Sequence record: MW822011
Direction: 5' to 3' (one strand)
From: Shigella phage TB004
DNA: 64,000 nucleotides
Shown: positions 1 through 64,000 of the stretch, one piece after another
Layout of the letters: each line of letters begins with the position of its first letter
Numbering within the stretch: the first letter of the stretch is position 1
Program-made: the position numbers and the translations under genes
The notes under the pieces: generated by a model
What the model saw: the letters and a program-made list of their open reading frames with translations, nothing else
Databases searched by the model: none
What the model was told of the DNA's origin: nothing

Positions 1-17
1 TCGGGAGTCCTTTTTTC
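1..17 (+). terminator. 3' half of a hairpin plus T-run, truncated by the window edge; same sequence as the terminator at 54379-54404
   Basis: tcgggagtcctttttt matches the 3' arm and T-run of ggactccttcgggagtcctttttt at 54379. Confidence 0.35.
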
Positions 18-26
18 ATTTTGCCA

Positions 27-56
27 GTTTACTTTCCAAAATGAGTATGGTATAAT
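27..56 (+). promoter_or_regulatory. T4-type early promoter (-35 GTTTAC, -10 TATAAT, 18-bp spacer)
   Basis: gtttac ... tggtataat upstream of ORF at 83. Confidence 0.5.
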
Positions 57-82
57 AAAACTATCTTATAGAGGAGAGCACT

Positions 83-295
83 ATGTTAAATCGCTGGATT
101 AAACCAAATGAAGACCTTCAGAAGGTTCTTGATAAAGCTATCTCTGATAAATGGGGCATGAAAAGCTGGGATTGTGATATCGTCACGCATTCATTCATGA
201 TGCATGCAGATGGTTCAGTCGAGTTCAATGCTGAAATGCGATACACTGACTGGGGTGGATTTCAAAGAGTCGAATTTCAAAGAGGCTTTTTGTAA
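83..295 (+). CDS. hypothetical early protein (70 aa)
   Basis: ATG with gaggagag SD; ORF track. Confidence 0.55.
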   Translation: MLNRWIKPNEDLQKVLDKAISDKWGMKSWDCDIVTHSFMMHADGSVEFNAEMRYTDWGGFQRVEFQRGFL

Positions 296-633
296 TGTTT
301 ATCTTCAATTGGTTTAAAAGTTTCTTTACGGATTTTTTCTCTACAACTCCCGGAGAAGGTGTAGTTCCTATTTCAAATGACTACCTTCCTTTAACTGTAG
401 TTGAATACGTTTATATGGGAGATGGAACAGTAGAAGCAGTTACTATGACTTATGAAGAAGCCCAAGAATATTATAAAAATCCTTGGCGCTGGTCAACACC
501 TACATCATCTAATGCGCAGAATACACAGTCTAGTTCTGATTCATATGACACTAATGTTCCTGTTCATGTATGGACGGGCGATTCGTGTGGAAGTTCTTGT
601 GATTCTAGTTGTTCATCTACATCTTGTGATTGA
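295..633 (+). CDS. hypothetical protein with Cys/Ser-rich C-terminus (112 aa)
   Basis: ORF track; start overlaps upstream stop (TAATG); C-terminal [18 protein letters not shown]. Confidence 0.5.
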
Positions 634-641
634 GGAAAATT

Positions 642-1127
642 ATGGAAGCGATTTTGTTTGAAATGTATATTAGCAGTAATAGTTTGTCGTTTGCTAAAGA
701 CGTTCCAATTACCGTAGCAGTAATGATTGATAAGGGTTATTGTGACCCAATGTATCTCGTAGAAAATTTTGTTTCAATGCCAGTTCCAGAAGATGCTGAA
801 ATAAAACTTAAAAAGATTGGTATTATTGAAACTGTACCAAATATTCCGTTTAGAGCAATTGAAGCATTTACTAAATCAGAATACATTAATGTTAGCGCAG
901 AACAATATAATGATAAACCTTTATCTTTCTATTCGTACGATTCACTATATAGCTGGAAAATAGATAAAGGAAATAAATTTATAATTGCAAGTGAAGATGC
1001 TTTATCATACTTTATTTCTTCTGTATGGAATAGTTTACATCCAAATTTGCTAAAAATTCATGAATTTGATGATGCTCCTACTGTTGTTTTAGGTAAAACA
1101 AATGAAAGTTCTGAAGAAAATGTTTGA
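642..1127 (+). CDS. hypothetical early protein (161 aa)
   Basis: ORF track frame 630..1127; first ATG at 642 after gaggaaaa SD. Confidence 0.5.
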
Positions 1128-1305
1128 ATGGTTCAATAGACCAAACTCAATGTACATTGATGATGGTTGGGTTGAACAGGCAAATAAAGAAATGCAGAAC
1201 GAATCAGAAGAATGGATGAAATCAATGATTAGTGCCGAGAAAGAAAAGAAATTAGAACGCTCAGCGCTTAAATTGATGAGAGACATCTATGGGGATAAAT
1301 CGTGA
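1102..1305 (+). CDS. hypothetical protein (67 aa)
   Basis: ORF track; overlaps upstream ORF end. Confidence 0.35.
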
Positions 1306-1313
1306 ACAGAGAT

Positions 1314-1466
1314 ATGACGCTAGAAGAGGCCAAGGCTAAAGCAAATGAAGCATTGGATTTGCTTCTTAAAATCGGTAGTAAAATGATGGAAGAAAATGAG
1401 AAATATATCCAGGAAAACAAAATTCCTGACGGCCCATTAGTAGGCAAAAGGAAATCACATGATTGA
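1314..1466 (+). CDS. hypothetical small protein (50 aa), not in ORF track
   Basis: ATG at 1314, in-frame stop at 1464-1466, fills the gap between neighbouring ORFs. Confidence 0.3.
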
Positions 1467-1929
1467 AGTAGCAAAACATTATTCAATAGAATTTATGTCC
1501 AAAGAAGGTAAATCAGTAAATACACTTGATAAAAAGTGCTCATTAATTATTCCTTTAGCAGAAAATCCGGATCTTTTAATTAAAGATATAAAAGAAAGAA
1601 AATATCCAGAAAATGTTATTCTAATTATAAAGCATACTGAAGATATTTTGCAGAATACTGATTCACCATTTTCTTCTTCTGAAGCTTTAACTATTAAAGG
1701 CTATAAAAGAGCTCATGAATATGGTCTTTTTGACCTGTTTGAAGACGATAAAGTTAAATTAGCGAGTCATCCTTCTAAAAGTAAAACATTCATTATTGAA
1801 GATATTAAAGATATAAATGCATTTGTTAAGATGGTCTGGGCTCATTTTGACGTTGGACTACGCTGGAGAATGTCCGAAGAAGAAAGAAAGATTATTGAAG
1901 CTAATCGTTATTTTGGTTTTTATCGCTAG
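1459..1929 (+). CDS. hypothetical early protein (156 aa)
   Basis: ORF track. Confidence 0.5.
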
Positions 1930-1937
1930 GAATTAAT

Positions 1938-2120
1938 ATGGATTTATTTGAGATGTTAGAAGATAATCATTCTACGAATATCCAGAATGATTCTAGTGAT
2001 TATAAGAAAGAGTACCGTATAGTATTACAGAATTATGGAATTGAAGCCCCAGATGCTCTTCTAGAAGAACTAGCTTCATACCATCTTGACCCTCCGCCCT
2101 GGGCTCCCTGGGCAAAATAA
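1938..2120 (+). CDS. hypothetical protein (60 aa)
   Basis: ORF track. Confidence 0.35.
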   Translation: MDLFEMLEDNHSTNIQNDSSDYKKEYRIVLQNYGIEAPDALLEELASYHLDPPPWAPWAK

Positions 2121-2131
2121 TTCAAAAAGTT

Positions 2132-2160
2132 GTTTACTTTCCTTCCTAACAATGATATGA
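2132..2160 (+). promoter_or_regulatory. T4-type early promoter (aaaaagtTGTTTAC ... TATGAT)
   Basis: A-rich UP region, -35 GTTTAC, -10 about 17 bp downstream; precedes modB. Confidence 0.5.
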
Positions 2161-2187
2161 TAGCTTCTGAAGTATACGGAGGCTATC

Positions 2188-2811
2188 ATGATTATTAATC
2201 TTGCAGATGTTGAACAATTATCTATAAAAGCTGAAAGTGTTGATTTTCAATATGATATGTATAAAAAGGTCTGTGAAAAATTTACTGACTTTGAACAGTC
2301 AGTTCTTTGGCAATGTATGGAAGCCAAAAAGAATGAAGCTCTTCATCGGCAGTTGAATAAAATCATTAAAAAGCATTTAACTGAATCACCTTATCAGCTA
2401 TATCGTGGTATATCAAAATCGACAAAAGAACTCATTAAAGATTTACAAGTCGGAGAAGTGTTTTCAACAAACAGAGTAGATTCATTTACTACTAGTTTGC
2501 ATACAGCGTGTTCTTTTTCTTATGCTGAATATTTCACTGACACAATACTTCGCTTAAAAACTGATAAAGCTTTTAATTACTCTGACCATATCAGCGATAT
2601 TATACTTTCTTCTCCTAATACTGAGTTTAAGTATACATATGAAGATACTGATGGATTAGATTCAGAACGTACTGATAACTTAATGATGATTGTGCGTGAA
2701 CAAGAATGGATGATTCCAATTGGAAAGTATAAAATAACTTCTATTTCAAAAGAAAAATTACACGATTCGTTTGGAACATTTAAAGTGTATGATATTGAGG
2801 TAGTTGAATGA
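2188..2811 (+). CDS. modB: ADP-ribosyltransferase ModB (207 aa)
   Basis: R-S-E ART motifs (YRG ... FTTS ... REQEWMIP); length and position match T4 modB. Confidence 0.8.
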   Translation: MIINLADVEQLSIKAESVDFQYDMYKKVCEKFTDFEQSVLWQCMEAKKNEALHRQLNKIIKKHLTESPYQLYRGISKSTKELIKDLQVGEVFSTNRVDSFTTSLHTACSFSYAEYFTDTILRLKTDKAFNYSDHISDIILSSPNTEFKYTYEDTDGLDSERTDNLMMIVREQEWMIPIGKYKITSISKEKLHDSFGTFKVYDIEVVE

Positions 2812-3410
2812 AATATTCAGCAATGCAATTAAAAGATTTTAAAATCAAATCAATGGATGCATCGGTGCGTGCTTCTATTCGTGAAGAATTACTTTCTGAA
2901 GGATTTAATTTATCTGAAATTGAACTTTTAATTCATTGTATTACTAATAAGCCAGACGATCATTCTTGGTTAAATGAAATAATCAAATCTCGTTTGGTTC
3001 CAAACGATAAACCTCTTTGGAGAGGTGTTCCAGTTGAGACTAAGCAGGTGTTAAATCAAGGAATTGATATTATTACATTTGATAAAGTAGTATCAGCTTC
3101 ATATGATAAAAATATAGCTCTGCATTTTGCTTCTGGATTAGAATACAACACACAAGTTATTTTTGAATTCAAAGCTCCTATGGTATTTAATTTCCAGGAG
3201 TATGCTATAAAAGCTCTACGTTGTAAAGAATATAGTCCGACTTTTAAGTTTCCGGATAGTCATCGCTATCGTAATATGGAATTAGTTTCAGATGAACAAG
3301 AAGTAATGATACCAGCTGGAAGTGTATTTAGAATTGCGGATAGATATGAATATAAAAAGTATTCAACATACACTATCTATACTCTTGATTTTGAAGGATT
3401 TAATCTATAA
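2808..3410 (+). CDS. modA: ADP-ribosyltransferase ModA (200 aa)
   Basis: paralog of the upstream ORF (WRG ... SAS ... DEQEVMIP); length matches T4 modA; ATGA overlap. Confidence 0.8.
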   Translation: MKYSAMQLKDFKIKSMDASVRASIREELLSEGFNLSEIELLIHCITNKPDDHSWLNEIIKSRLVPNDKPLWRGVPVETKQVLNQGIDIITFDKVVSASYDKNIALHFASGLEYNTQVIFEFKAPMVFNFQEYAIKALRCKEYSPTFKFPDSHRYRNMELVSDEQEVMIPAGSVFRIADRYEYKKYSTYTIYTLDFEGFNL

Positions 3411-3466
3411 TGGAAGGACTTAGATTCATTATACCATGAAAGTTTTAAAGCATTTTTCATAAAGTT

Positions 3467-3496
3467 GTTTACAAGCTGAAGTAAAAATGTTATAGT
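3467..3496 (+). promoter_or_regulatory. T4-type early promoter (GTTTAC ... TGTTATAGT)
   Basis: aaagttgtttac then 18 bp then tatagt. Confidence 0.45.
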
Positions 3497-3526
3497 ATAA
3501 GTAGTTAACCCGTCCGTGAGAAAAAT

Positions 3527-4273
3527 ATGAAACTGTCTAAAAATCAAATTCGTAAAATTACACGTCGTTTAGAGCACACCCAGGCATCTGCCAAAAGACG
3601 TTCTAAAGATTTTAACTTAGACTTCAATTACATTAAGAACATTTTAGATCAGAAAGTTTGCGCTTACTCGGGAGAACCTTTTGATAATCGTATTGAAGGA
3701 GAGAAATTATCATTAGAACGTTTTGATAATAACGTTGGATACATTAAAGGGAATGTTATTGCAGTAAAGAAAAAGTATAATACATTTCGTTCTGATTATA
3801 CTTTAGAAGAGTTGATTGAAAAGCGTGATTTATTTGCTTTGCGAATTGGTCGTTCATCTGCGAAAAAAGTTCATAAACTAAATTTAGATGAAAAGAAATG
3901 GGCTAAAATCAAAAAGACTTATAATCAAATTAAAGCTATACAGAAAAAACGTGAAAACCGAATTGAGCACATTTCTCAGCTTTCTAAATCAAAACAAACT
4001 TCTGACGTTAAGCTAACGATTATAGCACTCAAAGCTCGTATTGATGGTTCTCGTATAGCAGAAGGCGCTGAAGTTGTTAAATTGAACGTTCTTCTTAAAG
4101 GCTCGGATTGGAAAACTGTGAAAAAGTTGTCAGAAGCAGAAATGCAATATGATATGTGTGATAAAATTATTCAAGGTGTAGAGCGGTATCAAAATTTGTC
4201 TTTTATTGATAAACTTAAACTGAAAAGAGGATACCCACTAAATTGTTCAATTTTTAAACTTATCCGAGGATAA
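3527..4273 (+). CDS. srd: Srd-like early protein (248 aa), assigned by synteny between modA and dda
   Basis: ORF track; position and size correspond to T4 srd; basic, lysine-rich. Confidence 0.4.
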   Translation: MKLSKNQIRKITRRLEHTQASAKRRSKDFNLDFNYIKNILDQKVCAYSGEPFDNRIEGEKLSLERFDNNVGYIKGNVIAVKKKYNTFRSDYTLEELIEKRDLFALRIGRSSAKKVHKLNLDEKKWAKIKKTYNQIKAIQKKRENRIEHISQLSKSKQTSDVKLTIIALKARIDGSRIAEGAEVVKLNVLLKGSDWKTVKKLSEAEMQYDMCDKIIQGVERYQNLSFIDKLKLKRGYPLNCSIFKLIRG

Positions 4274-4274
4274 T

Positions 4275-4586
4275 ATGTTTTATGTATATGCGATAGTGTA
4301 TAGAGATAAAGATGGATTTGCGGTGCCTGTTCCTCTTGATGAACATCGTCCTGCTGTATTTTTTGAAAGGGAGATTGCTGATAAAGTATTTACTGCTCTT
4401 AAAGAGCAGTATCGACTAGCTTTAGGTATGGGAATTCCGAGATTAGTTGAGACTCCACGCAAGTTTTGGTTTAATAAAATAGAAGTTAAACACGTTAAGC
4501 CTGATGTAGACACGCAAAGATTATATCGGCGAATTTTAGATACTGGGCGTATTGTTAGTATACCAATTGCAGGGAATTTACGATGA
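4275..4586 (+). CDS. hypothetical protein at the dda.1 position (103 aa)
   Basis: ORF track; synteny. Confidence 0.55.
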   Translation: MFYVYAIVYRDKDGFAVPVPLDEHRPAVFFEREIADKVFTALKEQYRLALGMGIPRLVETPRKFWFNKIEVKHVKPDVDTQRLYRRILDTGRIVSIPIAGNLR

Positions 4587-5902
4587 CATTTGATGATTTG
4601 ACCGAAGGCCAGAAAAATGCCTTTAACATCGTTATGAGGGCTATTAAAGAAAAGAAACATCATGTAACTATTAATGGACCTGCTGGTACTGGTAAAACTA
4701 CTCTTACTAAGTTCATCATTGAAGCCTTAATATCTACGGGCGAAACTGGCATTATTTTAGCAGCTCCTACTCATGCAGCTAAAAAGATTCTTTCAAAACT
4801 GTCAGGGAAAGAAGCGAGTACTATTCACAGTATTCTTAAAATTAACCCAGTAACATACGAAGAAAACGTTCTTTTTGAACAAAAAGAAGTACCGGATTTA
4901 GCTAAATGCAGAGTATTAATCTGCGACGAAGTGTCAATGTATGATAGAAAGCTATTTAAAATTCTGCTTTCAACTATCCCGCCGTGGTGTACTATAATTG
5001 GAATAGGCGATAATAAGCAAATTAGACCTGTTGACCCAGGAGAAAATACTGCTTATATCAGTCCATTCTTTACGCATAAAGATTTTTATCAGTGTGAACT
5101 CACTGAAGTTAAACGCAGTAATGCTCCTATTATTGATGTAGCTACTGATGTTCGTAGCGGTAAGTGGATTTATAATAAAATTGTTGACGGACATGGAGTA
5201 CGTGGATTTACTGGTGATACTGCTTTACGCGATTTTATGGTAAATTATTTTTCAATCGTAAAATCACTAGATGATTTGTTTGAAAATCGTGTAATGGCAT
5301 TTACGAATAAATCTGTTGATAAGTTAAATAGCATTATTCGTAAAAAGATTTTTGAAACTGATAAAGATTTTATTGTCGGTGAAATTATTGTAATGCAGGA
5401 ACCATTAATTAAAACATATAAAATTGATGGAAAGCCTGTGTCAGAAATTATTTTTAATAACGGACAATTAGTTCGTATCATAGAAGCAGAGTATACATCA
5501 ACATTTGTTAAAGCTCGTGGTGTTTCTGGAGAATATCTAATTCGTCATTGGGATTTAACAGTAGAAACTTACGGCGATGATGAATATTATCGTGAAAAGA
5601 TTAAAATAATTTCATCTGATGAAGAGCTGTATAAGTTTAACTTATTTTTAGGTAAAACGGCAGAAACTTATAAAAATTGGAATAAAGGTGGAAAAGCCCC
5701 GTGGAGTGATTTTTGGGATGCTAAATCACAGTTTAGTAAAGTGAAAGCACTTCCTGCATCAACATTCCATAAAGCTCAGGGCATGTCTGTAGATCGTGCT
5801 TTCATTTATACACCTTGTATTCATTATGCAGATGCTGAATTAGCTCAGCAGCTTCTTTATGTTGGTGTCACTCGTGGTCGTTATGATGTATTTTATGTAT
5901 GA
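4583..5902 (+). CDS. dda: Dda DNA helicase (439 aa)
   Basis: Walker A GPAGTGKT, SF1 helicase motifs; length equals T4 Dda. Confidence 0.95.
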   Translation: MTFDDLTEGQKNAFNIVMRAIKEKKHHVTINGPAGTGKTTLTKFIIEALISTGETGIILAAPTHAAKKILSKLSGKEASTIHSILKINPVTYEENVLFEQKEVPDLAKCRVLICDEVSMYDRKLFKILLSTIPPWCTIIGIGDNKQIRPVDPGENTAYISPFFTHKDFYQCELTEVKRSNAPIIDVATDVRSGKWIYNKIVDGHGVRGFTGDTALRDFMVNYFSIVKSLDDLFENRVMAFTNKSVDKLNSIIRKKIFETDKDFIVGEIIVMQEPLIKTYKIDGKPVSEIIFNNGQLVRIIEAEYTSTFVKARGVSGEYLIRHWDLTVETYGDDEYYREKIKIISSDEELYKFNLFLGKTAETYKNWNKGGKAPWSDFWDAKSQFSKVKALPASTFHKAQGMSVDRAFIYTPCIHYADAELAQQLLYVGVTRGRYDVFYV

Positions 5903-5923
5903 TTAAATTTGAGGAAGCTATTC

Positions 5924-6169
5924 GTGGAAATAACTAAAGATCAGTTTTATCTTCTTCAAGATAAAGTAAGCGAAATTTATGAAATAGCTTATAGCAAAAA
6001 TCGCAAAAATGTGAAAACTGAATCAGGCAAGTTAATGCTTCAATTGGAAGAAATTGAACGAGATTTGATTGCGTTAGAATTCTTTTGTGGTGAAGTAAAA
6101 ACTGTTACAATCAGTGATTATGTTTTAGGTGAAATTAGCTATCTTTATAAGGCGGTTATTAATGATTGA
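5924..6169 (+). CDS. hypothetical protein at the dexA.2 position (GTG start)
   Basis: ORF track frame 5909..6169; GTG at 5924 after gaggaag SD; paralog of the next ORF. Confidence 0.45.
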   Translation: MEITKDQFYLLQDKVSEIYEIAYSKNRKNVKTESGKLMLQLEEIERDLIALEFFCGEVKTVTISDYVLGEISYLYKAVIND

Positions 6170-6404
6170 ATTAAGTTGGTGGCAGTTTAAATCTCTTATG
6201 ACAAATGTTAAAGATGTCATTGAAGAAAATCCAGGTCCTGAAAATATTACTATTCGCGAAAAAGCTTCAAAGATAGTATACAGTCTTGAAGAGATACAAA
6301 AAGACATTGAATCTGTGGCAAAATTTATTGATGAGCCCATTAATAAAGTTTATATTCAAGACTATACTGTAGGTCAAATTCGCGATTTAGCAAGGAAAAT
6401 TTAA
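6162..6404 (+). CDS. hypothetical protein at the dexA.1 position (80 aa)
   Basis: ATG at 6162 overlapping upstream stop; similar to previous ORF (LEEIxxDl ... yvxDYtvGqI). Confidence 0.45.
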   Translation: MIELSWWQFKSLMTNVKDVIEENPGPENITIREKASKIVYSLEEIQKDIESVAKFIDEPINKVYIQDYTVGQIRDLARKI

Positions 6405-7087
6405 TGTTTGATTTTATTATAGATTTTGAAACAATGGGAAGCGGTGAAAAGGCAGCTGTTATTGATTTGGCTGTTATTGCCTTTGACCCTAATCCAGAAG
6501 TCGTTGAAACATTCGATGAATTAGTTTCACGCGGCATTAAAATCAAATTTGATTTAAAAAGCCAAAAAGGACATCGTCTTTTTACTAAAAGCACTATTGA
6601 ATGGTGGAAGAACCAATCTCCTGAAGCTCGAAAAAATATTGCACCATCAGATGAAGATGTGAGCACTATCGATGGTATTGCAAAATTTAATGATTACATC
6701 AATGCACACAATATCGATCCTTGGAAATCTCAAGGTTGGTGCCGTGGAATGTCGTTTGATTTTCCAATTTTAGTCGATCTCATTCGTGATATTCAACGCC
6801 TTAATGGTGTATCTGAGAATGAGCTTGACACATTTAAGTTAGAACCATGTAAATTCTGGAATCAGCGTGATATTCGTACCAGAATTGAAGCACTTCTACT
6901 TGTTCGTGATATGACAACGTGTCCCCTTCCAAAGGGAACTTTAGATGGATTTGTTGCGCATAATTCTATTCATGACTGTGCGAAAGACATCCTGATGATG
7001 AAGTATGCTTTGCGATATGCTATGGGTCTTGAAGATGCTCCATCAGAGGAAGAGTGCGATCCTCTGTCTCTTCCAACAAAACGATAA
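6404..7087 (+). CDS. dexA: exonuclease A, DexA (227 aa)
   Basis: N-terminus MFDFIIDFETMG; length equals T4 DexA; DEDD-type exonuclease. Confidence 0.9.
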   Translation: MFDFIIDFETMGSGEKAAVIDLAVIAFDPNPEVVETFDELVSRGIKIKFDLKSQKGHRLFTKSTIEWWKNQSPEARKNIAPSDEDVSTIDGIAKFNDYINAHNIDPWKSQGWCRGMSFDFPILVDLIRDIQRLNGVSENELDTFKLEPCKFWNQRDIRTRIEALLLVRDMTTCPLPKGTLDGFVAHNSIHDCAKDILMMKYALRYAMGLEDAPSEEECDPLSLPTKR

Positions 7088-7093
7088 AAAGTT

Positions 7094-7123
7094 GTTTACT
7101 TCCTCGGTTAGTTGTGGTATTAT
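7094..7123 (+). promoter_or_regulatory. T4-type early promoter
   Basis: aaaaagttgtttac ... tggtattat. Confidence 0.45.
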
Positions 7124-7150
7124 AACACCATAGCTACTGAGGATAATAAA

Positions 7151-7651
7151 ATGAAAATTTATCGTGTTGAATCATCTTTTAGTATTCTTAATTATGAAGA
7201 TGCTATAACAATACGTCGAAATCTTTGTGTTCAAATAACGCCGTACAGGAGTATAATAGATTCATGGAGCGAAGAGTGGCTATTACACGTAGGTTATGAT
7301 AGACCTAATTTTATGCATCATAGCGATAATAATAAAAGAATTCCTTTACCACACGAAGATAAACTATTAGTTAAAAACGCTAATATAGTAATTAATACTA
7401 AGTTCAAGAAAGATTATGTTGGAGTAGAATATCATATTCCAGGATGGTTTATAGCTCTTTATCATTTTGCTTTCGCTAGTGAGTATGATATGATGAGATG
7501 GTTCACGCGAGAAGAGCGGGAAGAATTATCTTCTAAAGGATTTTATCTCGCTGTATACGAAGTTCCTGAAGATGAAGTTATCATTGGTGGGCACCAAGTA
7601 ATGTTCCGCAAATCGCATGCTGAACTCGTAGATTTTATTGAAATGAGATAA
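7151..7651 (+). CDS. hypothetical early protein (166 aa)
   Basis: ORF track frame 7112..7651; ATG at 7151 after gagga. Confidence 0.5.
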   Translation: MKIYRVESSFSILNYEDAITIRRNLCVQITPYRSIIDSWSEEWLLHVGYDRPNFMHHSDNNKRIPLPHEDKLLVKNANIVINTKFKKDYVGVEYHIPGWFIALYHFAFASEYDMMRWFTREEREELSSKGFYLAVYEVPEDEVIIGGHQVMFRKSHAELVDFIEMR

Positions 7652-7653
7652 TT

Positions 7654-8196
7654 ATGAAATTTAATTATAATCCTGAATACATACCAAATCCGGTAGCTAA
7701 ACTGATTGATTTTGATGTTGTAAGCACTTATGTATGCCCTGTTAAACCACTGGAAATTAAGGAACCTACTATGACTACCGCTATTGAAATCGGCAAAACC
7801 TACAAACTGGTTGAACCTGAAATTAAAACTAATGCCTTGATTTCCGGCTATAAAACTTTGACTGATGTTTTTGGCGAAGGCGAATTTACCGTTGAAGACT
7901 TTGAAAAAAGTAAATGGTTTACTAAATCTTATATTGTCCACGGTCGTCGTTTAGACAATAACAAAATAGAGAAAATCCTGGTTTATGAAGCAGAGTTCAT
8001 CCTGTTCCAAGAAGTTGAAGAACAAGACCCTACCGACCTTCTAACTCGTGCAGTAGCTATTAAGACCCCATTTATTTCGGTCTGTGGTTGGGTAACAGAC
8101 CAGTGGATTGAAGATGGTGTTGAACTTCTGAACGTTGTTCATGCAGGTGATTTTAGCGTAGTACCTCGTAGTGCAGTGGTAGCTATTTTGAATTAA
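7654..8196 (+). CDS. hypothetical protein, paralog of the MotB-like ORF (180 aa)
   Basis: shares C-terminal motif (C/Y)(G/A)x(V/I)TDQW(I/V)EDGV with 8273..8770. Confidence 0.5.
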   Translation: MKFNYNPEYIPNPVAKLIDFDVVSTYVCPVKPLEIKEPTMTTAIEIGKTYKLVEPEIKTNALISGYKTLTDVFGEGEFTVEDFEKSKWFTKSYIVHGRRLDNNKIEKILVYEAEFILFQEVEEQDPTDLLTRAVAIKTPFISVCGWVTDQWIEDGVELLNVVHAGDFSVVPRSAVVAILN

Positions 8197-8198
8197 TA

Positions 8199-8234
8199 GT
8201 TTACAAACTCTTGGGACCAGAGTATAATGGTCCC
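8199..8234 (+). promoter_or_regulatory. early promoter whose -10 TATAAT sits in the loop of a 7-bp inverted repeat (GGGACCA / TGGTCCC)
   Basis: gtttac ... ttGGGACCAgagtataaTGGTCCCg. Confidence 0.45.
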
Positions 8235-8272
8235 GTGGAGTATAAAATCTTTTTAACAAGTGAGAGATAACT

Positions 8273-8770
8273 ATGATTATTAATATTGGTGAAATTGCTC
8301 GTGTATCTGATAAATCCCGTTCTAAAGCAGCAGGAAAATTGGTTGAAATTGTAAGCATTCAGCTTAAACATGGTGTTAAAGATGAAGATTCTGAAGTAAA
8401 AGTGCGTATCATTCCTAAAGATGGAAAGTCTAAACCTCAGTTTGGCTATGTTCGTGCGAAATTTCTTGAGTCTGCGTTTTTGAAAGCTGTTCCTGCTAAA
8501 GGAATTGAAACGATTGATACTTCGCATGTAGGTGTAGACTTTAAGTGGAAACTCGGTCAGGCTATTAAGTTCGTTGCTCCTTATGAATTCGAATTTACTG
8601 AAGATGAGGAAGGGGTTGTTCAAAAACATCGTACTCGTGCTATGTGTGCATACATTACTGATCAATGGGTAGAAGATGGCGTTAAGCTGTACAACGCGGT
8701 ATTTTTAGGAACATACAAAGTCATTCCTGAAAGTTGGATTAAACACTATAGTAAAGCTCGCTGTGCATAA
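8273..8770 (+). CDS. motB: MotB-like protein (165 aa), assigned by synteny and size
   Basis: ORF track; position between the dexA cluster and gene 39 as in T4. Confidence 0.45.
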   Translation: MIINIGEIARVSDKSRSKAAGKLVEIVSIQLKHGVKDEDSEVKVRIIPKDGKSKPQFGYVRAKFLESAFLKAVPAKGIETIDTSHVGVDFKWKLGQAIKFVAPYEFEFTEDEEGVVQKHRTRAMCAYITDQWVEDGVKLYNAVFLGTYKVIPESWIKHYSKARCA

Positions 8771-8802
8771 AGTTTAATTTTTTTTTTCATAAACTATATA
8801 CA

Positions 8803-8841
8803 TCAGTAGTTGATTATGGTACTATATCAATATCAACTACT
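8803..8841 (+). repeat. copy of the dispersed promoter/leader repeat, here flanked by an 11-bp inverted repeat
   Basis: CAGTAGTTGATtatggtactatatcaatATCAACTACTG. Confidence 0.5.
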
Positions 8842-8943
8842 GGTATAGAAAATAACTTGGAGAATAAAATGGAAAATTTGCCAAAGGTGCTGCTACTCTT
8901 CTGAAACGCATCGCTCCAATGTTCAATTAACGAGGAAATTGTA

Positions 8944-9159
8944 ATGAAACGTAAAATTGTTCAGAACTGCACTAATGACGAATTTGAAGATGTGTTATTC
9001 GATCCAGATTTGGTAGTAGTTCAAAAGGAACACACTGCTAAGTTTACTCACTTGACTTCGGTTTATGTGTATGAAAAGGTTGGGGATAAACAACCAATTT
9101 ACGGTGTATTTCGTGAAATCACTGAAGACGGTACAACTTACTGGAAGGAAATTTATTAA
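8944..9159 (+). CDS. hypothetical early protein (71 aa)
   Basis: ORF track; gaggaaa SD. Confidence 0.5.
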
Positions 9160-9587
9160 TGGCTATTAAATTTGAAGTTAATAAATGGTATCAATTTAAA
9201 AATAAACAAGCTCAAGAAAATTTTATTAAAGACCATACTGATAACAAAATCTATGCACGCCGTTTAGGTATGCATCCTTTTAAAATTTTAAATGTGGATG
9301 CTCTTGGACGTCCTATTAAAATTATGTCATTTGCTGGAAATTTAGTACTATCTTCTGGTAAAGATATTTTGGATGAAGATTTTATTTGGCTTTCATCGAA
9401 TGAAGCTGAATTCTTTAATGAAGTTGAAAATCCATACCAGGCAGCTGAAGACCAGGCAGCTGAAGAGCAGGAAGAATCTGTAACAATAACTGATCCATCT
9501 GAATTCCCGGTCATGAAAGTTACTATTGAAAATAATGAACAGGCATGGTCTTTGTATCAGATGTTGAAAGCTCACTTTAAGGAATAA
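9159..9587 (+). CDS. hypothetical early protein (142 aa), acidic C-terminal region
   Basis: ORF track. Confidence 0.5.
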
Positions 9588-9589
9588 TT

Positions 9590-9766
9590 ATGCCGCTTTA
9601 TGATTATAAATGTCAATCCAAAGACTGTGCAAAAGAATACGAAAAAATCAAGAAAATTTCTGAAAGGGATACTGATGTATGTCCTGATTGTCATCGGATT
9701 GCTATTCGGTTAGTTTCCGCTCCTAAGCATGTGAATGGTGGTTTTTACGACTTACTTAAAGGGTAA
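9590..9766 (+). CDS. small zinc-ribbon protein (58 aa), not in ORF track
   Basis: MPLYDYKCQSKDCAKEYE ... VCPDCH: two Cys pairs in an FmdB-like arrangement; ATG 3 nt after upstream stop. Confidence 0.45.
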   Translation: MPLYDYKCQSKDCAKEYEKIKKISERDTDVCPDCHRIAIRLVSAPKHVNGGFYDLLKG

Positions 9767-9768
9767 TT

Positions 9769-10029
9769 ATGAAATATATTAATCGTTCTATCGCAGCATT
9801 AGTATTAGCAGTGTCTTTAGCAGGATGTACTGATGCTGATAATGCAACCAAAGTTTTGTCTTCAAGTGGTTTTACTAATATTGAAATCACTGGATATAAT
9901 TGGTTCGGTTGCTCTGAAAATGATTTCCAGCATACTGGATTTCGTGCTATTGGACCTACCGGGCAGAAAGTAGAAGGAACAGTATGTTCTGGTCTATTCT
10001 TCAAGGATTCGACTATCCGTTTTAAATAA
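9769..10029 (+). CDS. putative lipoprotein (86 aa)
   Basis: signal peptide with lipobox LAGC (MKYINRSIAALVLAVSLAGCTD). Confidence 0.55.
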   Translation: MKYINRSIAALVLAVSLAGCTDADNATKVLSSSGFTNIEITGYNWFGCSENDFQHTGFRAIGPTGQKVEGTVCSGLFFKDSTIRFK

Positions 10030-10048
10030 AAGGCCTTCGGGCCTTTAG
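10028..10048 (+). terminator. rho-independent terminator (UUCG tetraloop hairpin)
   Basis: aaaggccttcgggccttt. Confidence 0.6.
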
Positions 10049-10071
10049 CTTTATGATTACCGGAGTATAAT
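10046..10071 (+). promoter_or_regulatory. possible MotA-dependent middle promoter for gene 39
   Basis: tagcttta (near MotA-box) 12 bp upstream of tataat. Confidence 0.3.
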
Positions 10072-10098
10072 ATTCCCGAAACCAAACGAGGATAAGTG

Positions 10099-11916
10099 AT
10101 GATTAAGAATGAAATTAAAATTCTGAGCGATATTGAACATATCAAAAAGCGTAGCGGCATGTACATTGGTTCTTCTGCTAATGAAATGCATGAGCGCTTT
10201 CTGTTTGGTAAATGGGAAAGTGTTCAGTATGTACCTGGTCTTGTTAAGCTTATTGATGAAATTATCGATAACTCAGTAGATGAAGGTATTCGTACTAAGT
10301 TTAAATTCGCGAATAAAATTAATGTTACTATTAAAAACAATCAAGTAACAGTTGAAGATAACGGTCGCGGTATTCCACAAGCGATGGTTAAAACACCTAC
10401 CGGTGAAGAAATTCCTGGTCCTGTTGCTGCATGGACTATTCCAAAAGCAGGTGGTAACTTCGGTGATGATAAAGAACGCGTCACTGGCGGTATGAATGGT
10501 GTTGGTTCTAGTTTGACAAACATTTTTTCTGTGATGTTTGTCGGTGAAACTGGCGATGGTCAAAATAATATTGTAGTTCGTTGTTCAAATGGCATGGAAA
10601 ATAAATCGTGGGAAACTATTCCTGGAAAATGGAAAGGAACTCGTGTTACTTTCATTCCTGATTTTATGTCATTTGAAACTAATGAGCTATCTCAAGTTTA
10701 TCTTGACATTACACTAGATCGTCTCCAGACACTTGCAGTAGTTTATCCTGATATTCAATTTACCTTTAATGGTAAAAAGGTTCAGGGTAATTTTAAGAAA
10801 TATGCACGCCAATATGATGAGCATGCTATCGTTCAAGAACAAGAAAATTGTTCTATTGCGGTTGGTCGTTCGCCGGATGGTTTTCGTCAATTAACATACG
10901 TCAATAACATTCATACTAAGAATGGTGGCCACCACATTGACTGCGTTATGGATGATATTTGTGAAGACCTTATTCCACAAATCAAACGTAAATTTAAAAT
11001 TGACGTAACTAAAGCACGTGTTAAAGAATGTTTGACTATCGTTATGTTTGTTCGTGATATGAAAAACATGCGATTTGATTCTCAAACTAAAGAGCGTCTG
11101 ACTTCTCCATTTGGTGAAATTCGTAGTCATATTCAGCTTGATGCTAAAAAGATTTCACGTGCTATTTTAAATAATGAAGCAATTTTAATGCCAATCATTG
11201 AAGCTGCCTTGGCTCGTAAATTGGCGGCAGAAAAAGCAGCAGAAACTAAAGCAGCTAAAAAGGCCTCTAAAGCTAAGGTTCATAAACATATTAAAGCGAA
11301 TCTTTGCGGTAAAGATGCTGATACTACTCTTTTCTTGACTGAGGGTGATTCTGCTATCGGATATCTTATTGATGTTCGTGATAAAGAACTTCATGGTGGT
11401 TATCCATTGCGTGGTAAAGTTCTTAACAGTTGGGGTATGTCATATGCTGATATGCTTAAAAACAAAGAACTATTTGATATTTGCGCAATCACTGGATTGG
11501 TTCTTGGTGAAAAAGCTGAAAACTTGAATTATCATAATATTGCAATTATGACCGATGCTGACCATGATGGTCTAGGAAGCATTTATCCTTCTCTGCTCGG
11601 ATTTTTTAGTAATTGGCCAGAATTGTTTGAACAAGGAAGAATTCGCTTCGTCAAAACTCCTGTAATCATCGCTCAGGTCGGTAAAAAACAAGAATGGTTT
11701 TATACAGTCGCTGAATATGAGAGTGCCAAAGATGCTCTACCTAAACACAGCATCCGCTATATTAAGGGACTTGGCTCTTTGGAAAAATCTGAATATCGTG
11801 AGATGATTCAAAATCCAGTATATGATGTTGTTAAACTTCCTGAGAACTGGAAAGAGCTTTTTGAAATGCTCATGGGAGATAATGCTGACCTTCGTAAAGA
11901 ATGGATGAGCCAGTAG
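10099..11916 (+). CDS. 39: DNA topoisomerase II large subunit gp39, unsplit form (605 aa)
   Basis: GHKL ATPase and Toprim motifs; N-terminus MIKNEIKILSDIEHIKKRSGMYIGS; length corresponds to T4 gp39 plus gp60. Confidence 0.95.
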   Translation: MIKNEIKILSDIEHIKKRSGMYIGSSANEMHERFLFGKWESVQYVPGLVKLIDEIIDNSVDEGIRTKFKFANKINVTIKNNQVTVEDNGRGIPQAMVKTPTGEEIPGPVAAWTIPKAGGNFGDDKERVTGGMNGVGSSLTNIFSVMFVGETGDGQNNIVVRCSNGMENKSWETIPGKWKGTRVTFIPDFMSFETNELSQVYLDITLDRLQTLAVVYPDIQFTFNGKKVQGNFKKYARQYDEHAIVQEQENCSIAVGRSPDGFRQLTYVNNIHTKNGGHHIDCVMDDICEDLIPQIKRKFKIDVTKARVKECLTIVMFVRDMKNMRFDSQTKERLTSPFGEIRSHIQLDAKKISRAILNNEAILMPIIEAALARKLAAEKAAETKAAKKASKAKVHKHIKANLCGKDADTTLFLTEGDSAIGYLIDVRDKELHGGYPLRGKVLNSWGMSYADMLKNKELFDICAITGLVLGEKAENLNYHNIAIMTDADHDGLGSIYPSLLGFFSNWPELFEQGRIRFVKTPVIIAQVGKKQEWFYTVAEYESAKDALPKHSIRYIKGLGSLEKSEYREMIQNPVYDVVKLPENWKELFEMLMGDNADLRKEWMSQ

Positions 11917-11945
11917 TTTACTTTACCACAAGGATGTGGTATAAT
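11916..11945 (+). promoter_or_regulatory. T4-type early promoter (GTTTAC ... TGGTATAAT)
   Basis: agtttactttaccacaaggatgtggtataat. Confidence 0.5.
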
Positions 11946-11970
11946 TAATTGGGCAAATGAGGATATTGAA

Positions 11971-12174
11971 ATGAAATCATATAGAGTAAATTTAGAACTT
12001 TTTGATAAAGCAGTTCACCGAGAATATAGAATCATTCAACGCTTTTTCGATATGGGAGAAGCCGAAGAGTTTAAAAACCGCTTTAAGGATATTAGAGATA
12101 AAATTCAATCCGACACCGCAACTAAAGATGAACTACTAGAAGTTGCTGAAGTTATTAAACGCAATATGAATTAA
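11971..12174 (+). CDS. hypothetical protein at the rIIA.1 position (67 aa)
   Basis: ORF track; synteny. Confidence 0.5.
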
Positions 12175-12184
12175 TGAGGAAATT

Positions 12185-14362
12185 ATGATTATCACCACTG
12201 AAAAAGAAACAATTCTTGGTAATGGTTCTAAATCAAAGGCATTTAGCATCACAGCATCTCCTAAAGTATTTAAAATTCTGTCATCTGATTTGTATACAAA
12301 CAAGATTCGCGCAGTAGTCCGCGAATTGATTACCAACATGATTGATGCCCATGCTCTCAATGGAAATCCTGAAAAATTTATCATTCAAGTTCCAGGACGA
12401 TTAGATCCGCGATTTGTTTGTCGAGATTTTGGTCCGGGTATGAGCGATTTTGATATTCAAGGTGATGATAATTCTCCTGGGTTGTATAATTCATACTTCA
12501 GTTCATCTAAGGCTGAATCTAACGATTTCATTGGTGGATTTGGTTTAGGTTCTAAATCTCCGTTTAGTTATACTGATACATTTAGTATTACTTCGTACCA
12601 TAAAGGTGAAATTCGTGGTTATGTAGCTTACATGGATGGTGATGGTCCGCAGATTAAACCTACATTCGTAAAAGAAATGGGTCCAGATGATAAAACTGGT
12701 ATTGAAATCGTAGTTCCAGTTGAAGAAAAAGACTTTAGAAACTTTGCTTATGAAGTTTCTTATATCATGCGACCATTCAAAGATTTGGCTATCATTAATG
12801 GTCTTGACCGCGAAATTGATTATTTTCCGGATTTTGATGACTATTACGGTGTAAATCCAGAAAGATACTGGCCAGATCGTGGTGGATTGTATGCTATCTA
12901 TGGTGGTATTGTTTATCCTATTGACGGTGTTATTAGAGAGCGTAACTGGTTAAGCATTCGCAATGAAGTGAATTACATTAAGTTTCCAATGGGTTCACTT
13001 GATATTGCTCCATCGCGTGAGGCTCTTTCGCTGGATGATCGTACTCGTAAAAATATTATTGAGCGTGTTAAAGAGCTTAGTGAGAAGGCATTCAATGAAG
13101 ATGTAAAACGATTTAAAGAATCTACATCTCCTCGTCATACATACCGTGAATTGATGAAGATGGGATATTCTGCTCGAGATTATATGATTAGCAATTCAGT
13201 CAAATTCACGACTAAAAATCTGTCATATAAAAAGATGCAGAGCATGTTTGAACCTGACAGTAAGTTATGCAATGCAGGGGTTGTGTATGAAGTAAATCTT
13301 GACCCTCGACTGAAACGCATTAAGCAAAGCCATGAAACTTCAGCCGTTGCGTCAAGCTATCGCCTGTTTGGTATTAATACGACAAAAATTAATATTGTTA
13401 TTGATAATACTAAAAATCGTGTTAATATTGTCCGTGGATTAGCACGCGCGTTAGATGATAGTGAATTTAATAACACCTTAAATATTCATCACAATGAGCG
13501 GCTTCTGTTTATTAATCCAGAAGTAGAATCACAGATTGATTTACTCCCTGATATTATGGCAATGTTTGAAAGTGATGAAGTTAACATTCATTATTTGTCA
13601 GAAATTGAAGCTTTAGTTAAAAGTTATATTCCAAAGGCAGTAAAAAGTACAGCTCCTCGTCCTAAAGCTGCCACTGCATTTAAGTTTGAAATTAAAGACG
13701 GACGCTGGGAAAAAGAGGAATTGTTTACACTTACGTCAGAAGCAGATGAAATTACTGGTTATGTAGCATACATGCATCGTTCTGATATTTTCTCTATGGA
13801 TGGTACTACATCGCTTTGTCATCCATCTATGAATATTTTGATTCGTATGGCTAATCTTATTGGCATTAATGAATTTTATGTTATTCGTCCGCTTTTGCAG
13901 AAAAAGGTAAAAGAACTTGGTCAGTGCCAATGTATTTTTGAAACTTTGCGTGATTTATATGTAGATGCTTTTGATGATGTAGATTATGATAAGTATGTAG
14001 GTTATTCAAGTTCAGCTAAACGATATATTGATAAAATTATCAAGTATCCTGAGTTAGATTTTATGATGAAGTACTTCAGTGTAGATGAAGTTTCCGAAGA
14101 ATATACACGACTCGCTAATATGGTTAGTTCATTACAGGGTGTATATTTCAACGGTGGAAAAGATACCATTGGTCATGACATCTGGACAGTAACTAATCTT
14201 TTTGATGTATTATCAAATAATGCTTCAAAAAACAGTGATAAAATGGTTGCTGAGTTTACCAAGAAATTCCGTATTGTTTCCGACTTCATCGGATATCGCA
14301 ACTCTTTAAGTGATGATGAAGTTTCCCAAATCGCTAAAACTATGAAGGCCCTTGCGGCCTAA
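12185..14362 (+). CDS. rIIA: rIIA protein (725 aa)
   Basis: length equals T4 rIIA; N-terminal GHKL-like ATPase motifs; followed by rIIB. Confidence 0.95.
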
Positions 14363-14373
14363 TAAGGAAAATT

Positions 14374-15312
14374 ATGTACAATATTAAATGCCTGACCAAA
14401 AACGAACAAGCTGAAATTGTCAAACTGTATTCAAGCGGTAATTACACCCAACAGGAATTGGCTTATTGGAAAGATGTATCGGTTGATACAATCCGTCGTG
14501 TTTTGAAAAATGCTGAAGAAGCTAAACGTCCTAAAGTTACTATTAGCGGTGACATTACAGTTGAAGTTAAGAGCGATGTAGCTATTGCTCCAGTTGCTAA
14601 ATCTGACATTATTTGGAATGCATCTAAAAAATTCATTTCAATTACTGTTGACGGTGTAACTTATAACGCAACTCCTAATACTCATTCAAACTTCCAGGAA
14701 ATTCTTAATCTGCTTGTTGCAGATAAATTGGAAGAAGCAGCGCAAAAAATTAACGTTCGTCGCGCTGTTGAAAAATATATTTCTGGTGATGTTCGAATTG
14801 AAGGTGGAAGCTTGTTCTATCAAAATATTGAATTGCGGTCTGGTTTAGTTGATCGTATTCTCGATTCGATGGAAAAAGGTGAAAACTTTGAATTTTATTT
14901 TCCGTTCTTGGAAAATCTGTTGGAAAACCCGAGCCAAAAAGCGGTATCTCGACTCTTTGATTTCTTGGTAGCAAACGATATTGAAATTACAGAAGATGGT
15001 TACTTCTATGCTTGGAAAGTAGTTCGCAGTAATTACTTTGACTGCCATTCAAATACTTTTGATAACAGTCCTGGTAAAGTAGTTAAAATGCCACGTACTC
15101 GTGTGAATGACGATGATACACAAACTTGTTCTCGCGGTCTGCATGTGTGTTCTAAATCTTATATTCGTCACTTTGGCAGTTCAACCAGCCGAGTTGTAAA
15201 AGTTAAAGTACATCCGCGCGATGTAGTATCAATTCCGATTGATTACAACGATGCTAAAATGCGTACTTGCCAATACGAAGTAGTTGAAGACGTTACTGAA
15301 CAATTTAAATAA
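14374..15312 (+). CDS. rIIB: rIIB protein (312 aa)
   Basis: length and position match T4 rIIB. Confidence 0.9.
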   Translation: MYNIKCLTKNEQAEIVKLYSSGNYTQQELAYWKDVSVDTIRRVLKNAEEAKRPKVTISGDITVEVKSDVAIAPVAKSDIIWNASKKFISITVDGVTYNATPNTHSNFQEILNLLVADKLEEAAQKINVRRAVEKYISGDVRIEGGSLFYQNIELRSGLVDRILDSMEKGENFEFYFPFLENLLENPSQKAVSRLFDFLVANDIEITEDGYFYAWKVVRSNYFDCHSNTFDNSPGKVVKMPRTRVNDDDTQTCSRGLHVCSKSYIRHFGSSTSRVVKVKVHPRDVVSIPIDYNDAKMRTCQYEVVEDVTEQFK

Positions 15313-15326
15313 GGGCTTCGGCCCTT
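15311..15326 (+). terminator. UUCG hairpin after rIIB (weak or partial terminator)
   Basis: aagggcttcggccctt, no clear T-run. Confidence 0.35.
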
Positions 15327-15340
15327 AACTGAGGAAAATT

Positions 15341-15535
15341 ATGTTAGGTTATCAAGCACGAGTAAAAGAAGAATACGATCAATTAATGCTCAAAATTAAT
15401 GCACTGAGCAAATTTTTAGAAAGTGAAAAGTTTTCAACGGTTAATGCAGTTGAGCAAGAATTACTGCTTTCGCAGTTTATCTCAATGAAATCTTATGCAG
15501 ATTGTTTAGAGAAAAGAATTGCACAGTTCAAATAA
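15341..15535 (+). CDS. hypothetical protein (64 aa)
   Basis: ORF track; gaggaaaa SD. Confidence 0.5.
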   Translation: MLGYQARVKEEYDQLMLKINALSKFLESEKFSTVNAVEQELLLSQFISMKSYADCLEKRIAQFK

Positions 15536-15537
15536 AA

Positions 15538-15562
15538 TAAAGGGCTTCGGCCCTTTTGTTTT
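15538..15562 (+). terminator. rho-independent terminator
   Basis: aaagggcttcggcccttttgtttt. Confidence 0.6.
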
Positions 15563-15621
15563 AAGGGAAACTATGATTTATTACATGAATATCAGTGATT
15601 CCGACGTAAAAGGAAAGTTTA

Positions 15622-16179
15622 ATGCAGAAAACGAATCCGGGTTTACAGAGACTATTTCAGATTCCGACATTTACCCTATCGAACAATGACTTGACTAGTG
15701 AAATGAAGGTCAAAATTGCTGATACAGCAAGATACTCTTTAAAACAAAATCCTAATCAGGATAAAGCAGAAGTCATCGAAAGATGCCGTATCGCGGTATA
15801 CGCAGAGTTTTTTGTAGCAGATTGGCTAAGCGGGTATGTTAACAAAGGCCAAGAGGATGTTAATGACCCGTATACATACGCGTGGGATGTATTGGCGCAT
15901 CCAAGATACTGCGGGCTTCGTGTAGAAGTTAAGACACATCAAACTGACTCACGTTGGATTTCGGTAACAACCGGATGCAGCGGAGAGTATCCATACGGTT
16001 CTGGAATAAATCTAGGGCCCATTCTGAATCACCAAGTCGCTGACTGTATAATTATATTCAACACTAAAGAAATTCATCCAGGTGTCATCCAGTACACTCC
16101 GAAGTTCATTGGTGATAGAGAAGACCTTCGTAAGGTTGTAAGAAAAAGCAACTACAACGGATGGTATCTTTCCATTTAA
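15622..16179 (+). CDS. denB: endonuclease IV, DenB (185 aa)
   Basis: length and position match T4 denB (between rIIB and ndd). Confidence 0.85.
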   Translation: MQKTNPGLQRLFQIPTFTLSNNDLTSEMKVKIADTARYSLKQNPNQDKAEVIERCRIAVYAEFFVADWLSGYVNKGQEDVNDPYTYAWDVLAHPRYCGLRVEVKTHQTDSRWISVTTGCSGEYPYGSGINLGPILNHQVADCIIIFNTKEIHPGVIQYTPKFIGDREDLRKVVRKSNYNGWYLSI

Positions 16180-16196
16180 AAAATTTTCACAAAACA

Positions 16197-16250
16197 GTTT
16201 ACATACCACAAGGACTGTGGTACTATACAACTATCAGCTACGGAGGAGTA
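16197..16250 (+). promoter_or_regulatory. early promoter plus conserved leader (member of the dispersed repeat family)
   Basis: gtttac ... ctgtggtactatacaactatcagctacggagg. Confidence 0.5.
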
Positions 16251-16253
16251 AAA

Positions 16254-16517
16254 ATGAAATTTAAATTTTATTACGCTAAACATAAAATTACCGGTGAATT
16301 TATTGCATTTACGACTTCAACTACAGATGAAGGAGATATTTTTACTGCAGTATTTTTATCAAAATGGGAATCAGATCAACCTTACTTATCATCACGTGAA
16401 GATCTCCAACGATTAGTTAATGGAGAATATAATGATTCATGGTCATATTTAGTCCATGATTGTGTTAAAAAGGCAATAAAACAAAAACACTTGGAAATTG
16501 CTGAGATTGAACTATGA
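16254..16517 (+). CDS. hypothetical protein (87 aa)
   Basis: ORF track frame; ATG at 16254 after ggagg. Confidence 0.5.
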   Translation: MKFKFYYAKHKITGEFIAFTTSTTDEGDIFTAVFLSKWESDQPYLSSREDLQRLVNGEYNDSWSYLVHDCVKKAIKQKHLEIAEIEL

Positions 16518-16600
16518 GTTCATTATGGTGGTGTTTCGTTTGGTTAATTAGTATTCCATTAATTTGTTTAACATTTACTTTTGTGATGAGGTTATTATGA
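16514..16600 (+). CDS. micro-ORF, hydrophobic peptide (28 aa)
   Basis: MSSLWWCFVWLISIPLICLTFTFVMRLL; ATGA overlap with upstream stop. Confidence 0.3.
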   Translation: MSSLWWCFVWLISIPLICLTFTFVMRLL

Positions 16601-16695
16601 AAATTTTGAATTCTGTACTTATTGCTTGTGCATGGTGGGTTGTACAAGTTTCAGCAGTAGTAGTTGGTATTCACATTTATTACGAATATTTTTAA
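16597..16695 (+). CDS. micro-ORF, hydrophobic peptide (32 aa)
   Basis: MKILNSVLIACAWWVVQVSAVVVGIHIYYEYF; ATGA overlap. Confidence 0.3.
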   Translation: MKILNSVLIACAWWVVQVSAVVVGIHIYYEYF

Positions 16696-16702
16696 AAAAG
16701 TT

Positions 16703-16756
16703 GTTTACAAGACTGTTCCTCTGTGGTACTATACAACTATCAACTACGGAGGAACA
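16703..16756 (+). promoter_or_regulatory. early promoter plus conserved leader (member of the dispersed repeat family)
   Basis: aaaaagttgtttac ... ctgtggtactatacaactatcaactacggagg. Confidence 0.5.
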
Positions 16757-16759
16757 GAA

Positions 16760-16873
16760 ATGAAAAAGATTGTTAAAGCTATATGGAATGTAGTTATAAT
16801 ACTAGTAGTTTTGAGTATATTCACAATCGTTTTAATGATTGATGTATTAAACGCTTACTTTGGATTTATGTGA
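16760..16873 (+). CDS. small membrane peptide (37 aa)
   Basis: MKKIVKAIWNVVIILVVLSIFTIVLMIDVLNAYFGFM; ATG after ggagg. Confidence 0.4.
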   Translation: MKKIVKAIWNVVIILVVLSIFTIVLMIDVLNAYFGFM

Positions 16874-16880
16874 GGAAAAT

Positions 16881-17078
16881 ATGAAGCGTAAACGTAGTGC
16901 TTTTACATTTATTGAATGGTTTTTCGATAATATTTTTCCGGCTTTATTCATTTTCATGCTAATTTTTGCCTTAGGTTCAGTTGTAGTTGGAATCTATTTA
17001 ATGGCAGTTGTCGGAATGGATATTCACCAAAATGGTTTGAAATCTGTGGTTGAAACAATTTGGAATGGTGTAAAATAA
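16881..17078 (+). CDS. small membrane protein (65 aa)
   Basis: ORF track frame; ATG at 16881 after gaggaaaa; hydrophobic core. Confidence 0.45.
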   Translation: MKRKRSAFTFIEWFFDNIFPALFIFMLIFALGSVVVGIYLMAVVGMDIHQNGLKSVVETIWNGVK

Positions 17079-17121
17079 TGAATTTACTAAGCATTTGGTT
17101 TTATACTCCTTGAGGTGAATC

Positions 17122-17337
17122 ATGAAAATCTTTAAAGATGTAAAAGTTGGTGAAATTTTCTGTTTAGATAATGGTGATCAGTTAATTCGTATTTCACCTC
17201 TTAAGAGCACTAGCGAGAAAATGACAGTTAACGCTACTTTAGCAAATAACAGTAATGAACGTTTCTGTATTGAAAATGATACTGAAACTTATACTGTAGA
17301 AGAATTCTGGGAATTAAGTGTCGACTGCGACGATTAA
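17122..17337 (+). CDS. hypothetical protein (71 aa)
   Basis: ORF track. Confidence 0.5.
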   Translation: MKIFKDVKVGEIFCLDNGDQLIRISPLKSTSEKMTVNATLANNSNERFCIENDTETYTVEEFWELSVDCDD

Positions 17338-17396
17338 TTTATCGGCCGTGTGTATTCATGCGGCCTTGGAGTAGAAAATAATTAGAGGAAATTAAC

Positions 17397-17852
17397 ATGA
17401 AATACATGACTGTTACTGATCTGAATAATGCAGGCGCAACTGTTATTGGTACAATCAAGGGCGGTGAATGGGTTTTTGGAACTCCGCATAAAGACATTTT
17501 GTCTAACCCTGGATTTTACTTTTTAGTGAGCAAATTTGGTGGTCCATTTGATAGTCCGTGTGTATCTGCACGATTTTATGTAGGTAATCAGCGTTCTAAA
17601 CAAGGGTTCAGTGCAGTTCTAAGTCATATTCGCCAGCGTCGATCTCAGCTTGCGCGTACTATTGCAAATAACAATGTTCCATACACAGTATTTTATCTAC
17701 CTGCTTCTAAGATGAAACCTCTGACGACGGGATTTGGAAAAGGTCAGTTAGCTTTAGCGTTTACTCGTAATCATCATTCTGAGTATCAAACGCTTGAAGA
17801 AATGAATCGTATGTTGGCTGATAATTTTAAATTTGTTTTGCAGGCATATTAA
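17397..17852 (+). CDS. ndd: nucleoid disruption protein Ndd (151 aa)
   Basis: N-terminus [25 protein letters not shown]; length equals T4 Ndd. Confidence 0.9.
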
Positions 17853-17932
17853 TGAGCAATTTCCATAACGAACATGTGATGCAGTTCTATCGTAACAATC
17901 TTAAAACTAAAGGCGTCTTCGGACGCCAGTGA
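17852..17932 (+). CDS. stp: Stp peptide (26 aa), not in ORF track
   Basis: [26 protein letters not shown] matches T4 Stp as I recall it; 3' end of the ORF forms a UUCG hairpin. Confidence 0.8.
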
Positions 17933-17939
17933 GGAAAAT

Positions 17940-18098
17940 ATGAATATTGCGAAATTATTAGGAGTTATTTCATTTATTTGTTGGATAGTAGCATGTGTTT
18001 TAACTATCTGTATCGATGCTAGCAGTGTGTTTTCACAAGCTTTAGCCCAGGGTATGTGTGCATATTTAACATTTGTGTTGTTATCTACTAATGATTAA
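17940..18098 (+). CDS. ac: small membrane protein at the ac position (52 aa)
   Basis: gaggaaaat SD; hydrophobic; position between stp and 52. Confidence 0.5.
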   Translation: MNIAKLLGVISFICWIVACVLTICIDASSVFSQALAQGMCAYLTFVLLSTND

Positions 18099-18231
18099 GA
18101 AAATCTTGGGCTACTCAGTAGCCCTTGCTGCTTTATTGGTAGCACTATATTATGGAGTAATGTTCGGATTAATTCAAGTCGTGCTTTTCATTTCTGATGT
18201 TATTATGGCACTACATTCACTAGTATGGTAA
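18091..18231 (+). CDS. small hydrophobic protein (46 aa), not in ORF track
   Basis: MIKKILGYSVALAALLVALYYGVMFGLIQVVLF. Confidence 0.3.
   Translation: MIKKILGYSVALAALLVALYYGVMFGLIQVVLFISDVIMALHSLVW
18183..18206 (+). promoter_or_regulatory. possible MotA-dependent middle promoter for gene 52
   Basis: TGCTTTtca box about 12 bp upstream of tattat. Confidence 0.3.
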
Positions 18232-18235
18232 ATTT

Positions 18236-19564
18236 ATGCAACTGAATAATCGCGATTTAAAAAGTATCATTGATAATGAAGCACTGGCTTATGCTATGTA
18301 CACGGTTGAAAATCGTGCTATTCCAAATATGATTGATGGATTTAAGCCAGTCCAACGATTTGTTATTGCTCGAGCTCTTGATTTGGCGCGAGGAAATAAA
18401 GATAAGTTTCACAAACTTGCTTCTATTGCAGGCGGTGTAGCGGACCTTGGATATCATCATGGTGAAAACTCTGCGCAAGATGCGGGGGCTTTGATGGCTA
18501 ACACTTGGAATAATAACTTTCCTTTGTTAGATGGTCAAGGAAACTTTGGTTCTCGTACCGTTCAAAAAGCAGCAGCAAGTCGTTATATTTTTGCTCGTGT
18601 AAGTAAAAATTTCTATAGTGTATATAAAGATACTGAATATGCTCCGGTACATCAAGACAAAGAACACATTCCGCCTGCTTTCTATTTGCCTATTATTCCT
18701 ACCGTTCTTCTTAATGGTGTTTCCGGTATTGCAACTGGTTATGCAACTTACATTCTTCCTCATAGTGTTTCTTCTGTCAAGAAAGCTGTACTACAAGCTC
18801 TTCAAGGAAAGAAAGTAACTAAACCGAAGGTAGAATTCCCAGAATTTCGTGGTGAAGTCGTTGAAATTGACGGTCAATATGAAATTCGTGGAACGTACAA
18901 GTTTACTTCACGAACTCAAATGAATATCACTGAGATTCCGTATAAGTATGATCGTGAAACTTACGTGAGTAAAATCTTAGACCCGCTTGAAGATAAAGGC
19001 TTCATTACATGGGATGATGCTTGTGGTGAGCATGGGTTTGGCTTCAAGGTTAAATTCCGTAAAGAATATTCTTTGAGCGATAACGAAGAAGAACGTCATG
19101 CGAAAATTATGAAAGACTTTGGATTGATTGAGCGTCGTTCTCAGAATATTACAGTCATCAACGAGAAAGGAAAGCTGCAAGTTTACGATAACGTAGTTGA
19201 TTTAATCAAAGACTTCGTTGAAGTTCGTAAAACTTATGTTCAAAAACGAATTGATAACAAAATCAAAGAAACTGAATCAGCATTTCGTTTAGCCTTTGCC
19301 AAGGCACATTTCATTAAGAAAGTAATTTCAGGTGAAATTGTTGTGCAAGGTAAAACTCGCAAAGAACTGACCGAAGAACTTTCTAAAATTGATATGTATT
19401 CTTCTTATGTTGATAAACTAGTTGGAATGAATATTTTTCATATGACTTCTGATGAAGCAAAGAAACTTGCTGAAGAAGCTAAAGCTAAAAAAGAAGAAAA
19501 TGAATATTGGAAAACTACTGATGTAGTTACCGAATACACTAAAGATTTAGAGGAAATCAAATGA
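18236..19564 (+). CDS. 52: DNA topoisomerase II medium subunit gp52 (442 aa)
   Basis: GyrA-like N-terminus with active-site Tyr region; length equals T4 gp52. Confidence 0.95.
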   Translation: MQLNNRDLKSIIDNEALAYAMYTVENRAIPNMIDGFKPVQRFVIARALDLARGNKDKFHKLASIAGGVADLGYHHGENSAQDAGALMANTWNNNFPLLDGQGNFGSRTVQKAAASRYIFARVSKNFYSVYKDTEYAPVHQDKEHIPPAFYLPIIPTVLLNGVSGIATGYATYILPHSVSSVKKAVLQALQGKKVTKPKVEFPEFRGEVVEIDGQYEIRGTYKFTSRTQMNITEIPYKYDRETYVSKILDPLEDKGFITWDDACGEHGFGFKVKFRKEYSLSDNEEERHAKIMKDFGLIERRSQNITVINEKGKLQVYDNVVDLIKDFVEVRKTYVQKRIDNKIKETESAFRLAFAKAHFIKKVISGEIVVQGKTRKELTEELSKIDMYSSYVDKLVGMNIFHMTSDEAKKLAEEAKAKKEENEYWKTTDVVTEYTKDLEEIK

Positions 19565-19710
19565 GTCCATTCATTGGTATTACAAGCGCGGCATTAGTAT
19601 CTGGTAGCATTTTACTAGCGGGTTTAGGTGTTGTTCCAGCCGTAGCAGGAGGTCTTCTTGCATTCGGAATTCAACGTGTTATCATGATAGTTATCACAGT
19701 CATGCAGTAA
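19561..19710 (+). CDS. small hydrophobic protein (49 aa), not in ORF track
   Basis: MSPFIGITSAALVSGSILLAGLGVVPAVAGGLLAFGIQRVIMIVITVMQ; ATGA overlap with gene 52. Confidence 0.4.
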   Translation: MSPFIGITSAALVSGSILLAGLGVVPAVAGGLLAFGIQRVIMIVITVMQ

Positions 19711-19713
19711 TTT

Positions 19714-19731
19714 TAGGGAGAGCCTCGGCTC
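19714..19731 (+). terminator. short hairpin (possible terminator or RNA-processing element) preceding the motA promoter repeat
   Basis: agagcctcggctct. Confidence 0.3.
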
Positions 19732-19733
19732 TA

Positions 19734-19764
19734 CCAAAGCATACTGTGGTACTATACAACTATC
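19734..19764 (+). repeat. 31-bp promoter/leader repeat upstream of motA, identical to 36776-36806 inside gene 32
   Basis: ccaaagcatactgtggtactatacaactatc. Confidence 0.7.
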
Positions 19765-19796
19765 AACTACTGATACAGAATTACGGAGATTAGAAA

Positions 19797-20432
19797 ATGT
19801 CTAAAGTAACTTACATCATCAAAGCTTCTAACGATGTTCTGAATGAAAAAACTGCTGCGATTTTAATTACCATTGCTAAGAAAGATTTCATTACAGCTGC
19901 AGAAGTTCGTGAGGTGCATCCAGATTTAGGTAACGCAGTAGTTAATAGTAATATTGGGGTATTGATTAAAAAAGGCCTGGTGGAGAAATCTGGTGATGGA
20001 TTAATCATTACAGGTGAAGCTCAGGATATTATTTCAAATGCAGCAACTTTATACGCGCAGGAAAATACTCCGGAACTACTGAAAAAACGAGCAACTCGTA
20101 AAGCTCGCGAGATTACTTCTGATATGGAAGAAGATAAAGACTTTATGTTAAAACTTTTAGATGAAAATGGATTTGTTCTTAAAAAAGTTGAAACTTATCG
20201 TAGTAACTATCTCGCTATTTTAGAAAAACGCACTCACGGAATTCGTAATTTTGAAATTAATAACAATGGAAATATGCGAATTTTTGGATACAAAATGATG
20301 GAACATCATATTCAGAAATTTACTGACATCGGTATGTCATGCAAAATCGCTAAAAATGGTAATGTGTATCTTGACATTAAACGCTCGGCAGAAAACATTG
20401 AAGCAGTAATCACCGTAGCATCTGAACTGTGA
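19797..20432 (+). CDS. motA: middle-transcription activator MotA (211 aa)
   Basis: N-terminus MSKVTYIIKASNDVLNEKTAAILITIAKKDFITAAEVREVHPDLGNAVVNSNIGVLIKKG; length equals T4 MotA. Confidence 0.95.
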   Translation: MSKVTYIIKASNDVLNEKTAAILITIAKKDFITAAEVREVHPDLGNAVVNSNIGVLIKKGLVEKSGDGLIITGEAQDIISNAATLYAQENTPELLKKRATRKAREITSDMEEDKDFMLKLLDENGFVLKKVETYRSNYLAILEKRTHGIRNFEINNNGNMRIFGYKMMEHHIQKFTDIGMSCKIAKNGNVYLDIKRSAENIEAVITVASEL

Positions 20433-20442
20433 GGAATAAATA

Positions 20443-20772
20443 ATGAACAAGTTAGAAATTATCAATGAACTTCGTCGTTGTGCAGAACCCACTCAAGAGG
20501 GGTGGGACATCTGGTACCATGGAGCTTATCTTGGAACTATCGTAAAGATTAAGACTGGTAAATACATGATTATTCGTGAAAGTAAAGATGCTCCAGTAGG
20601 TATTCGCAATAATTTCATGGCAGCGATAAGTTCCTTTACGGATTCAGCTTACGAAATTTACCTTGCTGATTATAAAGAATTTCAGGAATCTCAACCAGTT
20701 ATTCGTTCAATTGGCGTTAACAAAGCTCAACAGAAAACTTTGTGGCAGCGTATTAAAGGATGGTTTAAATGA
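20443..20772 (+). CDS. hypothetical protein (109 aa)
   Basis: ORF track. Confidence 0.5.
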
Positions 20773-21230
20773 AAACTTTTAAAGAACGTTTAGCTCTGTT
20801 AGATAAAGCTTTGTCACGTGAGACCCCAGAAAGTTTGGCTGCTAAATTAGCTTCTTACAGTGGTGAATACACAGAACAAAATGTTTTAGATGAAGTTCCT
20901 GAAATCTGTTGGCAGACCGCATACTGGGATGAAAACCAAAAGTACCAACGACGGATTGTTTGCGCAGCCAACCGTTTTAAATTAAAAGATGGACGAACTC
21001 TTGTTATTCCAGGTGCTCGTCATTATTCTAAAGATATGGCAGCAGTTTTAGATGTAGTTAAACCTCAATTAGTTACTCAGCAAGTTTGTGATGATGACCA
21101 AGGGTTTATTGACCAATATAGTAATTATTGGACACGTGAAGAAGCAATGATTATTGCAACTTACGCTGGACAAGTACGTATTGAACGTGGTGGTAGTGAA
21201 AAAGAACTTTACTCTGAGGACCTTTACTAA
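20769..21230 (+). CDS. hypothetical protein (153 aa)
   Basis: ORF track; ATGA overlap. Confidence 0.5.
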
Positions 21231-21526
21231 TGAATATTAAAAAGTTTCAAATTGATGGAATTATGAATCAAATCCAGGCACTGGAATATGCCAATAAAAT
21301 GATGTCAACTAATTGGGGAATTTATACCAATGAACCGGGATTTAAGTTCTGCGATATGGAATTCACTAAAAAGCTCGTAGGAAAAGATTATGTATGTCCA
21401 TTTAGTTCTCCAGTAAATGGAATGTTAAAACCTGCTTTACGCGATCTTTATATTGCGATGAACGAAGAAATGATAAAAGAACTAAAACGTCAACTGAAGG
21501 TGATTCAATTTGGCCAGGGAAATTAA
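21230..21526 (+). CDS. hypothetical protein (98 aa)
   Basis: ORF track. Confidence 0.5.
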   Translation: MNIKKFQIDGIMNQIQALEYANKMMSTNWGIYTNEPGFKFCDMEFTKKLVGKDYVCPFSSPVNGMLKPALRDLYIAMNEEMIKELKRQLKVIQFGQGN

Positions 21527-21728
21527 TTCAAAATCCGATTATTTTAATTCTCTCAATGATAAAGATAAAAATCTAATACGGCATTTTATCGTTGAGATGG
21601 GATATACTGACACACGTGATTTAAGAGAACATATATTTGAATGTGGTGTAGCTAAAAAGTTTTCATTCACATGCAAATGTTTAAGAGAGGTAATTCAGCA
21701 CTATGAACAATTTAGTCGCAAAACATAA
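21510..21728 (+). CDS. doubtful ORF (TTG start; first in-frame ATG at 21597)
   Basis: ORF track only; no SD or ATG at the annotated start. Confidence 0.2.
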   Translation: MAREINSKSDYFNSLNDKDKNLIRHFIVEMGYTDTRDLREHIFECGVAKKFSFTCKCLREVIQHYEQFSRKT

Positions 21729-21811
21729 TTTTAATAAAGCTTCTGTTCATAAAGATAAGAAGAAAGCGTTTAAAGAATCTAATCACAAACAGAAACATAA
21801 GGGGAAGGTCT

Positions 21812-22090
21812 ATGATTATTGATTCTCAATCTGTGGTTCAATATACAATCAAAATTGACATTCTAGAAAAGCTATATAAGTTTCTACCAAATTTATACCA
21901 CTCAATTGTCAATGAATTAGTTGAAGAACTACATCTTGAGAATAATGATTTCTTGGTTGGAACTTATAAAGATAACTCAAAGGCGGGATATTTTTATGTA
22001 ATTCCAGCTCCAGGAAAAAGTATTGATGATGTATTAAAAACTATAATGATTTATGTCCATGATTACGAAATTGAAGATTATTTCGAATGA
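21812..22090 (+). CDS. arn: anti-restriction nuclease Arn (92 aa)
   Basis: length and position match T4 arn; acidic DNA-mimic-like composition. Confidence 0.85.
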   Translation: MIIDSQSVVQYTIKIDILEKLYKFLPNLYHSIVNELVEELHLENNDFLVGTYKDNSKAGYFYVIPAPGKSIDDVLKTIMIYVHDYEIEDYFE

Positions 22091-22239
22091 GTCATAATCT
22101 TGAAATGGTAATCGAGCATAATGTAGCTCAGGAACGTGAGTTGTTCAAGGAATTCGTAGAAAAAATTTTTGAAGAAAATAACACAGACCAGTTTACAAAT
22201 CAAACGTCTGATGATATTATAATAAAGTCAACTAATTGA
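22087..22239 (+). CDS. hypothetical small protein (50 aa), not in ORF track
   Basis: ATGA overlap with arn; MSHNLEMVIEHNVAQERELFKEFVEKIFEEN. Confidence 0.35.
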   Translation: MSHNLEMVIEHNVAQERELFKEFVEKIFEENNTDQFTNQTSDDIIIKSTN

Positions 22240-22251
22240 GTGGTATAGTTA

Positions 22252-22524
22252 ATGAATAAAAACATTGATACAGTTCGTGAAATTATTACTGTTGCGTCTA
22301 TTTTGATTAAATTTTCCAGAGAAGATATTGTTGAGAATCGTGCTAATTTTATTGCATTTCTGAATGAGATTGGAGTAACGCATGAAGGTAGAAAGTTAAA
22401 TCAGAATTCATTCCGTAAAATTGTTTCTGAATTAACCCAAGAAGATAAGAAAACCCTCATCGACGAATTCAACGAGGGTTTTGAGGGTGTATATCGATAT
22501 CTAGAGATGTATACAAACAAATAA
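22252..22524 (+). CDS. asiA: anti-sigma-70 factor AsiA (90 aa)
   Basis: MNKNIDTVREIITVASILIKFSREDIVENRANFIAFLNEIG matches T4 AsiA as I recall it. Confidence 0.95.
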   Translation: MNKNIDTVREIITVASILIKFSREDIVENRANFIAFLNEIGVTHEGRKLNQNSFRKIVSELTQEDKKTLIDEFNEGFEGVYRYLEMYTNK

Positions 22525-23181
22525 TTATTTAGCCCTTCCTAATATTCTGGCCGCCTGAGAACATATTGATTCAAGGCGGTCATTACTTATATGATCATTT
22601 CTATACCAGTACATGGTTATTGTTCCAGCATAGATGTTATCCAAATTAAAATATGGACAACTGTACATGTAATTTATTTCGGGAGTAGGCTTTTTAGTTG
22701 GTAAAAAAGCAAATTTTGAGTTGGAATAATAATGACGTCCATTTAAATGAACTGTATATTCATCCATAGTTTTATCAACAGGATATCCTCCAAGTGATTT
22801 TTCACTTATTGTTGAAGGTAATTTTCCTTCATATGCTATAATATCAACAAAATAGTTTAAGTTTTTAGGGCGGAAAGAATACACCGCACTAAAGTCTGCC
22901 TCAGATGATATGTGAACTATCTGGAGTTGTTCCAGGGCGACAGATTCAAAGCGTGCATTTCTTTCCTTTTCAATAATTTCACTGTATGTTTCATACTTTG
23001 ATTGCTTATAGTACTCAAAGAAACTATCTCCCCTATACCAAACAATCGCCATTATAAACAAAAGAATTACGACAGCTACTCGGGAAGCAAGAACCTTCCC
23101 GGTAGCATTATCTTTGAACAAGCGATCTAGAACACCCAACAGAATATCAGAGGGCGAAAATGATATTCTAGGTGCTGCCAT
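22525..23181 (-). CDS. t: holin T (218 aa)
   Basis: length equals T4 holin; N-terminal TMD and large periplasmic domain; adjacent to gene 38. Confidence 0.9.
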   Translation of the reverse strand: MAAPRISFSPSDILLGVLDRLFKDNATGKVLASRVAVVILLFIMAIVWYRGDSFFEYYKQSKYETYSEIIEKERNARFESVALEQLQIVHISSEADFSAVYSFRPKNLNYFVDIIAYEGKLPSTISEKSLGGYPVDKTMDEYTVHLNGRHYYSNSKFAFLPTKKPTPEINYMYSCPYFNLDNIYAGTITMYWYRNDHISNDRLESICSQAARILGRAK

Positions 23182-23199
23182 AGACCCTCCTTTTAAGGA

Positions 23200-23207
23200 T
23201 ATTTATT
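23200..23207 (-). promoter_or_regulatory. possible late promoter for t (AATAAATA on the coding strand)
   Basis: near match to late consensus TATAAATA. Confidence 0.3.
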
Positions 23208-23211
23208 CAAA

Positions 23212-24003
23212 TTATACTCTTGCACCATATATTGTACCAACTTTAGTCCAAGTTGGAGCATTACCAGTAACAGCTTTACCCGCAGCACCACCCGAGTGAA
23301 CAGTTCCTCCAGTACCACCTTGAATATGTGAAGATTTGCCAGCAGCTCCCAAATCTCCACCATTTCCTCCATAGTGAACCCCAGAAACAGTACCTTTACC
23401 AGGAGCAGAAATTGTACCAGCAGATGCTGCCGCGGCACCGCCTCCAGCTTTACCTGCTGCACCAAATGGACGACCTCCGCCACCTCCAAATATCATATCC
23501 ATTTGAGGGAAAGGATGGTATCTAGCACCAGCGCCGCCGCCACCACCACCACCGATAATACCATTATTGTTTATTCTTAAACGAGTTCCAATTCCGTTAT
23601 TTATTGCAGTTCCTCCTGCTCCACCAGCAGAGTTACTTCCGCCATTTCCTCCTCGACCTAATACATGAACCCCGCTATTAATATTTAAGGTAACGTATGC
23701 ATTAGTTAATGAGCTAGGAAAATCTAAGCATGGAACACCAGTAGATTGAGAAACAATATTTCCTGTAATAGTAACAACAACAGGAGTACTACCTTGAGAT
23801 TTGAGATAATTTATTAGCGTGTCTTTATTATAAGAATTGCTAGCACCAATACTGTAATATACTTCTTTAGATTGTCCAGCCATTGAGCTCATCCAACCGG
23901 GAACTGAAACACGAACTGCTTTCATTGCAGCATCCATCCAGCGTTGTCCAGTTTCATTCACGGCAGATTCACCAATCCAGCCAGGAACACCTACAATTGC
24001 CAT
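23212..24003 (-). CDS. 38: gp38 receptor-recognising adhesin, T2 type (263 aa)
   Basis: N-terminus MAIVGVPGWIGESAV; multiple polyglycine motifs separated by variable segments; immediately downstream of gene 37. Confidence 0.85.
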   Translation of the reverse strand: MAIVGVPGWIGESAVNETGQRWMDAAMKAVRVSVPGWMSSMAGQSKEVYYSIGASNSYNKDTLINYLKSQGSTPVVVTITGNIVSQSTGVPCLDFPSSLTNAYVTLNINSGVHVLGRGGNGGSNSAGGAGGTAINNGIGTRLRINNNGIIGGGGGGGAGARYHPFPQMDMIFGGGGGRPFGAAGKAGGGAAAASAGTISAPGKGTVSGVHYGGNGGDLGAAGKSSHIQGGTGGTVHSGGAAGKAVTGNAPTWTKVGTIYGARV

Positions 24004-24014
24004 TAAAAATCCTT

Positions 24015-24032
24015 AGAGGGCCGAAGCCCTCT
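24015..24032 (-). other. UUCG-tetraloop hairpin in the 37-38 intercistronic region
   Basis: mRNA sense AGAGGGCUUCGGCCCUCU followed by aaggauuuuuaAUG. Confidence 0.5.
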
Positions 24033-24033
24033 T

Positions 24034-27000
24034 TTACATAAGTTTAGATTCAAGTTCTTTTACACGAGCAGAAAGTGTTTTCACAGCTTCAACCAGAAGA
24101 GCAATCTGGGCTTGAGAAGAAACAGTGAGTATTTTATTACCCTTACTGTCTTCTGTTTCACGGACAGCTTCTGGTAAAACGTCTTGCAACGTTTGAGCCA
24201 CAATACCCGCTTCAGTTTCAATTGCCTCTCCACCGATGTATTCAGCTTTATCGTAAATGACACCGTTAAGTTTTTCAACTTTATCAAGTGCGTTTTCGAT
24301 AGGTTTAAAGTTGGATTTTAAACGAATATCAGAACGAATATAAACGTTTGGAGCATTTATATTTTTGTATGAGTACAAATCACCGTTTTGGAAACGGAAT
24401 ACTTGTGCGCTGTTCGCATATATGTCTAATAATCCATCGCCATTTTGCTTAATACCAGTATCATTATCACCAAATGTTATACTGTTTCCACCAAGAGAGT
24501 TTGATGTGTTAATACCAAATGAATTTATTTGAGTAACACCACCCACAGTAGCATTATTTACTACAAAGCGGTTAGCTCCACCTGGAGTCTTTTCAAAGTA
24601 AGCAATATAGTTAGTTTCATCTGCAATTTCAATGCGGTTACCGCGAGAAGCATCGCCAGCATGAAATATTCTCATATTTCTCGGGTTAGCACCTGATTTA
24701 TCAAAGTTAATAGAACCGTTATCTTTGACGTTTATGCTATTATAGAATAAAGCAGCGCTGCGAACAGCTATGCCATTATTCATCATCACTTCGCCGGTTG
24801 TTAAGTTAATTGCAAAAGGACGCTTACTATTCCAATCACCATTAACAGTTGCTGCGCCATCGGTGGCATTTTTATCTGTAAACAGAATATAAAAACTGCC
24901 GCCATCATTTCGTAGCATTGTAGCAACAGAACCAGTTTTATCGCCATTGCTTCTGATACGAATACCGGTTTGGCTATTAATAGCTATTTCAGAATCGGCT
25001 TCATAACGCTTAACTTTACCACGATCAACCAAGTTATTAAGAACATTAGCAACTTGACCGTTAACTGCTGTATCTGGGAGAGCATCTACAGGCGACTGCG
25101 TAGATGAGTTAATACCAATAACGCTAACAGTAGCATTTTCGGTACATGACCATTCACAAACTAGTTGATTACAATATGTTCCAGCATAAACATAAATGTC
25201 ATATGTATTTCCAGAGACATTGTTAACTGCAATATTTCTAAATGCTGCGCTATACATTCCAGTTGTTCTTGTGTATAATACAGCATTTAAGTCAGAAGGT
25301 CTTTCATTACTAGTACGTAAAACAATTTCAGCAATATTACATTGGGTGAATAATCCGCTATTAAATCCAGAACCTCCAACTATTTTAAAGAAGACTGTTG
25401 AAGTGGATTGTGGCATTGTTACTGTTGCAAACTTATACCATCCAGCAGTTGCTCCATAAGTAATAAATCCAGAATTAACTTTACGATTTAACGTGGTATT
25501 TAAGTTGGCAAAGTTTCCTGAACCATTGGTAATATTACCGTCAGTTCTTAGTTGGGCATTTCCGACTTTAAGAGGCTTAGTAATATCGACAGAATCAGAG
25601 TTTAATGCAATACCGTGGGAATAGGTATAGTTATGTAAACGAACAACGTTACCACCGTCACCAATACCCAAATACCATTTAGGCACATCAGCCTTACGTC
25701 CTTGGATAAAGTTAGACGCTGCTTGAGAAGAAGCATTCAAAACAATACCGTCGGAATCCATGTTAACACGAAAACGAACATCAGTTTGTACTAATTTAGA
25801 AACGTTATCAACCGTGAAAAGGTTTTTACCCGCTTGAGCATGGTTACCCATTACAACGGAGCCAGTTCCAAGGTTAATACTGAATGGTCTTATATCGGTT
25901 ATTCCACCGCTTTCGCCTTGGTTAATGGGTGTAGGAATTATATACAAGGAATCTTCTGAACGACGGAAAATAGCACCGTATTTAGCGTTCCAAATACGGA
26001 AGTTATCTGCGGTGCCACCGACCTTTAATTCGCCGTTTACTGACATGCCATTATTAACACTCAAAGAAGATTCGGTTGTAATAGAACCAGAAGCAACAAT
26101 ACTGCCTGAAGTCAATAAACCACCATTAACTCGGAGTTGAATAGGGCCGACAGTCGAACCAGGTGCAGGAGCTACGCGTTGAGAATAAAAATGGTAACCT
26201 TGCCCATCAGCTACTTCAAAAACGGTTTCACGATTACGATCACCAGATGCGTTAAATGCATTACCCCATGCTTTAACAGTTACATAACTCTTATTCTGAC
26301 CTGGGCGGGTACCGCCTTCCCACACTATAGATTTAGTGCCGTCAATACCTGAAGCTGCTTTAAAAACTAGAGAAGCATTAGTTCCATCACCATTAAAATA
26401 TAATCCATTATTAAGTTTTAATGTTTGAACAGAAGCGATTGTACCGTCGGCTCGTAAAGATAATGTGTTTGAGCCAGTTTTAATGTCTAAAATACCTGGC
26501 TCAACAATTAAACCTTCTGCCATACTAACTGACATACGGCCCCGGCCACGGAAATAGTGATACATTTTAGAATTACTGTTATAACCGATATGAGTTTGAC
26601 CATCGCCGTTATTATTACCATCAATATCGGTGCGTGCAGTAAACATTGCTTGGTTGTTATTTGGGAAATCCCAAGTAGAACCGGAATCTCGACTATAACC
26701 AACCATCAATTTTTTAGTACTATTAATACCATTATTCAAAATGGTAGCGGTTGAAATACCGTTAGCCATTAAGTCAATAACGCCATCGCGGACCCATTTA
26801 ATACCGGTATCGTTATCGCCAATCGCAATACCAATAGAAATTGCAGAATCAAGTGGATAACGGCCATTTGTACCACTATCAGGAAGACCTACTGAAATAG
26901 ATTTACCTGCGGTAATACGTCCAGTGGTATCAAATGCCCACTGGAAAGACGAAGGTCCTACGCCGGTCCACCAAGAAATTTCTTGTGGTTTTCCCGAACG

Positions 27001-27798
27001 ACAATCAACAATTTCATGGAAAATACTTGATGCACTTGATGCACGTAATTTACGCAAATAGTTCAATCCATTTGTAGTATTGTCGGAACCATCTGCCGGT
27101 GGGTTATAAACCCAGGTAGGTAAAGAAACAATGTCATAACCCGTGTCATTATTCGGTATAAAGGTTTTAGAACTCAGGTTAATATTTTTTGTATTGACGC
27201 GCGGTGCAGAAACAAATCCAGTTGCCGAGTTAATATTGCCTGATGCAGAAATATTACCTGCACGGACTTCAATACTGCCATTATCTACAATAAAACTACC
27301 GTTACGATTAAAAGTCCAATATTTTGAATCACCAGATTCATTGATATATTGAATTTTAAAACTACCTTCGTTTACTAACGTACCAACAGAAAAAGTTCCA
27401 TCTTTATAGCGTTGTTTAATTAGCGGATGGTATTCTGAAGTAGAAGTCGTTGAACTCAAATCGGTAAAGATAGGAGCTTTATTTTTATGTTGGTTTGCCC
27501 AAGCACCATTACCAGCAGTTTTAGGTAAAAATTCAATATATTTTCCTGCATAAACAAACTGGTTTCCATTAAGATTATATGTTCCATTTTGTAAATAATC
27601 ACCAGTTTGAGTGATATTACCACTGATATTACCGCCAGCGGAAATGCTTAAGTCAATGATATTTCCCGAATCATCTTTAGTAAAAAGTGTTCTATCTTTT
27701 AAGTTTATAGCCAATTCACCTTCGGCTAATACTGAAGCAGCAGGACGTGCACCTGCGGTTTTGCTTCTTTTAAATTGTATTTGTTTTAAAGTAGCCAT
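24034..27798 (-). CDS. 37: long tail fibre distal subunit gp37 (1254 aa) with C-terminal intramolecular chaperone/autoprotease domain
   Basis: size and position in the 34-35-36-37-38 operon; C-terminal SDIRLKSNF ... motif. Confidence 0.9.
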   Translation of the reverse strand: MATLKQIQFKRSKTAGARPAASVLAEGELAINLKDRTLFTKDDSGNIIDLSISAGGNISGNITQTGDYLQNGTYNLNGNQFVYAGKYIEFLPKTAGNGAWANQHKNKAPIFTDLSSTTSTSEYHPLIKQRYKDGTFSVGTLVNEGSFKIQYINESGDSKYWTFNRNGSFIVDNGSIEVRAGNISASGNINSATGFVSAPRVNTKNINLSSKTFIPNNDTGYDIVSLPTWVYNPPADGSDNTTNGLNYLRKLRASSASSIFHEIVDCRSGKPQEISWWTGVGPSSFQWAFDTTGRITAGKSISVGLPDSGTNGRYPLDSAISIGIAIGDNDTGIKWVRDGVIDLMANGISTATILNNGINSTKKLMVGYSRDSGSTWDFPNNNQAMFTARTDIDGNNNGDGQTHIGYNSNSKMYHYFRGRGRMSVSMAEGLIVEPGILDIKTGSNTLSLRADGTIASVQTLKLNNGLYFNGDGTNASLVFKAASGIDGTKSIVWEGGTRPGQNKSYVTVKAWGNAFNASGDRNRETVFEVADGQGYHFYSQRVAPAPGSTVGPIQLRVNGGLLTSGSIVASGSITTESSLSVNNGMSVNGELKVGGTADNFRIWNAKYGAIFRRSEDSLYIIPTPINQGESGGITDIRPFSINLGTGSVVMGNHAQAGKNLFTVDNVSKLVQTDVRFRVNMDSDGIVLNASSQAASNFIQGRKADVPKWYLGIGDGGNVVRLHNYTYSHGIALNSDSVDITKPLKVGNAQLRTDGNITNGSGNFANLNTTLNRKVNSGFITYGATAGWYKFATVTMPQSTSTVFFKIVGGSGFNSGLFTQCNIAEIVLRTSNERPSDLNAVLYTRTTGMYSAAFRNIAVNNVSGNTYDIYVYAGTYCNQLVCEWSCTENATVSVIGINSSTQSPVDALPDTAVNGQVANVLNNLVDRGKVKRYEADSEIAINSQTGIRIRSNGDKTGSVATMLRNDGGSFYILFTDKNATDGAATVNGDWNSKRPFAINLTTGEVMMNNGIAVRSAALFYNSINVKDNGSINFDKSGANPRNMRIFHAGDASRGNRIEIADETNYIAYFEKTPGGANRFVVNNATVGGVTQINSFGINTSNSLGGNSITFGDNDTGIKQNGDGLLDIYANSAQVFRFQNGDLYSYKNINAPNVYIRSDIRLKSNFKPIENALDKVEKLNGVIYDKAEYIGGEAIETEAGIVAQTLQDVLPEAVRETEDSKGNKILTVSSQAQIALLVEAVKTLSARVKELESKLM

Positions 27799-27806
27799 AA
27801 GTCCTC

Positions 27807-28466
27807 TTAATAATAGCCGAAATCTTGAACAGAATCCTTAATTACGATTTGGTCAAATCGCGGAACGTGTGAAGGTTGAGATGCAGGATTCTGCGAGAAA
27901 AAGTTTGGTGCGGTTAAGTTACCCGTCATAGTATCGCCAGATCGTAACACTCTAGAGTTCGCATTTGCCGTAACAGTATTTATTGCTCCATCAACATAGT
28001 CCTTTCTAGTAAGGTCATTTGCGGCAATGGGCGCTGCGGCTTCGGCTCGCACCTGACGCTGTGAATTTATATTACCACGGGCCGAAATTTCACCGTCACG
28101 AACGTTAAAAACAATTGTCCTAGGTCCTGTTCCTTGAGATGATTTAAATCCGATACCATACCAAGATATTATATCAAGGTTAACATTATCATAAGTTGCT
28201 CCATCACCTGGCCCAACAAACATCCCGGTCAGACCATTGCCAGCTCCCGGGACTTGAATACCCTGGTTAAAGGTAACTCGGTTTAGATAAATACCGCCAT
28301 TAGCTTTAGAAACGAAATCGTTATCTGCAGCTTGTGGTTTATTATATTCTGAATATATTTTAAATGATTTATAGAGTACATCGTCACCGGCTGGATTCAA
28401 TGGAAAATTTCCTTGATGCCAAATGACAGAGCCTCCAGTTGTTGAACCTACTTTTAAATCAGCCAT
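27807..28466 (-). CDS. 36: long tail fibre hinge connector gp36 (219 aa)
   Basis: size and position. Confidence 0.85.
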   Translation of the reverse strand: MADLKVGSTTGGSVIWHQGNFPLNPAGDDVLYKSFKIYSEYNKPQAADNDFVSKANGGIYLNRVTFNQGIQVPGAGNGLTGMFVGPGDGATYDNVNLDIISWYGIGFKSSQGTGPRTIVFNVRDGEISARGNINSQRQVRAEAAAPIAANDLTRKDYVDGAINTVTANANSRVLRSGDTMTGNLTAPNFFSQNPASQPSHVPRFDQIVIKDSVQDFGYY

Positions 28467-28489
28467 TGTATGCCCCTTTATTTTAATAG

Positions 28490-28497
28490 TATTTATA
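28490..28497 (-). promoter_or_regulatory. late promoter (TATAAATA) for gene 36
   Basis: tatttata on + strand, about 25 nt upstream of gp36 start. Confidence 0.55.
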
Positions 28498-28524
28498 AAG
28501 AAAAAAGGGAACCCGAAGGCTCCC
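28497..28524 (-). terminator. hairpin plus U-run after gene 35
   Basis: mRNA sense GGGAGCCUUCGGGUUCCC followed by UUUUUUCUU. Confidence 0.5.
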
Positions 28525-28529
28525 TCAAT

Positions 28530-29645
28530 TTAAACTTCTCTAAATTCTTGTCCAAACACTTTACCAGTTTTAGACGATGCTTGCGTAGGAAGTACCATTA
28601 TATCCGGAGGTGAAGCAGATTCACAGACATAATTAACTCGAATACCGTTGACGCCAAATTCAGCAGGTTTCGAAATTCCGCCATTTCTTGACACTTCAGA
28701 AAAGCTTAAATTTCTCATGCCACCTTGACCAGCTTGTGCAGTTCTTTGTGCATATATCGTAAATCCCACAGCGTTTTCTGGAACAACTACATAATCTTCT
28801 TTTAATTCCCAAGACCCAGCTTGCCCGGTAAACTCAGCTTGTGTTGAAGAAATATATCCGTTAGATGCATTATAAAAACGGATAGATATATTTGTAGTTC
28901 CAAGAGCAAGTAAATCGGCATCAGCATATAACTGAGCTTTAAGATAAAGAACATCACCAGGAATTAAATTATAATCAGAGAGTTTACTTATAGCAGCTGA
29001 AGTTGGCAATCGCGCAATTTCGTTATTAGTTCCACCGACTGCTGACATAAATTGCTCAATGCTTTCGTATGTTCTTTTAGGAAATCCCGTAGCTCCAACA
29101 TCTTCTAAACTGTCAAATACAACATCTAAAATAGTTTGATAGTCGTCTGTGCTTTTTCTATTACTTAATTTAACATGCTCTAATGCAATAGCTCTTTTAG
29201 AAGAAGTGTAAAAAGCAGCATATGATACGTCAAATCTTGACAATATAGAATCAGATGGAAAAGCAGACGTTCCTGCGGTTCTTAGCCAAGATACTACTTC
29301 AGGAGGAAAATTAACCTTTCCGCTAGTTAATATAGCAACAAGTCTATTATTCGCCAAAGAATTCATGAAACTAACAAAAGCAGCTGATGTAGTATCATTT
29401 GAAGTAGAAAAAGCATATGACTTACTATCAACTAATGCTCCGGTGGAAGGGTCAAAAACTCTTAGATGAAGACCTGCGCTAAATGTTTGACTTCCAACAG
29501 GATTATCTTGAAATTTAACGTATGGTCCTGCAGTAGAAAGCGGGCAAGAACCCGCTATACTTATTTTATATCTTACTGAATTACTTTCCGATAAAAATGG
29601 CGTTTGGACATATCCTTGTCCAAACTCTGCCATAAATTTTTCCAT
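28530..29645 (-). CDS. 35: long tail fibre hinge protein gp35 (371 aa)
   Basis: size and position. Confidence 0.85.
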   Translation of the reverse strand: MEKFMAEFGQGYVQTPFLSESNSVRYKISIAGSCPLSTAGPYVKFQDNPVGSQTFSAGLHLRVFDPSTGALVDSKSYAFSTSNDTTSAAFVSFMNSLANNRLVAILTSGKVNFPPEVVSWLRTAGTSAFPSDSILSRFDVSYAAFYTSSKRAIALEHVKLSNRKSTDDYQTILDVVFDSLEDVGATGFPKRTYESIEQFMSAVGGTNNEIARLPTSAAISKLSDYNLIPGDVLYLKAQLYADADLLALGTTNISIRFYNASNGYISSTQAEFTGQAGSWELKEDYVVVPENAVGFTIYAQRTAQAGQGGMRNLSFSEVSRNGGISKPAEFGVNGIRVNYVCESASPPDIMVLPTQASSKTGKVFGQEFREV

Positions 29646-29653
29646 AATACCTC

Positions 29654-32600
29654 TTATTCAATCCATTCAAATTTAACAGATTTATTCACTGGGTCAGGAA
29701 TAATGCGAACATTACCAATTCGTAAGAAATCACGAATAGTAAGATTCCCCATTGTAGCATTATCAGATGGTAAAGCACCGATATCAGATGGTTGAGGAGG
29801 GTTACCTCCGTCAAATACCTGAACAAAACTTGACCAAGAGTTTTTGGTTTTCTGCCATGTACGTGTCCAGCGAGTGGTACGTGCTTCTGGAGTCGTTGGA
29901 TAAGTAATCCAATCTTGGTAAAGCGAATCAAGTGTGTTACCAAACTGAGTCAATGTACCAGGAGATTTAACTTCTTCGCCACGTTCTAAGTATGGAAGTC
30001 CAGTCACTTCATTAGTTTTTTCAACCATTTTAAAATAACCTGGGAACTGGTTATAAGTAGCTGAATCATTAATATCGATTGACCAGAATCCTACAGTATC
30101 AGATGTTGGCGCACGGGTATATAAGTCAGATGTTTTAGTGCCCTGAGAACGAATTCTCGAGTTAACAGTTAAACCACCTGAATTTATAGTAGCACCTTTG
30201 GCAATGATTAAGCTTTCACCAATCGTTACTTGACCGGACTGATTGTTAATAGCTAAAGGACGTAATCCATTAAATCCGCCAGTCTGATCACCTGATGTAG
30301 TAAGCATAAAATAGACATTAGCACCATCATTACGAATAAAGAATCCGTAATTACCACTAATAGCTCTAAAAGCATTCGATGATTTGCTGATGAATTCACC
30401 ATTAGCAGTAACTGAACGACCGAATGTTGCAACGCCATTAACATTCATCAAACCGGAAGCATTAATGTTTATTGGCATTACAGTACCATTAATGCTAAAC
30501 GCTATATTCCCGTCTTCTTTATTACGTTGAGAATAAAAGTGATAAGATGTATCATCACCAACTTCAAACACTGTCGAACGGGTCGTATCACTACCGCCGC
30601 CAAATTGGTTACCCCATACACGGATGCTCATTGACTGAACCGGGTTTGCACCGGATGCAGGACCTTTTTCGAAAACGATACGGGTCGGAGTTCCAGTATT
30701 AGAAATAGTTAATGTACTATTTGCCGAAACTGAACCACCAAACGTAGCAGTACTAGATGATACAAGAGGGGCACTCAGATTCGTTTGTTGGGTTAAGGTT
30801 AGTGAACCATTAACCGTCTGTGCAATGTCCCTACGAATGAACTGGGATGAATCTAGACCATCCAATAAATTTGTATCAGCAGCTTTTGCTTTTAATGGCA
30901 AATAATTTGCTAATACACGGTTTAATTCATATGGTGATACTGCATAACTATTTTTTTCGTATAATTCTAATGACTGGGTTGAACCAACGGTATCATTACC
31001 GACGAATGTAATTGAACCAGATGAAGTTTTAACAAATCCTCTTATCGCAGTAGTAGCTGCCCAAGTAGGTTCACTCTGCACAATCCATTTTAAATTTTTT
31101 GGAGATACAGCAGTATTTGCTGACGTTCCAGTTACAGTTTCAGACTGAGTTGCAACTTTAATAACACCTTCCTGTGCTTCAGTAGATTTAGTACCTAAAA
31201 GCTTTTTAGGAGTTATTAAAACATTATCTAATGTTCCTGCAGCAGCTTCAACTTGCGTAGCTACACGAAGTGTACCACGCTGTTTCTCATTTGCTTCAAG
31301 AATATTAAGGGTATAATGGTCCCAGAGAGTTCCTGATTCAACTAATCCAGATAGAGCAACAACAGAAGTACGATCAGTACTATTAAATCTAGTTTTAATT
31401 TTTAATGGTGTAGAGATACGAGTATCGTCGACGCCTGCGTCGAATTCAACTTGTGTAGCAATTTCAGCTATACCACTTAAACTTTCAGTTGCTCTACGGT
31501 CATTTAAAGTTTTAGGAGTGACTGCACGAGTATAATCAGTTCCTGTATTAACTTCACTTTGCGTAGCAATTTCAATTAAACCAATTCTTCCATCAGTTGA
31601 TGTCTTTTTATGTAACGTTTCTGGCGTTACAACAGCATTTGCCCATCCTTCTTGACTTTTTCCAGCAATTACTTCACTTTCAACTGCTAAAATTACTGCA
31701 CCTTGTTGTGTTGGAGTAGCTTTATACTGATCCAGAGCTTTAGGTGAAACAACTAAATTATTAGTGTTTTTATTATAAACGTTTGTACCATTTAATTCAC
31801 GACTAGAAGCTGGAGTAGCTCCTGCAGTAGATACAAATGTTACAATACCAGATAATGATTCAGAACCTTGTCGAGCTTGAAGCTTTTTAGGAGTGATGAT
31901 TGTAGTATCATCAGTACCTGCATTAGTTTCCTGTTGCGTAGCAATTTCAGCAACACCTCTACGAGTTTCTGTAGCAGTTCTTTCATTCAGCTTTTTAGGA
32001 GTGATGATAATATCATCAGCAAAAGAGAATGTGGTGTTCTGATTCACTTGAGCAGTAGTTGCTATTCTTGCGATACCTCTACGAGTTTCTGTAGCAGTAC
32101 GGTTAGCTAATGTTTCTGGAGTAATTGCTAATTCTTTTTGTGGAGAATTTTCTAAATCGACATTAGCTTGAGCTTGTGTAGCTAAAGCAATTACACCTAA
32201 TCTTGCTCTAGTAGAATCATTTAAAGAATCAACTCTTTCTACGGTTGGAACGTTTTGCTGTACAACCCAATATTTTCCATCAGAATCTTCTATGTAAGCA
32301 AGCTCCAAAACTGGAACATAATTAGTTTCACCGTTAAAAACTAATTCTTGAACAGTCACCCATTTAGTTTCAGGCGGATACTCTGAACGTTTTGGGAATT
32401 GCAGCAATTGAACTGAAGAAGCAATTTTATCTTCACCGGCAGCTTTGATTTTAACTGTTTGTCCTTTTCTCATGTAATTCATGGAAATTTTAACAGTATC
32501 ACCAACAGAAATATTAGTTGGAAGCTTAAGCTCAATTGTCTGAGCTGTTCCGTTATTCGCACCAAATACCATAACTTCTTCATTTGGACGAATATTAGAA

Positions 32601-33526
32601 TTAGTCGTTATAATGCGTAAACGCGCTTTACTATCCCCGTCAAACAATCTCCACAATTTCTCATTATCATCAAACATCAAGAAACCGTCAATCGTTGTAC
32701 GGCCTTCAATGGAATGAGTTCCAACTTCTTGTATTGAAGTCGTTTCATCGTATGTAGTAACAATTGTATGATAAAGCGGATTTAGTTTATCTAAATCGAC
32801 GAAATTAATAATATCGCCATGATTAGCAAATCTTGGAAGTTTAACATTAATTGGTGCAGCAGAAGTAAATCTACGTACGATAAAATCGTTGGATTGCGCT
32901 TGATAAGTATTCGCTGGTGTTACAACTACAGCTTCTCTGCTATAATCAGCTACATACATTTGCCACAGACGATTACTAAAAATTAAAACTAGCTGTGACT
33001 TTGGATGAGTCATTAGTACTGAACGTACTTGCTCGCCTCTGAAGTTTACAATACTTTGCACCGGAGCTACAATTAAAACTTGGTTAACTCCAGGTTTTCC
33101 TCCAATATCTTGGAGAACGATAGTATCACCATCAATTGGAGTAGATGGTAAAGTAAATGTAATATCATTACCAGCTGCAGTGTTAACCGAAATAGCTTCA
33201 CCGGATTTTAATTGATATGAACCAGATGAAACTGTAATCCAGTTAGCATCAGTACGTAATGCTCTCCAGCGTCCGCTATTAAAAGCTCCTGCCGGTTTTG
33301 GAATATCATTTATAGCAGCCCAAAAGCGGTTATCATAAATGATTACAAAATCTTTTAAATATCCACGAGTTGGATCATATTGTTGAACTGTGTTTTCTTG
33401 AATTAGATAATCAACGTTAACACCGTCAGTTCCTACGGTACGATCAGCTAAAGCTACGTTGATTATTTTATCGCCACCTGCGTCCAGACCATCTTCTGCT
33501 CTGAACTTTCTTTTAATCTCGGCCAT
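29654..33526 (-). CDS. 34: long tail fibre proximal subunit gp34 (1290 aa)
   Basis: size equals T4 gp34; internal tail-fibre repeats (ATETRRGxA ... TPKKL). Confidence 0.9.
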   Translation of the reverse strand: MAEIKRKFRAEDGLDAGGDKIINVALADRTVGTDGVNVDYLIQENTVQQYDPTRGYLKDFVIIYDNRFWAAINDIPKPAGAFNSGRWRALRTDANWITVSSGSYQLKSGEAISVNTAAGNDITFTLPSTPIDGDTIVLQDIGGKPGVNQVLIVAPVQSIVNFRGEQVRSVLMTHPKSQLVLIFSNRLWQMYVADYSREAVVVTPANTYQAQSNDFIVRRFTSAAPINVKLPRFANHGDIINFVDLDKLNPLYHTIVTTYDETTSIQEVGTHSIEGRTTIDGFLMFDDNEKLWRLFDGDSKARLRIITTNSNIRPNEEVMVFGANNGTAQTIELKLPTNISVGDTVKISMNYMRKGQTVKIKAAGEDKIASSVQLLQFPKRSEYPPETKWVTVQELVFNGETNYVPVLELAYIEDSDGKYWVVQQNVPTVERVDSLNDSTRARLGVIALATQAQANVDLENSPQKELAITPETLANRTATETRRGIARIATTAQVNQNTTFSFADDIIITPKKLNERTATETRRGVAEIATQQETNAGTDDTTIITPKKLQARQGSESLSGIVTFVSTAGATPASSRELNGTNVYNKNTNNLVVSPKALDQYKATPTQQGAVILAVESEVIAGKSQEGWANAVVTPETLHKKTSTDGRIGLIEIATQSEVNTGTDYTRAVTPKTLNDRRATESLSGIAEIATQVEFDAGVDDTRISTPLKIKTRFNSTDRTSVVALSGLVESGTLWDHYTLNILEANEKQRGTLRVATQVEAAAGTLDNVLITPKKLLGTKSTEAQEGVIKVATQSETVTGTSANTAVSPKNLKWIVQSEPTWAATTAIRGFVKTSSGSITFVGNDTVGSTQSLELYEKNSYAVSPYELNRVLANYLPLKAKAADTNLLDGLDSSQFIRRDIAQTVNGSLTLTQQTNLSAPLVSSSTATFGGSVSANSTLTISNTGTPTRIVFEKGPASGANPVQSMSIRVWGNQFGGGSDTTRSTVFEVGDDTSYHFYSQRNKEDGNIAFSINGTVMPININASGLMNVNGVATFGRSVTANGEFISKSSNAFRAISGNYGFFIRNDGANVYFMLTTSGDQTGGFNGLRPLAINNQSGQVTIGESLIIAKGATINSGGLTVNSRIRSQGTKTSDLYTRAPTSDTVGFWSIDINDSATYNQFPGYFKMVEKTNEVTGLPYLERGEEVKSPGTLTQFGNTLDSLYQDWITYPTTPEARTTRWTRTWQKTKNSWSSFVQVFDGGNPPQPSDIGALPSDNATMGNLTIRDFLRIGNVRIIPDPVNKSVKFEWIE

Positions 33527-33560
33527 TCTCCCGGGCTCCTATTGTGTTTTCAATAATAAG

Positions 33561-33568
33561 TATTTATA
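33561..33568 (-). promoter_or_regulatory. late promoter (TATAAATA) for gene 34
   Basis: tatttata on + strand about 35 nt upstream of gp34 start. Confidence 0.55.
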
Positions 33569-33571
33569 CTT

Positions 33572-33601
33572 GTTTACTTTAAGATTCGGATGGTATATAA
33601 T
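33572..33601 (+). promoter_or_regulatory. T4-type early promoter for rnh (divergent from the gene 34 late promoter)
   Basis: gtttac ... tggtatataat. Confidence 0.5.
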
Positions 33602-33630
33602 AGAAATCTCACTAATTGAACGAGGTTCAT

Positions 33631-34548
33631 ATGGATTTAGAAATGATGCTGGATGAAGATTACAAAGAAGGAATCTGCTTAATTGACTTTAGTCAAATTG
33701 CGCTTTCAACTGCTCTAGTAAACTTCCAAGATAAAGAAAAAATTAATTTATCAATGGTTCGTCATTTGATATTGAATTCAATTAAGTTTAATGTCAAAAA
33801 AGCAAAAACTCTTGGATACACTAAAATTGTACTGTGTATCGATAACGCGAAATCTGGATACTGGCGTCGTGATTTCGCTTATTATTATAAGAAAAACCGT
33901 GGAAAAGCACGAGAAGAATCTACTTGGGACTGGGAAGGTTATTTTGAATCCAGTCATAAAGTTATAGATGAATTGAAAGCTTATATGCCATACATCGTTA
34001 TGGATATTGATAAGTATGAAGCAGATGACCATATTGCTGTTTTGGTTAAAAAGTTCTCTTTAGAAGGACATAAAATTTTAATCATTTCATCGGATGGTGA
34101 CTTTACTCAACTTCACAAATATCCAAATGTTAAGCAATGGTCACCGATGCACAAGAAATGGGTTAAAATTAAAAGCGGTTCTGCTGAAATTGACTGTATG
34201 ACTAAAATCCTTAAAGGCGACAAAAAGGATAACGTTGCTTCAGTTAAAGTACGATCTGACTTTTGGTTTACCAGAGTTGAAGGTGAACGAACTCCTTCAA
34301 TGAAAACCTCTATTGTTGAAGCTATTGCTAATGACCGTGAGCAAGCTAAGGTGCTTCTCACTGAATCTGAATATAATCGTTATAAAGAAAATTTAGTTCT
34401 AATTGATTTTGATTATATTCCTGATAATATTGCTTCAAACATTGTGAATTACTATAATTCATATAAATTACCACCGCGTGGCAAAATTTATTCATATTTT
34501 GTAAAAGCGGGTCTTTCTAAATTAACTAATAGCATTAATGAATTTTGA
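33631..34548 (+). CDS. rnh: RNase H / 5'-3' exonuclease (305 aa)
   Basis: N-terminus MDLEMMLDEDYKEGICLIDFSQIALS; FEN-1 family; length equals T4 RNase H. Confidence 0.9.
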   Translation: MDLEMMLDEDYKEGICLIDFSQIALSTALVNFQDKEKINLSMVRHLILNSIKFNVKKAKTLGYTKIVLCIDNAKSGYWRRDFAYYYKKNRGKAREESTWDWEGYFESSHKVIDELKAYMPYIVMDIDKYEADDHIAVLVKKFSLEGHKILIISSDGDFTQLHKYPNVKQWSPMHKKWVKIKSGSAEIDCMTKILKGDKKDNVASVKVRSDFWFTRVEGERTPSMKTSIVEAIANDREQAKVLLTESEYNRYKENLVLIDFDYIPDNIASNIVNYYNSYKLPPRGKIYSYFVKAGLSKLTNSINEF

Positions 34549-34556
34549 GGTGAATA

Positions 34557-34826
34557 ATGGCTAAAAAAGAAATGGTTGAATTTGATGAAGCTATCCATGG
34601 CGAAGACTTAGCTAAATTTATCAAAGAAGCATCTGATCATAAACTGAAAATTTCAGGTTATAATGAATTGATTAAAGACATTCGAATTCGCGCCAAAGAT
34701 GAACTTGGCGTTGATGGTAAGATGTTTAATCGTCTATTAGCTTTGTATCATAAAGATAACCGTGATGTGTTTGAAGCTGAAACCGAAGAGGTAGTTGAAC
34801 TTTATGACACAGTTTTCTCTAAATGA
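34557..34826 (+). CDS. dsbA: dsDNA-binding protein DsbA (89 aa)
   Basis: length and position (between rnh and 33) as in T4. Confidence 0.75.
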   Translation: MAKKEMVEFDEAIHGEDLAKFIKEASDHKLKISGYNELIKDIRIRAKDELGVDGKMFNRLLALYHKDNRDVFEAETEEVVELYDTVFSK

Positions 34827-35142
34827 TATTCGTCCGGTCGATGAGACCGGTCTTTCAGAAAAAGAACTTTCAATTAAGAAAGAAAAGGATGAAATAGCAA
34901 AACTTCTTGACCGTCAAGAAAATGGATTTATTATTGAAAAAATGGTAGAAGAGTTTGGAATGAGTTATCTTGAAGCTACGACAGCATTCTTAGAAGAAAA
35001 TTCTATTCCTGAAACTCAATTTGCTAAATTTATTCCTTCGGGTATAATTGAAAAAATTCAGTCAGAAGCTATTGACGAAAATCTTTTACGTCCTTCTGTT
35101 GTTCGTTGTGAAAAAACTAATACATTAGATTTTCTGCTATGA
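34804..35142 (+). CDS. 33: late transcription co-activator gp33 (112 aa)
   Basis: MTQFSLNDIRPVDETGLSEKELSIKKEKDEIAKLLD; length equals T4 gp33. Confidence 0.9.
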   Translation: MTQFSLNDIRPVDETGLSEKELSIKKEKDEIAKLLDRQENGFIIEKMVEEFGMSYLEATTAFLEENSIPETQFAKFIPSGIIEKIQSEAIDENLLRPSVVRCEKTNTLDFLL

Positions 35143-35792
35143 TTAAACTCCGCATGCCTGCTGGTGGTGAAAGATACATTGATGGTAAATCAGTTTATAA
35201 ATTATACTTAATGATAAAACAACATATGAATGGAAAGTATGATGTAATTAAGTATAATTGGTGCATGCGGGTGTCTGATGCCGCTTATCAAAAGCGAAGG
35301 GATAAGTATTTTTTTCAGAAGTTATCAGAAAAATATAAATTAAAGGAACTTGCTTTAATCTTTATAAGCAATCTTGTTGCTAACCAAGATGCTTGGATTG
35401 GTGATATCTCTGACGCTGATGCACTTGTGTTTTATCGTGAATATATCGGACGCTTAAAGCAAATTAAATTTAAGTTTGAAGAAGATATTCGCAATATTTA
35501 CTATTTTAGTAAAAAAGTTGAAGTTTCTGCTTTTAAAGAAATCTTTGAGTATAATCCAAAAGTTCAATCAAGTTATATTTTTAAACTACTTCAATCGAAT
35601 ATAATTTCGTTTGAGACGTTTATCTTGCTTGATTCGTTTTTAAATATAATCGATAAACATGATGAACAGACTGATAATTTAGTCTGGAATAATTATTCTA
35701 TAAAGTTAAAGGCTTATAGAAAAATTTTAAATATTGATTCACAGAAAGCTAAAAGTGTTTTTATTGAAACTGTGAAATCTTGTAAGTACTAA
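35139..35792 (+). CDS. 59: helicase loader gp59 (217 aa)
   Basis: length and position upstream of gene 32. Confidence 0.85.
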   Translation: MIKLRMPAGGERYIDGKSVYKLYLMIKQHMNGKYDVIKYNWCMRVSDAAYQKRRDKYFFQKLSEKYKLKELALIFISNLVANQDAWIGDISDADALVFYREYIGRLKQIKFKFEEDIRNIYYFSKKVEVSAFKEIFEYNPKVQSSYIFKLLQSNIISFETFILLDSFLNIIDKHDEQTDNLVWNNYSIKLKAYRKILNIDSQKAKSVFIETVKSCKY

Positions 35793-35800
35793 TTGCTTAT

Positions 35801-35808
35801 TATAAATA
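35801..35808 (+). promoter_or_regulatory. late promoter TATAAATA upstream of gene 32
   Basis: tattataaataga. Confidence 0.45.
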
Positions 35809-35825
35809 GATTATAATTATCTCAC

Positions 35826-35891
35826 TGACCAGCTATGAGGTCATACATCGTCATAGCACCAACTGTTAATTAAATTAAAAAGGAAATAAAA
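35826..35891 (+). promoter_or_regulatory. gene 32 autoregulatory translational operator (pseudoknot plus A/U-rich gp32 binding tract)
   Basis: tgaccagctatgaggtcatacatcgtcatagcac followed by ttaattaaattaaaaaggaaataaaaATG, as in T4. Confidence 0.8.
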
Positions 35892-36827
35892 ATGTTTAAA
35901 CGTAAATCTACTGCTGAACTCGCTGCACAAATGGCTAAACTGGCTGGAAATAAAGGTGGTTTTTCTTCTGAAGATAAAGGCGAGTGGAAACTGAAACTCG
36001 ACAATGCGGGTAACGGTCAAGCAGTAATTCGTTTTCTTCCGTCTAAAAATGATGAACAAGCACCATTCGCAATTCTTGTAAATCACGGTTTCAAGAAAAA
36101 TGGTAAATGGTATATTGAAACGTGTTCATCTACCCACGGTGATTACGATTCTTGCCCAGTATGTCAGTACATCAGTAAAAATGATTTGTATAACACTGAC
36201 AATAAAGAGTACGGTCTTGTTAAACGTAAAACTTCTTACTGGGCTAACATTCTTGTAGTAAAAGACCCAGCTGCTCCAGAAAATGAAGGTAAAGTATTTA
36301 AATACCGTTTCGGTAAGAAAATCTGGGATAAAATCAATGCAATGATTGCAGTTGATGTTGAAATGGGTGAAACTCCGGTTGATGTAACTTGTCCGTGGGA
36401 AGGTGCTAACTTTGTACTGAAAGTTAAACAAGTTTCTGGTTTTAGTAACTACGACGAATCTAAATTCCTGAATCAATCTGCGATTCCAAACATTGATGAT
36501 GAATCTTTCCAGAAAGAACTGTTTGAACAGATGGTTGACCTTTCTGAAATGACTTCTAAAGATAAATTCAAATCGTTTGAAGAATTGAGCACTAAGTTCA
36601 GTCAAGTTATGGGAACTGCTGCTATGGGTGGTGCCGCAGCGACAGCCGCTAAGAAAGCTGATAAAGTTGCTGATGATTTGGATGCATTTAATGTTGATGA
36701 CTTCAAAACAAAAACTGAAGATGATTTTATGAGCTCAAGCTCTGGCAGTTCATCTAGTGCTGATGACACGGACCACCAAAGCATACTGTGGTACTATACA
36801 ACTATCGGCAATACTGCTGATGATTAA
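35892..36827 (+). CDS. 32: ssDNA-binding protein gp32 (311 aa), variant C-terminus
   Basis: [52 protein letters not shown]; OB-fold core conserved; last 17 aa diverge from T4. Confidence 0.9.
36776..36806 (+). repeat. 31-bp promoter/leader repeat inside the 3' end of gene 32 (identical to 19734-19764)
   Basis: ccaaagcatactgtggtactatacaactatc. Confidence 0.7.
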
Positions 36828-36840
36828 AGAGGAAAATAAT

Positions 36841-37068
36841 ATGGCTAAAATTGATATTGATGTTGTTGATTTTGAATATATTGAAGAAATTATTCGTAAT
36901 CGTTATCCTGAACTCCGTATTACAAGCGCACTAAATGATCCTAATTGCAATGTTTCGGTTGTTATTGAAGGTCCTTTAAATCGTCTTAAACAATTTATGG
37001 TTAATGAATACTGTGATGGTATGGATGCTGAAGATGTAGAATTTTACACAGGATTTATTGAGCAGTAA
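36841..37068 (+). CDS. hypothetical protein (75 aa)
   Basis: ORF track frame; ATG at 36841 after gaggaaaa. Confidence 0.5.
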
Positions 37069-37073
37069 TTATC

Positions 37074-37096
37074 AAGGGGCTATCAAGCCCCTATTA
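37074..37096 (+). terminator. hairpin terminator
   Basis: aaggggctatcaagcccctatt. Confidence 0.45.
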
Positions 37097-37112
37097 AAAT
37101 GAGGAAAACGCA

Positions 37113-37493
37113 ATGTATACTGGTCGAAAGTATGAACTTGTTCCAAGACTTATTGATACATTTATTAATTATAGCCCACGATCCAATGCGTCAATAGTTA
37201 AAATTATTCGAGAAAATGGCGGATGGTTTGAAGTTAAAGAAGTTTCCGTCGCCAATGGATACAAAGCAGTAAAACACATTGAATGTGCAAATGGAAAGCA
37301 TTTTTATCTCAAAGATAGACTTTTAGAAATTTGCGAAGACGAATTTCATTGTTTTCGTGAGTATAAAGAACCGACTTCTGAAGAAGATGAAATCGAAGAC
37401 AAGGTTTCTGGCGTAACAAAAATTCACTGCATTGTTGACGAAAACAATGTAGATGAAATCATTGAACTTTTGCGAAAAACTTTCAAAAAGTAG
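37113..37493 (+). CDS. hypothetical protein (126 aa)
   Basis: ORF track; gaggaaaa SD. Confidence 0.5.
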   Translation: MYTGRKYELVPRLIDTFINYSPRSNASIVKIIRENGGWFEVKEVSVANGYKAVKHIECANGKHFYLKDRLLEICEDEFHCFREYKEPTSEEDEIEDKVSGVTKIHCIVDENNVDEIIELLRKTFKK

Positions 37494-37530
37494 TTTACAG
37501 AAGGGTAGTAGTGTGATACTATTACCCTAT
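37494..37530 (+). promoter_or_regulatory. early promoter with overlapping imperfect palindrome
   Basis: gtttac ... aGGGTAgTAGtgtgatactattaccct. Confidence 0.45.
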
Positions 37531-37547
37531 AAACTAAGGAGAATAAA

Positions 37548-37790
37548 ATGAGATTACAACGTCAGAGCATTAAAGATTCAGAAGTTAGAGGTAAATGGTA
37601 TTTTAATATCATCGGTAAAGACGCTGAACTTGTTGAAAAAGCTGAACGTCTTTTGCGTGATATGGGATGGGAAGATGAATGCGATGGATGCCCTCTTTAT
37701 GAAGATGGAGAAAGCGCAGGATTCTGGATTTACCATTCTGATGTTGATCAGTTTAAAGCTGATTGGAAAACTGTGAAAAAGTCTGTTTGA
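37548..37790 (+). CDS. hypothetical protein (80 aa)
   Basis: ORF track. Confidence 0.5.
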   Translation: MRLQRQSIKDSEVRGKWYFNIIGKDAELVEKAERLLRDMGWEDECDGCPLYEDGESAGFWIYHSDVDQFKADWKTVKKSV

Positions 37791-37800
37791 GGAAAATATT

Positions 37801-38136
37801 ATGTCTGACATTCATGTAACTGGAATTTCCCAAGTAAACATTCGCTGCCAATTTAAAACTGTACCTGGGGTGACTCATATTACTTTATCACACGACCCAT
37901 ATTCTCGTGGAACACAGTTAACTGGTGTAATTAAGTTTTTCGGTGGAATTGGCGGAAACGAATTTACTATAGGCGATGACGAAATTGTTGGTTGTAAATT
38001 AAAAGTTCAGAAGGGAGTGTTAGAACTTTTTAGTGATGAAGTTTTTAATGAAATCTCACAAGCAGTTAATAAAGGACTGCTAACGTTAATCAAAATGATT
38101 AAAGCCAGTGGATATGTTCCCGATCCTTTATATTAG
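37801..38136 (+). CDS. hypothetical protein (111 aa)
   Basis: ORF track. Confidence 0.5.
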   Translation: MSDIHVTGISQVNIRCQFKTVPGVTHITLSHDPYSRGTQLTGVIKFFGGIGGNEFTIGDDEIVGCKLKVQKGVLELFSDEVFNEISQAVNKGLLTLIKMIKASGYVPDPLY

Positions 38137-38144
38137 GAGATAAT

Positions 38145-38971
<827 letters not shown>

Positions 38972-38990
38972 AATAACATTGGCGGAAAAT

Positions 38991-39341
38991 ATGAATTTTA
39001 ATTATTACCCTATTCTATTAGAAAAAGACGCGAAACAACCAAAATGGCAGGGTCCTCAGTTTATTAAAGGCGTCTATCAATTAGTAGTTCCCAAAGATAA
39101 GATTTATAGCAGCAGTTATTGCACTGAATCCGCTTGCAGTATTTTCGGTAATAGTTCTCCGTATTGGAATTTTGATATAAAGCTGGATAGAAATATCGAT
39201 ATTTGGTTGAAAGCTATGGATATTGGCAATATCACGTTTGATGAGAATAATTACCATATTATTGGTCGCTTTTCCAAGCGTGGTAAAGAATTGTATTTTA
39301 CGCCTGAAATTGAAAGAAAATTTGATGCTAAACCGTATTGA
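38991..39341 (+). CDS. hypothetical protein (116 aa)
   Basis: ORF track frame 38979..39341; ATG at 38991. Confidence 0.45.
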   Translation: MNFNYYPILLEKDAKQPKWQGPQFIKGVYQLVVPKDKIYSSSYCTESACSIFGNSSPYWNFDIKLDRNIDIWLKAMDIGNITFDENNYHIIGRFSKRGKELYFTPEIERKFDAKPY

Positions 39342-39385
39342 TTATTAGCTTCATAAAATGTATTATAATTTATATAAGGTACTAA

Positions 39386-39934
39386 ATGAAACAATACCAA
39401 GATTTAATTAAAGACATTTTTGAAAATGGCTATGAAACTGATGACCGAACAGGCACAGGAACAATTGCTTTGTTCGGTACTAAATTACGCTGGGATTTAA
39501 CTAAAGGTTTTCCTGCAGTAACGACTAAGAAGCTCGCCTGGAAAGCTTGCATTGCTGAGCTAATATGGTTTTTATCGGGAAGTACTAACGTAAATGATTT
39601 ACGTCAACGTACTCATGGATCTTTAATTGCAGGAAAAACAATTTGGGATGAAAACTACGAAAACCAGGCCAAAGACTTAGGTTATCATAGCGGTGAACTT
39701 GGTCCAATTTACGGAAAACAGTGGCGTGATTTTGGTGGTGTAGATCAAATTGTAGAAGTTGTTAATCGTATTAAAACATTTCCCAATGATAGACGTCAAA
39801 TTGTGTCGGCATGGAATCCAGCTGAACTCAAGCAGATGGCATTACCGCCTTGTCATATGTTCTATCAGTTTAATGTGCGTAATGGTCATCTTGATTTACA
39901 ATGGTACCAGAGAAGTGTTGATGTTTTCTTAGGT
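39386..39934 (+). CDS. td: thymidylate synthase, exon 1
   Basis: MKQYQDLIKDIFENGYETDDRTGTG ... QWYQRSVDVFLG, then in-frame stop at the intron 5' end. Confidence 0.95.
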
Positions 39935-40950
39935 TAATTTAGGCCTAGGTATAAGGTGACTTATACTTGTAATCTATCTAAACGGGGGACCTCTCTAGTA
40001 GACAATCCCGTGCTAAATTGTAGGACTACCCTTTAATAAATACTTCTATATAAAAAGAGGTGTTTATGAAAAGCGGAATTTATCAGATTAAAAACACTTT
40101 AAACGGTAAAGTGTATGTTGGAAGTGCTAAAGATTTTGAGAAAAGATGGAAGAGACATTTTAAAGACCTTGAAAACGGTGTTCACTCTTCTATAAAATTT
40201 CAAAGGTCTTTTAATAAACATGGTAATGTTTTTGAATGCTCTGTACTGGAAGAAATTCCATATGAGAAAGATTTGATTATTGAACGAGAAAATTTTTGGA
40301 TTAAAGAGCTAAATTCTAAAATTAATGGATATAATATTGCTGATGCGTCTTTTGGCGATGTGCTTTCAAATCATCCATTAAAAGAAGAAATTGCTAAGAA
40401 ACGAGCTGAAACTGTTAAAGCTAAGATGCTTAAACTTGGTCCTGATGGTCGGAAAGCTCTTTATGGTAAACACGGAAGTAAAAATGGCCGATGGAATCCA
40501 GAAAACCATAAGTTTTGTAAATGCGGTGTTCGCATACCGTCTTCGGCCGATACTTGTGGAAAGTGCCGAAAACGTTCAGGTGAAAATAACCCGTTCTTTA
40601 ATCACAAACATTCAGAAAAAACTAAAACTAAGCTATCTGAAAAGATGAAAGGCAAAAAGCCAGCTAACATCAAAAAGATTTCATGCGATGGGATTATTTT
40701 TGAATGTGCAGCCGATGCGGCTAGACATTTTGAAATTTCATCAGGATTAGTTACTTACCGTGTAAAATCTGATAAGTGGAATTGGTTCTACATAAATGCC
40801 TAACGACTATCCCTTTAGGGAGTAGGGTCAAGTGACTCGAAACGATAGACAACTTGCTTTAACAAGTTGGAGATATAGTCTGCTCTGCATGGTGACATGC
40901 AGCTGGATATAATTCCGGGATAAGATTAACGACCTTATCTGAACATAATG
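39935..40950 (+). mobile_element. td group I intron (1016 nt) carrying the I-TevI homing endonuclease gene
   Basis: exon 1 ends ...ttaggt; intron begins taatttaggcctaggtataaggtgacttatacttgtaatctatctaaacggg and ends ...ctgaacataatg; exon 2 resumes ctaccgttcaacatt (LPFNIASYA). Confidence 0.9.
40066..40803 (+). CDS. I-TevI: intron-encoded GIY-YIG homing endonuclease I-TevI (245 aa)
   Basis: [35 protein letters not shown]; Zn finger CKCGVRIPSSADTCGKC; C-terminal HTH. Confidence 0.95.
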   Translation: MKSGIYQIKNTLNGKVYVGSAKDFEKRWKRHFKDLENGVHSSIKFQRSFNKHGNVFECSVLEEIPYEKDLIIERENFWIKELNSKINGYNIADASFGDVLSNHPLKEEIAKKRAETVKAKMLKLGPDGRKALYGKHGSKNGRWNPENHKFCKCGVRIPSSADTCGKCRKRSGENNPFFNHKHSEKTKTKLSEKMKGKKPANIKKISCDGIIFECAADAARHFEISSGLVTYRVKSDKWNWFYINA

Positions 40951-41262
40951 CTACCGTTCAACATTGCATCATATGCTGCGTTAGTTCATATTGTAGCTAA
41001 GATGTGTAATCTTATTCCGGGAGATTTGATATTTTCTGGCGGTAATACTCATATCTATATGAATCACGTAGAACAATGTAAAGAAATTTTACGTCGTGAA
41101 CCTAAAGAGCTTTGTGAACTTGTAATAGGCGGATTACCTTATAAATTCCGCTATCTTTCTACTAAAGAACAATTGGAATACATTCTTAAACTCAGGCCTA
41201 AAGATTTCGTTCTTAAAGGTTACGAATCACACCCTTCTATTAAAGGAAAAATGGCGGTGTAA
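40951..41262 (+). CDS. td: thymidylate synthase, exon 2
   Basis: LPFNIASYAALVHIVAKMCNLIPGDLIFSGGNTHIYMNH ... KGKMAV; joined CDS is 286 aa. Confidence 0.95.
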   Translation, partial: LPFNIASYAALVHIVAKMCNLIPGDLIFSGGNTHIYMNHVEQCKEILRREPKELCELVIGGLPYKFRYLSTKEQLEYILKLRPKDFVLKGYESHPSIKGKMAV

Positions 41263-41285
41263 TTAATTATTAATTGTGAGGATAT

Positions 41286-41531
41286 ATGATTTTACGATTT
41301 AAAGATACTTCTGGTGTAGTTCTTTTTACACTTCCTAATCCAAGCGAGTTAGAAGTTCCAGGACCAGAACAGCCTATTGTCATTTATGGCAAAAAATATT
41401 ATACTCATAAAATGACTCGTGAGTATTTTGATAATAAAATTTCTACAGTTAAAACTTCTTCAGATTGTTATTATGATATTACTGTTTTAACGGAAAAACA
41501 ATATGACGAATGTAGAACTTTAGCAGTATAA
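41286..41531 (+). CDS. hypothetical protein (81 aa)
   Basis: ORF track; 3' end overlaps the convergent GIY-YIG gene by about 12 nt. Confidence 0.45.
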
Positions 41532-42251
41532 ATATGATTCCCAACAATCTAGAGCACATCTTTTAGATATAAGTTTTCTGCTTATTCCAGTTTGACGCAC
41601 AGCTTCTGCTATTGTTGGATATTCTACCCCATCTATACTTACTCTTAGATGGGGTTTCTTTTTACCTCTTTGTGAGTCAGAAATTCGTTTTCTAACTTCA
41701 TTGGTATGTGTCTGTCCATAATATGGATTATTGATGCCTTTCATATTAAGTGCAGCGTTTCTTTCTTGGAACTTTTTGCTTATTTCTATAGCACGATCTA
41801 ACCCATAGTGTTCTTCTATAGTTTTACCTTTGATATCTTTAGGTCTACCATGTTTTTGCTTAAGTTCTTCTGGTGATAATTTTGAATTATTATTTTTAAT
41901 TGCATTTGAAATTTTATTAAGGATTTCTTGCTTTCTTGGGTGATGAGATAAGGTATCCCCAAACGATGCGTCTGCTATATTATACCCATTTTCCTTTGAG
42001 TCATATTCATGTATCCAATAATTTTCACGTTCAATAATGATAGATTTTTCGTATGGAAGTTCTTCTATGATTTTACATACGAAAGCATCTTTCCCATGCT
42101 TATTATAAGAACGCTGCAGCTTTATTGAATGATGATTTCCATTATCTAAATCTTTAAAGTGTCGTTTCCATCGTTCTTCAAAATTAATTGCACTTCCTAT
42201 ATAGTGCTTATTGGTTTTAGTGTTTATAATAGCATATATTCCAGATTTCAT
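41520..42251 (-). CDS. free-standing GIY-YIG homing endonuclease, I-TevI-like catalytic domain with a different C-terminal DNA-binding region (243 aa)
   Basis: [38 protein letters not shown] ... IIERENYWI ... [12 protein letters not shown] near-colinear with I-TevI residues 1-100; C-terminus NUMOD-like ([17 protein letters not shown]) plus HTH, no Zn finger. Confidence 0.85.
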
Positions 42252-42306
42252 TATATTCTCCTATATAAAATTATATTTATATGGGGTAACTTACTACAGA
42301 GGACTT

Positions 42307-44571
42307 ATGCAATTAATTAATGTTATCAAAAGTAGTGGTGTTTCTCAGAGCTTTGACCCGCAAAAAATTATTAAAGTTTTATCTTGGGCAGCTGAAGGAA
42401 CATCTGTAGATCCTTATGAATTATATGAAAATATTAAATCATATCTCCGTGATGGAATGACCACTGATGACATTCAAACCATTGTAATTAAGGCTGCTGC
42501 GAATTCTATTTCAGTTGAAGAGCCTGATTATCAATATGTAGCTGCACGCTGTTTAATGTTCGCTCTTCGTAAGCATGTTTATGGGCAATATGAACCACGT
42601 TCATTTATTGATCATATTTCTTACTGTGTAAATGAAGGTAAATATGACCCTGAACTGCTGTCAAAATATTCAGCAGAAGAAATTACATTTTTAGAATCAA
42701 AAATTAAGCACGAGCGGGATATGGAATTTACTTATTCCGGGGCGATGCAATTAAAAGAAAAATATCTCGTTAAAGATAAAACCACTGGTCAAATTTATGA
42801 AACTCCGCAGTTTGCATTTATGACTATTGGAATGGCATTGCATCAAGATGAACCTGTTGATAGACTAAAACACGTTATTCGTTTTTATGAAGCGGTATCT
42901 ACTCGACAAATTTCATTGCCAACTCCTATTATGGCTGGTTGCCGTACTCCGACTCGACAGTTTAGTTCATGCGTTGTTATTGAAGCAGGTGATTCATTAA
43001 AGTCTATCAATAAGGCTTCCGCTTCAATTGTTGAATATATCTCCAAACGCGCTGGAATTGGCATTAACGTTGGTATGATTCGTGCCGAAGGTTCTAAGAT
43101 TGGTACAGGTGAAGTACGCCATACTGGTGTTATTCCTTTTTGGAAACATTTTCAGACTGCTGTTAAATCATGCTCACAGGGTGGAATTCGTGGCGGCGCT
43201 GCTACTGCTTATTATCCTATTTGGCATTTGGAAGTTGAAAATCTTCTCGTTTTGAAAAATAACAAAGGCGTAGAAGAAAACCGTATCCGTCATATGGATT
43301 ATGGCGTCCAGCTGAATGATTTGATGATGGAACGTTTTGGAAAGAACGACTACATTACTTTGTTCAGTCCGCATGAAATGGGTGGCGAACTTTATTATTC
43401 TTATTTTAAAGACCAAGATCGTTTCCGTGAATTATACGAAGCCGCAGAAAAAGATCCTAATATTCGTAAAAAGCGTATTAAAGCACGTGAACTGTTTGAA
43501 TTACTCATGACTGAACGTTCAGGAACAGCAAGGATTTATGTGCAGTTCATTGATAATACGAATAACTATACTCCATTTATTCGTGAAAAGGCACCTATTC
43601 GTCAGAGTAACTTGTGCTGTGAAATTGCTATTCCAACAAATGATGTGAATAGTCCTGATGCTGAAATTGGATTGTGCACGTTATCTGCATTTGTGTTGGA
43701 TAACTTCGATTGGCAAGACCAAGATAAAATTAATGAATTAGCAGAAGTTCAAGTTCGTGCTCTTGATAATCTTTTGGATTACCAAGGATATCCAGTTCCT
43801 GAAGCAGAAAAAGCTAAAAAGCGTCGAAACCTTGGCGTAGGTGTTACTAACTATGCAGCTTGGCTGGCAAGTAACTTTGCTTCTTATGAAGATGCTAACG
43901 ATTTAACACATGAACTATTTGAGAGATTACAGTATGGACTCATTAAAGCATCCATTAAGCTCGCCAAAGAAAAAGGACCTTGCGAATATTATTCAGACAC
44001 TCGTTGGTCTCGAGGCGAATTACCTATCGACTGGTACAATAAAAAGATTGACCAAATCGCAGCTCCAAAATACGTTTGTGACTGGTCGTCGCTGCGGGAA
44101 GACCTTAAGCTCTTTGGCATCCGTAATAGCACATTATCAGCACTTATGCCATGTGAGTCATCTTCCCAAGTTTCTAACAGTACAAACGGTATCGAGCCTC
44201 CACGTGGACCAGTCTCGGTTAAAGAATCAAAAGAGGGTTCCTTTAATCAAGTCGTGCCCAATATTGAACATAACATAGACCTATATGATTATACATGGAA
44301 ATTAGCTAAGAAAGGTAATAAACCTTATCTTACGCAAGTAGCTATTATGCTGAAATGGGTATGTCAATCAGCTTCAGCGAATACATATTATGACCCGCAG
44401 ATTTTTCCAAAAGGAAAGGTTCCAATGTCAATAATGATTGATGACCTTTTGTATTTTTGGTATTTTGGCGGAAAAAATTTCTATTATCATAATACCCGCG
44501 ACGGTTCTGGTACTGATGATTATGAAATAGAAACTCCAAAAGCTGAAGATTGTTCATCCTGTAAATTATGA
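42307..44571 (+). CDS. nrdA: ribonucleotide reductase alpha subunit NrdA (754 aa)
   Basis: MQLINVIKSSGVSQSFDPQKIIKVLSWAAEG; ATP-cone plus class Ia RNR motifs; length equals T4 NrdA. Confidence 0.95.
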   Translation: MQLINVIKSSGVSQSFDPQKIIKVLSWAAEGTSVDPYELYENIKSYLRDGMTTDDIQTIVIKAAANSISVEEPDYQYVAARCLMFALRKHVYGQYEPRSFIDHISYCVNEGKYDPELLSKYSAEEITFLESKIKHERDMEFTYSGAMQLKEKYLVKDKTTGQIYETPQFAFMTIGMALHQDEPVDRLKHVIRFYEAVSTRQISLPTPIMAGCRTPTRQFSSCVVIEAGDSLKSINKASASIVEYISKRAGIGINVGMIRAEGSKIGTGEVRHTGVIPFWKHFQTAVKSCSQGGIRGGAATAYYPIWHLEVENLLVLKNNKGVEENRIRHMDYGVQLNDLMMERFGKNDYITLFSPHEMGGELYYSYFKDQDRFRELYEAAEKDPNIRKKRIKARELFELLMTERSGTARIYVQFIDNTNNYTPFIREKAPIRQSNLCCEIAIPTNDVNSPDAEIGLCTLSAFVLDNFDWQDQDKINELAEVQVRALDNLLDYQGYPVPEAEKAKKRRNLGVGVTNYAAWLASNFASYEDANDLTHELFERLQYGLIKASIKLAKEKGPCEYYSDTRWSRGELPIDWYNKKIDQIAAPKYVCDWSSLREDLKLFGIRNSTLSALMPCESSSQVSNSTNGIEPPRGPVSVKESKEGSFNQVVPNIEHNIDLYDYTWKLAKKGNKPYLTQVAIMLKWVCQSASANTYYDPQIFPKGKVPMSIMIDDLLYFWYFGGKNFYYHNTRDGSGTDDYEIETPKAEDCSSCKL

Positions 44572-44622
44572 TATAATTTGACTCACGGACGAGTCACTAT
44601 CTATTAACTAAGCGGAAAATTT

Positions 44623-45792
44623 ATGAGCACAGTTTTTAATACAAATCCAGTTGATGTTTTAAAAGAACCTATGTTCTTCGGTTCAGGTCTTGGTATTGCG
44701 CGTTATGATATTCAACGGCATAGAGTATTTGAAGAACTTATTGAGAAATCTTTATCATTTTTCTGGCGTCCTGAAGAAGTAAACTTAATGATGGATGCTG
44801 CACAATTTAACAAGCTTCCTCAATATCAGCAAGATATTTTTACTAATAACCTGAAGTATCAATCACTTTTGGATAGCATTCAGGGTCGTGCACCGTCTGC
44901 TGTACTTATGTCATTAATTTCAGACCCAAGCCTTGATACATGGGTTGCTACATGGACTTTTAGTGAAACTATTCACAGTCGTTCATATACTCATATCATG
45001 CGAAATCTTTATACTGATCCATCAAAGGTATTTGATGAGATTGTATTAGATAAAGCTATCATGAAACGCGCTGAATCTATTGGTCGTTATTATGATGACG
45101 TTCTAGTTAAGACTCGTGAATATCAGAATGCGGTTGAAGATTATGAAGGAATTTTATCAGAAGGATTTCGTAAAGAAGAGTTAGGCAAAGTTGTTGAATG
45201 TACTAAACGAGCACTAATGAAATCTCTTTACCTCTGCCTGCATGTAATCAACGCATTGGAAGCTATTCGTTTTTATGTATCTTTCGCATGTACCTTTAAC
45301 TTCCATAAGAACATGGAAATCATGGAAGGTAATGCCAAGATTATGAAGTTCATTGCACGTGATGAGCAGCTTCACCTTAAAGGCACCCAATATATTATTC
45401 GTCAACTTCAATCCGGTACTGATGGCGATGAATGGGTTAAAATTGCTCAAGAGTGTGAACAAGAAGCAGTTGATATTTTCATGGAAGTTAACCGCCAAGA
45501 AAAAGATTGGGCAGTTCATTTATTTAAAGATGGCGATGTTCCTGGATTAAATACAAATAGTATGTGGAGTTTTATTGATTACTTAACTGTATCTCGTATG
45601 AAACAGTGTGGTCTTCCATGCCCAATTACCGATGCTCCGGTTAAACATCCATATCCTTGGATTCGTGAATATCTTAATTCTGATAATGTTCAATCCGCGC
45701 CACAAGAAGTAGAACTGTCATCTTACCTTGTTGCACAGATTGATAATGATGTTGATGATAAAGTTATGATGAGTTTTAAAAAATATTTTTAA
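44623..45792 (+). CDS. nrdB: ribonucleotide reductase beta subunit NrdB (389 aa), intronless
   Basis: continuous ORF with di-iron ligand motifs; no intron interruption. Confidence 0.95.
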   Translation: MSTVFNTNPVDVLKEPMFFGSGLGIARYDIQRHRVFEELIEKSLSFFWRPEEVNLMMDAAQFNKLPQYQQDIFTNNLKYQSLLDSIQGRAPSAVLMSLISDPSLDTWVATWTFSETIHSRSYTHIMRNLYTDPSKVFDEIVLDKAIMKRAESIGRYYDDVLVKTREYQNAVEDYEGILSEGFRKEELGKVVECTKRALMKSLYLCLHVINALEAIRFYVSFACTFNFHKNMEIMEGNAKIMKFIARDEQLHLKGTQYIIRQLQSGTDGDEWVKIAQECEQEAVDIFMEVNRQEKDWAVHLFKDGDVPGLNTNSMWSFIDYLTVSRMKQCGLPCPITDAPVKHPYPWIREYLNSDNVQSAPQEVELSSYLVAQIDNDVDDKVMMSFKKYF

Positions 45793-45796
45793 GGAG

Positions 45797-45819
45797 TGGG
45801 CCGCAAGGCCCATTTTATT
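45797..45819 (+). terminator. hairpin (GCAA loop) plus T-run after nrdB, abutting the denA start
   Basis: tgggccgcaaggcccattttatt. Confidence 0.45.
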
Positions 45820-47408
<1,589 letters not shown>

Positions 47409-47411
47409 GCT

Positions 47412-47465
47412 GTTTACAAGTCCCTCGTGTTGTGTTATAGTAATCTTACTGACATAACATGAGGA
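47412..47465 (+). promoter_or_regulatory. 54-bp early promoter / imperfect palindrome cassette upstream of alc (copy A)
   Basis: gtttacaagtccctcgtgttgtgttatagtaatcttactgacataacatgagga; near-identical to 61671-61724. Confidence 0.6.
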
Positions 47466-47472
47466 CTTTATG

Positions 47473-47976
47473 ATGGATTTACAGCTTATTACTACTGAAA
47501 TGGTCGTTGAAGCATACGGTGATACTACAGATGGGATTTCTGTATTTAAAGGAAATCGTCGAGTTGGATATATCACCGATCTTAAGAAAGATTTAGCTAA
47601 GCAAGTCAAGCGGAAAACGACCATTAAAGAATATCGAAATCGTCGTCTTGAGCAAGCCCGTGATATGCTTCCTGATGCAGTTGAGGAGATGAAAGTCTTT
47701 TTAGAAAATCAGCTTGCGAAATATGATTGTGATGTGTTCATTAATCAGACTCAACCTAATGTTCATATTAACAACTGTAAATGCTATATCATCGTTAATC
47801 CTTTGACGGGAAAACATCGTCTTGGAATTAGTAATCCAAATCGTAGCGCATCAGATATGGCAGAAGATGTTGAGGCATGCTTTAAAATTTCTAAATCTCC
47901 GGCTGAACATCATATTTTAATTAACGGTCTTTCTCAAGACGATATTGTAGAGGTTATTAAAACTTTATGCAATTAA
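47473..47976 (+). CDS. alc: Alc, host transcription unfolding/termination factor (167 aa)
   Basis: MDLQLITTEMVVEAYGDTTDGISVFKGNRRVGYIT; length and position between rnlA and pseT. Confidence 0.85.
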   Translation: MDLQLITTEMVVEAYGDTTDGISVFKGNRRVGYITDLKKDLAKQVKRKTTIKEYRNRRLEQARDMLPDAVEEMKVFLENQLAKYDCDVFINQTQPNVHINNCKCYIIVNPLTGKHRLGISNPNRSASDMAEDVEACFKISKSPAEHHILINGLSQDDIVEVIKTLCN

Positions 47977-48320
47977 GTAATACGACAGCAGGTTTGTTAT
48001 TAATTGTAATTGCATTGGGCGGAACTTCTTTAATTTTAAAAAATAAAATTGAAAGATTAGAAACGTCTGTTGTAGAAATTACAAAAACGGCCAATGAAAA
48101 CGCTTTAGCATTAGATAATTTGCGAATTCAGTATAATTATATTGATGCGATGAATAATAAAAATCGTGAGGCAATTGCTGCTATTGAGCGTGAAAATGAA
48201 AAACTGCGCAAAGATGCAAAGAAGGCGGGTGTGGTGGCTCATAAGCCAGGATTGGTTGAAAAACAAATCAACAACTCCTTCAACAAGTTCGCAGAAGACA
48301 TCCAGGACCTTTCTAAATGA
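47967..48320 (+). CDS. i-spanin (Rz-like; T4 pseT.3 equivalent), 117 aa
   Basis: N-terminal TMD (AGLLLIVIALGGTSLIL) followed by coiled-coil-like periplasmic domain; followed by an overlapping lipoprotein gene. Confidence 0.7.
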   Translation: MQLSNTTAGLLLIVIALGGTSLILKNKIERLETSVVEITKTANENALALDNLRIQYNYIDAMNNKNREAIAAIERENEKLRKDAKKAGVVAHKPGLVEKQINNSFNKFAEDIQDLSK

Positions 48321-48616
48321 TTAAACTGTCAGCAGTAATATTATCTATTGGTCTTCTAGTTGGTTGTTCGACAAAGCCTCTAGAAGTAAAGAAAGAAACA
48401 GTTCATCCTAATTGGCCAGTACAAATAAAGTCATACGATGAAGCTAAACTATCTTGGCAAGTTAAAGTTATTGATGGTAAAGCTTGGGTCGGTATGCCAT
48501 TTGAAGATTCCCAGGAATTTCGTATTTGGCTTAATGATGTAAAACGATATGTACATGACCAAAAAACTATGATATGTTATTATCGTCAAGAGCTAAAAGA
48601 GGATAAATGTAAATGA
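48317..48616 (+). CDS. o-spanin lipoprotein (Rz1-like; T4 pseT.2 equivalent), 99 aa
   Basis: signal peptide plus lipobox LLVGC; ATGA overlap with the i-spanin gene. Confidence 0.7.
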   Translation: MIKLSAVILSIGLLVGCSTKPLEVKKETVHPNWPVQIKSYDEAKLSWQVKVIDGKAWVGMPFEDSQEFRIWLNDVKRYVHDQKTMICYYRQELKEDKCK

Positions 48617-48839
48617 TTTCATGGCATCAATTTGAACATCTCAAAGGATTGATTTATGAATCCGAGATGGCTGCAATGATTTATGGACGCCAGATTCAGC
48701 GATTAGAATCTTTACCTCCAACTAATGATGTTTTATTAGCTCAATCTCGGGCTAATCTTAAAAATGAATATCAAAATAAGTGGGGTAAAGCATCTAAAGA
48801 CCTGTATGATTATATTCAATCATTGGTTGAGAAAAATAA

Positions 48840-48843
<4 letters not shown>
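48613..48843 (+). CDS. hypothetical protein (76 aa)
   Basis: ORF track. Confidence 0.45.
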
Positions 48844-50064
<1,221 letters not shown>

Positions 50065-50065
<1 letters not shown>

Positions 50066-50262
50066 TGGCTTTGCATCATGAAACTTGGGCTATTGTTATT
50101 GTAAATAGTGGTTTAGTTGGTACTAGTAATGGGCAATTTTGCATATTCACTAGTGAAATCAGAGCTTGGGAGGAATGCCTTAAATTAAGAGAAAAGAATC
50201 CTGATGTTGAACTAACAGTAAAGAAAACTAAACTGCCTTTACCATGGAAAACTTATGAATAA
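50065..50262 (+). CDS. hypothetical protein (65 aa)
   Basis: ORF track. Confidence 0.4.
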
Positions 50263-50455
50263 CATAGAAAAGATTTATCGACTTTGTGATAAAATTGAAA
50301 AAGAAAAGAAATATCTATTTTGTTTATGGCCTATTGTAGATGGAAGAGTAGGCTTAGATGTTCTTGATTATGAAACAGAAGACAAAGTAGATGGTTCAAT
50401 TTTTGATAACGCTTTGGATGTTATTGATTGGCTTGAAGAAAATTATGTGAGGTAA
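50255..50455 (+). CDS. hypothetical protein (66 aa)
   Basis: ORF track. Confidence 0.4.
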   Translation: MNNIEKIYRLCDKIEKEKKYLFCLWPIVDGRVGLDVLDYETEDKVDGSIFDNALDVIDWLEENYVR

Positions 50456-50457
50456 AT

Positions 50458-50733
50458 ATGTTTCCGACTTACTCTAAAATCGTAGAAGTAGTGTTTAGCC
50501 AAATTATCGCTAATAACATGTTTGAAAAGCTTGATAATGCAGCTGAACTTCGAATCCACGCTCAAGTGACTCATGTATTGAACGCTTTGCTTCCAGACCA
50601 AGTGGATTCTATTGCAATTACGCTGTATCCAGGTTCCGCGCATATCATTGTCGTATTTGGTCTTGATGCTGAGTTAGTTATCAAAGGCGATATTCGCTTT
50701 GAATCGCAGACATCAGAATTCAAAGCAATTTAA
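50458..50733 (+). CDS. hypothetical protein (91 aa)
   Basis: ORF track. Confidence 0.45.
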   Translation: MFPTYSKIVEVVFSQIIANNMFEKLDNAAELRIHAQVTHVLNALLPDQVDSIAITLYPGSAHIIVVFGLDAELVIKGDIRFESQTSEFKAI

Positions 50734-50735
50734 TA

Positions 50736-50765
50736 GTTTACTTTAAGGCAGAGTTGTGATATTAT
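50736..50765 (+). promoter_or_regulatory. T4-type early promoter
   Basis: tagtttac ... tgtgatattat. Confidence 0.4.
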
Positions 50766-50795
50766 AGCTCTACCAAAACAAATGAGGAAATTGAA

Positions 50796-51323
50796 ATGAG
50801 CGAATGGTTTGAAGAAGATAAGGTTTATCGCTTTAAAGCTGGATATAAAGATATTTTTAATGAAACCTGCGGGGCTAATAAACGAATTGCCCAGTTTATT
50901 GGGGAAAATTCATTTAAAGTAAAAATAGATCCTGCGAAAAATGTTATTAGCATTAAACGTGAAATTGATGATTGCTGGTATAAAGCTGTTGATGTAATGG
51001 GCGAATCCTATAAAGTTAGCCCGTTATTTTCAATTGCTTATATGTTGGAATATTCTTTTTTCGAAGAAGTTCAAAAAGATGACTCTGTCAGTAAATTTGA
51101 AATTAAAGCTGATAAAGAAATTAAGTGGAAAGTAGTAGGTATTACTGGTTGTATGTTTTATATCTATGCTCAAACTGATACGAAGGAAGAAGCTAAAAAG
51201 AAAGCTCTAGAATATCTCGAAGAGTATGAAGAAGGTCCGGTAATGATTACTCAAGATGCTGAATTAGTTTCTGTCAAATTAGTTAAAAACGTTGAAAGTA
51301 AGGAGCTTGGATCAACATGCTAA
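50796..51323 (+). CDS. hypothetical protein (175 aa)
   Basis: ORF track; gaggaaa SD. Confidence 0.5.
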   Translation: MSEWFEEDKVYRFKAGYKDIFNETCGANKRIAQFIGENSFKVKIDPAKNVISIKREIDDCWYKAVDVMGESYKVSPLFSIAYMLEYSFFEEVQKDDSVSKFEIKADKEIKWKVVGITGCMFYIYAQTDTKEEAKKKALEYLEEYEEGPVMITQDAELVSVKLVKNVESKELGSTC

Positions 51324-51553
51324 GTGAAAAACCAATTACTGTTAAAGAATTCCAAGAAAAAGTTAAACTATTTGCTCAGGAATTGGTAAATAAAGTTTCT
51401 GAACGATTTCCTGAAACATCGGTTCGTGTTATTACCGAAACTCCTCGTTCAGTATTAGTAATTGTGAATCCAGGTGATGGTGACCAAATAACACATCTCA
51501 AATTGGATTTTGATGGATTAGTTGAAGCGCAAAGGGTGTATGGCGTACTATGA
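51317..51553 (+). CDS. hypothetical protein (78 aa)
   Basis: ORF track. Confidence 0.45.
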   Translation: MLSEKPITVKEFQEKVKLFAQELVNKVSERFPETSVRVITETPRSVLVIVNPGDGDQITHLKLDFDGLVEAQRVYGVL

Positions 51554-51888
51554 TGAATTTAACTGATATAATTGATAATTGTCTTGAAAATGATACTGGC
51601 GATCATAGAGCGCTTGACTCTGAAACAGCACAGTTCATTAGAATAACTTTAATGAATGATACTCTAGTGAATAGCATTCATCCTTCTGTGTATGATGCTA
51701 TTATTGTGACGAAGTATCCAGTTGAGCTTCACAAAAAGATGGCTGGTGCAATTTTTATTGATAAGAAAAACCGCTTTAAAGATGGGCAGAATATAATTAG
51801 TTCTGTTATTAAAAGTATAACTAAACTTCGTCACGAAATTTATCGTGTTGAAACTGCTAAATCTGCTTATCTGGTGATTATGAAATGA
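51550..51888 (+). CDS. hypothetical protein (112 aa)
   Basis: ORF track. Confidence 0.45.
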   Translation: MMNLTDIIDNCLENDTGDHRALDSETAQFIRITLMNDTLVNSIHPSVYDAIIVTKYPVELHKKMAGAIFIDKKNRFKDGQNIISSVIKSITKLRHEIYRVETAKSAYLVIMK

Positions 51889-52466
51889 AAGCGAGTACAG
51901 TACTTCAAATTGCATATTTAGTATCACAAGAATCCAAATGTTGCTCCTGGAAGGTAGGAGCAGTAATTGAAAAGAATGGACGTATTATTTCTACCGGATA
52001 TAACGGTTCTCCTGCCGGTGGTGTGAATTGCTGCGATTATGCTGCTGAGCAAGGTTGGTTGCTGAATAAGCCTAAACATACTATCATTCAAGGTCATAAG
52101 CCCGAATGTGTATCATTTGGTTCAACTGATCGTTTTGTTTTGGCGAAAGAACACCGCAGCGCTCACTCTGAATGGTCGTCTAAAAATGAAATTCATGCTG
52201 AACTAAATGCGATTTTGTTTGCTGCACGAAATGGTTCTTCAATTGAAGGTGCTACTATGTATGTAACACTTTCTCCTTGCCCAGATTGTGCAAAAGCGAT
52301 AGCTCAATCTGGAATTAAAAAGTTGGTTTATTGTGAAACATACGATAAAAATAAACCTGGCTGGGATGATATTCTGCGAAATGCGGGTATTGAAGTGTTT
52401 AATGTTCCTAAGAAAAACTTGAATAAGTTAAATTGGGAAAATATCAACGAATTCTGTGGTGAATAA
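51885..52466 (+). CDS. cd: dCMP deaminase (193 aa)
   Basis: zinc-binding deaminase motifs (HAELNAI ... PCPDC); length equals T4 Cd. Confidence 0.9.
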   Translation: MKASTVLQIAYLVSQESKCCSWKVGAVIEKNGRIISTGYNGSPAGGVNCCDYAAEQGWLLNKPKHTIIQGHKPECVSFGSTDRFVLAKEHRSAHSEWSSKNEIHAELNAILFAARNGSSIEGATMYVTLSPCPDCAKAIAQSGIKKLVYCETYDKNKPGWDDILRNAGIEVFNVPKKNLNKLNWENINEFCGE

Positions 52467-52702
52467 TGAAATTTCGTTTGGTACAACTCACAGCAATTAG
52501 TTCTTATTCTAATGAGAATATTTCATTTGCTGTAGAGTATAAGAAATATTTTTTCTCTAAATGGAAGCAGTATTATAAGTCAGAATGGGTTTGTATTGAT
52601 AAACCGTATAGTTGGAAATCTGATTTAGAAAAATGCCAAAAGTTGCTTTCCACTCTTAAAGAACGTGGAACAACCCATATTAAAACTGTAATAGGTAAAT
52701 AA
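52466..52702 (+). CDS. hypothetical protein (78 aa)
   Basis: ORF track. Confidence 0.45.
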   Translation: MKFRLVQLTAISSYSNENISFAVEYKKYFFSKWKQYYKSEWVCIDKPYSWKSDLEKCQKLLSTLKERGTTHIKTVIGK

Positions 52703-53011
52703 ATGAAATTGACAACTGAGCAGAAAGTAGCAATTCGTGAAATTTTGAAAACTAAATTGTCCATGGGTATTTCAAACGTGGTTTTTGAAAAGTCTGATGG
52801 TACTATTCGTACTATGAAAGGTACTCGTGATGCAGACTTTATGCCAACCATGCAAACCGGTAAATTGACTGAATCTACTCGGAAAGAATCTACTGATATG
52901 ATTCCAGTATTTGATGTTGAGCTTGGTGCATGGCGAGGTTTTTCTATTGACAAATTGATTTCTGTTAATGGTATGAAAGTTGAGCATTTACTCCAATTTA
53001 TTGGTAAATAA
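52703..53011 (+). CDS. hypothetical protein (102 aa)
   Basis: ORF track. Confidence 0.5.
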   Translation: MKLTTEQKVAIREILKTKLSMGISNVVFEKSDGTIRTMKGTRDADFMPTMQTGKLTESTRKESTDMIPVFDVELGAWRGFSIDKLISVNGMKVEHLLQFIGK

Positions 53012-53067
53012 ATGCTTTAAGAATTATTTGTTATTATTAATTCATCTGTTAACAAAAAGGAAAAACG

Positions 53068-53403
53068 ATGTCTGAAGTACAACAGCTACCAATTCGTGCT
53101 GTCGGTGAATATGTTATTTTAGTTTCTGAACCTGCACAAGCCGGTGATGAAGAAGTTACAGAATCAGGACTTATTATCGGTAAACGTGTCCAAGGTGAAG
53201 TTCCTGAACTGTGTGTAGTTCACTCTGTTGGTCCTGATGTTCCTGAAGGTTTCTGTGAAGTTGGTGATTTGACTTCTCTTCCAGTTGGTCAAATTCGAAA
53301 CGTTCCGCATCCTTTTGTAGCTCTGGGTCTTAAGCAGCCAAAAGAAATTAAACAAAAATTCGTTACCTGTCACTATAAAGCTATTCCGTGTCTTTATAAG
53401 TGA
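53068..53403 (+). CDS. 31: co-chaperonin gp31 (GroES-like), 111 aa
   Basis: length and position next to rIII as in T4. Confidence 0.85.
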
Positions 53404-53550
53404 TATAAATAATAATATGAATTGGGTGTCGGAATAATAAGTTAACCGAACGATTCTACGTGGTAGTCTACAACTGAGAGATCTGTCGAAAGAAGATGAA
53501 ATTCAGAAGAACGTGACTACCGAGTTTTAATCTCTAACGAGAATTTTTAA

Positions 53551-53799
53551 ATGATTAAACAATTACAACACGCTCTTGAACTGCAACGAAACGCATGGAA
53601 TAATGGTCACGAAAACTATGGCGCATCTATTGATGTTGAAGCCGAAGCTCTTGAAATCCTGCGTTATTTCAAACATCTGAATCCTGCTCAAACTGCATTA
53701 GCTGCTGAGCTTCAGGAAAAAGATGAACTTAAGTATGCTAAGCCTCTGGCTTCTGCTGCACGAAAAGCAGTTCGTCACTTTGTGGTAACACTGAAATAA
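53551..53799 (+). CDS. rIII: rIII lysis-inhibition accessory protein (82 aa)
   Basis: length and position as in T4. Confidence 0.8.
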   Translation: MIKQLQHALELQRNAWNNGHENYGASIDVEAEALEILRYFKHLNPAQTALAAELQEKDELKYAKPLASAARKAVRHFVVTLK

Positions 53800-54197
53800 T
53801 TTATTGGAGATTCACTGCCTTAGTGTGAGCTAAAATCGAGGAGCCATCGAACTGTCTGATTAATGATTTGCGAATCATTATAGTTTTAAGACCCCGGCAG
53901 TTTTATGGTGTACCTCTTGAATGTTATTCTTATAGCGGCAAGTGCATGCTACCCCGAGGTGATGGCCAATCGGGAGTACGCCTCAAGGCCTATATATCCA
54001 TCAGTATATATCTTATCCTCGAGAAATCGAACCCGGAACCTTTAAGCTAACGGTGTGCAACAGATAAGAGCTATAAGGTATGATGACGGGTTTATGGTTA
54101 TCCTGGTCGTTAAATATTCAAAAACCTATGTTCCCCTTGAGGGCTTGCGCAGGCAATGCCAATAAGTCCTGCATTTTCATTTAAAAGAGAATTTATA

Positions 54198-54374
54198 ATG
54201 GCAAAACAAGCTAAAGCAAAGAAAGCAGTTGAAAAGAAAGTTGGTGATTCTAAACGCGCTGGTTACAAGCGTGGGTCGAACTCTCGTATCAATCAAACTG
54301 TTGAGAAGATCATGCGCCGAGCACGTGCGGTTCTTCGAGATGATGCTTCTCGTTTTGGTAAGCAGAAAGCATAA
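54198..54374 (+). CDS. small highly basic protein (58 aa)
   Basis: MAKQAKAKKAVEKKVGDSKRAGYKRGSNSRINQTVEKIMRRARAVLRDD; followed by a strong terminator. Confidence 0.45.
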   Translation: MAKQAKAKKAVEKKVGDSKRAGYKRGSNSRINQTVEKIMRRARAVLRDDASRFGKQKA

Positions 54375-54378
54375 GTTG

Positions 54379-54404
54379 AGGACTCCTTCGGGAGTCCTTT
54401 TTTA
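54379..54404 (+). terminator. rho-independent terminator (UUCG hairpin plus T-run)
   Basis: aggactccttcgggagtccttttttatttt. Confidence 0.7.
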
Positions 54405-54426
54405 TTTTCCAAAGATTGCATAAAGT

Positions 54427-54460
54427 TGTTTACAGTATAGTTCATTTGTGATAGTATTAT
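54427..54460 (+). promoter_or_regulatory. T4-type early promoter
   Basis: taaagttgtttac ... tgtgatagtattat. Confidence 0.45.
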
Positions 54461-54484
54461 CTTACACAAACAAAGGAGAATAAA

Positions 54485-54817
54485 ATGAAAACGATTAATC
54501 TGAACGCTACAGTTAAAACTAAATGCTTCAATGGTAAATATGATGAAACTATGTGGTTCTTAATGGCAGTTGAAGGTGATATTATTGAAGTAGAAACAAC
54601 AGAAGGTATGGGAACAGATTTCACCTTTACAATTCAAGTTCATAATTTCTTTACTGGTTGGATTTATGAATTGAATACAGTAATCGTTGGAAAAATTGAA
54701 CAAAATGAATTAGGTGAATGGTATTATGTTACAGCTCGCCAACGTGCAGAACGCTTAATTGAGAAGATGAAAAAAGTTGGTAAACTTGACATGCAGCACT
54801 GGAAAGTAGTAAAATAA
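54485..54817 (+). CDS. hypothetical protein (110 aa)
   Basis: ORF track; ggagaataaa SD. Confidence 0.5.
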   Translation: MKTINLNATVKTKCFNGKYDETMWFLMAVEGDIIEVETTEGMGTDFTFTIQVHNFFTGWIYELNTVIVGKIEQNELGEWYYVTARQRAERLIEKMKKVGKLDMQHWKVVK

Positions 54818-54819
54818 TT

Positions 54820-54849
54820 GTTTACTTTGGTACAGGATATGATATTATA
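54820..54849 (+). promoter_or_regulatory. T4-type early promoter
   Basis: aattgtttac ... gatatgatattat. Confidence 0.4.
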
Positions 54850-54884
54850 TACCTATACCGCAATTAAACATCTTGGAGAATAAA

Positions 54885-55250
54885 ATGAACTACATCAACT
54901 TTGAACGTAAATATGTTTCTAACGGTATTGCAGGTTCTATTGATACTATCTGCCTTTGGAAACATCAAAATGGATCAGTATGCGAAATTGAACAGTATAT
55001 GACTCCTAACTACGTTTATATGCGATTTGAAAATGGCATCACGGTTTCAATCACGAAAGAAGGTTCTTCTTTTAAAATCGCATTAGATGATGATTTTCGT
55101 CAACGTGATTTAGGGACTCATCCTTGCTGGAATGGCGTCAATCGTAAGCTTCTGGTTAAAACTTGGATTCGTCATATTCTGAGTAACAGAGCTAAACCTG
55201 AGCATCTTGAAGCGATCTTTGATGTAGTTCTTAACGAATTTGATATTTAA
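54885..55250 (+). CDS. hypothetical protein (121 aa)
   Basis: ORF track frame 54873..55250 (TTG); ATG at 54885 after ggagaataaa. Confidence 0.5.
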   Translation: MNYINFERKYVSNGIAGSIDTICLWKHQNGSVCEIEQYMTPNYVYMRFENGITVSITKEGSSFKIALDDDFRQRDLGTHPCWNGVNRKLLVKTWIRHILSNRAKPEHLEAIFDVVLNEFDI

Positions 55251-55257
55251 AATAAAA

Positions 55258-55276
55258 TAGGGGCTTCGGCCCCTTA
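55258..55276 (+). terminator. UUCG hairpin (terminator-like)
   Basis: aggggcttcggcccctt. Confidence 0.4.
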
Positions 55277-55290
55277 CTGAGGAAAATATT

Positions 55291-55578
55291 ATGTTTATGA
55301 CTACTTATTTTGATACCCGTAAAAACTTCTGTGAAGTAGTTTTCTCTAAGGCGCCTAAAGACCTTCCTGCTCATTTGCAGCCTACAAGTGAATCGATTAA
55401 AAACTACGTTAATGTAGTCTGCCCTTTAGAGTTTCGTACTGTAAATGGGCGTGATACTCTAGCTATCGCTAAACTCAATCGTGAAATTGACATTGACCCT
55501 TCAATTGCGCGTGAAATTAACATTTCTGACATTGGCGGCGGTAATGTTAAATCGCACGGTTTTCAGATGAGGTTCTAA
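55291..55578 (+). CDS. hypothetical protein (95 aa)
   Basis: ORF track; gaggaaaa SD. Confidence 0.5.
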   Translation: MFMTTYFDTRKNFCEVVFSKAPKDLPAHLQPTSESIKNYVNVVCPLEFRTVNGRDTLAIAKLNREIDIDPSIAREINISDIGGGNVKSHGFQMRF

Positions 55579-55775
55579 TGAAATTCTTTTTAGATCAAAC
55601 TGTTGAATTAAAGGGAGTTGGTATACCTGGATTAATTTCTAAGGTTCTACCTCCATTTAAATGGAGTGGTATTCAAATAAAAGAGGCTTATATTGTTTCC
55701 TGGGTAGATGGAAATGAAGACCTTCGTATGGGTGATGAATTATCTCCTATCTATGGATTAAAGGAATTAATATGA
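55578..55775 (+). CDS. hypothetical protein (65 aa)
   Basis: ORF track. Confidence 0.4.
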   Translation: MKFFLDQTVELKGVGIPGLISKVLPPFKWSGIQIKEAYIVSWVDGNEDLRMGDELSPIYGLKELI

Positions 55776-55978
55776 ATATAATTAATAAGATTTTTGGAAT
55801 TCAGTACATTAAGGTTACATATAAAGTAACGTATAAAGGTCCGTATACCGATGAATATGAAGAGCCACAAGTTCAGTCTATTATATTAGAAAAGGACCCT
55901 AACTGGCCAGTTGAATTTCGTCTTCCTTGCTATGGTCATTGGGCTGATGTTGAAATTATAAGTATTGAAAATGTCTGA
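55772..55978 (+). CDS. hypothetical protein (68 aa)
   Basis: ORF track. Confidence 0.4.
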   Translation: MNIINKIFGIQYIKVTYKVTYKGPYTDEYEEPQVQSIILEKDPNWPVEFRLPCYGHWADVEIISIENV

Positions 55979-56429
55979 GTTAGAGATTAGAAGCAATTTT
56001 AAATGGCCATCATGTGCATTAAGCAATTTCGCCCAATGGCCTTTTGTTATGGATGGCATTCAATTTGGAGGTCTCGAAGGATTCCTACAAGGATGTAAGG
56101 TGAAAAATGCTGAACATCAAAGACGTATATTTGGGTTGTCTGGATTGGCTGCACAGCAAGCTGGAAGGTCTTATGCAAGAGCTCAGGACCGTGGAACTCT
56201 CTTCTGGTTAGGAGTTCCATTTTCAAGATACTCTGAAGCGTGGAAAGAATTATACACAAATGCATATTTTGAAGCAGCGATCCAAAACAGGGGCTTTCGT
56301 GATGCATTACAAGCCTCGAAAGGAAAAGTTTTGAAGCACAGCATGGCTAGTGGTCTAACAAAAGATGATACAATACTAACCGAAGCTGAATTTATTGACG
56401 TGTTAAACCTATTAAGAGACTCTCTATGA
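55971..56429 (+). CDS. NADAR / YbiA-like (DUF1768) domain protein (152 aa)
   Basis: N-terminal F ... LSNF ... PF ... G ... F ... E pattern typical of the YbiA/NADAR family. Confidence 0.55.
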   Translation: MSELEIRSNFKWPSCALSNFAQWPFVMDGIQFGGLEGFLQGCKVKNAEHQRRIFGLSGLAAQQAGRSYARAQDRGTLFWLGVPFSRYSEAWKELYTNAYFEAAIQNRGFRDALQASKGKVLKHSMASGLTKDDTILTEAEFIDVLNLLRDSL

Positions 56430-57289
56430 AGCCAACTATTTTGACTGATATTGATGGAGTATGTTTAAGCTGGCAATCAGGCCTTCCTTATTTTGCTCAG
56501 AAATATAATCTTCCATTAGAACATATTTTAAAAATGATCCAAGATGAGAAATTTATTTCTCCAGGTAAGCTCTTTAATTGTGATGAAGAACTTGGTGTCA
56601 AGTTAATTGAAAAATACAATCGTTCGGATTTTATTCGTTACTTGTCTCCATATAAAGATGCTCTGCGTGTAATTAACAAATTAAAAGAAGATTATAATTT
56701 TGTAGCTGTTACAGCACTGGGTGATTCTATTGACGCTCTGCTGAATCGTCAATTTAATTTGAATGCTCTTTTTCCTGGTGCCTTCTCAGAAGTACTGATG
56801 TGTGGTCATGATTCTTCAAAAGAAGAGTTGTTCAAAAAGGCAAAAGAGAAATATAACGTAATTTGTTATATTGACGATCTCGCTCACCACTGCGATCATG
56901 CGAGTGAAATATTAAATGTTCCTGTTTATTGGATGGCTCGAGGGGAGCGTGACAGTATTCCAAAAACTGCACAGCGAGTTTATACATGGAATGATGTAGA
57001 AAATAAGCTTTTTTCACCAAAGGAAAATAAAGAAAGTTTTGATAGTGAAAAAGCTATAAAAGATGTAATTGAGAAGATGGTTAAAAACGATTCTTTTCGT
57101 TGGAACACTACCTGGAGAACTCCTGGATTTAATCCGTATAACCCATATTATACACATCCATATAATCCATATTATACACACCCGTATCATATGAATCCAT
57201 TCCATACGTGGAGTTATATTAAGCCCGGTGATGCAGGGTATTTTAATAGATTTACTAGTGGTGATAATATTTTCCAAGGAGCATTCTAA
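56426..57289 (+). CDS. HAD-superfamily phosphatase-like protein with Pro/Tyr-rich repeat tail (287 aa)
   Basis: N-terminal DIDGV (HAD motif I); C-terminal NPYNPYYTHPYNPYYTHPYHMNPFH. Confidence 0.55.
   Translation: MKPTILTDIDGVCLSWQSGLPYFAQKYNLPLEHILKMIQDEKFISPGKLFNCDEELGVKLIEKYNRSDFIRYLSPYKDALRVINKLKEDYNFVAVTALGDSIDALLNRQFNLNALFPGAFSEVLMCGHDSSKEELFKKAKEKYNVICYIDDLAHHCDHASEILNVPVYWMARGERDSIPKTAQRVYTWNDVENKLFSPKENKESFDSEKAIKDVIEKMVKNDSFRWNTTWRTPGFNPYNPYYTHPYNPYYTHPYHMNPFHTWSYIKPGDAGYFNRFTSGDNIFQGAF
57141..57188 (+). repeat. 24-bp direct tandem repeat (2 copies) inside the HAD-like gene
   Basis: ccatattatacaca(t/c)cc(a/g)tat(a/c)at twice; coordinates approximate. Confidence 0.6.
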
Positions 57290-57558
57290 TGTTTGTCGTT
57301 CACACTATTTATGAAAATGAAGGTAATACTACACGTGATTACGGTCACGTAAATCAATTTTTTAGATGCAATCCAGAATTCCGAGCTCAAAAAGACGAAC
57401 GAATTTTTAAAAAATGTGTAGAGCAAGGTTTCATTTACGTCAAGCATTGGATGCAAGGAAATAAAGTTAGAACTACATATCATAAGTCTTTGCCTGAGCT
57501 TAATGATGAATTGATTTATAATAGAGCTGTAAACCAAACCTTGAAGGATGAGCAATGA
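57289..57558 (+). CDS. hypothetical protein (89 aa)
   Basis: ORF track. Confidence 0.45.
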   Translation: MFVVHTIYENEGNTTRDYGHVNQFFRCNPEFRAQKDERIFKKCVEQGFIYVKHWMQGNKVRTTYHKSLPELNDELIYNRAVNQTLKDEQ

Positions 57559-59018
57559 TTCTTAAAATTCTGAATGAAATAGCATCTATTGGATCAACTA
57601 AGCAGAAGCAAGCAATTCTTGAAAAGAATAAAGATAATGAATTGCTTAAACGGGTATATCGTCTGACTTATTCTCGTGGGTTACAGTATTATATCAAGAA
57701 ATGGCCTAAACCTGGTATTGCTACCCAGAGTTTTGGAATGCTGACTATTACCGATATGCTTGACTTCATTGAATTCACGTTAGCTACTCGGAAATTGACT
57801 GGAAATGCAGCAATTGAGGAATTAACTGGATATATCACTGATGGTAAAAAGGATGATGTTGAAGTTTTACGTCGAGTTATGATGCGAGACCTTGAATGCG
57901 GTGCTTCAGTATCTATTGCAAACAAAGTTTGGCCAGGTTTAATTCCTGAACAACCTCAAATGCTGGCAAGTTCTTATGATGAAAAAGGCATTAGTAAGAA
58001 TATCAAGTTTCCAGCTTTTGCACAGTTAAAAGCAGATGGAGCCCGGTGTTTTGCTGAAGTTCGAGGCGATGAATTAGATGATGTTCGTCTTTTATCACGA
58101 GCTGGTAATGAATATCTAGGATTAGATCTTCTTAAGGAAGAATTAATCAAAATGACTGCTGAAGCCCGCCAGATTCATCCAGAAGGTGTGTTAATTGATG
58201 GCGAATTGGTATACCATGAGCAAGTTGAAAAAGAGCCAGAAGGCCTAGATTTTCTTTTTGATGCTTATCCTGAAATTAGTAAAGCTAAAGAATTCGCCGA
58301 AGTAGCGGAATCTCGTACTACTTCTAATGGAATCGCCAATAAATCCTTAAAAGGAACCATTTCTGAAAAAGAAGCTCAATGCATGAAGTTTCAGGTCTGG
58401 GATTATGTCCCGTTGGTAGAAATATACGGTCTTCCGGCGTTTCGTTTAAAATATGATGTACGTTTTTCTAAACTAGAACAAATGACATCAGGATATGATA
58501 AAGTAATTTTAATTGAAAACCAGGTAGTAAATAACCTAGATGAAGCTAAGGTAATTTATAAAAAGTATATTGACCAAGGTCTTGAAGGTATTATTCTCAA
58601 AAATATCGATGGATTATGGGAAAATGCTCGTTCAAAAAATCTTTATAAATTTAAAGAAGTAATTGATGTTGATTTAAAAATTGTAGGAATTTATCCTCAC
58701 CGTAAAGACCCTACTAAAGCAGGTGGATTTATTCTTGAATCAGAGTGTGGAAAAATTAAAGTAAATGCTGGTTCAGGCTTAAAAGATAAAGCCGGTGTAA
58801 AATCACATGAACTTGACCGTACTCGCATTATGGAAAACCAAAATTATTATATTGGAAAAATTCTAGAGTGCGAATGCAACGGTTGGTTAAAATCTGATGG
58901 CCGCACTGATTACGTTAAATTATTTCTTCCAATTGCGATTCGTTTACGTGAAGATAAAACTAAAGCTAATACATTCGAGGATGTATTTGGTGATTTTCAT
59001 GAGGTAACTGGTCTATGA
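57555..59018 (+). CDS. 30: ATP-dependent DNA ligase gp30 (487 aa)
   Basis: MILKILNEIASIGSTKQKQAILEKNKDNELLKRVYRLTYSRGLQYY; adenylation motif KADG (AQLKADGARC); length equals T4 ligase. Confidence 0.95.
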   Translation: MILKILNEIASIGSTKQKQAILEKNKDNELLKRVYRLTYSRGLQYYIKKWPKPGIATQSFGMLTITDMLDFIEFTLATRKLTGNAAIEELTGYITDGKKDDVEVLRRVMMRDLECGASVSIANKVWPGLIPEQPQMLASSYDEKGISKNIKFPAFAQLKADGARCFAEVRGDELDDVRLLSRAGNEYLGLDLLKEELIKMTAEARQIHPEGVLIDGELVYHEQVEKEPEGLDFLFDAYPEISKAKEFAEVAESRTTSNGIANKSLKGTISEKEAQCMKFQVWDYVPLVEIYGLPAFRLKYDVRFSKLEQMTSGYDKVILIENQVVNNLDEAKVIYKKYIDQGLEGIILKNIDGLWENARSKNLYKFKEVIDVDLKIVGIYPHRKDPTKAGGFILESECGKIKVNAGSGLKDKAGVKSHELDRTRIMENQNYYIGKILECECNGWLKSDGRTDYVKLFLPIAIRLREDKTKANTFEDVFGDFHEVTGL

Positions 59019-59203
59019 AAGCTTACTTAGAAACAATTGTCGTGGCTCAAAAAGAAGGTGGAGATGTTTCTACTTCTGTATCACAAATCGTTCTTGAATT
59101 TGTAGATGCATATGCTTATAATAAATTCACAGAAACATTTGATGCCTATGAAAAAGGTCCAAAGTTTGAAATATATCGTACTCTCTTACCATTAGATTAT
59201 TAA
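59015..59203 (+). CDS. hypothetical protein (62 aa)
   Basis: ORF track; ATGA overlap with ligase. Confidence 0.45.
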   Translation: MKAYLETIVVAQKEGGDVSTSVSQIVLEFVDAYAYNKFTETFDAYEKGPKFEIYRTLLPLDY

Positions 59204-59222
59204 AGGCCTTCGGGCCTTTAAT
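59202..59222 (+). terminator. rho-independent terminator
   Basis: aaaggccttcgggcctttaatttt. Confidence 0.6.
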
Positions 59223-59224
59223 TT

Positions 59225-59232
59225 TATAAATA
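59225..59232 (+). promoter_or_regulatory. late promoter TATAAATA upstream of alt
   Basis: ttttataaatagaat about 30 nt upstream of alt ATG. Confidence 0.5.
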
Positions 59233-59261
59233 GAATAAGAATAAACACTAGAGAGGATATG

Positions 59262-61310
59262 ATGGAACTCATTACAGAATTATTTGACGAAGATACTACT
59301 CTTCCGATTACAAACTTAAATCCAAAGAAGAAAATACCGCAAATTTTTTCAGTTCATGTTGATGACGCAATTGAACAACCAGGCTTTCGTTTATGTACCT
59401 ATACATCTGGAGGTGATACTAACCGTGATTTAAAGATGGGCGATAAAATGATGCATATTGTTCCTTTTACATTAACTGCTAAAGGTTCAATTGCTAAATT
59501 AAAAGGTCTCGGTCCAAGCCCAATTAATTACATCAATTCAGTTTTTACTGTTGCGATGCAGACGATGCGGCAGTATAAAATTGATGCCTGCATGCTTCGT
59601 ATTCTTAAGTCTAAAACTGCTGGTCAAGCTCGACAAATTCAAGTTATTGCTGATAGACTTATCCGTAGTCGTTCAGGTGGCAGATACGTCCTTCTTAAGG
59701 AACTCTGGGATTATGATAAAAAGTATGCATATATTCTTATACATCGCAAAAATGTATCACTAGAAGACATTCCAGGAGTTCCGGAAATTAGTACCGAGCT
59801 CTTTACTAAAGTTGAATCGAAAGTCGGCGATGTTTATATCAATAAAGATACTGGAGCTCAAGTAACTAAAAATGAGGCAATTGCAGCATCTATCGCACAA
59901 GAAAATGATAAACGTTCTGACCAAGCTGTTATTGTTAAAGTTAAAATTTCCCGTAGAGCAATTGCGCAAAGTCAATCATTAGAATCTTCTAGATTTGAAA
60001 CACCAATGTTTCAAAAATTTGAGGCTTCAGCAGCAGAATTAAATAAACCCGCCGACGCGCCTTTAATTTCTGATGCTAACGAATTAACTGTTATTTCTAC
60101 TTCAGGATTTGCATTAGAGAATGCTCTTAATAGTGTTACAGCTGGAATGGCATTCAGAGAAGCTTCTATAATTCCTGAAGATAAAGAATCTGACGTTAAT
60201 GCAGAAATAAAAAATAAAGCTTTAGAAAAATTACGAAAAGAATCTATTACTTCAATAAAAACTTTAGAAACTATTGCTTCTATCGTCGATGATACTTTAG
60301 AAAAATATAAAGGTGCTTGGTTTGAAAGAAATATTAACAGACATTCGCATTTAAACCAAGATGCTGCAAATGAGTTAGTACAAAATTCTTGGAATGCAAT
60401 AAAAACAAAGATTATTCGAAGAGAATTACGTGGATATGCTCTTACCGCTGGATGGTCATTACATCCTATAGTCGAAAATAAAGATTCATCTAAATACACA
60501 CCAGCGCAAAAACGCGGAATTCGTGAATATGTAGGTTCAGGATATGTAGACATGAATAATGCTCTTTTGGGATTATATAATCCAGATGAGCGTACAAGTA
60601 TTTTAACAGCACCTGAAATAGAACAAGCCATTGATAATTTAGATTCAGCCTTTAAAAATGGTGAACGATTACCAAAAGGTATTACTTTGTATCGTTCACA
60701 ACGAATGTTACCTTCAATATATGAAGCACTGGTAAAAAATCGAGTTTTTTATTTTAGAAATTTTGTATCAACATCATTATATCCAAACATTTTTGGTACT
60801 TGGATGACTGATTCAGCTGTGGGTGTTTTACCAGATGAAAAGCGTCTAAGCATTTCTGTCGATAAAAATGATGAAGGGCTTGTTAATTCTAGCGATAATT
60901 TAGTTGGAATTGGATGGGTTATTACTGGAGCTGATAAAGTCAATGTTGTTTTACCCGGTGGAAGTTTAGCACCTTCAAATGAAATGGAAGTCATTTTGCC
61001 ACGTGGATTAATGGTCAAAGTCAATAAAATAACTGATGCATCTTACAACGATGGAACAGTTAGAACTAACAACAAGCTTATTCAAGCTGAAGTTATGACC
61101 ACAGAAGAACTCACCGAATCGGTAATTTATGACGGTGACCGTTTAATGGAAACTGGTGAATTGGTTACAATGACAGGTGATATAGAAGATAGAGTTGACT
61201 TTGCATCGTTTGTTTCATCAAATGTTAAACAGAAAGCAGAATCATCTCTTGGAATTATTGCGTCTTGCATAGATATTGCAAACATGCCTTACAAGTTCGT
61301 TCAAGGATAA
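59262..61310 (+). CDS. alt: Alt, packaged ADP-ribosyltransferase (682 aa)
   Basis: MELITELFDEDTTLPITNLNPKKKIPQIF; length equals T4 Alt; ART core in the C-terminal half. Confidence 0.9.
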   Translation: MELITELFDEDTTLPITNLNPKKKIPQIFSVHVDDAIEQPGFRLCTYTSGGDTNRDLKMGDKMMHIVPFTLTAKGSIAKLKGLGPSPINYINSVFTVAMQTMRQYKIDACMLRILKSKTAGQARQIQVIADRLIRSRSGGRYVLLKELWDYDKKYAYILIHRKNVSLEDIPGVPEISTELFTKVESKVGDVYINKDTGAQVTKNEAIAASIAQENDKRSDQAVIVKVKISRRAIAQSQSLESSRFETPMFQKFEASAAELNKPADAPLISDANELTVISTSGFALENALNSVTAGMAFREASIIPEDKESDVNAEIKNKALEKLRKESITSIKTLETIASIVDDTLEKYKGAWFERNINRHSHLNQDAANELVQNSWNAIKTKIIRRELRGYALTAGWSLHPIVENKDSSKYTPAQKRGIREYVGSGYVDMNNALLGLYNPDERTSILTAPEIEQAIDNLDSAFKNGERLPKGITLYRSQRMLPSIYEALVKNRVFYFRNFVSTSLYPNIFGTWMTDSAVGVLPDEKRLSISVDKNDEGLVNSSDNLVGIGWVITGADKVNVVLPGGSLAPSNEMEVILPRGLMVKVNKITDASYNDGTVRTNNKLIQAEVMTTEELTESVIYDGDRLMETGELVTMTGDIEDRVDFASFVSSNVKQKAESSLGIIASCIDIANMPYKFVQG

Positions 61311-61313
61311 ATC

Positions 61314-61699
61314 ATGGAACTTATTACAGAATTATTTGACGGCGCTTCGGCGCCGGTTGTTAACTTAAATCCTAAGCATAAAATACCACAAATTTTTGCT
61401 ATTCAAGCCGGCGAAGAAAGCGTGCTTCCTGGATTTAGATTTTGTACATACACCTCTGGCGGTGATACGAATAAAACGTTAAGCCGGGCGATAAAATGAT
61501 GCATATCGTAATGATAGGTGTTAATGAGAAACTATCATTAGTTAAGCTTAAAAACTTGGGTGGAAATCCAATTGGTGTCATTAATGCTGTTTTTGATACT
61601 GCTCTTCAAACAATGAAACAGTATAAAATCGACGCATGCCTATTACGCGTACTAAAAAGTTCAAAATGTAGTTTACAAGTCCCTCGTGTTGTGTTATAG
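61314..61699 (+). pseudogene. frameshifted tandem duplicate of the alt 5' region (Alt N-terminal fragment in two ORFs)
   Basis: MELITELFDGASAPVVNLNPKHKIPQIF ... FCTYTSGGDTN then frameshift, then MMHIV ... TALQTMKQYKIDACLLRVLKS; parallels Alt residues 1-120. Confidence 0.6.
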
Positions 61700-61724
61700 T
61701 AGTCTTACTGACATAACATGAGGA
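61671..61724 (+). promoter_or_regulatory. 54-bp early promoter / imperfect palindrome cassette (copy B)
   Basis: gtttacaagtccctcgtgttgtgttatagtagtcttactgacataacatgagga; one mismatch versus 47412-47465. Confidence 0.6.
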
Positions 61725-61731
61725 ACACAAA

Positions 61732-62022
61732 ATGAAATCTTCTTTACGCTTTTTAGGTCAAGAACTTGTAGTTGAAGGCGTTATTCCTGCTGATAACGCT
61801 TTTAATGAAGCGGTTTACGACGAATTTATCAAAATTTTTGGAACAGATAAAAAGTTCGGAATTTTTCCTTCTGAAAATTTTTCAAAGCCAGAACAGACTG
61901 AAAGCATTTTCCAAGGTGTAGTAACAGGTAAATTTGAGTCAGAAGCTCCGGTAAAAATTGAAGTTTATATTGAAGACAATTTAGTTGCTTCAGTTGCTGC
62001 TTTTATTTCATTCCGTAAATAA
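61732..62022 (+). CDS. hypothetical protein (96 aa)
   Basis: ORF track; SD within the cassette (gagga). Confidence 0.5.
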   Translation: MKSSLRFLGQELVVEGVIPADNAFNEAVYDEFIKIFGTDKKFGIFPSENFSKPEQTESIFQGVVTGKFESEAPVKIEVYIEDNLVASVAAFISFRK

Positions 62023-62026
62023 AAAT

Positions 62027-62048
62027 ATGGGGACCGAAAGGTCCCCAT
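62027..62048. terminator. bidirectional hairpin terminator between convergent genes
   Basis: atggggaccgaaaggtccccat. Confidence 0.55.
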
Positions 62049-62050
62049 TG

Positions 62051-63016
62051 TTATATTGCTCCTAATATTTTACTTTGCGAGTTGACAATTCCCGTCATAG
62101 TATTAATGTTTGAAATGCTTCCCGCAGTTCCTCCTAATCTACTAAGTCGTGAAAGCGAATTAGATAGTCCAGTAACACCTCCACTATTTCCGAGAACGCT
62201 TTGAATGCCATTTATAGCAGCAGATTCAAGCCACTCAAGCGCAGCTTGTCTATCAACCGACCCAGCCTGCATGACTCTATACGCAAAAGTAACATCAAAT
62301 GTAGTTATTTGGTTATCTCCATCATATGATAACTCAGGAGCGCTCACTGACACTGGAATGCATCCAGTGAACATCACCGCAGTATGAGGTAATCCATTAC
62401 GAGCATGAAGATTAACCTGAATATCTGCCTCGACATCTTGTGGCAAAGCACGCAATCCAGTTACTGGGTCTTGAACAGCGTTAACCCAGTCTTGCATTGC
62501 ACGATAGTTACAAGCTTCTGAATCCATTCTAAATGAAATAACCAAAGGGTCTAATTCTCTCCCAGTTATACGAATATTAGGAGAATTATAGTTCCAGTCA
62601 GTTTCATAGGATAATCTATTCTCTGGCATTTTTACGGAATATATCATCAATCCAGATGAGTTATATGCCATGTTAAAGAAGTCAATTAAATATGTACCAA
62701 CTGTAAATGAGCCCAATAAACTTTGAACTGTACGTTGACTCATGGCACCAATAAGATATTTACTAACCCCTGATTTTCTTATCAGTTTTTGTGTGCCAGC
62801 AGTAATTAGCGTGGTAATTCCCTGATTAATATCGCCTTGAGTCAATCCTAACCAATCTGAATTTAGGCCCAAGTTATTATAAGAAAAGTTGCTAATTGAA
62901 CTTATCAACGAAGAGCTTTTAGTTGATGGAGTTGTCGCAAAAACGCAGCTAAACATATTATTACGTTGGAAATCTGCGTTTATTGCTTGATTATTAAATT
63001 CCTCTAAAGAATACAT
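62051..63016 (-). CDS. 54: baseplate tail-tube initiator gp54 (321 aa)
   Basis: size and position next to alt and gene 48 as in T4. Confidence 0.8.
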   Translation of the reverse strand: MYSLEEFNNQAINADFQRNNMFSCVFATTPSTKSSSLISSISNFSYNNLGLNSDWLGLTQGDINQGITTLITAGTQKLIRKSGVSKYLIGAMSQRTVQSLLGSFTVGTYLIDFFNMAYNSSGLMIYSVKMPENRLSYETDWNYNSPNIRITGRELDPLVISFRMDSEACNYRAMQDWVNAVQDPVTGLRALPQDVEADIQVNLHARNGLPHTAVMFTGCIPVSVSAPELSYDGDNQITTFDVTFAYRVMQAGSVDRQAALEWLESAAINGIQSVLGNSGGVTGLSNSLSRLSRLGGTAGSISNINTMTGIVNSQSKILGAI

Positions 63017-64000
63017 TAAAAAGTCCCCGCATATAAAGAAGCACGGTTTAACGTGATAATTTCTCTCATAGTAATCTCAAGAGTAAATGTACTAGGGAGG
63101 TTTGGAGCAATAGCTAATCCATTAAAGTTACCATTAGGTGTTTTATCAAATCTGATGCTCTGTATTTGACATGGGCCAAATATTTCCGTTTTTCCATCAA
63201 ACTTAGATGTTGCACCAAAGTTTTTCACCATCCAAACTGTCGGGTTTGAAACTACTAGAACGTTAGTTAAACTCGATGTCATTTTCTCAAATAGTGTTTT
63301 ATTTTTAGCTGCGTCTTCCGGAGATAAAGGTTCAATTAACGTAGAACGATACCAATCATCTAAATACCCCTTTATTTCAGCAGCATATTGAGATTTGCCA
63401 GTTTCACCATAAGAAAAATAGTTAAAATATTGATAGATATTGATAATAGCCATCAAATCTTCTGTTGAACGTGGAGTCAAATCCCATGTAAACACTTTAG
63501 TTCTATTCTCAGCACCGCCATACATACTTCTGGCTGTCGTATAAATCTGTTCATTATTATCAGCCATTATACCTTGCGTTATACTTTCCAGTGCCCCAAA
63601 TACTGCAGTTGAAGCAATATTACTTAGCACGCCAGTAGCAGTACCTCCGCCTCTACTGATAAGACTTTCTTGAACATCATTAAATCTATGTGATGATGTA
63701 TCAACATCAGATTTAGATCTCGGTAAAAGAATATTTGCGACAGGAGCTTTACTTATTGTTCCTGAATTATTGTTTGATATTAATCCATTTGATAGTTTTG
63801 ATACTGTACTACTAATAGTGTTTCTAGCTGTACTTAAAATACTCGAAGATGAAGAAGAGTAGTTAGATCTCATCGATCTAAGACTTCCAGAATCCCTAGA
63901 TGACATATTGTATGCAGTAAATAATAATCCATTCTTATATAGATCTGTTACCTGGAAGTCCCCTGTAGTGTCATTACCACTAGCACGCCCAGTTGGAAAC
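63016..64000 (-). CDS. 48: baseplate protein gp48, 5'-partial (reading frame continues past the window end)
   Basis: ORF open to the window edge; position upstream of 54. Confidence 0.7.
   Translation of the reverse strand, partial: FPTGRASGNDTTGDFQVTDLYKNGLLFTAYNMSSRDSGSLRSMRSNYSSSSSSILSTARNTISSTVSKLSNGLISNNNSGTISKAPVANILLPRSKSDVDTSSHRFNDVQESLISRGGGTATGVLSNIASTAVFGALESITQGIMADNNEQIYTTARSMYGGAENRTKVFTWDLTPRSTEDLMAIINIYQYFNYFSYGETGKSQYAAEIKGYLDDWYRSTLIEPLSPEDAAKNKTLFEKMTSSLTNVLVVSNPTVWMVKNFGATSKFDGKTEIFGPCQIQSIRFDKTPNGNFNGLAIAPNLPSTFTLEITMREIITLNRASLYAGTF

Follow-up and report, generated by a model that had tools for sequence, protein, structure and literature searches.

The td gene of Shigella phage TB004 is split by an intron, and the locus raises the question of whether the intervening element can still splice and home, and what its presence beside an uninterrupted nrdB says about the phage that carries it. 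The window analyzed here is the whole 64,000-nt stretch taken from sequence record MW822011. Its genes, those of a T4-like (Tequatrovirus) segment, are arranged in the order frd, a small ORF, td, a DUF5496 ORF, a minus-strand GIY-YIG gene, nrdA, nrdB, denA and rnlA, followed further on by pseT and then gene 30. We consider it very probable that td contains a functional, self-splicing intron of the T4/TuIa type that is spread by I-TevI-driven homing, in a genome segment whose nrdB is intron-less, with the splicing and endonuclease activities of the window element deduced from conservation.

The td gene and the identity of its intron

Exon 1 of td occupies 39386..39934 (plus strand, 549 nt; ORF list) and exon 2 occupies 40951..41262 (plus strand, 312 nt including the stop codon; ORF list and splice translation). 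The reading frame ends just past 39934 and picks up again at 40951, and the first and last bases of the sequence in between are those of the T4 intron (5′ boundary ...TTAGGT|TAATTT, 3′ boundary ...ATAATG|CTACCG). Joining 39934 to 40951 gives a thymidylate synthase of 286 aa with 92.7% identity to that of T4, and the insertion point, between the codons for ...DVFLG and LPFNI..., is the same junction as in T4. The first-pass annotation had described a td gene interrupted by a 1016-nt intron with T4 boundaries, and it was right on the exact length (39935-40950), on the site and on the intact spliced product.

The td group IA intron (39935..40950, plus strand) aligns with the td intron of T4T without a gap, 916 of the 1016 nt being identical (90.2%), and 90 of the 100 differences lie inside the ORF. 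Homology over 1 kb to a characterized element goes far beyond what chance would produce. The ten remaining differences fall at intron nt 6, 13, 14, 54, 94, 118, 119, 128, 883, and 986, so that nt 870 to 1016 contain just two. With the T4 intron, which belongs to group IA2 and is the reference system for homing, it shares the gene, the site, the length, the helices, the position and length of the ORF and the regulatory hairpin. It differs from T4 in P1, which is re-paired in the window through exon −4 G>A together with IGS 13/14 GA>AG, in A54G in J4/5, in a P9.2 G.U pair that becomes A-U, and in 28 amino acid changes in I-TevI.

Much closer relatives exist. Of 50,697 phage records searched by megablast with the intron as query, 259 matched, 198 of them covering at least 80% of the intron, and an intron at least 99% identical is found in 20 records, including VEc20, BEU50, NRG-P0074, and the TuIa td sequence AY262157, deposited in GenBank in 2003 (99.5%); T4 scored 90.4% in the same search. 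The introns of TuIa, VEc20, BEU50, and NRG-P0074 are 99.5-99.6% identical to that of the window over all 1016 nt, and VEc20 differs at four sites, all in the ORF. Given this match of about 99.5%, the window intron can be classed from its sequence as a “TuIa-type” variant of the td intron. The TuIa td sequence reportedly came from the survey of Sandegren and Sjoberg (2004; J Biol Chem 279:22218). That survey is cited in PMC2993671, and the patchy distribution of the td and nrdB introns was published between 1987 and 2004, judging by the reference lists of PMC2988022 and PMC2993671.

Phages U115 (L008:850-1169) and N2 (L009:850-1103) carry natural td introns without an ORF, 320 and 254 nt long, with the same site and core as the window and 93-97% identity over the aligned part; they lack I-TevI through deletion of intron nt 96-791 and 85-846, respectively, whereas the ORF in the window is full. 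N2 has a small GUUC-UUUU-GAAC hairpin in place of P6a. A pattern scan of IMG/VR for the P7-P3′ signature returned 36 loci, three of which (L023, L032, and L042) are td introns; the other 33, which have no similarity to the intron or to td, were dropped as chance matches. L023 (IMGVR_UViG_2974770551_000001, about 10529-11548, minus strand) has a distant td intron of 1020 nt at the same site, 72% identical and encoding a 245-aa I-TevI homologue. Exon 2 of its TS gene starts AAACCA (Lys-Pro-Tyr rather than Leu-Pro-Phe), and its 5′ guide region is altered in step with this exon 2 start (UAAUGUUGG vs UAAUUUAGG), a joint change that suggests covariation in P10.

Many records of sister phages split td into two separate CDSs, each called “thymidylate synthase”, or carry the remark “unable to determine exon/intron boundaries”, and the HY03 record calls the td region prohead core and portal vertex proteins; these oddities are annotation errors and not biology. 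The correct annotation for the window is a td of two exons whose intron encodes I-TevI, which several sister records do not give. Just upstream, an ORF of about 115-120 aa without a Pfam match lies between frd and td (38979-39341, plus strand). VEc20 and CrRp10 annotate equivalent hypothetical genes, and in T4 frd and td overlap by 4 nt.

The RNA core and the intron-encoded endonuclease

By its helices, the element is a group I intron of subgroup IA with an intact core. The 5′ structured part (39935..40029, plus strand) holds the 3′ strand of P1 (the IGS, intron nt 9-14), P2, the 5′ strand of P3, P4, P5 and the 5′ strands of P6 and P6a, as placed by an MFE fold and by pair counts over 12 introns. 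The 3′ structured part (40781..40950, plus strand) holds the 3′ strands of P6a and P6, then P7, P7.1, P7.2, the 3′ strand of P3 (40844-40849), P8, P9, P9.1, P9.2 and the terminal G at 40950. P7 is formed by 40805-40809 paired with 40876-40880, and the extra helices P7.1 and P7.2 of subgroup IA are present between P7 and P3′. The 3′ strands of P6a and P6 overlap the end of the I-TevI ORF, and P6a uses the final I-TevI codons, an arrangement also described for the T4 system (PMC2988022).

With the ORF deleted (intron nt 1-95 joined to 847-1016), an MFE fold recovers P2, P3, P4, P5, P6, P6a, P7.1, P7.2, P8, P9, P9.1, and P9.2, that is, every helix outside the pseudoknot. Each of the 77 core pairs of the window, from P1 to P9.2 and with the P3/P7 pseudoknot counted, is a standard one. 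We aligned 12 td intron cores with 72-100% identity (the window, T4T, VEc20, sutha, Ursula, HMGUkp2, LF82-4, U115, N2, and three IMG/VR contigs). Pairing is found in 99.0% of the cells of this alignment and falls to 30-45% once the 3′ partners are shifted along; the 99.0% is partly circular because the tested structure was drawn from the window and T4 sequences, so that the compensatory changes alone are independent. Such changes on both sides occur in eight pairs of P7.2, P8, and P9.2, a result matched by none of 500 shuffles. Three of the altered pairs belong to P7.2 (GGGUC/GACUC), and P7.1 (UCCC/GGGA) is invariant. In P1, the pairs −4/12, −5/13, and −6/14 show one-sided changes with pairing held, and the wobble between U-1, the last base of exon 1, and G9 is invariant in all 12 introns; the window intron ends in G (40950). 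P3, P4, P5, P6, P7, and P7.1 do not vary in the set and are identical to those of the self-splicing T4 intron, so that a covariation signal is not possible there. Three P9.1 pairs of L023 were scored as unpaired where MAFFT set this helix one column out of register; the GUUC/GAAC helix exists in the sequence.

A scan of the whole window with Rfam at the gathering threshold gave no match. Under permissive settings, RF00028 matched in part at 40672-40902 (36.2 bits, E = 2.8e-7, threshold 50) with its 5′ half mis-aligned into the ORF. The shortfall is due to the 738-nt ORF in the P6a loop, which the model is unable to span; the introns of N2 and U115, naturally without an ORF and with cores 93-97% identical to that of the window, score 72.6 and 70.3 bits against the same threshold of 50. 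Degeneration of P3-P9 on alignment with T4 had been raised in the first-pass annotation as the way in which its reading could fail, and the alignment revealed a core that is not degenerate, with every helix intact.

The gene for the homing endonuclease I-TevI (40066..40803, plus strand) starts with ATG and encodes 245 aa in 738 nt, as established from Pfam, PDB and T4 comparisons. Its product is 88.6% identical to T4 I-TevI, and the two genes differ by 47 synonymous and 28 non-synonymous codons; the differences are densest in the linker and the zinc-finger region (84% and 79% identity). The catalytic residues Y6, Y17, R27, H31, H40, E75, and N90 are all kept, as are the zinc-finger cysteines 151, 153, 164, and 167. 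All four Pfam modules are above threshold, namely the GIY-YIG domain (PF01541, E = 1.4e-16), the linker zinc finger, which sets the cleavage distance (PF22635, I-TevI_ZnF, E = 1.8e-17), and, in the C-terminal DNA-binding part, the minor-groove helix NUMOD3 (PF07460) and the helix-turn-helix domain I-TevI_DNA-bd (PF20987, E = 1.9e-31). Among solved I-TevI structures in the PDB, those of the catalytic domain (1mk0 and 1ln0) match residues 1-97 (E ~3e-57), and those of the DNA-binding domain (1i3j and 1t2t) match residues 130-245 (E = 5e-66). The earlier claim of a full-length I-TevI with an intact zinc finger therefore agrees with the 245-aa ORF, its catalytic residues and its four cysteines, and the gene looks functional by sequence.

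A hairpin of 12 bp at 40036..40067 (plus strand; −11.2 kcal/mol, z = −6.4) adopts the T4 fold and would hide both the ribosome binding site and the start codon of I-TevI. The late-promoter-like sequence TAATAAATA, likewise conserved, sits in its 5′ arm. A128G changes a U-A pair of the hairpin to U.G and a TT>AA change falls in the loop, which is the loop variant that PMC2988022 mentions for TuIa. In T4, the hairpin and the late promoter in its 5′ arm restrict I-TevI translation to late infection and protect splicing (PMC2988022).

Two less favorable views of the element have to be weighed against these data. One is that the intron is a decaying relic that splices poorly, with td a pseudogene and the phage relying on host thyA. 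The sub-threshold RF00028 score points that way, as does A54G, which falls in J4/5 and is common to the window, VEc20, and U115. Laboratory growth of T4 does not require td, which could relax selection. Decay is, however, difficult to reconcile with a core set apart from the self-splicing T4 intron by those ten non-ORF differences, with helix changes that keep pairing (P1 13/14 with exon −4; P9.2 G.U to A-U), with a reading frame intact in both exons, and with orthologues that exceed the Rfam threshold once the ORF is gone; an intron at least 99% identical is moreover carried by 20 independent phage genomes, and we regard a relic as extremely improbable. The other view grants splicing and holds that I-TevI is no longer a homing enzyme, being inactive or kept just as an autorepressor or passenger. 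It draws on the 28 amino acid differences from T4 and their concentration in the linker and zinc-finger region, but the retained catalytic and zinc-binding residues, the excess of synonymous over non-synonymous codon changes and the four Pfam modules over threshold argue against it, and the near-identical intron in very different exon backgrounds, described below, implies recent mobility. A loss of homing thus appears very unlikely to us, if somewhat less so than decay of the intron itself.

Mosaic structure around the insertion site

The nearest relative of the window switches at the intron. Exon 1 is closest to the intron-less CrRp10 over nt 1 to about 500, and its nt 201-400 show 0/200 differences from CrRp10 vs 35-37/200 from VEc20 (35), sutha, and T4; the last 25 exon nt differ from VEc20 at five positions. 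The intron has four differences in 1016 nt from VEc20 and seven from sutha, and exon 2 has, in its 312 nt, four from sutha, 38 from VEc20, and 128 from CrRp10. Compared in 150-nt blocks, the stretch from 37.1 to 39.8 kb is CrRp10-like, and that from 39.95 to 42.35 kb (2.4 kb) is 99-100% sutha-like, spanning the intron, exon 2, the DUF5496 ORF and the minus-strand GIY-YIG gene. Exon 2 of td exists in two very different allelic forms, the window/sutha/T4 type and the CrRp10 type (L003:4550-4861), which are 128/312 nt apart; in exon 1, by contrast, the window and CrRp10 are almost the same.

The Mosigvirus-type phages 348Ecol098PP and PTE-Eco05 have about 107 differences from the window in exon 1 nt 16-483 and are identical to it over the last 66 nt (484-549) except at 525-526, in the cleavage motif, and at 528 in one of them. 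A near-identical intron with a short shared exon flank in divergent exon backgrounds fits what repeated homing with co-conversion (PMC2988022) would predict. A search for an intron-less td allele with the flanks of the window, as a recipient or a product of precise loss, found none (best full-length match 90%), and the exact exon-intron junction of the window was found nowhere else in the phage collection (best 97/100). Since intron type and exon type are uncoupled, the presence of the intron is a poor lineage marker, and intron content tracks recombination rather than descent. The first-pass annotation had taken the mosaic intron content as informative for both lineage and homing dynamics; the second part stands, with a real mosaic at the intron, and the first needs qualifying. 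The local mosaic is one more natural case of exon co-conversion and exchange boundaries at T4-like nuclease genes, a phenomenon already documented.

The T4 work (PMC2988022) provides a mechanism by which the window element may operate. The td pre-mRNA would fold, and two guanosine-initiated transesterifications would excise the intron and restore the thymidylate synthase frame. A transcript made late in infection, with its start inside the hairpin, would expose the ribosome binding site and allow I-TevI to be made. By analogy with T4, the enzyme would then bind the intron-less td of co-infecting phages across the insertion site and cut at CNNNG 23-25 bp upstream, and the recipient would acquire the intron, along with exon DNA on its flanks, through repair of the double-strand break. 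The switch of nearest relative at the intron, CrRp10-like on the left and sutha-like on the right, is the kind of footprint that homing may be expected to leave.

The cleavage motif position (39908..39912, plus strand, −27 to −23 from the insertion site) reads CAGAG in the window, and this is the sole unusual detail of the locus. CAACG is found in all seven other td sequences checked (T4, VEc20, sutha, CrRp10, L046, L047, and L023), and CAGAG was not seen elsewhere. The change from CAACG is a synonymous dinucleotide AC>GA substitution (CAA CGN to CAG AGA, Gln-Arg) that keeps C1 and G5, the critical bases of CNNNG. Because the intron splits the I-TevI binding site, an intron-bearing td allele is no target in any case. 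According to PMC5009752, many central NNN triplets make poor I-TevI substrates, and CAGAG is not mentioned there; the variant could offer a natural substrate on which to test how much sequence change the enzyme tolerates.

A free-standing GIY-YIG gene (41520-42251, minus strand, 243 aa) follows td at a distance of 260 bp. It is flanked by the DUF5496 ORF and nrdA, runs antisense to all its neighbors, and takes the place that nrdA.1 occupies in T4. Its product is 45% identical to I-TevI over the full length, with NUMOD3 and a weak I-TevI_DNA-bd match and without a zinc finger (Pfam). The gene was found in just 26 phage records, eight of them Escherichia phages (98.5-99.7%) and 18 Klebsiella phages (90-92%); of the latter, KP179 (Jiaodavirus) alone was examined, and there the gene and an uninterrupted td are arranged tail to tail. 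It co-occurs with an intron-less td in Ozark, with an ORF-less intron in N2, where it is likewise just downstream of td, and with a full intron in sutha and the window.

This second endonuclease gene is one reason to ask whether the mosaic is an I-TevI footprint at all. General homologous recombination between co-infecting T4-like phages, or a break made by the 41520-42251 endonuclease, could give the same mosaic, and we therefore regard such an origin as a serious possibility, though one that we do not favor. The sutha-like tract reaches 2.4 kb to the right and includes the second endonuclease gene, found both in phages that have the td intron and in phages that lack it; mosaicism extends over the whole td region in T4-like genomes, and directly to the left of the intron the match is to a third lineage (L046) and not to sutha. 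On the other hand, the left switch point is at most about 65 nt from the insertion site and near the I-TevI cut site, as repair of a break there predicts, and CrRp10 carries the canonical CAACG site. The observations can also be joined to our preferred reading, I-TevI homing, in a more specific form: the intron would have homed recently into an intron-less td of CrRp10 type, co-conversion on the left would have stopped no more than about 65 nt from the insertion site, and CAGAG would be either a scar of the repair or a target shifted under selection. Beyond this, the 41520-42251 paralogue might act on the td region too and contribute to the spread of td introns by a kind of collaborative or trans homing, even where the intron lacks an ORF, as it does in N2. 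The combination as a whole is speculative, and we think it unlikely that all of it holds.

Intron content of nrdB and of related phages

In the window, nrdB (44623..45792, plus strand) is uninterrupted and encodes 389 aa. The ORF aligns end to end with spliced T4 NrdB and reads through where the 598-nt T4 intron would sit (equivalent site 45289|45290), and a search at this site for an nrdB intron in the 598-nt T4 form or the longer RB3 form found neither, so that the absence of an nrdB intron reported earlier is borne out by a single continuous ORF. With the T4 nrdB intron and its I-TevIII the window thus shares no feature, the host gene being present and the intron missing. This is the usual state in T4-like phages, most of which align over the nrdB intron site without a break; in T4, RB6, and others the match covers one side only. 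Among phage records, the td intron is present in about 196-198 of the 678 that bear td, and 118 records contain at least 80% of the nrdB intron. A td intron without an nrdB intron is therefore a common and long-known pattern, and the window element, functional-looking by its sequence, is a mobile intron already described. The third intron host gene of T4, nrdD, is outside the window, so the intron content of the whole genome is not readable from it.

The gap between nrdA and nrdB is just 51 nt (44572-44622). T4 holds the HNH endonuclease gene mobE there and VEc20 another homing endonuclease gene, whereas the window has neither. Within nrdB, identity to T4 is 97.8% downstream of the intron site and about 80% upstream. 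A past intron loss or co-conversion at the T4 site was considered as the origin of this jump and rejected, as most phages also miss query nt 1-63/75 and an uninterrupted nrdB is common. A hypervariable stretch lies at about 45130-45215 (codons ~170-197), some 75-150 nt upstream of the T4 intron site; judged by comparison across phages, it is a general feature of the gene and not tied to the intron. SholemSchwarzbard matches the window at 100% over 45140-45440.

Follow-up and report, generated by a model that had tools for sequence, protein, structure and literature searches.

The window, i.e. the whole 64 000-nucleotide stretch of Shigella phage TB004 that was analysed (record MW822011), carries at its td/nrdA junction, in order, the gene for I-TevI proper (40066–40803, plus strand; 245 aa from MKSG), which lies in the td intron and served as the paralogue for comparison, td exon 2 (about 40949–41262, plus strand), a truncated nrdA.2 (41286–41531, plus strand), a second endonuclease gene on the minus strand (41520–42251, stop codon 41520–41522 counted in), and nrdA (42307–44571, plus strand). 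The second endonuclease CDS, delimited from the ORF listing, the TIGR01453 match and dN/dS, encodes a 243-aa GIY-YIG protein and is convergent with td exon 2 and divergent from nrdA, exactly as had been claimed in the preliminary description. The overlap of its 3′ end with a convergent 81-aa ORF, reported there as well, is real and comprises the last 12 nt of that ORF. Pfam (DUF5496, 4e-53), comparison with T4 NrdA.2 and the junction alignment identify the 81-aa ORF as T4 nrdA.2, shortened by the insertion and ending in a new six-residue tail, CRTLAV. The position of nrdA was mapped onto the window from the sutha annotation, and this comparison places its true ATG at 42307. The status of the td intron was judged from split td CDSs and from the T4 annotation, where td is a joined CDS with I-TevI inside. 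The second endonuclease gene is intergenic, on the strand opposite td and nrdA, and is not encoded inside the td intron as I-TevI is. An Rfam scan of 38500–46500 at the gathering threshold found no family; since the same scan missed the td intron itself, it carries little weight on intron status. The endonuclease gene is real and intact.

The 243-aa protein matched TIGR01453 (‘group I intron endonuclease’) over residues 2–240 with 130.5 bits against a cut-off of 56.05, and BLASTP aligned it with the I-TevI of the window over its full length at 45% identity (E = 3e-70). Identity to I-TevI by domain is 70–71% for the catalytic domain, 26% for the linker and 28–31% for the C-terminal part. The GIY-YIG catalytic domain (residues 1–98; 41958–42251, minus strand) was matched by Pfam (1e-15) and by PDB 1mk0/1ln0 (E = 4e-40), and its structural model superposed on 1MK0 with a TM score of 0.98 and an rmsd of 0.6 Å. 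All of the motifs quoted for this domain in the preliminary description are there: GIY at residues 4–6, YIG at 17–19, RWKRHFKDL at 27–35, ERENYWI at 75–81 and a fifth at 88–99. The catalytic residues Y6, Y17, R27, H31, H40, E76 and N91 are present, and in an alignment of 40 homologues all are invariant except Y6, which is nearly so. Alignment and structure thus agree, at ∼70% identity, that the N-terminal domain is I-TevI-like with its catalytic residues kept. In I-TevI, the helix-1 residues R30, K33, E36 and C39 are reported to tune the CNNNG preference (PMC12774661); R30 and K33 are kept in the 243-aa protein, while E36 is replaced by D and C39 by N.

[quoted passage not shown] The linker (residues 99–170; 41742–41957, minus strand), assigned from the alignment, Pfam and the secondary structure of the model, begins with a conserved ‘DASFGDT..HP’, and the zinc finger, the distance determinant of I-TevI (PMC2988022), is missing. 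I-TevI_ZnF found no match in the 243-aa protein and matched the I-TevI of the window at 1.8e-17, where the Pfam GIY-YIG and I-TevI_DNA-bd families were matched as well. The zinc finger is replaced by a Cys-free segment predicted by the model to be helical (H145–149 and H151–167). In the alignment, the CxC...CxxC cysteines occur only in intron-associated forms and are missing from 7/7 free-standing orthologues. A NUMOD3 minor-groove helix module follows (residues 171–199; 41655–41741, minus strand), with a Pfam score of 28 bits in the whole protein (2e-6; cut-off 20.4) and 39 bits on the isolated segment (7.5e-10). The C-terminal HTH module (residues 200–243; 41523–41654, minus strand) is distantly related to that of I-TevI, being matched by PDB 1i3j (E = 2.8e-7; Foldseek probability 1.00), with a score for Pfam I-TevI_DNA-bd (21–24 bits, 2e-4) that falls below the gathering score of 27. 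The C-terminal half is therefore, as had been described, different from that of I-TevI, zinc-finger-less and equipped with an HTH; the several NUMOD-like elements also proposed come down to a single detectable NUMOD3, because residues ∼125–172, the segment in the zinc finger's place, match no Pfam family. The low identity of the linker and DNA-binding modules makes a binding site different from that of I-TevI likely. Overall, the proposal of a second, free-standing I-TevI-related nuclease with a different DNA-recognition half near td/nrdA was borne out.

The gene is under strong purifying selection, with a dN/dS of 0.10–0.16 between genera and ∼0.1 in both the catalytic and the DNA-binding halves. 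By tblastn, 264 of 265 matching records span at least 80% of the protein, and the copies that were translated are full length (7/7). A scan of IMG/VR with the protein found no relatives, so the comparisons were all drawn from GenBank phage records.

A perfect T4 late-promoter consensus, TATAAATA, lies 30 nt upstream of the ATG (42274–42281, minus strand), and a Shine–Dalgarno GGAG, read from the sequence, stands 6 nt before it (42258–42261, minus strand). The perfect motif recurs at −28 to −35 in 7/7 free-standing orthologues from five genera, and EcS1, AbTZA1 and Octan share its position though their upstream DNA otherwise looks unrelated. Since TATAAATA is not over-represented in the AT-rich window (7 found versus 9.5 expected), it is solely the conserved position that carries the promoter argument; late expression of the endonuclease gene would be expected from it. 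A further TATAAATA stands on the plus strand at 41527, antisense to the endonuclease gene. A scan for sigma-70-type promoters and terminators gave promoter-like matches at background. An I-TevI-style autorepressor operator was also considered and rejected: in local alignments of the 55-nt upstream region with the empty sites of T4 and KP185, the similarity was no better than that of shuffled sequences. The 243-aa gene differs from I-TevI in having no operator-like copy of a target upstream, as it does in being intergenic, on the opposite strand and furnished with its own TATAAATA, I-TevI being intron-encoded. A weak hairpin was seen in the 5′ coding region, at 42190–42207.

The gene sits on a mobile cassette of 787 bp (41512–42298, minus strand) comprising 47 nt of upstream control region, the CDS and 8 nt downstream. 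The 300 bp of the T4-type locus that it displaces (J03968 360–659) held the last 13 codons of nrdA.2, the whole of nrdA.1 and the annotated nrdA promoter elements; in non-carriers the empty site holds nrdA.1. The left junction joins GACGAAT to GTAGAACT after 41511, the right junction lies at the nrdA ribosome-binding site GAGGACTT from 42299, and both are the same in 8/8 Tequatrovirus carriers. The right-hand homology arm of the cassette consists of the nrdA ribosome-binding site and start codon, and the first 49 bp of this nrdA flank are invariant in all 14 Tequatrovirus genomes compared.

The distribution is sporadic. The whole stretch of the cassette was found in 8 of 534 matching Tequatrovirus-type records (∼1.5%) and in 18 of 154 Klebsiella-phage records (∼12%), and diverged positional orthologues occur in three further genera; the td–nrdA interval, compared across relatives, thus shows a gene that is not universal. 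Cassettes are 90–92% identical between Tequatrovirus and Klebsiella-phage copies, against ∼70% for td and nrdA, and two of three Klebsiella copies agree fully (100%) in the upstream 45–47 nt. Among carriers, nucleotide diversity (pi) is 1.0% in the cassette and 3.4–5% in the flanks, a roughly four-fold difference, and the flanks are mosaic although the junction is common to 8/8. From these sequence comparisons, we conclude that the cassette recently crossed between Klebsiella and E. coli phage lineages. The low diversity could also be explained if the cassettes had a recent common origin and their flanks then recombined in the ordinary way, with no active homing. Carriage does not follow the state of the td intron: among carriers, td is split with I-TevI, split with a 248-bp gap, or uninterrupted, and in N2 the cassette adjoins a td intron whose I-TevI region has given way to 12 bp. 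A cassette with precise boundaries, found sporadically, nearly identical across genera and independent of the td intron state, bears the population signature of a mobile element, in line with the candidate intronless-homing element of the preliminary description. The comparison with KP179 gave 5 mismatches in nt −47 to 299 and 55 in nt 300 to 740, with dS rising from 0.018 before the catalytic/linker boundary to 0.54 after it, a pattern that indicates an intragenic recombination breakpoint at this boundary.

The candidate target was sought by comparing carriers (13 loci in five genera plus the window) with non-carriers, 22 genomes in all. nrdA.1 (DUF4326) is missing at the locus in 14/14 carriers and present in 8/8 non-carriers. 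Its last 140 bp are identical in six Tequatrovirus genomes that are otherwise 3–5% divergent, and against Klebsiella phages they show uninterrupted matches as long as 19 nt. Targeting of td or nrdA alleles of competing phages, as had been suggested, was not supported, as no td or nrdA variant tracks with carriage. For Tequatrovirus (8 carriers versus 6 non-carriers), no carrier-specific variants were found in td exon 2, nrdA.2 or the first 1340 bp of nrdA. For the Klebsiella phages (3 versus 2, a small set like the former), the diagnostic columns in td and nrdA are confined to the junction-altered last 7 nt of td and one nrdA column, which in a set of five sequences is likely due to chance. 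The td intron insertion site was likewise rejected as the target, since carriers with an uninterrupted td are indistinguishable there from non-carriers; in ECO07P5 this region has two differences from the non-carrier Nami, and CAACG is kept. Tequatrovirus carriers keep a recipient-type td 3′ end and nrdA.2, and Klebsiella-type donors lack nrdA.2; therefore, a break-initiated acquisition must have begun to the right of 41511. From these comparisons, the best-supported target lies towards the 3′ end of nrdA.1, in its conserved part, or at the junction with nrdA, a location that appears more likely than td. Because the nrdA.1 region is found in every non-carrier and deleted in every carrier, carriers would be immune by loss of the site. 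The exclusivity of nrdA.1 and the cassette could, however, merely reflect where the cassette first landed in each lineage. STP4-a lacks both the endonuclease gene and nrdA.1 at the locus.

Taken together, the observations make it probable (∼0.75) that the 243-aa protein works as a free-standing homing endonuclease, of the GIY-YIG kind and the I-TevI subfamily, and that its gene travels on a compact cassette with a late promoter of its own. Cleavage activity and the homing mechanism are expected by analogy with I-TevI, I-BmoI and the T4 Seg proteins. Late in a mixed infection, the enzyme would bind a long site as a monomer through its C-terminal NUMOD3 and HTH, and the tethered catalytic domain would then cut nearby in a co-infecting cassette-free genome. 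Recombinational repair from the carrier genome would copy in the cassette and flanking markers. With no zinc-finger ‘ruler’, distance control would probably be nearer to that of I-BmoI than to that of I-TevI. The cut would fall in the 3′ part of nrdA.1 or at the nrdA.1/nrdA junction, and carriers would be spared by its loss.

Known systems resemble the cassette to different degrees. The T4 Seg proteins (SegA–G) are free-standing GIY-YIG enzymes that act in intronless homing and marker exclusion. Like them, the 243-aa gene stands free between conserved genes, is sporadic, and belongs to a cassette that displaces local sequence and promoters (PMC2988022); a cleavage site near, rather than at, the insertion point would likewise be expected, and the antisense orientation is also found in segD (PMC2988022). 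By sequence, however, the 243-aa protein belongs to the I-TevI/TIGR01453 subfamily, the Seg proteins being compared by description only, and its gene is preceded by a late-promoter motif of its own, unlike seven free-standing endonuclease genes of T4, which are described as promoter-less cassettes (PMC2988022). T4 itself has no copy, and the enzyme is not among the 15 endonucleases listed for that phage. I-BmoI, encoded in the thyA intron of Bacillus mojavensis, lacks a zinc finger and ends in an HTH. Compared by description, it shares with the 243-aa protein a GIY-YIG domain with a NUMOD3-built DNA-binding region (PMC3664794) and an association with thymidylate synthase (PMC12774661), and differs in being intron-encoded and in having three predicted NUMOD3 repeats (PMC3664794) versus one here. 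MobE, in trans homing with I-TevIII, and F-CphI, in collaborative homing, offer a third likeness, a free-standing gene within co-conversion distance of a group I intron (PMC2790892) in a nucleotide-metabolism gene, the td intron insertion site here lying ∼570 bp away and N2 having an intron copy without the I-TevI gene. MobE, however, is an HNH enzyme, and an Endo VII catalytic motif is reported for F-CphI (PMC6083498); moreover, carriage of the present cassette is uncorrelated with the presence of the intron, and the td insertion site does not look like a target.

The same enzyme might instead target td, either at or near the conserved stretch that codes for the active site, where I-TevI and I-BmoI act, or elsewhere in td, with its own gene placed downstream of the target. 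In that case the neighbouring td intron could be carried along in trans, including copies without the I-TevI gene (trans or collaborative homing). Every relative examined sits in or right beside thymidylate synthase, which is thus a family-wide constant neighbour, unlike nrdA.1: the I-TevI, STP4-a and P0051 genes lie between two td segments, those of P0042 and P0020 stand free between the downstream end of td and unrelated genes, and the five-genus free-standing clade adjoins the td 3′ end. The td intron insertion site lies within the T4 co-conversion range of ≤2 kb (PMC2790892), and the N2 cassette stands beside a td intron with 12 bp in the place of the I-TevI region. I-TevI and I-BmoI are described as isoschizomers (PMC12774661), and a divergent C-terminal half is therefore no sufficient argument against a td site. 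However, carriers with an uninterrupted td (ECO07P5, Ozark, the Klebsiella copies, EcS1, AbTZA1 and Octan) would need protection from their own enzyme, no variant in td goes along with carriage, the insertion site of ECO07P5 is close to that of Nami, and the recipient-type td 3′ end and nrdA.2 of Tequatrovirus carriers are hard to square with a break in td repaired from a Klebsiella-type donor. We regard td as an unlikely target.

It is less likely still that the protein is a domesticated nuclease or DNA-binding regulator, no longer selfish, that might keep rival phages out, break down their DNA or that of the host, or govern nrdA expression once the nrdA.1 promoter region had been lost. Strong purifying selection would fit such a role, as would the orthologues in five genera, whose divergence is similar to or above that of NrdA (EcS1: HEG 56%, NrdA 78%) and suggests long residence. 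I-TevI doubles as an autorepressor (PMC2988022), and since the cassette removed the T4-annotated nrdA promoter elements, it may have assumed some regulatory role. Against this stand the carriage in only ∼1.5% of Tequatrovirus-type and 12% of Klebsiella-type records, the recent transfer across genera, and a cassette four times less diverse than its flanks, all signatures of a selfish element rather than of a fixed useful gene, together with an upstream region with no operator-like similarity to the empty site. Finally, an inactive relic, with an intact ORF, no natural site that it cuts and spread by ordinary recombination only, has a precedent in defunct T4 endonuclease genes that persist, e.g. 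I-TevIII (PMC2790892), but is very improbable given that all catalytic residues are kept, the copies are full length or nearly so (7/7 translated; 264/265 records at ≥80% coverage), dN/dS is ∼0.1 in both halves, and the promoter motif and Shine–Dalgarno sequence are conserved.

A literature search, with thin coverage of subscription journals, found no paper naming or characterizing a free-standing GIY-YIG enzyme at td/nrdA, and GenBank records already label the gene ‘homing endonuclease’, ‘endonuclease I-TevI’ or ‘GIY-YIG nuclease family protein’. It is another instance of the well-known free-standing homing endonucleases and no new kind of system. I-TevI, which serves as a scaffold for engineered nucleases, is the reference enzyme among GIY-YIG homing endonucleases. 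The present gene adds a natural set of close relatives that have a nearly identical catalytic domain, no zinc-finger ruler, another DNA-binding half and a breakpoint at the domain boundary; nature has in effect already set up the experiment on what determines cleavage distance and target specificity and on how swapped modules switch the target. The locus also shows cleanly how a homing cassette has lately passed between T4-like phages of Klebsiella and of E. coli, consistently taking the place of a conserved DUF4326 gene and of the promoter region of an essential neighbour. In practice, it offers a well-defined candidate on which to map cleavage sites and carry out phage crosses.

A crude tree, with the zinc-finger I-TevI nested among zinc-finger-less, td-associated relatives, is compatible with the suggestion that the gene may be an intermediate in the evolution of intron endonucleases. 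On a more speculative and rather unlikely reading, the zinc-finger-less, td-adjacent free-standing lineage would be ancestral, I-TevI would have arisen when a gene of this lineage entered the td intron and gained a zinc-finger ruler and autorepression, and the modern enzyme would target nrdA.1 and could drag the td intron in trans. If this ancestral, gene-replacing reading were true, each homing event would delete the conserved nrdA.1 and nrdA's own promoter.

The preliminary description had placed a 243-aa ORF at 41520-42251 (-), and the ORF listing bore out this position. Its orientation, convergent with td exon 2 and an 81-aa ORF and divergent from nrdA (true ATG at 42307, going by how the near-identical phage sutha is annotated), was likewise as described. 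Every motif quoted earlier was found in the ORF, which has an ATG start with GGAG ahead of it, and the 12-nt overlap with the 81-aa ORF was confirmed. The latter is T4 nrdA.2 (DUF5496), the last 13 codons of which have been swapped for a 6-residue tail as a result of the cassette insertion.

Pfam searches matched the endonuclease to GIY-YIG (1e-15) and NUMOD3 (2e-6), with I-TevI_DNA-bd below threshold. No I-TevI zinc-finger domain was found by Pfam, although the I-TevI of the window (40066-40803) matches that model at 2e-17. Aligned as a whole, the endonuclease and this I-TevI share 45% identity (E = 3e-70), unevenly spread: it is 70% over residues 1-98, 26% for the linker and 28% across the C-terminal modules. 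Residues 1-98 match crystal structures of the I-TevI catalytic domain (E = 4e-40), and an AlphaFold model based on an alignment of 40 sequences reaches a mean pLDDT of 87.6. The conservation of catalytic residues claimed earlier is borne out across 40 homologues, where Y17, R27, H31, H40, E76 and N91 are invariant and Y6 nearly so. The account of the C-terminal half, with no zinc finger but NUMOD-like and helix-turn-helix elements, holds for the missing zinc finger and the presence of NUMOD3; the stretch replacing the zinc finger matched no Pfam family, so only one NUMOD3 (residues 171-199) is detectable. A dN/dS of 0.10-0.16 in both halves, between E. coli-phage and Klebsiella-phage copies, indicates that the nuclease and DNA-binding parts are both maintained.

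NCBIfam assigns the protein to TIGR01453 ('group I intron endonuclease'), for which it scores 130 bits and the cut-off is 56, although here it lies outside any intron. Its sequence puts it in the I-TevI subfamily; it has neither the zinc finger nor the intron residence of I-TevI, and is therefore not I-TevI. I-BmoI also lacks a zinc finger. The zinc-finger-less, NUMOD3-based design is closer to that enzyme, whose NUMOD3 repeats are described in PMC3664794. By analogy, the predicted enzyme would work in the same way as the Seg-type free-standing GIY-YIG homing endonucleases. A T4 review lists no endonuclease at the td-nrdA locus (PMC2988022), and no characterization was found in the literature covered, from which most subscription-journal papers were missing; public records already carry the generic annotation of homing endonuclease. 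The gene encodes an uncharacterized enzyme of known type, correctly described at the outset.

The window genome is a Tequatrovirus (T4-like), and its closest record is sutha (99.3% identity over the stretch compared). The whole of this stretch was present in only 8 of 534 matching records, representing seven distinct phages, one of them under two accessions. The other records match the flanks only and, as in T4, have nrdA.2 and nrdA.1 (DUF4326) in the interval. The left junction follows 41511 (GACGAAT, then GTAGAACT), the right one falls at the ribosome-binding site of nrdA (GAGGACTT, starting at 42299), and both are the same in all eight carrier records. Thus, a 787-bp cassette (41512-42298) stands in place of 300 bp of the T4-type locus, for which T4 record J03968 annotates the late promoter of nrdA along with two stem-loops and -35/-10 signals. 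Diversity (pi) among carriers is about four times lower in the cassette (1.0%) than in nrdA.2 and nrdA (3.4-5%), and the carrier flanks are mosaics not distinguishable from those of non-carriers. Among the carrier loci compared, carriage is independent of the td intron, which is present with I-TevI in the window, sutha, RPN226 and LH2, present without the I-TevI gene in N2, and missing from the uninterrupted td of ECO07P5 and Ozark.

In T4-like phages of Klebsiella (Jiaodavirus), the same gene lies directly between an uninterrupted td and nrdA. It is present in 18 of 154 matching records; at the corresponding place, the non-carriers that were examined contain an nrdA.1 homologue together with a 68-aa ORF. 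The gene is 90-92% identical in DNA between the window and three Klebsiella copies, and the 45-47 nt upstream of it are 100% identical to two of the three, whereas td and nrdA, the essential genes adjoining it, reach only about 70% identity. This comparison provides strong evidence for recent lateral transfer of the gene between E. coli and Klebsiella phages. Mismatches to the KP179 copy are uneven, 5 between nt -47 and 299 but 55 between nt 300 and 740 (dS 0.018 versus 0.54), indicating a recombination breakpoint at the catalytic-domain/linker boundary. With distribution, junctions, diversity and cross-genus identity all in agreement, the earlier reading of the gene as a mobile element is well supported. 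Of use to homing-endonuclease specialists are the natural zinc-finger-less variant of I-TevI, its domain-boundary recombination, its recent transfer across genera, and the fact that a conserved gene is consistently replaced together with a promoter region. KP179 and PKO111 have about 245 bp extra between cassette and nrdA (about 3790-4020 of the KP179 locus), in which inspection by eye found a small unannotated ORF starting ATGAACAAAGAT (MNKDITAV...), unrelated to nrdA.1. A 760-nt contig encodes a partial protein 86% identical to the endonuclease and deposited as 'GIY-YIG nuclease family protein, partial [Xanthomonas campestris]'; the contig is more likely to be phage DNA that entered a bacterial assembly than to carry a true bacterial gene.

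The best candidate for the target is nrdA.1, which is missing from each of the 13 carrier loci compared, spread over five genera, and from anywhere in the window, and present in 8/8 non-carrier loci. In many T4-like phages, Acinetobacter phages among them, its place is immediately upstream of nrdA. Six Tequatrovirus genomes that elsewhere differ by 3-5% agree completely over its final 140 bp, which also have identical blocks of up to 19 nt in common with Klebsiella phages. Tequatrovirus carriers retain their own nrdA.2, which Klebsiella-type donors lack, so that any double-strand break starting the acquisition would have fallen to the right of 41511. Because nrdA.1 separates carriers from non-carriers, has a conserved 3' end and lies on the required side of 41511, a target in its 3' part or across the nrdA.1/nrdA junction is favoured by these comparisons. 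Carriers would then be immune through loss of the site.

A target in td is unlikely. The main argument for it, and against nrdA.1, is that thymidylate synthase is the constant neighbour of the gene family-wide: one zinc-finger-less homologue (P0051) lies between two td fragments, and two others (P0042 and P0020) are free-standing genes that closely follow td and have unrelated neighbours on their far side. Against a td target, no td variant tracks carriage, and at the intron insertion site the carriers with uninterrupted td resemble non-carriers, ECO07P5 keeping CAACG there. More generally, the proposal that td or nrdA alleles are targeted was not supported: td exon 2, nrdA.2 and the initial 1340 bp of nrdA contained no carriage-linked variant, and the only ones in Klebsiella td and nrdA were the final 7 nt of td, altered by the junction, and a single isolated column in nrdA.

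More distant homologues, likewise located between td and nrdA and antisense to both, occur in three further genera: in Kagamiyamavirus EcS1 (57% identity) and in the Acinetobacter phages AbTZA1 (Hadassahvirus, 51%) and Octan (Lazarusvirus, 47%). These three have no zinc finger, which is present in all the forms associated with an intron (those of T4, the window and Salmonella phage STP4-a). In a crude neighbour-joining tree without bootstrap, the zinc-finger I-TevI clade falls within the spread of zinc-finger-less, td-associated relatives, a topology compatible with free-standing forms being older than the intron-borne form. A perfect TATAAATA, the T4 late-promoter consensus, is found 28-35 nt upstream of the start codon in 7/7 free-standing orthologues, the upstream DNA of the distant ones otherwise looking unrelated. 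The motif alone is not enriched in the AT-rich window; its positional conservation supports a dedicated late promoter, on which the gene probably depends, since its neighbours run the opposite way. A second perfect copy at 41527-41534 (+), at the extreme left of the cassette and overlapping the truncated nrdA.2 stop codon, is also present in the Klebsiella copies. It forms an inverted pair with that at 42274-42281 (-) at the cassette ends and points antisense through the endonuclease gene towards nrdA. It could substitute for the deleted nrdA late promoter (J03968 393-406) or be a source of late antisense RNA. About 45-60 nt inside the coding region is a weak terminator-like hairpin (42190-42207, both strands; 5-bp stem, 8-nt loop, T-rich tail); T4 mobE and segF are reported to have intrinsic terminators in their 5' coding regions (PMC2988022).

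The td-nrdA-nrdB region is a hotspot of different homing endonuclease genes, in combinations that vary by phage. The td introns of the Tequatrovirus phages N2 (3001-3248 of its locus) and 236Ecol005PP (2501-2748) cleanly lack the I-TevI gene, with 12 bp in place of 774 bp (window 40019-40792). N2 has the free-standing cassette and 236Ecol005PP does not, and the pair offers a natural test case for mobilization of the td intron in trans. A third GIY-YIG gene within 6 kb, a 144-aa ORF just after nrdB (45796-46230 (+), Pfam GIY-YIG 6.7e-6), is located where related phages carry the annotation denA/endonuclease II. By the ORF listing, nrdB (44623-45792) is uninterrupted in the window and no mobE lies between nrdA and nrdB. 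An HNH or 'mobile endonuclease' gene splits nrdA into two CDSs in RPN226 (6087-6797 of its locus), 236Ecol005PP (5100-5810) and IME537 (5602-6312), and N2 has a 'Hef-like homing endonuclease' after nrdA. The uninterrupted td of Ozark (2646-3506 of its locus) differs at 181-195 of 861 positions (about 21-23%) from five other Tequatrovirus td genes, which differ among themselves at 28-66; alignments of its nrdA.2 and nrdA flanks gave no matching divergence, and this td is apparently a replacement that came from a distant source. The frd-td interval is another variable slot beside td, holding a 120-aa ORF with a TTG start in the window (38979-39341 (+)) and various small CDSs (207 bp, 315 bp, 348-360 bp) in related phages.

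Follow-up and report, generated by a model that had tools for sequence, protein, structure and literature searches.

Paired early-promoter cassettes upstream of alc and alt.-3 in T4-like phages, and their predicted masking of the Shine-Dalgarno sequence in read-through RNA

The genes alc and alt.-3 of Shigella phage TB004 are each preceded by a copy of one 54-bp sequence in which an early promoter, a leader and a Shine-Dalgarno sequence (SD) are combined. Our analysis of 64,000 nucleotides of this phage's DNA (record MW822011; hereafter, the window) suggests that the SD of both copies would be masked in RNA reading through from upstream and free in transcripts begun at the cassette's own promoter, and that the pair originated by conversion from the alc to the alt.-3 locus. 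We put the probability of this reading, taken as a whole, at roughly 60%.

Results

A pattern search for the 54-mer GTTTACAAGTCCCTCGTGTTGTGTTATAGTA(A/G)TCTTACTGACATAACATGAGGA returned exactly two + strand matches in the window, with 0 mismatches at copy 1 and 1 at copy 2 (Table 1), and none in dinucleotide shuffles. The copies are identical at 53 of 54 positions, the sole difference being A versus G at cassette position 32, and repeat finding recovered the same 54-bp pair independently (98% identity; family D8). The near-identical pair with one mismatch that a previous, sequence-only reading of this DNA had reported is therefore genuine and not expected by chance. The identity also goes beyond what the early-promoter consensus would impose, because the 19 + strand sites that fit TTTACN-17-TAnnnT have a mean 54-mer identity of 43% (sd 10%) when lined up on their -35 hexamers, and the runner-up pair among them reaches 76% against the 98% of the cassette pair.

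We number the cassette 1-54, with the -35 hexamer at positions 2-7, the TG at 22-23, the -10 hexamer at 25-30 and the SD, GAGGA, at 50-54. On the 5' side, where rnlA ends at one copy and alt.-2 at the other, identity stops abruptly; 3' of GAGGA the copies diverge immediately, into cttt-ATG before alc and acacaaa-ATG before alt.-3. Identity thus covers promoter, leader and SD and nothing else, from the -35 hexamer through GAGGA. Copy 1 fills the gap between rnlA and alc, with the rnlA stop codon (TAA) 3 nt to its 5' side. Copy 2 overlaps the final 29 nt of the alt.-2 ORF, and the alt.-3 ATG follows 7 nt downstream of its SD; its earlier placement "downstream of the alt duplicate" holds but lacks precision, as the copy constitutes the promoter and leader of alt.-3.

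Table 1. Positions of the two cassettes and of neighboring features in the window, whose + strand is the minus strand of T4.
Feature	Position	Strand	Remarks
Cassette copy 1 (alc promoter, leader, SD)	47412..47465	+	Pattern search and repeat finding
Cassette copy 2 (alt.-3 promoter, leader, SD)	61671..61724	+	Pattern search and repeat finding
Copy 1 promoter	47413..47441	+	TTTACA 47413-47418, 17-nt spacer, TG 47433-47434, TATAGT 47436-47441
Copy 2 promoter	61672..61700	+	TTTACA, 17-nt spacer, TG, TATAGT 61695-61700
Predicted +1 (A at cassette position 37)	47448 (copy 1), 61707 (copy 2)	+	Predicted
Copy 1 hairpin (cassette positions 7-57)	47418..47468	+	RNA folding; includes SD 47461-47465
Copy 2 hairpin (cassette positions 9-56)	61679..61726	+	RNA folding; includes SD 61720-61724
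rnlA (gene 63) ORF	46203..47408	+	Listed from TTG; annotated T4 gene is shorter
alc, inhibitor of host transcription	47470..47976	+	T4-annotated start is the second ATG, 47473
Late-promoter motif TATAAATA	59225..59232	+	27 nt 5' of the alt ATG
alt.-1 and alt.-2, remnants of a second alt gene	61314..61699	+	Transcripts crossing them enter copy 2
alt.-3 (DUF5498 protein)	61732..62022	+	Driven by copy 2 (putative)
Terminator-like GC hairpin between alt.-3 and convergent gene 54	62027..62048	+	Terminator scan; end of unit

The window derives from a Tequatrovirus (T4-like) genome with ~98% identity to many T4-type phages. T4 itself carries both copies at the same two loci, with one difference between them at another position than in the window. 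A blastn search with the 54-mer, covering 50,697 phage records, matched 997 places in 499 records, with two copies in each complete Tequatrovirus genome and one in a partial genome; it returned no match outside Tequatrovirus and no third locus. This search of other T-even genomes, which the sequence-only reading had proposed, thus found both loci constant throughout the 499 Tequatrovirus records. In the papers searched we found no earlier description of the 54-mer; the classical T4 promoter compilations, or the published list of PeSL cassettes in PST, may already note the pair.

Both copies scored 10 of 12 consensus matches plus the TG extension in a promoter scan, which supports their assignment as strong sigma-70-type early promoters. 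They match the type described for T4 early promoters, with its UP/-35/TGn/-10 layout (PMC2988021). The scan, together with the position of GAGGA, upholds the view that each copy contains an early promoter and the SD of the downstream gene. The +1 was placed at the usual 7-nt distance past the -10 hexamer. In T4 omics data, alc and alt.-3 are early as both RNA and protein, alt is late, and alt.-1/alt.-2 appear as middle RNA with the protein undetected (PMC9697503); the early class of alc and alt.-3 fits an active early promoter directly before each gene. We found no mapped start sites, translation data or structure-probing data for the two cassettes in the papers searched.

The late-promoter motif TATAAATA is absent from both copies, and the one before alt is a likely source of late read-through transcripts running towards copy 2. 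As the terminator scan found no terminator between the cassettes and their upstream genes, and as TATAAATA precedes alt, late alt transcripts should enter copy 2. We also observed that this motif directly follows a terminator-like hairpin (AAAGGCCTTCGGGCCTTT; hairpin and motif together, window 59199-59232), and that GC hairpins resembling it occur at 10026, 15536, 15302 and 55250 (repeat families D7 and D13).

In read-through RNA, RNAfold predicts a hairpin of -23.8 kcal/mol (z -7.0) for copy 1 and of -23.0 kcal/mol (z -6.4) for copy 2; for each, 0 of 200 shuffles were equally stable. The alc copy pairs from 7-57 to 12-52, bulges C13, pairs again from 14-51 to 25-40, bulges A26/U27, and in the upper stem pairs from 28-39 to 31-36 around a loop at 32-35. 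The 5' arm consists of the promoter spacer and the -10 hexamer, and the 3' arm carries the SD, which pairs fully with the C-rich GUCCCUC of the promoter spacer (pairing probability ~1). The palindrome noticed previously is thus real, but it is only the top of a longer imperfect hairpin reaching from cassette position 7 to 57. Because three of the 22 pairs are G·U, the antisense RNA folds less well, at -14.3 (copy 1) and -17.2 kcal/mol (copy 2), or 6-9.5 kcal/mol worse than the sense RNA. The hairpin is therefore specific to sense RNA, which argues against a symmetric DNA operator. Rfam covariance models gave no match at either locus with E up to 1.

By contrast, leaders begun at the cassette's own promoter (starts at positions 35-38) are predicted to be unstructured (-3.2 and -3.6 kcal/mol, z ~0), so that the comparison of read-through with promoter-initiated RNA, previously suggested as a check, sets a stable SD-burying hairpin against no significant structure. 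The predicted cost of opening the stretch from SD to AUG is 10.6-12.6 kcal/mol in read-through RNA versus 1.9-3.3 kcal/mol in own transcripts. When only the upstream part was shuffled, the read-through opening cost was reached in 5 of 200 and 4 of 200 cases (~0.02 per copy), a moderately significant result.

These results suggest the following mechanism. The DNA from the -35 hexamer to the SD would also encode both arms of a ~50-nt RNA hairpin, with the predicted +1 (position 37) as the first base of the 3' arm; since the predicted +1 begins this arm, RNA from the cassette's own promoter would be without the 5' arm and would keep its SD free. RNA arriving from upstream (from rnlA and earlier genes in the case of alc, and from late alt transcription in the case of alt.-3) would contain both arms, fold, and bury the SD. 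Both genes would then be translated mainly off their own early-promoter transcripts, which would confine their translation to the early period and insulate it from upstream transcription. Purifying selection on promoter and hairpin would keep the copies alike, possibly with occasional further conversion. Ribosomes finishing rnlA, 3 nt before the cassette, or alt.-2, inside it, could melt the 5' arm and so reduce masking in vivo.

Natural substitutions within Tequatrovirus spare or repair the hairpin. We compared both copies from 21 genomes, that is, 42 copies representing 19 haplotypes and 13 variant types, and all 19 haplotypes retain the hairpin (-19.6 to -29.9 kcal/mol). Variants in the loop or bulges (positions 27, 32, 33 and 34) are neutral for the fold; G16>A and G40>A convert G·U to A-U; and C15>U turns the C15-G50 pair into a U·G wobble, which in one genome has become U-A through G50>A. 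The alt.-3 register contains a single mismatch, C11 opposite A54, mended twice independently, by C11>U (five genomes) and by A54>G (one genome), suggesting that the cassette has been tuned to its new alt.-3 context. The stem is weakened only by G29>A, a change that also turns the -10 hexamer into a perfect TATAAT, and by G40>U. Formal covariation within Tequatrovirus was not significant (77 of 500 shuffles reached the observed score) because little varies within the genus; the test used in its place showed that observed substitutions are much less destabilizing than random single substitutions (P = 0.0066 for alc; P = 0.0013 for alt.-3). In the covariation counts, 95-99% of cells are paired, compared with 26-56% in slid registers.

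The comparative data are drawn mostly from INPHARED records, as IMG/VR scans with the two proteins gave only 11 (Alc) and five (Alt.-3) loci. S16-like phages (STML-198 and a relative), Karamvirus (CC31 and KaAlpha) and Moonvirus (Moon) have a colinear alc cassette of the form GTTTACA-TCTCCATTTGGTTGTGT-TACTAT-loop-ACACTAACCAAATGGAGA. In these phages the 5' arm lies in the spacer, with the -10 hexamer and the predicted +1 in the loop, and the stem shows one compensatory change from A-U to G-C and another pair that occurs as three standard types. In Gaprivervirus (VR25 and VR20), the anti-SD, GGUUCC, is instead located between the -10 hexamer and the predicted +1. The alc cassettes of all these other genera, Gaprivervirus included, have their -35 at position 1, their -10 at 25-30 and their SD from position 50. 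The anti-SD is 5' of the predicted +1 in every genus compared, and its sequence differs from that of Tequatrovirus. The predicted cost of opening the ribosome-binding site in the other genera is 5.7-16.3 kcal/mol in read-through RNA versus 1.1-1.6 kcal/mol in own transcripts. The alc SD is thus masked, in these predicted folds, by three sequence-unrelated solutions across five genera, and this recurrence of one layout at one gene is the strongest argument for selection on masking. The sequence-only reading had raised the possibility that the palindrome sequesters the SD in read-through transcripts; folding, the substitution pattern and four other genera all support this prediction.

Two further observations concern alc in these relatives. 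Gaprivervirus genomes of the VR7/VR25 type carry a cassette upstream of alc (loci L008, L009 and L012, ~1430-1500) that contains a GGGG-loop-CCCC hairpin, whose loop holds the -35, and 3' of it a distinct hairpin for the SD; with 3-5 matches per genome it forms a multi-copy, PeSL-like family (PeSL cassettes are discussed later), unlike the two-copy Tequatrovirus case. In phage Shinka (L032, 15396-16029), alc is annotated as two CDS of 120 nt and 456 nt, which points to a frameshift, stop codon or sequencing error in the alc of that phage.

We asked how the alt.-3 locus came to share this sequence. The alt.-3 orthologues of Gaprivervirus VR20 and Mosigvirus moha are preceded by a colinear promoter cassette equal in length (L040, 205-255; L041, 190-250), with the same ends (GTTTACAA...ACATGAGGAA), an unrelated interior and an unmasked SD. 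Because the ends are shared and the interior is unrelated, the position of the alt.-3 promoter is older than the Tequatrovirus repeat, and because these orthologues carry a colinear promoter, both loci already possessed promoters before Tequatrovirus emerged. With two promoters in place, conversion accounts for the repeat better than a mobile unit inserting itself: in the Tequatrovirus ancestor, a single ectopic conversion probably replaced the interior of the alt.-3 cassette with that of the alc copy, alc to alt.-3 being the direction that we infer. The idea of a mobile regulatory cassette, put forward in the sequence-only reading, survives in the weak sense of such a past conversion; with no third locus in 499 records, and with blastn matches confined to Tequatrovirus and two fixed loci, active mobility finds no support.

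Gene conversion between the copies may possibly be continuing. Across the 21 genomes there is no fixed difference between the loci, five of the 13 variants are common to both, and paralogous copies differ at ~2 positions, orthologous ones at 1.5-2.6. Copies within a genome are marginally more alike than copies from different genomes (permutation P 0.04-0.06), and the variants shared by both copies of one genome (A12 in ZCEC14, A33 in ELT1, and A16 in GBLB0003 and teqhal) are each compatible with chance; given the marginal permutation result and these chance-compatible overlaps, we regard continuing conversion as suggested only.

Relative to RB10-type phages with two full-length alt genes, the T4/window lineage is missing ~1.69 kb of the second alt gene. 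At the deletion junction (window 61652-61660 versus L021 14292-15981) the flanking alignments overlap by 9 nt, suggesting a deletion by microhomology. The endpoint lies 19 nt 5' of copy 2, and the A/T-rich region upstream of the promoter is intact; the cassette as the endpoint of the alt-duplicate deletion is thus ruled out.

We also scanned promoter/SD cassettes across the window, and 4-5 of the 12 show predicted SD masking, those of modB and dexA.1 among them. In the modB cassette (window 2133-2200) and the dexA.1 cassette (7095-7165), the anti-SD lies 5' of the predicted start, and the predicted opening cost is 16.0 versus 2.3 kcal/mol and 14.2 versus 2.9 kcal/mol, respectively, in read-through and own transcripts (0 of 200 shuffles in each case). 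Their layout is that of the alc and alt.-3 cassettes, with a larger difference in SD accessibility; their sequences, however, are unrelated, at the ~43% identity that is the ordinary level among promoters. The promoter at 54429 is a weaker case of an early-promoter cassette with a masked SD.

Repeat finding revealed further families in the window. One is a second set of related early-promoter cassettes, a six-member -10/leader/SD repeat (CTGTGGTACTATACAACTATCA...; family D1) with up to 91% identity over 45 nt, located at 16215-16259, 16721-16765, 19744-19788, 36786-36830, 37511-37555 and 46245-46289, in which small stem-loops round the -10 leave the SD unmasked. Another (D2) comprises four copies of a 68-nt direct repeat within 31149-32125, 65-72% identical and 120-483 nt apart, and is probably a coding motif repeated within a structural gene.

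Discussion

The cassette pair adds a new case to phage designs that are already known; it does not establish a novel kind of element. One such design is the PeSL cassette, defined as a stop codon, an A/T-rich stretch, an early promoter, a stem-loop that may lie over the -10, an SD and an ATG; PeSL cassettes repeat within a genome and adjoin indels, and the authors who described them take the stem-loop to terminate transcription and the cassettes to serve as linkers in recombination (Arbiol et al. 2010, PMC2839356; Comeau et al. 2014, PMC4122927). The likeness is considerable. Both copies have a sigma-70-like early promoter that resembles the PST/T4 consensus (TTTACW, 17 nt, TAYWAT; PMC2839356; PMC4122927), a stable stem-loop over the spacer and -10, a stop codon in A/T-rich sequence just before the -35, and a 3' end made up of SD and start codon, with GAGGA 4 nt from the alc ATG and 7 nt from that of alt.-3. 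Where a phage has two full alt genes, the TAG that stops the second ends on cassette position 1. The pair differs from PeSL cassettes, however, in that (i) it consists of just two copies, which are separated by 14 kb, flank essential genes at loci fixed in 499 genomes and show no sign of shuffling or mini-circles, (ii) the stem is rich in A-U and G·U pairs instead of being of the GGGG...CCCC type, and one copy is without a terminator tail, and (iii) the 3' arm is the SD itself, a feature that the PeSL papers leave uninterpreted (PMC2839356; PMC4122927).

The other design is that of the T4 genes e, soc, 49 and I-TevI, for which a review describes long transcripts that fold the SD and/or AUG into a helix, and an internal promoter that yields a shorter, translatable RNA without the 5' strand (PMC3014915). 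The alc and alt.-3 cassettes share with these genes the predicted SD helix of upstream-initiated RNA and a predicted +1 inside the hairpin. The promoters of those genes, though, are late (TATAAATA) and delay translation, whereas the cassette promoter is of the early sigma-70 type and the predicted effect is the reverse, namely early-only translation with middle and late read-through RNA blocked. Neither alc nor alt.-3 is on that review's list of SD-masking hairpins (PMC3014915).

Several other explanations of the hairpin deserve consideration. If it served as a terminator or attenuator that isolates transcription units, SD masking would be incidental. The PeSL authors attribute such a function to their stem-loops, which can sit between the -35 and -10 or over the -10, and one GC-rich PeSL stem-loop equalled rrnB T1 in termination when assayed with lacZ (PMC2839356); the cassette hairpin is likewise stable, and in the alc copy UUUAU follows it. 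Yet neither copy is among the 12 sites that the terminator scan found in the window, the A-U/G·U-rich stem is bulged, and the alt.-3 tail (ACACAAAA; that of alc is CUUUAUGA) is without a U tract. Neither copy shows the G+C-rich stem and direct U tract of an intrinsic terminator. The tail, moreover, falls outside the conserved 54 bp, whereas SD pairing is the feature conserved in every genus, and we consider a terminator role unlikely. It is about equally improbable, in our estimation, that a plain promoter was duplicated and that the hairpin is a by-product of promoter sequence preferences with no function at the RNA level, the similarity of the copies reflecting recent duplication and general constraint. 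Many early promoters in the window do have small inverted repeats round the -10 with the SD unmasked (16198, 37494, 11917 and 50737), and within-genus covariation is not significant, as such a by-product would have it. What this explanation leaves unaccounted for is the bias of substitutions towards changes that are neutral for the hairpin or repair it, the mending, twice, of an alt.-3-specific mismatch outside the promoter hexamers, the three unrelated solutions for masking the alc SD in five genera, and the strand asymmetry of the fold.

The sequence-only reading had also offered the palindrome as a possible operator for a dimeric DNA-binding protein; a phage or host protein of this kind would control the promoter. 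An inverted repeat over the -10 and +1 does occupy the classical operator position, and two identical sites could be co-regulated. Against this, the symmetry of the DNA is poor (G·T oppositions at three of 22 pairs, two bulges, and a bottom-strand DNA fold of only -6.1 to -6.2 kcal/mol), natural changes follow RNA pairing (G·U to A-U) instead of half-site identity, and in other genera the layout persists although the arm sequences are unrelated and the pairing register is shifted. A review of T4 transcription ascribes the early-to-middle switch to ADP-ribosylation by Alt/Mod and to AsiA/MotA, and an operator-type repressor of early promoters is unmentioned in it (PMC2988021). Given the imperfect symmetry, the G·U pairs, the strand asymmetry and the unconserved arms, we think an operator very improbable. 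The hairpin might instead act in RNA processing or stability, for example as an RNase III-type site or by stabilizing the 3' ends of the rnlA and alt messages: the stem, ~22 bp long and bulged internally, is of a size known from substrates of double-strand RNases, and it stands exactly at gene boundaries. A mere stabilizer, however, would not need the conserved pairing of anti-SD with SD or its conserved place relative to the +1. In the passages considered here, a review of T4 mRNA decay deals with RegB, RNase G and RNase LS and places none of these at hairpins of this type (PMC3014915), and we give a processing role little credence, slightly less than a terminator.

Masking of the SD in read-through RNA, our preferred reading, has several implications. 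If it works as predicted, alc and alt.-3 would stay early as proteins behind the later-transcribed rnlA and alt, without the need for a terminator, and the T4 device of a promoter inside an SD hairpin would be extended from late to early promoters. For PeSL stem-loops, translational insulation would suggest itself as a second role. The pair would also be a natural example of one regulatory cassette overwriting another via ectopic conversion and then being tuned to its context. For annotation and phage engineering, the 54-bp unit may represent a compact, portable early expression cassette, and the direct repeat is a potential recombination substrate when the region is edited.

More broadly, SD masking by early promoters could be a general "translational insulator" of T4-like phages, in which a sizeable share of early genes would be translated solely off their own promoter's transcripts and a successful cassette could be copied onto another promoter by ectopic conversion, as from alc to alt.-3; we hold this wider reading to be possible, although we lean somewhat against it. 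It would cover alc, alt.-3, modB and dexA.1, perhaps also the gene after the promoter at 54429, and the design is kept at alc in at least five genera through three unrelated solutions. If it is true, the PeSL stem-loops would need to be reread as translational, and not only transcriptional, insulators, and part of the switch from early to middle and late protein synthesis would be hard-wired in the promoters themselves.

Follow-up and report, generated by a model that had tools for sequence, protein, structure and literature searches.

What occupies the 398-nt spacer between rIII and gene 30.9 of Shigella phage TB004? The initial annotation of this DNA (MW822011; the window, i.e. the whole stretch that was analyzed, is 64,000 nt long) described a G+C-richer gap holding a perfect 8-bp hairpin and no convincing open reading frame (ORF). 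As candidates it named a structured non-coding RNA, a replication or recombination site, and the eroded remnant of a horizontally acquired element.

The DNA is that of a T4-like phage (Tequatrovirus type), in which genes 31, rIII, 30.9 and 30.8 all lie on the + strand. Genes were assigned from the ORF list, PHROG and Pfam matches, and 99% identity to annotated phages. The features of the locus are as follows.

53068-53403, + strand: gene 31
53404-53550: spacer between 31 and rIII, 147 nt
53404-53411, + strand: TATAAATA, upstream of rIII, a perfect match to the T4 late-promoter consensus (sequence match)
53551-53799, + strand: rIII, 82 aa, left border of the gap (ORF; phrog_1457, E=4.7e-44; T4 annotation)
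53800-54197: spacer between rIII and 30.9, 398 nt
53800-53932, + strand: module A, a T-even-specific spacer, near-identical in T4 and not alignable with other genera
53861-53880, + strand: 8-bp hairpin UAAUGAUU-UGCG-AAUCAUUA followed by UAGUUUU, within module A and identical in T4
53933-54073, + strand: the core, a conserved structured RNA of 141 nt (covariance-model match of 170 bits, E about 1e-39)
54080-54117, + strand: module H, a hairpin plus UAAAUAU, a separate conserved module in the alignments that T4 has too
54130-54191, + strand: 30.9 leader, kept in all genera including T4
54130-54149, + strand: CCC hairpin block GUUCCCCUUGAGGGCUUGCG of the 30.9 leader
54149-54172, + strand: stem GCAGG/CCUGC of the 30.9 leader
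54174-54191, + strand: hairpin over the ribosome-binding region of 30.9
54198-54374, + strand: gene 30.9, 58 aa, very basic, right border of the gap (phrog_1427, E=2.3e-31; annotations of T4, KP179, PEi26 and LZ9)
54378-54399, + strand: intrinsic terminator after 30.9, the first terminator-like site 3' of the core (promoter/terminator scan)
Between 30.9 and 30.8: spacer of 110 nt
54485-54817, + strand: gene 30.8

The limits of the spacer were set at 53800 and 54197 because rIII, whose PHROG family is described as a lysis inhibition accessory protein, ends at 53799 and the conserved ATG of 30.9 lies at 54198. The program-called ORF of 30.9 starts at an ATG at 54156 and encodes 72 aa; the annotated homologues all use the ATG at 54198 and encode 58 aa. 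gp30.9 has no Pfam family, and its sole family match, phrog_1427, has no function assigned. The sequence TATAAATA, which we take to work as a late promoter as in T4, is likely to be one source of the transcripts running through the gap. The promoter/terminator scan revealed neither sigma-70-type promoters nor terminators within 53800-54197, and it gave 30.8 promoter-like sites of its own. Two sub-threshold Rfam matches at 54330-54413 (Atu_C8, 31 bits; Phe_leader, 21 bits) were rejected, as they correspond to the terminator of 30.9. In MZ170040, MZ681930, OR352950 and other records, a small ORF in or beside the spacer is labeled '1,4-alpha-glucan branching enzyme, GH-13-type', which looks like annotation noise.

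The gap is indeed richer in G+C (41.5%, compared with 35.6% for the window), falling in the top 4.3% of all 398-nt windows. This excess comes wholly from the core, which has 48.2% G+C (top 0.7% of 141-nt windows); the parts of the gap flanking it have 37.6% and 37.9%, average for the window. Among the G/C runs that had drawn attention to the gap, cgggag and cccgg lie inside the core, whereas ccccgg lies outside.

The fold of the core

A first fold, computed with RNAalifold on 18 distinct sequences, yielded seven helices and 37 pairs, with compensatory changes in 23 of them. For the refined statistics, 22 distinct sequences were aligned with a covariance model and P3 was extended after a search of all columns. 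The resulting fold has seven helices with 42 base pairs in total, which build a four-way junction carrying an internal loop and a three-way sub-junction; P1, P2, P4 and P5 meet with zero linker nucleotides and thus form a perfect four-way junction. Its elements are listed below.

53933-53936 / 54070-54073, + strand: P1, compensatory changes in 4 of 4 pairs (AU/UA/GC/CG)
53937-53939 GGC / 53988-53990 GCC, + strand: P2, 3 bp, invariant
53940-53947, + strand: 5' side of the asymmetric internal loop, AAGUGCAU, nearly invariant columns
53982-53987, + strand: 3' side of the internal loop, CUCAAG
53948-53981 (53948-53960 / 53965-53981), + strand: P3, a long hairpin with a conserved bulged A, compensatory changes in 7 of 13 pairs
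53991-54010 (53991-53997 / 54004-54010), + strand: P4, a 7-bp stem with a variable 6-nt loop, compensatory changes in 4 of 7 pairs
54011-54069 (54011-54017 / 54063-54069), + strand: P5 arm enclosing P6 and P7, compensatory changes in 6 of 7 pairs
54019-54021 / 54028-54030, + strand: P6, loop GAAA in this window, compensatory changes in 3 of 3 pairs
54031-54035 / 54051-54056, + strand: P7, compensatory changes in 2 of 5 pairs, the other 3 invariant
J7/5, + strand: joining strand UGCAAC in the P5 arm

Paired cells made up 96.9% of 922 in the 22 sequences. The shuffled control reached 81.6%, with none of 500 shuffles attaining the observed value, and moving the partners by 1-3 columns left 29-43% paired. 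Both-sided changes were found in 26 of the 42 pairs and in every helix except the invariant P2, part of this signal representing a few inherited events, since the sequences are only modestly diverse (about five clades, many members nearly identical). For example, one pair of P4 is C-G in 12 sequences and U-A in 10, and columns 17-60 of P3 are C-G, U-A or A-U in all 22. G·U outnumbered A·C by 51 to 4 cells, which places the fold on the + strand, the strand of all flanking genes. These statistics demonstrate the structure of the core RNA: they show that the predicted fold is maintained by selection, and that the unit of conservation is exactly the predicted P1-closed structure. Covariation thus strongly supports the proposal of a structured non-coding RNA.

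The all-against-all column search for further tertiary pairs or pseudoknots returned only the P3 extension (17-60 and 18-58); its other signals track the two-clade split and were rejected. P1 can be extended to 53930-53936 / 54070-54076. Several pairings suggested by eye (UGCA with UGCA, AAGG with CCUU, and CCUCAAGG of the core with the downstream CCUUGAGG) were discarded, as the variants in Cronus, EK29 and K41P2 do not co-vary. The loop of P6 is variable and mostly GNRA-like, and it is not GNRA in Pseudotevenvirus, which leaves a likeness to a GAAA tetraloop receptor (UAUGG/…AAG) unsupported.

Invariant positions cluster in the internal loop, the P7 loop and J7/5, and the peripheral loops are variable. 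The internal loop has the near-invariant consensus AAGKGCAU / CUNANG and lies in the arm that bears the long P3 hairpin; the P7 loop comprises 15 near-invariant nucleotides, GAACCUUUAAGCUAA. From the alignments, we infer that this pattern is the one expected for a specific tertiary fold or a binding surface.

The core matches no curated RNA family. Rfam 15 (4227 models) gave zero matches in the 64 kb at the gathering threshold and, at E values up to 10, nothing meaningful on the core, whether the query was the 1.1-kb region, the core alone or seven divergent homologous loci; the overlaps with the core were at chance level only (mir-879, 12 bits; nos_TCE, 16.7 bits; ceN114, 12.9 bits). ARAGORN found no tRNA or tmRNA gene in the window, and the Intron_gpI model for group I introns found no match, the core being intergenic and not within a gene. 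Keyword and exact-sequence searches of 8 million papers and preprints returned no description of the core.

Comparative genomics has brought to light orphan structured RNA motifs of bacteria and phages (Weinberg et al. 2010, PMC2864571; Weinberg et al. 2017, PMC5737381; Fremin et al. 2023, PMC10690425). The core resembles them in being defined solely by conservation and covariation, with a complex junction and invariant loops, in being phage-borne and in having no assigned function. The third of these papers catalogues 10,006 unnamed viral RNA candidates in bulk, and its text contains none of the terms T4-like, Tequatrovirus, Straboviridae, Myoviridae, rIII or Klebsiella; such a catalogue could include the core. 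We rate the core as a new RNA family, because it is unrelated to anything curated, a rating based on comparison with the curated families.

Among T-even RNAs, rnaC and rnaD of T4 (species 1 and 2) are likewise small and structured, with about 120-140 nt and no assigned function. However, they share no homology with the core and map to another locus in a phage that lacks it, and the family covariance model gave no match in the tRNA/rnaC/rnaD region of T4 (MT984581 68500-74500).

Distribution and relocation of the core

BLAST of the gap against 50,697 phage records resolved it into three blocks, each distributed differently. The core was found in 407 phage records at 408 places, nearly always one place per record, and is the only covariance-model match in the window, even with filters off. 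All carrier hosts are Enterobacterales, save for one Karamvirus labeled as an Aeromonas phage. Of the phages of Escherichia, Shigella, Yersinia and Salmonella with a record matching the gap, about one quarter are carriers. Most copies of the core sit between rIII and 30.9. Klebsiella phage KP179 (Jiaodavirus), Edwardsiella phage PEi26 (Kanagawavirus) and Citrobacter phage Moon (Moonvirus) share only the middle block with the window (about 91-94% identity), likewise between rIII and 30.9. With the window as reference, the core is 78-94% identical in other genera, compared with 66-75% for rIII and 59-87% for 30.9. No copy was found in 5,426 E. coli genomes or in 72,556 plasmids; in 185,579 GTDB species genomes, a first pattern scan gave 0 matches and a second gave 3, all of which failed the covariance model. 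A host origin of the core is not supported by these searches.

The middle block that is present here is precisely missing in T4, which forms an empty site: both flanks are kept and exactly the P1-bounded unit is lacking, as judged by alignment and by the covariance model. T2 lacks the core by BLAST coverage. The order of the modules differs between genera.

This window: A - core - H - CCC
KP179, EK29, PEi26: H - core - CCC
IMG/VR contig L049: CCC - core - H
T4: A - H - CCC

Relative to the core, module H is upstream in KP179, EK29 and PEi26, and downstream in this window, Moon, PG7 and Cronus.

A second context is found in Pseudotevenvirus-type phages (K41P2, GAP161, Olmo, JC221 and IMG/VR contigs), which carry a divergent copy (103-112 bits) after uvsY.-2 and before the convergent uvsW.1. 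Between the copy and a bidirectional terminator downstream lies a tail of 180-390 nt that lacks a conserved ORF; this tail is partly like the 30.9 leader, with no 30.9 ORF. A late-promoter-like NNTAAATA lies 5-8 nt upstream of P1 in these phages. Because it matches the consensus at 6/8 to 7/8 positions, the core looks like a gene of its own there, whose transcript may start right at P1.

The third context is PKM.Lu.22.1 (Grimontviridae, 76 kb), which carries an 85%-identical copy as an insertion of ~155 nt. Its 97%-identical sister PKM.Hi.22.6 has 6 nt at the same site and no core, and phage 7-11 has no core either. The insertion separates the stop codon of an SSB-like gene, which it follows directly, from the terminator of that gene, and this terminator is already present in the empty-site sister. 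Comparison of the two sisters identified no T4-like protein gene acquired together with the core: they otherwise differ by HNH endonuclease genes, located about 2.7 kb or more from the core, and by small resident-type ORFs, so that the idea of a co-acquired partner protein was rejected. The other segments found only in PKM.Lu.22.1 include two HNH homing-endonuclease ORFs (43847-44179 at locus L055; 2332-2841 at locus L056, OQ829281.1), and PKM.Hi.22.6 has unique segments too, including an endonuclease VII-like gene.

These comparisons demonstrate the distribution and mobility of the putative RNA, and they show that the P1-closed unit, as delimited by alignment, is gained, lost and relocated as a cassette among Enterobacterales phages. 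The proposal of an eroded, horizontally acquired element is borne out in its second half, since the core forms an indel in the comparison with T4 and moves between phage lineages, but not in its first: the core is intact and under strong purifying selection.

What the core RNA may do

We infer the function, expression and partner of the core from these comparisons. Our preferred reading, to which we give a probability of about one half, is that the core is a self-contained, horizontally mobile RNA that would act independently of its flanking genes via a host factor or ligand. It would belong to the rIII/30.9 transcript (+ strand) and would present its invariant loops to a partner, which would be host-supplied or a small molecule rather than a T4-specific protein; if the core were catalytic, the RNA itself would take the place of the partner. 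The invariant loops do not point to any particular partner. The three unrelated contexts, one of them without a downstream gene and one a recent solitary acquisition, argue both against a dedicated cis-regulator of 30.9 and against dependence on a T4-specific protein. The function is probably accessory and dispensable, because the core is sporadic (about one quarter of T-even-type records) and absent from T4 and T2. Separate accumulation of the core RNA, or its action in trans, would be a prediction of this reading; the RNA might just as well work in cis on its own transcript, because the core of Tevenvirinae has neither a promoter nor a terminator of its own.

Few viruses have been studied as closely as the T-even phages, and the core would nevertheless have stayed invisible in the reference phage, as T4 (and, by BLAST coverage, T2) lacks it. 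If functional, it would enlarge the T4-like gene pool by a complex structured RNA, and RNA folds, besides protein genes, would circulate as accessory cassettes between unrelated phage families. T4 (empty) and window-type phages (filled) would then form a natural test pair, as would PKM.Hi.22.6 and PKM.Lu.22.1. At 141 nt, the unit is of a size that allows biochemical and structural work on it directly, whether it serves as a host-factor decoy, ligand sensor, ribozyme or antiterminator.

More specifically, and tentatively, the core may be a new class of mobile phage 'accessory RNA', a self-contained fold that is swapped like an anti-defense gene among Enterobacterales phages and serves as a decoy or mimic of a host component, or as a ribozyme of a kind not described before. 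The host component that is sequestered or mimicked would be a defense protein, a nuclease or a signaling nucleotide.

A cis-acting transcript element, which we consider rather unlikely, would act on the RNA polymerase or mRNA that carries it, as a processive antiterminator, a stabilizer or a processing signal, and on this rather doubtful premise would work anywhere if sense-oriented upstream of a terminator. HK022 put, which consists of two simple stem-loops, and the Bacillus EAR element are self-contained, portable folds that act on the host machine without phage proteins and need sense orientation upstream of terminators. The core shares with them that it is self-contained, portable and sense-oriented between a promoter and terminators, a weakly discriminating likeness, but it matches them in neither sequence nor structure, nor does it resemble the antiterminator families in Rfam. 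Every copy of the core is sense-oriented in a transcription unit upstream of an intrinsic terminator, at a distance of about 305 nt here, about 45-50 nt in PKM.Lu.22.1 and 180-390 nt in Pseudotevenvirus-type phages, and all carrier phages would have host RNA polymerase in common as a partner. However, nearly any intergenic site is close to a terminator, and orientation discriminates weakly. In addition, read-through in Pseudotevenvirus would give only antisense RNA to uvsW.1, and 30.8 has the promoter-like sites noted above.

A new class of self-cleaving ribozyme that processes its own transcript appears unlikely, although several features of the core would suit one. A compact junction fold, invariant loops and sporadic intergenic occurrence are typical of small ribozymes in phage DNA; twister-sister and hairpin ribozymes in particular have a four-way junction with conserved internal and terminal loops and are sporadic in phage intergenic DNA. 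The core likewise combines a compact four-way-junction fold, near-invariant nucleotides in its internal loop, terminal loop and junction, and variable peripheral loops with a sporadic, context-independent distribution and sense orientation in phage intergenic regions, its catalysis being putative. On the other hand, no known ribozyme class model in Rfam matched it, the search with the core alone included, and 141 nt with seven helices is large for the class. Moreover, the Pseudotevenvirus transcript may start at P1, where cleavage would be of little use.

That the core is a riboswitch or protein-responsive leader controlling translation of 30.9 is, in our view, improbable. In most carriers the core lies in the 5' untranslated region of 30.9, followed by a leader with conserved hairpins, one of them over the ribosome-binding site, and its conserved fold with invariant junction and loop nucleotides is aptamer-like. 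However, T4 keeps 30.9 and the entire leader without the core, the core lies on differing sides of the leader modules among genera, and the Pseudotevenvirus copies have neither 30.9 nor a conserved downstream ORF. The core thus occupies three unrelated contexts rather than a constant 5'-leader position before coherent genes. Nor was a co-evolving, overlapping expression platform found, as judged from the terminator of PKM.Hi.22.6, the T4 leader and the module order: because the terminator next to the PKM.Lu.22.1 copy pre-exists in the sister, it is not a co-evolved platform, and an antiterminator/terminator switch in PKM.Lu.22.1 was rejected for the same reason.

It is very improbable that the unit acts as DNA, be it as a recombination or homing hotspot, an origin or a MITE-like repeat, with an RNA fold that is incidental or forms in single-stranded DNA. 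The ERIC, REP and MITE-type repeats of enterobacteria have about 130-150 nt, lie in transcribed intergenic DNA, show presence/absence polymorphism and form a stem at the RNA level. The core is like them in size, intergenic insertion and presence/absence polymorphism; its borders are sharp, one of its sites adjoins uvsY/uvsW, and HNH endonuclease genes are among the differences between the PKM phages. Unlike these repeats, it is single-copy and phage-only, with a selected multi-helix interior: neither multiple copies (408 places in 407 records) nor conserved terminal inverted repeats were found, the terminal stem P1 covarying instead, and the host genomes and plasmids searched contain none. The HNH genes lie at the distance given above, and the seven helices are kept by compensatory changes with a G·U bias that fits a transcribed strand. 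The suggested replication or recombination site therefore gives way to a + strand transcript, which the compensatory changes and the G·U asymmetry indicate.

A short protein-coding gene, missed by annotation or frameshifted, has a negligible probability: ORFs of 25-60 aa do exist within 53800-54197, those of 46-60 aa overlap the region and several GenBank records label it 'hypothetical protein', but all six frames are interrupted by stops in several homologues, the homologues differ by indels of 1-6 nt, and substitutions are paired across stems and not placed at third codon positions. The original view that the spacer has no convincing ORF, which a conserved protein-coding gene would have overturned, is thus borne out, with no conserved ORF in the spacer and no frame open across the core homologues. 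Covariation, strand bias and frame analysis effectively exclude both the DNA element and the missed ORF.

The remaining modules of the spacer

The perfect hairpin singled out at the outset exists exactly as described: TAATGATTTGCGAATCATTA occupies 53861-53880 with 8 perfect pairs and a TGCG loop. By itself it is unremarkable, because 20 perfect 8-bp hairpins of the same kind occur in the 64 kb, and it lies outside the conserved core in a T-even-specific stretch. The terminator scan did not call it as a terminator; it may be a weak 3' structure for rIII.

Apart from the core, the spacer between rIII and 30.9 is a mosaic of small conserved RNA-hairpin modules whose order is shuffled between genera, and T4 has these modules without the core. 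In Cronus, the CCC hairpin shows a compensatory swap from C-G to G-C, seen by eye in the alignment. Together, module H, the CCC hairpin, the long-range stem and the hairpin over the ribosome-binding site may form a putative autoregulatory leader for gp30.9.

Gene content also varies at this locus. In phage LZ9 (FN868251.1), which carries the core, the gene order is rIII, 30.9, 30.6, without 30.8 and 30.7, a further sign of the high plasticity of the 30.x region.

Follow-up and report, generated by a model that had tools for sequence, protein, structure and literature searches.

Shigella phage TB004 carries an ortholog of T4 gene 30.3 (adfN), a probable guanine-specific DNA ADP-ribosylglycohydrolase countering DarTG1

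We analyzed a 64,000-nucleotide stretch of Shigella phage TB004 (MW822011), hereafter the window, and describe in it a gene that is in all likelihood the Tequatrovirus adfN (T4 gene 30.3), whose product would act as a guanine-specific DNA ADP-ribosylglycohydrolase countering DarTG1. We place the probability of this reading at roughly 93%. The gene, its orthology, its fold, the conserved catalytic residues, the intact C-terminus and the purifying selection acting on it are drawn from the window sequence itself. That this allele has the enzymatic activity and confers the anti-DarTG1 phenotype, we infer by orthology (96% identity) from experiments performed with T4.

A preliminary description of the locus had pointed to a NADAR/YbiA-like protein and a candidate counter-defence factor, and had missed both the identity with T4 30.3 and the prior publication of its function. 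The function of adfN is already known, its enzymology having been published in 2023-2024 and its counter-defence role in 2025, and the window adds nothing new for biology. Its use lies elsewhere. Nearly all phage database records that we found still call gp30.3 homologs 'hypothetical protein', an annotation that the functional label corrects, and an intact, presumably active adfN predicts growth of the phage on E. coli carrying DarTG1.

The adfN locus and its orthology with T4 30.3

The gene and its immediate boundaries are as follows.

55971..56429, + strand: adfN, T4 gene 30.3 ortholog, encoding a 152-aa phage-type NADAR, the putative DNA ADP-ribosylglycohydrolase
55971..55978, + strand: overlap of the 30.4 stop with the adfN start (ATGTCTGA), from the sequence and the ORF table
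56382..56426, + strand: C-terminal alpha-helix, residues 138-152 (helix 138-151 in the model)
56426..56429, + strand: overlap of the adfN stop with the 30.2 start (ATGA), from the sequence and the ORF table
56426-57289, + strand: gene 30.2, whose ATG overlaps the adfN stop

The reading frame opens with an ATG at 55971 and closes with a TGA at 56427-56429, giving a product of 152 aa. The mechanical ORF list begins the frame two codons upstream, at a TTG, and the ATG agrees with the start annotated in T4. Pfam PF08010 (Phage_30_3, 'Bacteriophage protein GP30.3') matches the product across 138 of 138 model positions with E=3.2e-68 and 228.3 bits, for a cut-off (gathering score) of 36 bits, and PHROG 652 (phrog_652) matches it at E=1.6e-50. 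The dN/dS ratio is 0.09 in the comparison with T4 and 0.06 in the comparison with Mosigvirus MM02, values which indicate that adfN is subject to strong purifying selection. Taken together, the PF08010 match, the identity with T4 gp30.3 and the dN/dS values identify adfN as a real gene rather than a chance ORF. The overlap of its start with the 30.4 stop suggests translational coupling of the two genes.

The surroundings of the gene are those of a T-even phage. Using T4 proteins in tblastn searches, we recovered the T4 gene order 30.7-30.6-30.5-30.4-30.3-30.2-30.1-30 (DNA ligase)-alt.1-alt in the window, with all genes on the + strand; adfN is flanked by 30.4 and 30.2 and precedes the DNA ligase gene, as it does in T-even phages. 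The 3-kb stretch around adfN shares 96-97% identity with many Tequatrovirus genomes, that is, T4-like phages of Escherichia and Shigella. A scan of positions 53000-59500 for promoters and terminators gave no more sites than expected from shuffled sequence (23 vs 22.4 and 4 vs 3.1, respectively).

At the protein level, the adfN product and T4 gp30.3 (NP_049816) are identical at 146 of 152 residues (96%) with no indels. The six substitutions (R11K, V47A, Q49H, P89E, K107R and I125M) are conservative or of surface type, and none of them falls in an invariant column of the family alignment A1 introduced below. The two proteins have in common their length of 152 aa, their neighbours, the catalytic residues E36, K43 and H123 and an intact C-terminal helix. 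They differ, besides the six substitutions, in a nucleotide identity of just 92%, which is due to synonymous changes, and in the overlapping ORF 30.3' of the T4 gene, which is interrupted in the window. On this sequence comparison, the window gene is the same gene as T4 30.3 in a sister phage.

The last 27 residues of the adfN product are identical to those of T4, leaving the C-terminal helix stretch intact. In phage RB69, which is sensitive to DarTG1, a frameshift in the adfN allele removes the 15 residues of this helix stretch, and the activity of AdfN-T4 is reduced when the protein is C-terminally truncated (PMC11825919).

The adfN nucleotide sequence stands somewhat apart from its flanks. 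It shares 90-95% identity with nearly all database alleles and exceeds 95% in only 5 of 648 records, while in the flanking 3 kb the identity with the best genomes reaches 97%. Most of the differences are synonymous, and adfN may sit in a small mosaic patch.

NADAR fold and catalytic residues

The coding sequence contains the following conserved features.

56019..56030, + strand: L17-S18-N19-F20, the N-terminal NADAR motif, invariant in 59/59 family members and aligned with FSNF of YbiA
56076..56078, + strand: E36 codon GAA, the predicted catalytic glutamate, invariant in A1
56097..56099, + strand: K43 codon AAG, the predicted ADP-ribose phosphate-binding lysine, invariant in A1
56337..56339, + strand: H123 codon CAC, the hallmark histidine of phage (gp30.3-type) NADARs, invariant in A1

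The N-terminal YbiA/NADAR pattern claimed in the preliminary description is present in the adfN product: F10, L17-S18-N19-F20, P24-F25, G29, F32 and E36. In HMMER alignments, this stretch lies on the FSNF...WP..DG....E......K of E. coli YbiA. The assignment to a NADAR/YbiA-like protein stood at the level of the family profile and of the fold, and was not significant for the window protein taken alone. The Pfam NADAR model PF08719 did not match the window protein at E<=1, and a phmmer search of the window protein against all PDB sequences returned YbiA alone, at a non-significant E=0.63; that alignment puts LSNF, WPF, DG, E36 and K43 on matching YbiA residues. Because the resemblance is not significant for the single sequence, we relied on the family profile, on transitive Pfam matches and on comparison of folds.

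We collected 97 homologs, of which the 59 full-length ones, 36-86% identical to the window protein, form the alignment A1. Searched against PDB sequences, the A1 profile finds YbiA (2b3w) at E=0.0018; the NADAR structures 8bau and 8bat were not found by the profile in this search and were recovered by structure only. In the HMM check proposed earlier, which gave no hit for the window protein at E<=1, 22 of the 59 A1 members match PF08719 at E<=0.1, the best at E=1.5e-7 with 32.3 bits, slightly below the cut-off of 35.1. The AlphaFold2 model computed from A1 reaches a mean pLDDT of 93.4 and a pTM of 0.88, and a Foldseek search with this model places YbiA 2b3w, 8bau and 8bat in the first three ranks. 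In the model, small beta-hairpins flank a core of alpha-helices, and the protein can be superimposed on the solved NADARs; its identity with YbiA is only about 20%. The NADAR fold predicted for the window protein is thereby solid. The same fold was already reported for the T4 protein by Johannesman et al. (PMC11825919), and the placement of the gp30.3 family in the NADAR superfamily is likewise already known from earlier bioinformatic work cited in the literature. By its PF08010 match, its His123, its full-length C-terminus and its synteny, the window protein is a member of the phage NADAR/gp30.3/AdfN family, and its fold and catalytic pair place it in the NADAR superfamily.

Among the columns without variation in A1 are L17, S18, N19, F20, E36, G37, F38, Q40, K43 and H123. 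E36 and K43 are spaced by seven residues (E-x6-K) as in other NADARs, and align in HMMER with the E......K pair of YbiA. The same spacing is found in E43/K50 of the Phytophthora NADAR and E88/K95 of the E. coli C7 NADAR, residues that contact ADP-ribose and are required for guanine de-ADP-ribosylation (PMC11543638); K43 corresponds to K50 of the former and K95 of the latter. In AdfN-T4, the E36A substitution impairs DarTG1 counter-defence and abolishes in vitro activity, and K43A impairs activity (PMC11825919). In the AlphaFold2 model, H123 comes immediately after the final beta-strand, which spans residues 120-122. Phage NADARs have His at the position where YbiA-type proteins have Glu and DarG1-type proteins Asp (PMC11543638, PMC11125620, PMC12945103), and it is from this literature that we take the equivalence of H123 with the Glu/Asp position.

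These differences separate the window protein from the DarG1 and YbiA NADARs. The DarG1 antitoxin NADARs (BC4488-type) of G. lovleyi (8bat) and E. coli C7 use an Asp of the last strand for catalysis and have an N-terminal helix and beta-sheet extension, whereas the window protein has His123 and consists of the core only (152 aa vs 219 for 8bat). The extension of DarG1 forms a DNA channel and is lacking in the phage NADAR (PMC12945103). DarG1 NADARs are moreover encoded next to their toxin, while no DarT1 toxin gene lies beside adfN, whose neighbours are 30.4 and 30.2; nor can T4 gp30.3 substitute for DarG1 in uninfected cells. AdfN is not a strict DarG1 antitoxin and yet, by analogy with the T4 protein, would catalyze the same reaction, hence the term 'orphan antitoxin'. 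E. coli YbiA (2b3w) and its family have Glu where the window protein has His123, and what YbiA has been tied to is the control of riboflavin damage and an operon under LexA control rather than phage counter-defence (PMC11125620). AdfN-Bas32 and AdfN-Bas60, from T5-like and Vequintavirinae phages, are phage-encoded NADARs that also neutralize DarTG1 and not DarTG2; they were independently acquired, group with NADARs from archaea and from other bacteria and, unlike AdfN-T4, work without T-even infection (PMC11825919).

Function inferred from T4 and the competing readings

On DNA in vitro, T4 gp30.3 hydrolyses guanine-ADPr and leaves thymine-ADPr in place (Cihlova et al. 2024, PMC11125620), and a 2026 paper reports that the T4 enzyme removes G-ADPr and not C-ADPr (PMC12945103). 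The reversal of guanine ADP-ribosylation in DNA, put forward for the window protein with some hesitation, had thus been published for its 96%-identical T4 counterpart (PMC11125620, PMC12945103) and by analogy would extend to it. Johannesman et al. (2025, PMC11825919) traced the ability of T2 and T4 to resist DarTG1 to gene 30.3, which they renamed adfN, and found the gene necessary and sufficient for this resistance: T2 and T4 with adfN deleted no longer plaque on DarTG1 hosts, and ectopic adfN-T4 rescues RB69 on DarTG1. In the same work, purified AdfN-T4 stripped ADP-ribose off DarT1-modified DNA, showed no two-hybrid interaction with DarT1 and gave no protection against DarTG2 (PMC11825919). 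In a transposon screen, T4 insertions in 30.3 disappear on a DarTG1 host (HIDEN-SEQ, bioRxiv 10.1101/2025.11.20.689424). On E. coli K-12, T4 30.3 is dispensable, and DarTG1 sensitivity is the only phenotype reported for its loss (PMC11825919; bioRxiv 10.1101/2025.11.20.689424). The proposal of counter-defence against a DarT-type toxin finds its match in these results for T2/T4 adfN against DarTG1 (PMC11825919), and would apply to the TB004 gene by the same analogy. Considering the 96% identity, the genomic context, the intact catalytic residues and the purifying selection, the window allele almost certainly acts like that of T4.

The mechanism that we propose is accordingly that of the T4 enzyme. 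Upon infection of a DarTG1 host, DarT1 ADP-ribosylates guanine N2 in phage DNA and blocks its replication; AdfN would then hydrolyse the N-glycosidic bond of guanine-ADPr, freeing ADP-ribose and restoring guanine so that replication can continue. The target would be the modified DNA, the toxin itself not being bound. AdfN is expected to be specific to guanine adducts and inactive on the thymine adducts of DarT2 and on cytidine adducts, and would represent a minimal single-domain enzyme of the NADAR fold, of the phage (histidine) subtype.

AdfN-T4 is fully effective only in T-even infections and barely helps T5 or Bas25 (PMC11825919), and in uninfected E. coli T4 gp30.3 gives no rescue from the toxicity of DarT1 (PMC11125620). 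Given these failures, the picture of a free-standing hydrolase acting on any DNA is incomplete, and a T-even-specific factor or context appears to be needed by AdfN-T4. One reading is that T-even AdfN is not self-sufficient in vivo, depending on a T-even partner or context such as the downstream gene 30.2, whose start overlap suggests that it is translationally coupled to adfN, or that it has a second substrate produced by the phage transferases. A T-even partner or context would explain the failure of AdfN-T4 in uninfected cells, in T5 and in Bas25, and the corresponding region of RB69, in which AdfN-T4 works, also contains a 30.2 gene (PMC11825919). The adjacency of 30.3 and 30.2 is also retained in the distant Straboviridae Acinetobacter phage Tonic and Aeromonas phage PX29. 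However, no 30.2 homolog was found within 5 kb of the gp30.3 homolog in Vibrio phage K566, Rhizobium phage P10VF, Ralstonia phage RSP15 or Brevundimonas phage Kabachok, and with 30.2 lacking near these four homologs, the 30.3-30.2 link reflects Straboviridae synteny. We therefore rejected gp30.2 as an obligate partner of AdfN, the adjacency being one of synteny and not a conserved two-gene module, and regard the broader reading as improbable.

The 30.2 product itself opens with a HAD-type DxDGV motif (LTDIDGV) and weakly resembles a 5'(3')-deoxyribonucleotidase (2jao, E=0.21) and a polynucleotide kinase PHROG (E=7e-4), and so has the look of a phosphatase or nucleotidase of the HAD type. Its proline-/tyrosine-rich C-terminal repeat region is one unit longer than in T4, the addition being the 10 residues YTHPYNPYYT.

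The preliminary description had also noted that the phage encodes three ADP-ribosyltransferases, which is correct; all lie within the window.

59262-61307, + strand: alt, about 97% identical to T4
2188-2808: modB, about 97% identical to T4
2808-3407: modA, about 97% identical to T4

It had suggested on this ground that the NADAR protein might regulate the phage's own modifications. Under this reading, AdfN would mainly reverse or tune the modifications that Alt, ModA and ModB place on arginines of RNA polymerase and of translation factors by ADP-ribosylation, or the RNAylation performed by ModB. Besides the presence of all three transferase genes, with alt on the same strand 2.8 kb downstream of adfN, a 2022 survey found T4-like NADARs among early genes together with ARTs (PMC9503650). 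The taxonomic spread of Alt and gp30.3 is also largely alike, with 1222 vs 1510 phage records overall, 594 vs 599 in Escherichia and 69 vs 69 in Acinetobacter. Shared Straboviridae ancestry and synteny account for this overlap, however; since both are Straboviridae genes, the overlap does not discriminate between the readings, and we rejected Alt co-occurrence as support for self-regulation. Where the two distributions part, they part against this reading: homologs of gp30.3 in Vibrio, Rhizobium, Ralstonia and Brevundimonas phages have no Alt within 5 kb (tblastn), and Vibrio, with 55 gp30.3 records, is absent from the ten leading Alt genera. The characterized NADAR activities are all on N-glycosidic base adducts (guanine and, in some subfamilies, cytidine), and we found no report of NADAR activity on arginine adducts (PMC11125620, PMC12945103, PMC11543638), nor, in PMC11543638, any published test of a NADAR on protein arginine-ADPr. 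The reading is further weakened by genetics, T4 30.3 being dispensable on K-12 with DarTG1 sensitivity as its sole reported phenotype. Regulation of the Alt, ModA and ModB modifications thus gained no support from the dispensability of 30.3, its DarTG1-specific phenotype or the homologs that lack a nearby Alt, and we hold it to be very unlikely.

Equally slim are the chances that AdfN degrades small molecules derived from ADP-ribose, for instance nucleotides of immune signalling or toxic derivatives of ADPr, in place of DNA adducts. The case for this was a contextual argument predating the biochemistry of phage NADARs (PMC9503650, 2022), to which the binding of free ADP-ribose in the Phytophthora NADAR structure 8bau can be added. 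Against it, T4 gp30.3 has been shown to remove guanine ADPr from DNA oligonucleotides and from DarT1-modified genomic DNA, and its genetic phenotype is confined to DarTG1, a system that modifies DNA. AdfN might nevertheless have a second activity on small molecules in addition to that on DNA. That AdfN is a YbiA-type housekeeping N-glycosidase acting on riboflavin-pathway intermediates is extremely unlikely, as the family-defining Glu of the last strand is replaced by His in the window protein and in the whole gp30.3 family, identity with YbiA is only about 20%, and the published activity and phenotype concern DNA adducts.

Overlapping frame, distant homologs and disrupted alleles

A second frame inside adfN corresponds to the T4 ORF 30.3', on which Pfam DUF2883 was built.

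56107-56211, + strand: ORF 30.3' remnant, in another frame inside adfN, 34 aa vs 75 aa in T4

The stop codon that interrupts it in the window is shared with Mosigvirus MM02. Identity to T4 in the 30.3' frame is 73%, compared to 96% in the adfN frame, and its dN/dS of about 1.2 points to neutral evolution. We rejected ORF 30.3' as a functional second product on account of the internal stop, present in the window and in MM02, and of this dN/dS; judging from the sequences compared, it is probably not a gene.

Outside the Tevenvirinae, gp30.3-type NADARs with 31-39% identity occur in Vibrio phage K566 (L005), in Rhizobium phage P10VF of the Pootjesviridae (L006), in Ralstonia phage RSP15 (L007) and in the jumbo siphovirus Brevundimonas phage Kabachok (L008), the homolog being positioned at about 5001-5470 of each locus. 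Their neighbourhoods are unrelated, featuring SbcCD-like genes, a helicase, a tRNA gene cluster and an RNA ligase two genes downstream; alt, 30.2 and the ligase gene are absent from the vicinity of all four homologs. The P10VF homolog is labelled 'putative homing endonuclease' and looks mis-annotated. In Klebsiella phage Roth16 (PQ657790.1, 66950-67387), the region of the gp30.3 homolog is labelled 'anti-CBASS protein acb1', probably an annotation error or a label belonging to an adjacent feature.

Several homologs from other T4-like phages or metagenomes are disrupted. Two of them (P0014 and P0017) are frameshift hybrids of the 30.3 and 30.3' frames. Two others are in-frame deletion fusions without E36 and K43, joining the C-terminus of gp30.3 to the N-terminus of gp30.7 (P0016) or of gp30.8 (P0041). 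In all four, the disruption is either natural or introduced in the assemblies. As sequences, these alleles suggest that adfN has been lost repeatedly, and they fit an accessory gene that is dropped when unneeded.

Downstream of alt, positions 61314-61696 of the window (+ strand) hold alt.-1 and alt.-2, with about 60% identity to the first ~117 residues of Alt. They are an old partial duplication of alt that is already recorded in the T4 annotation.
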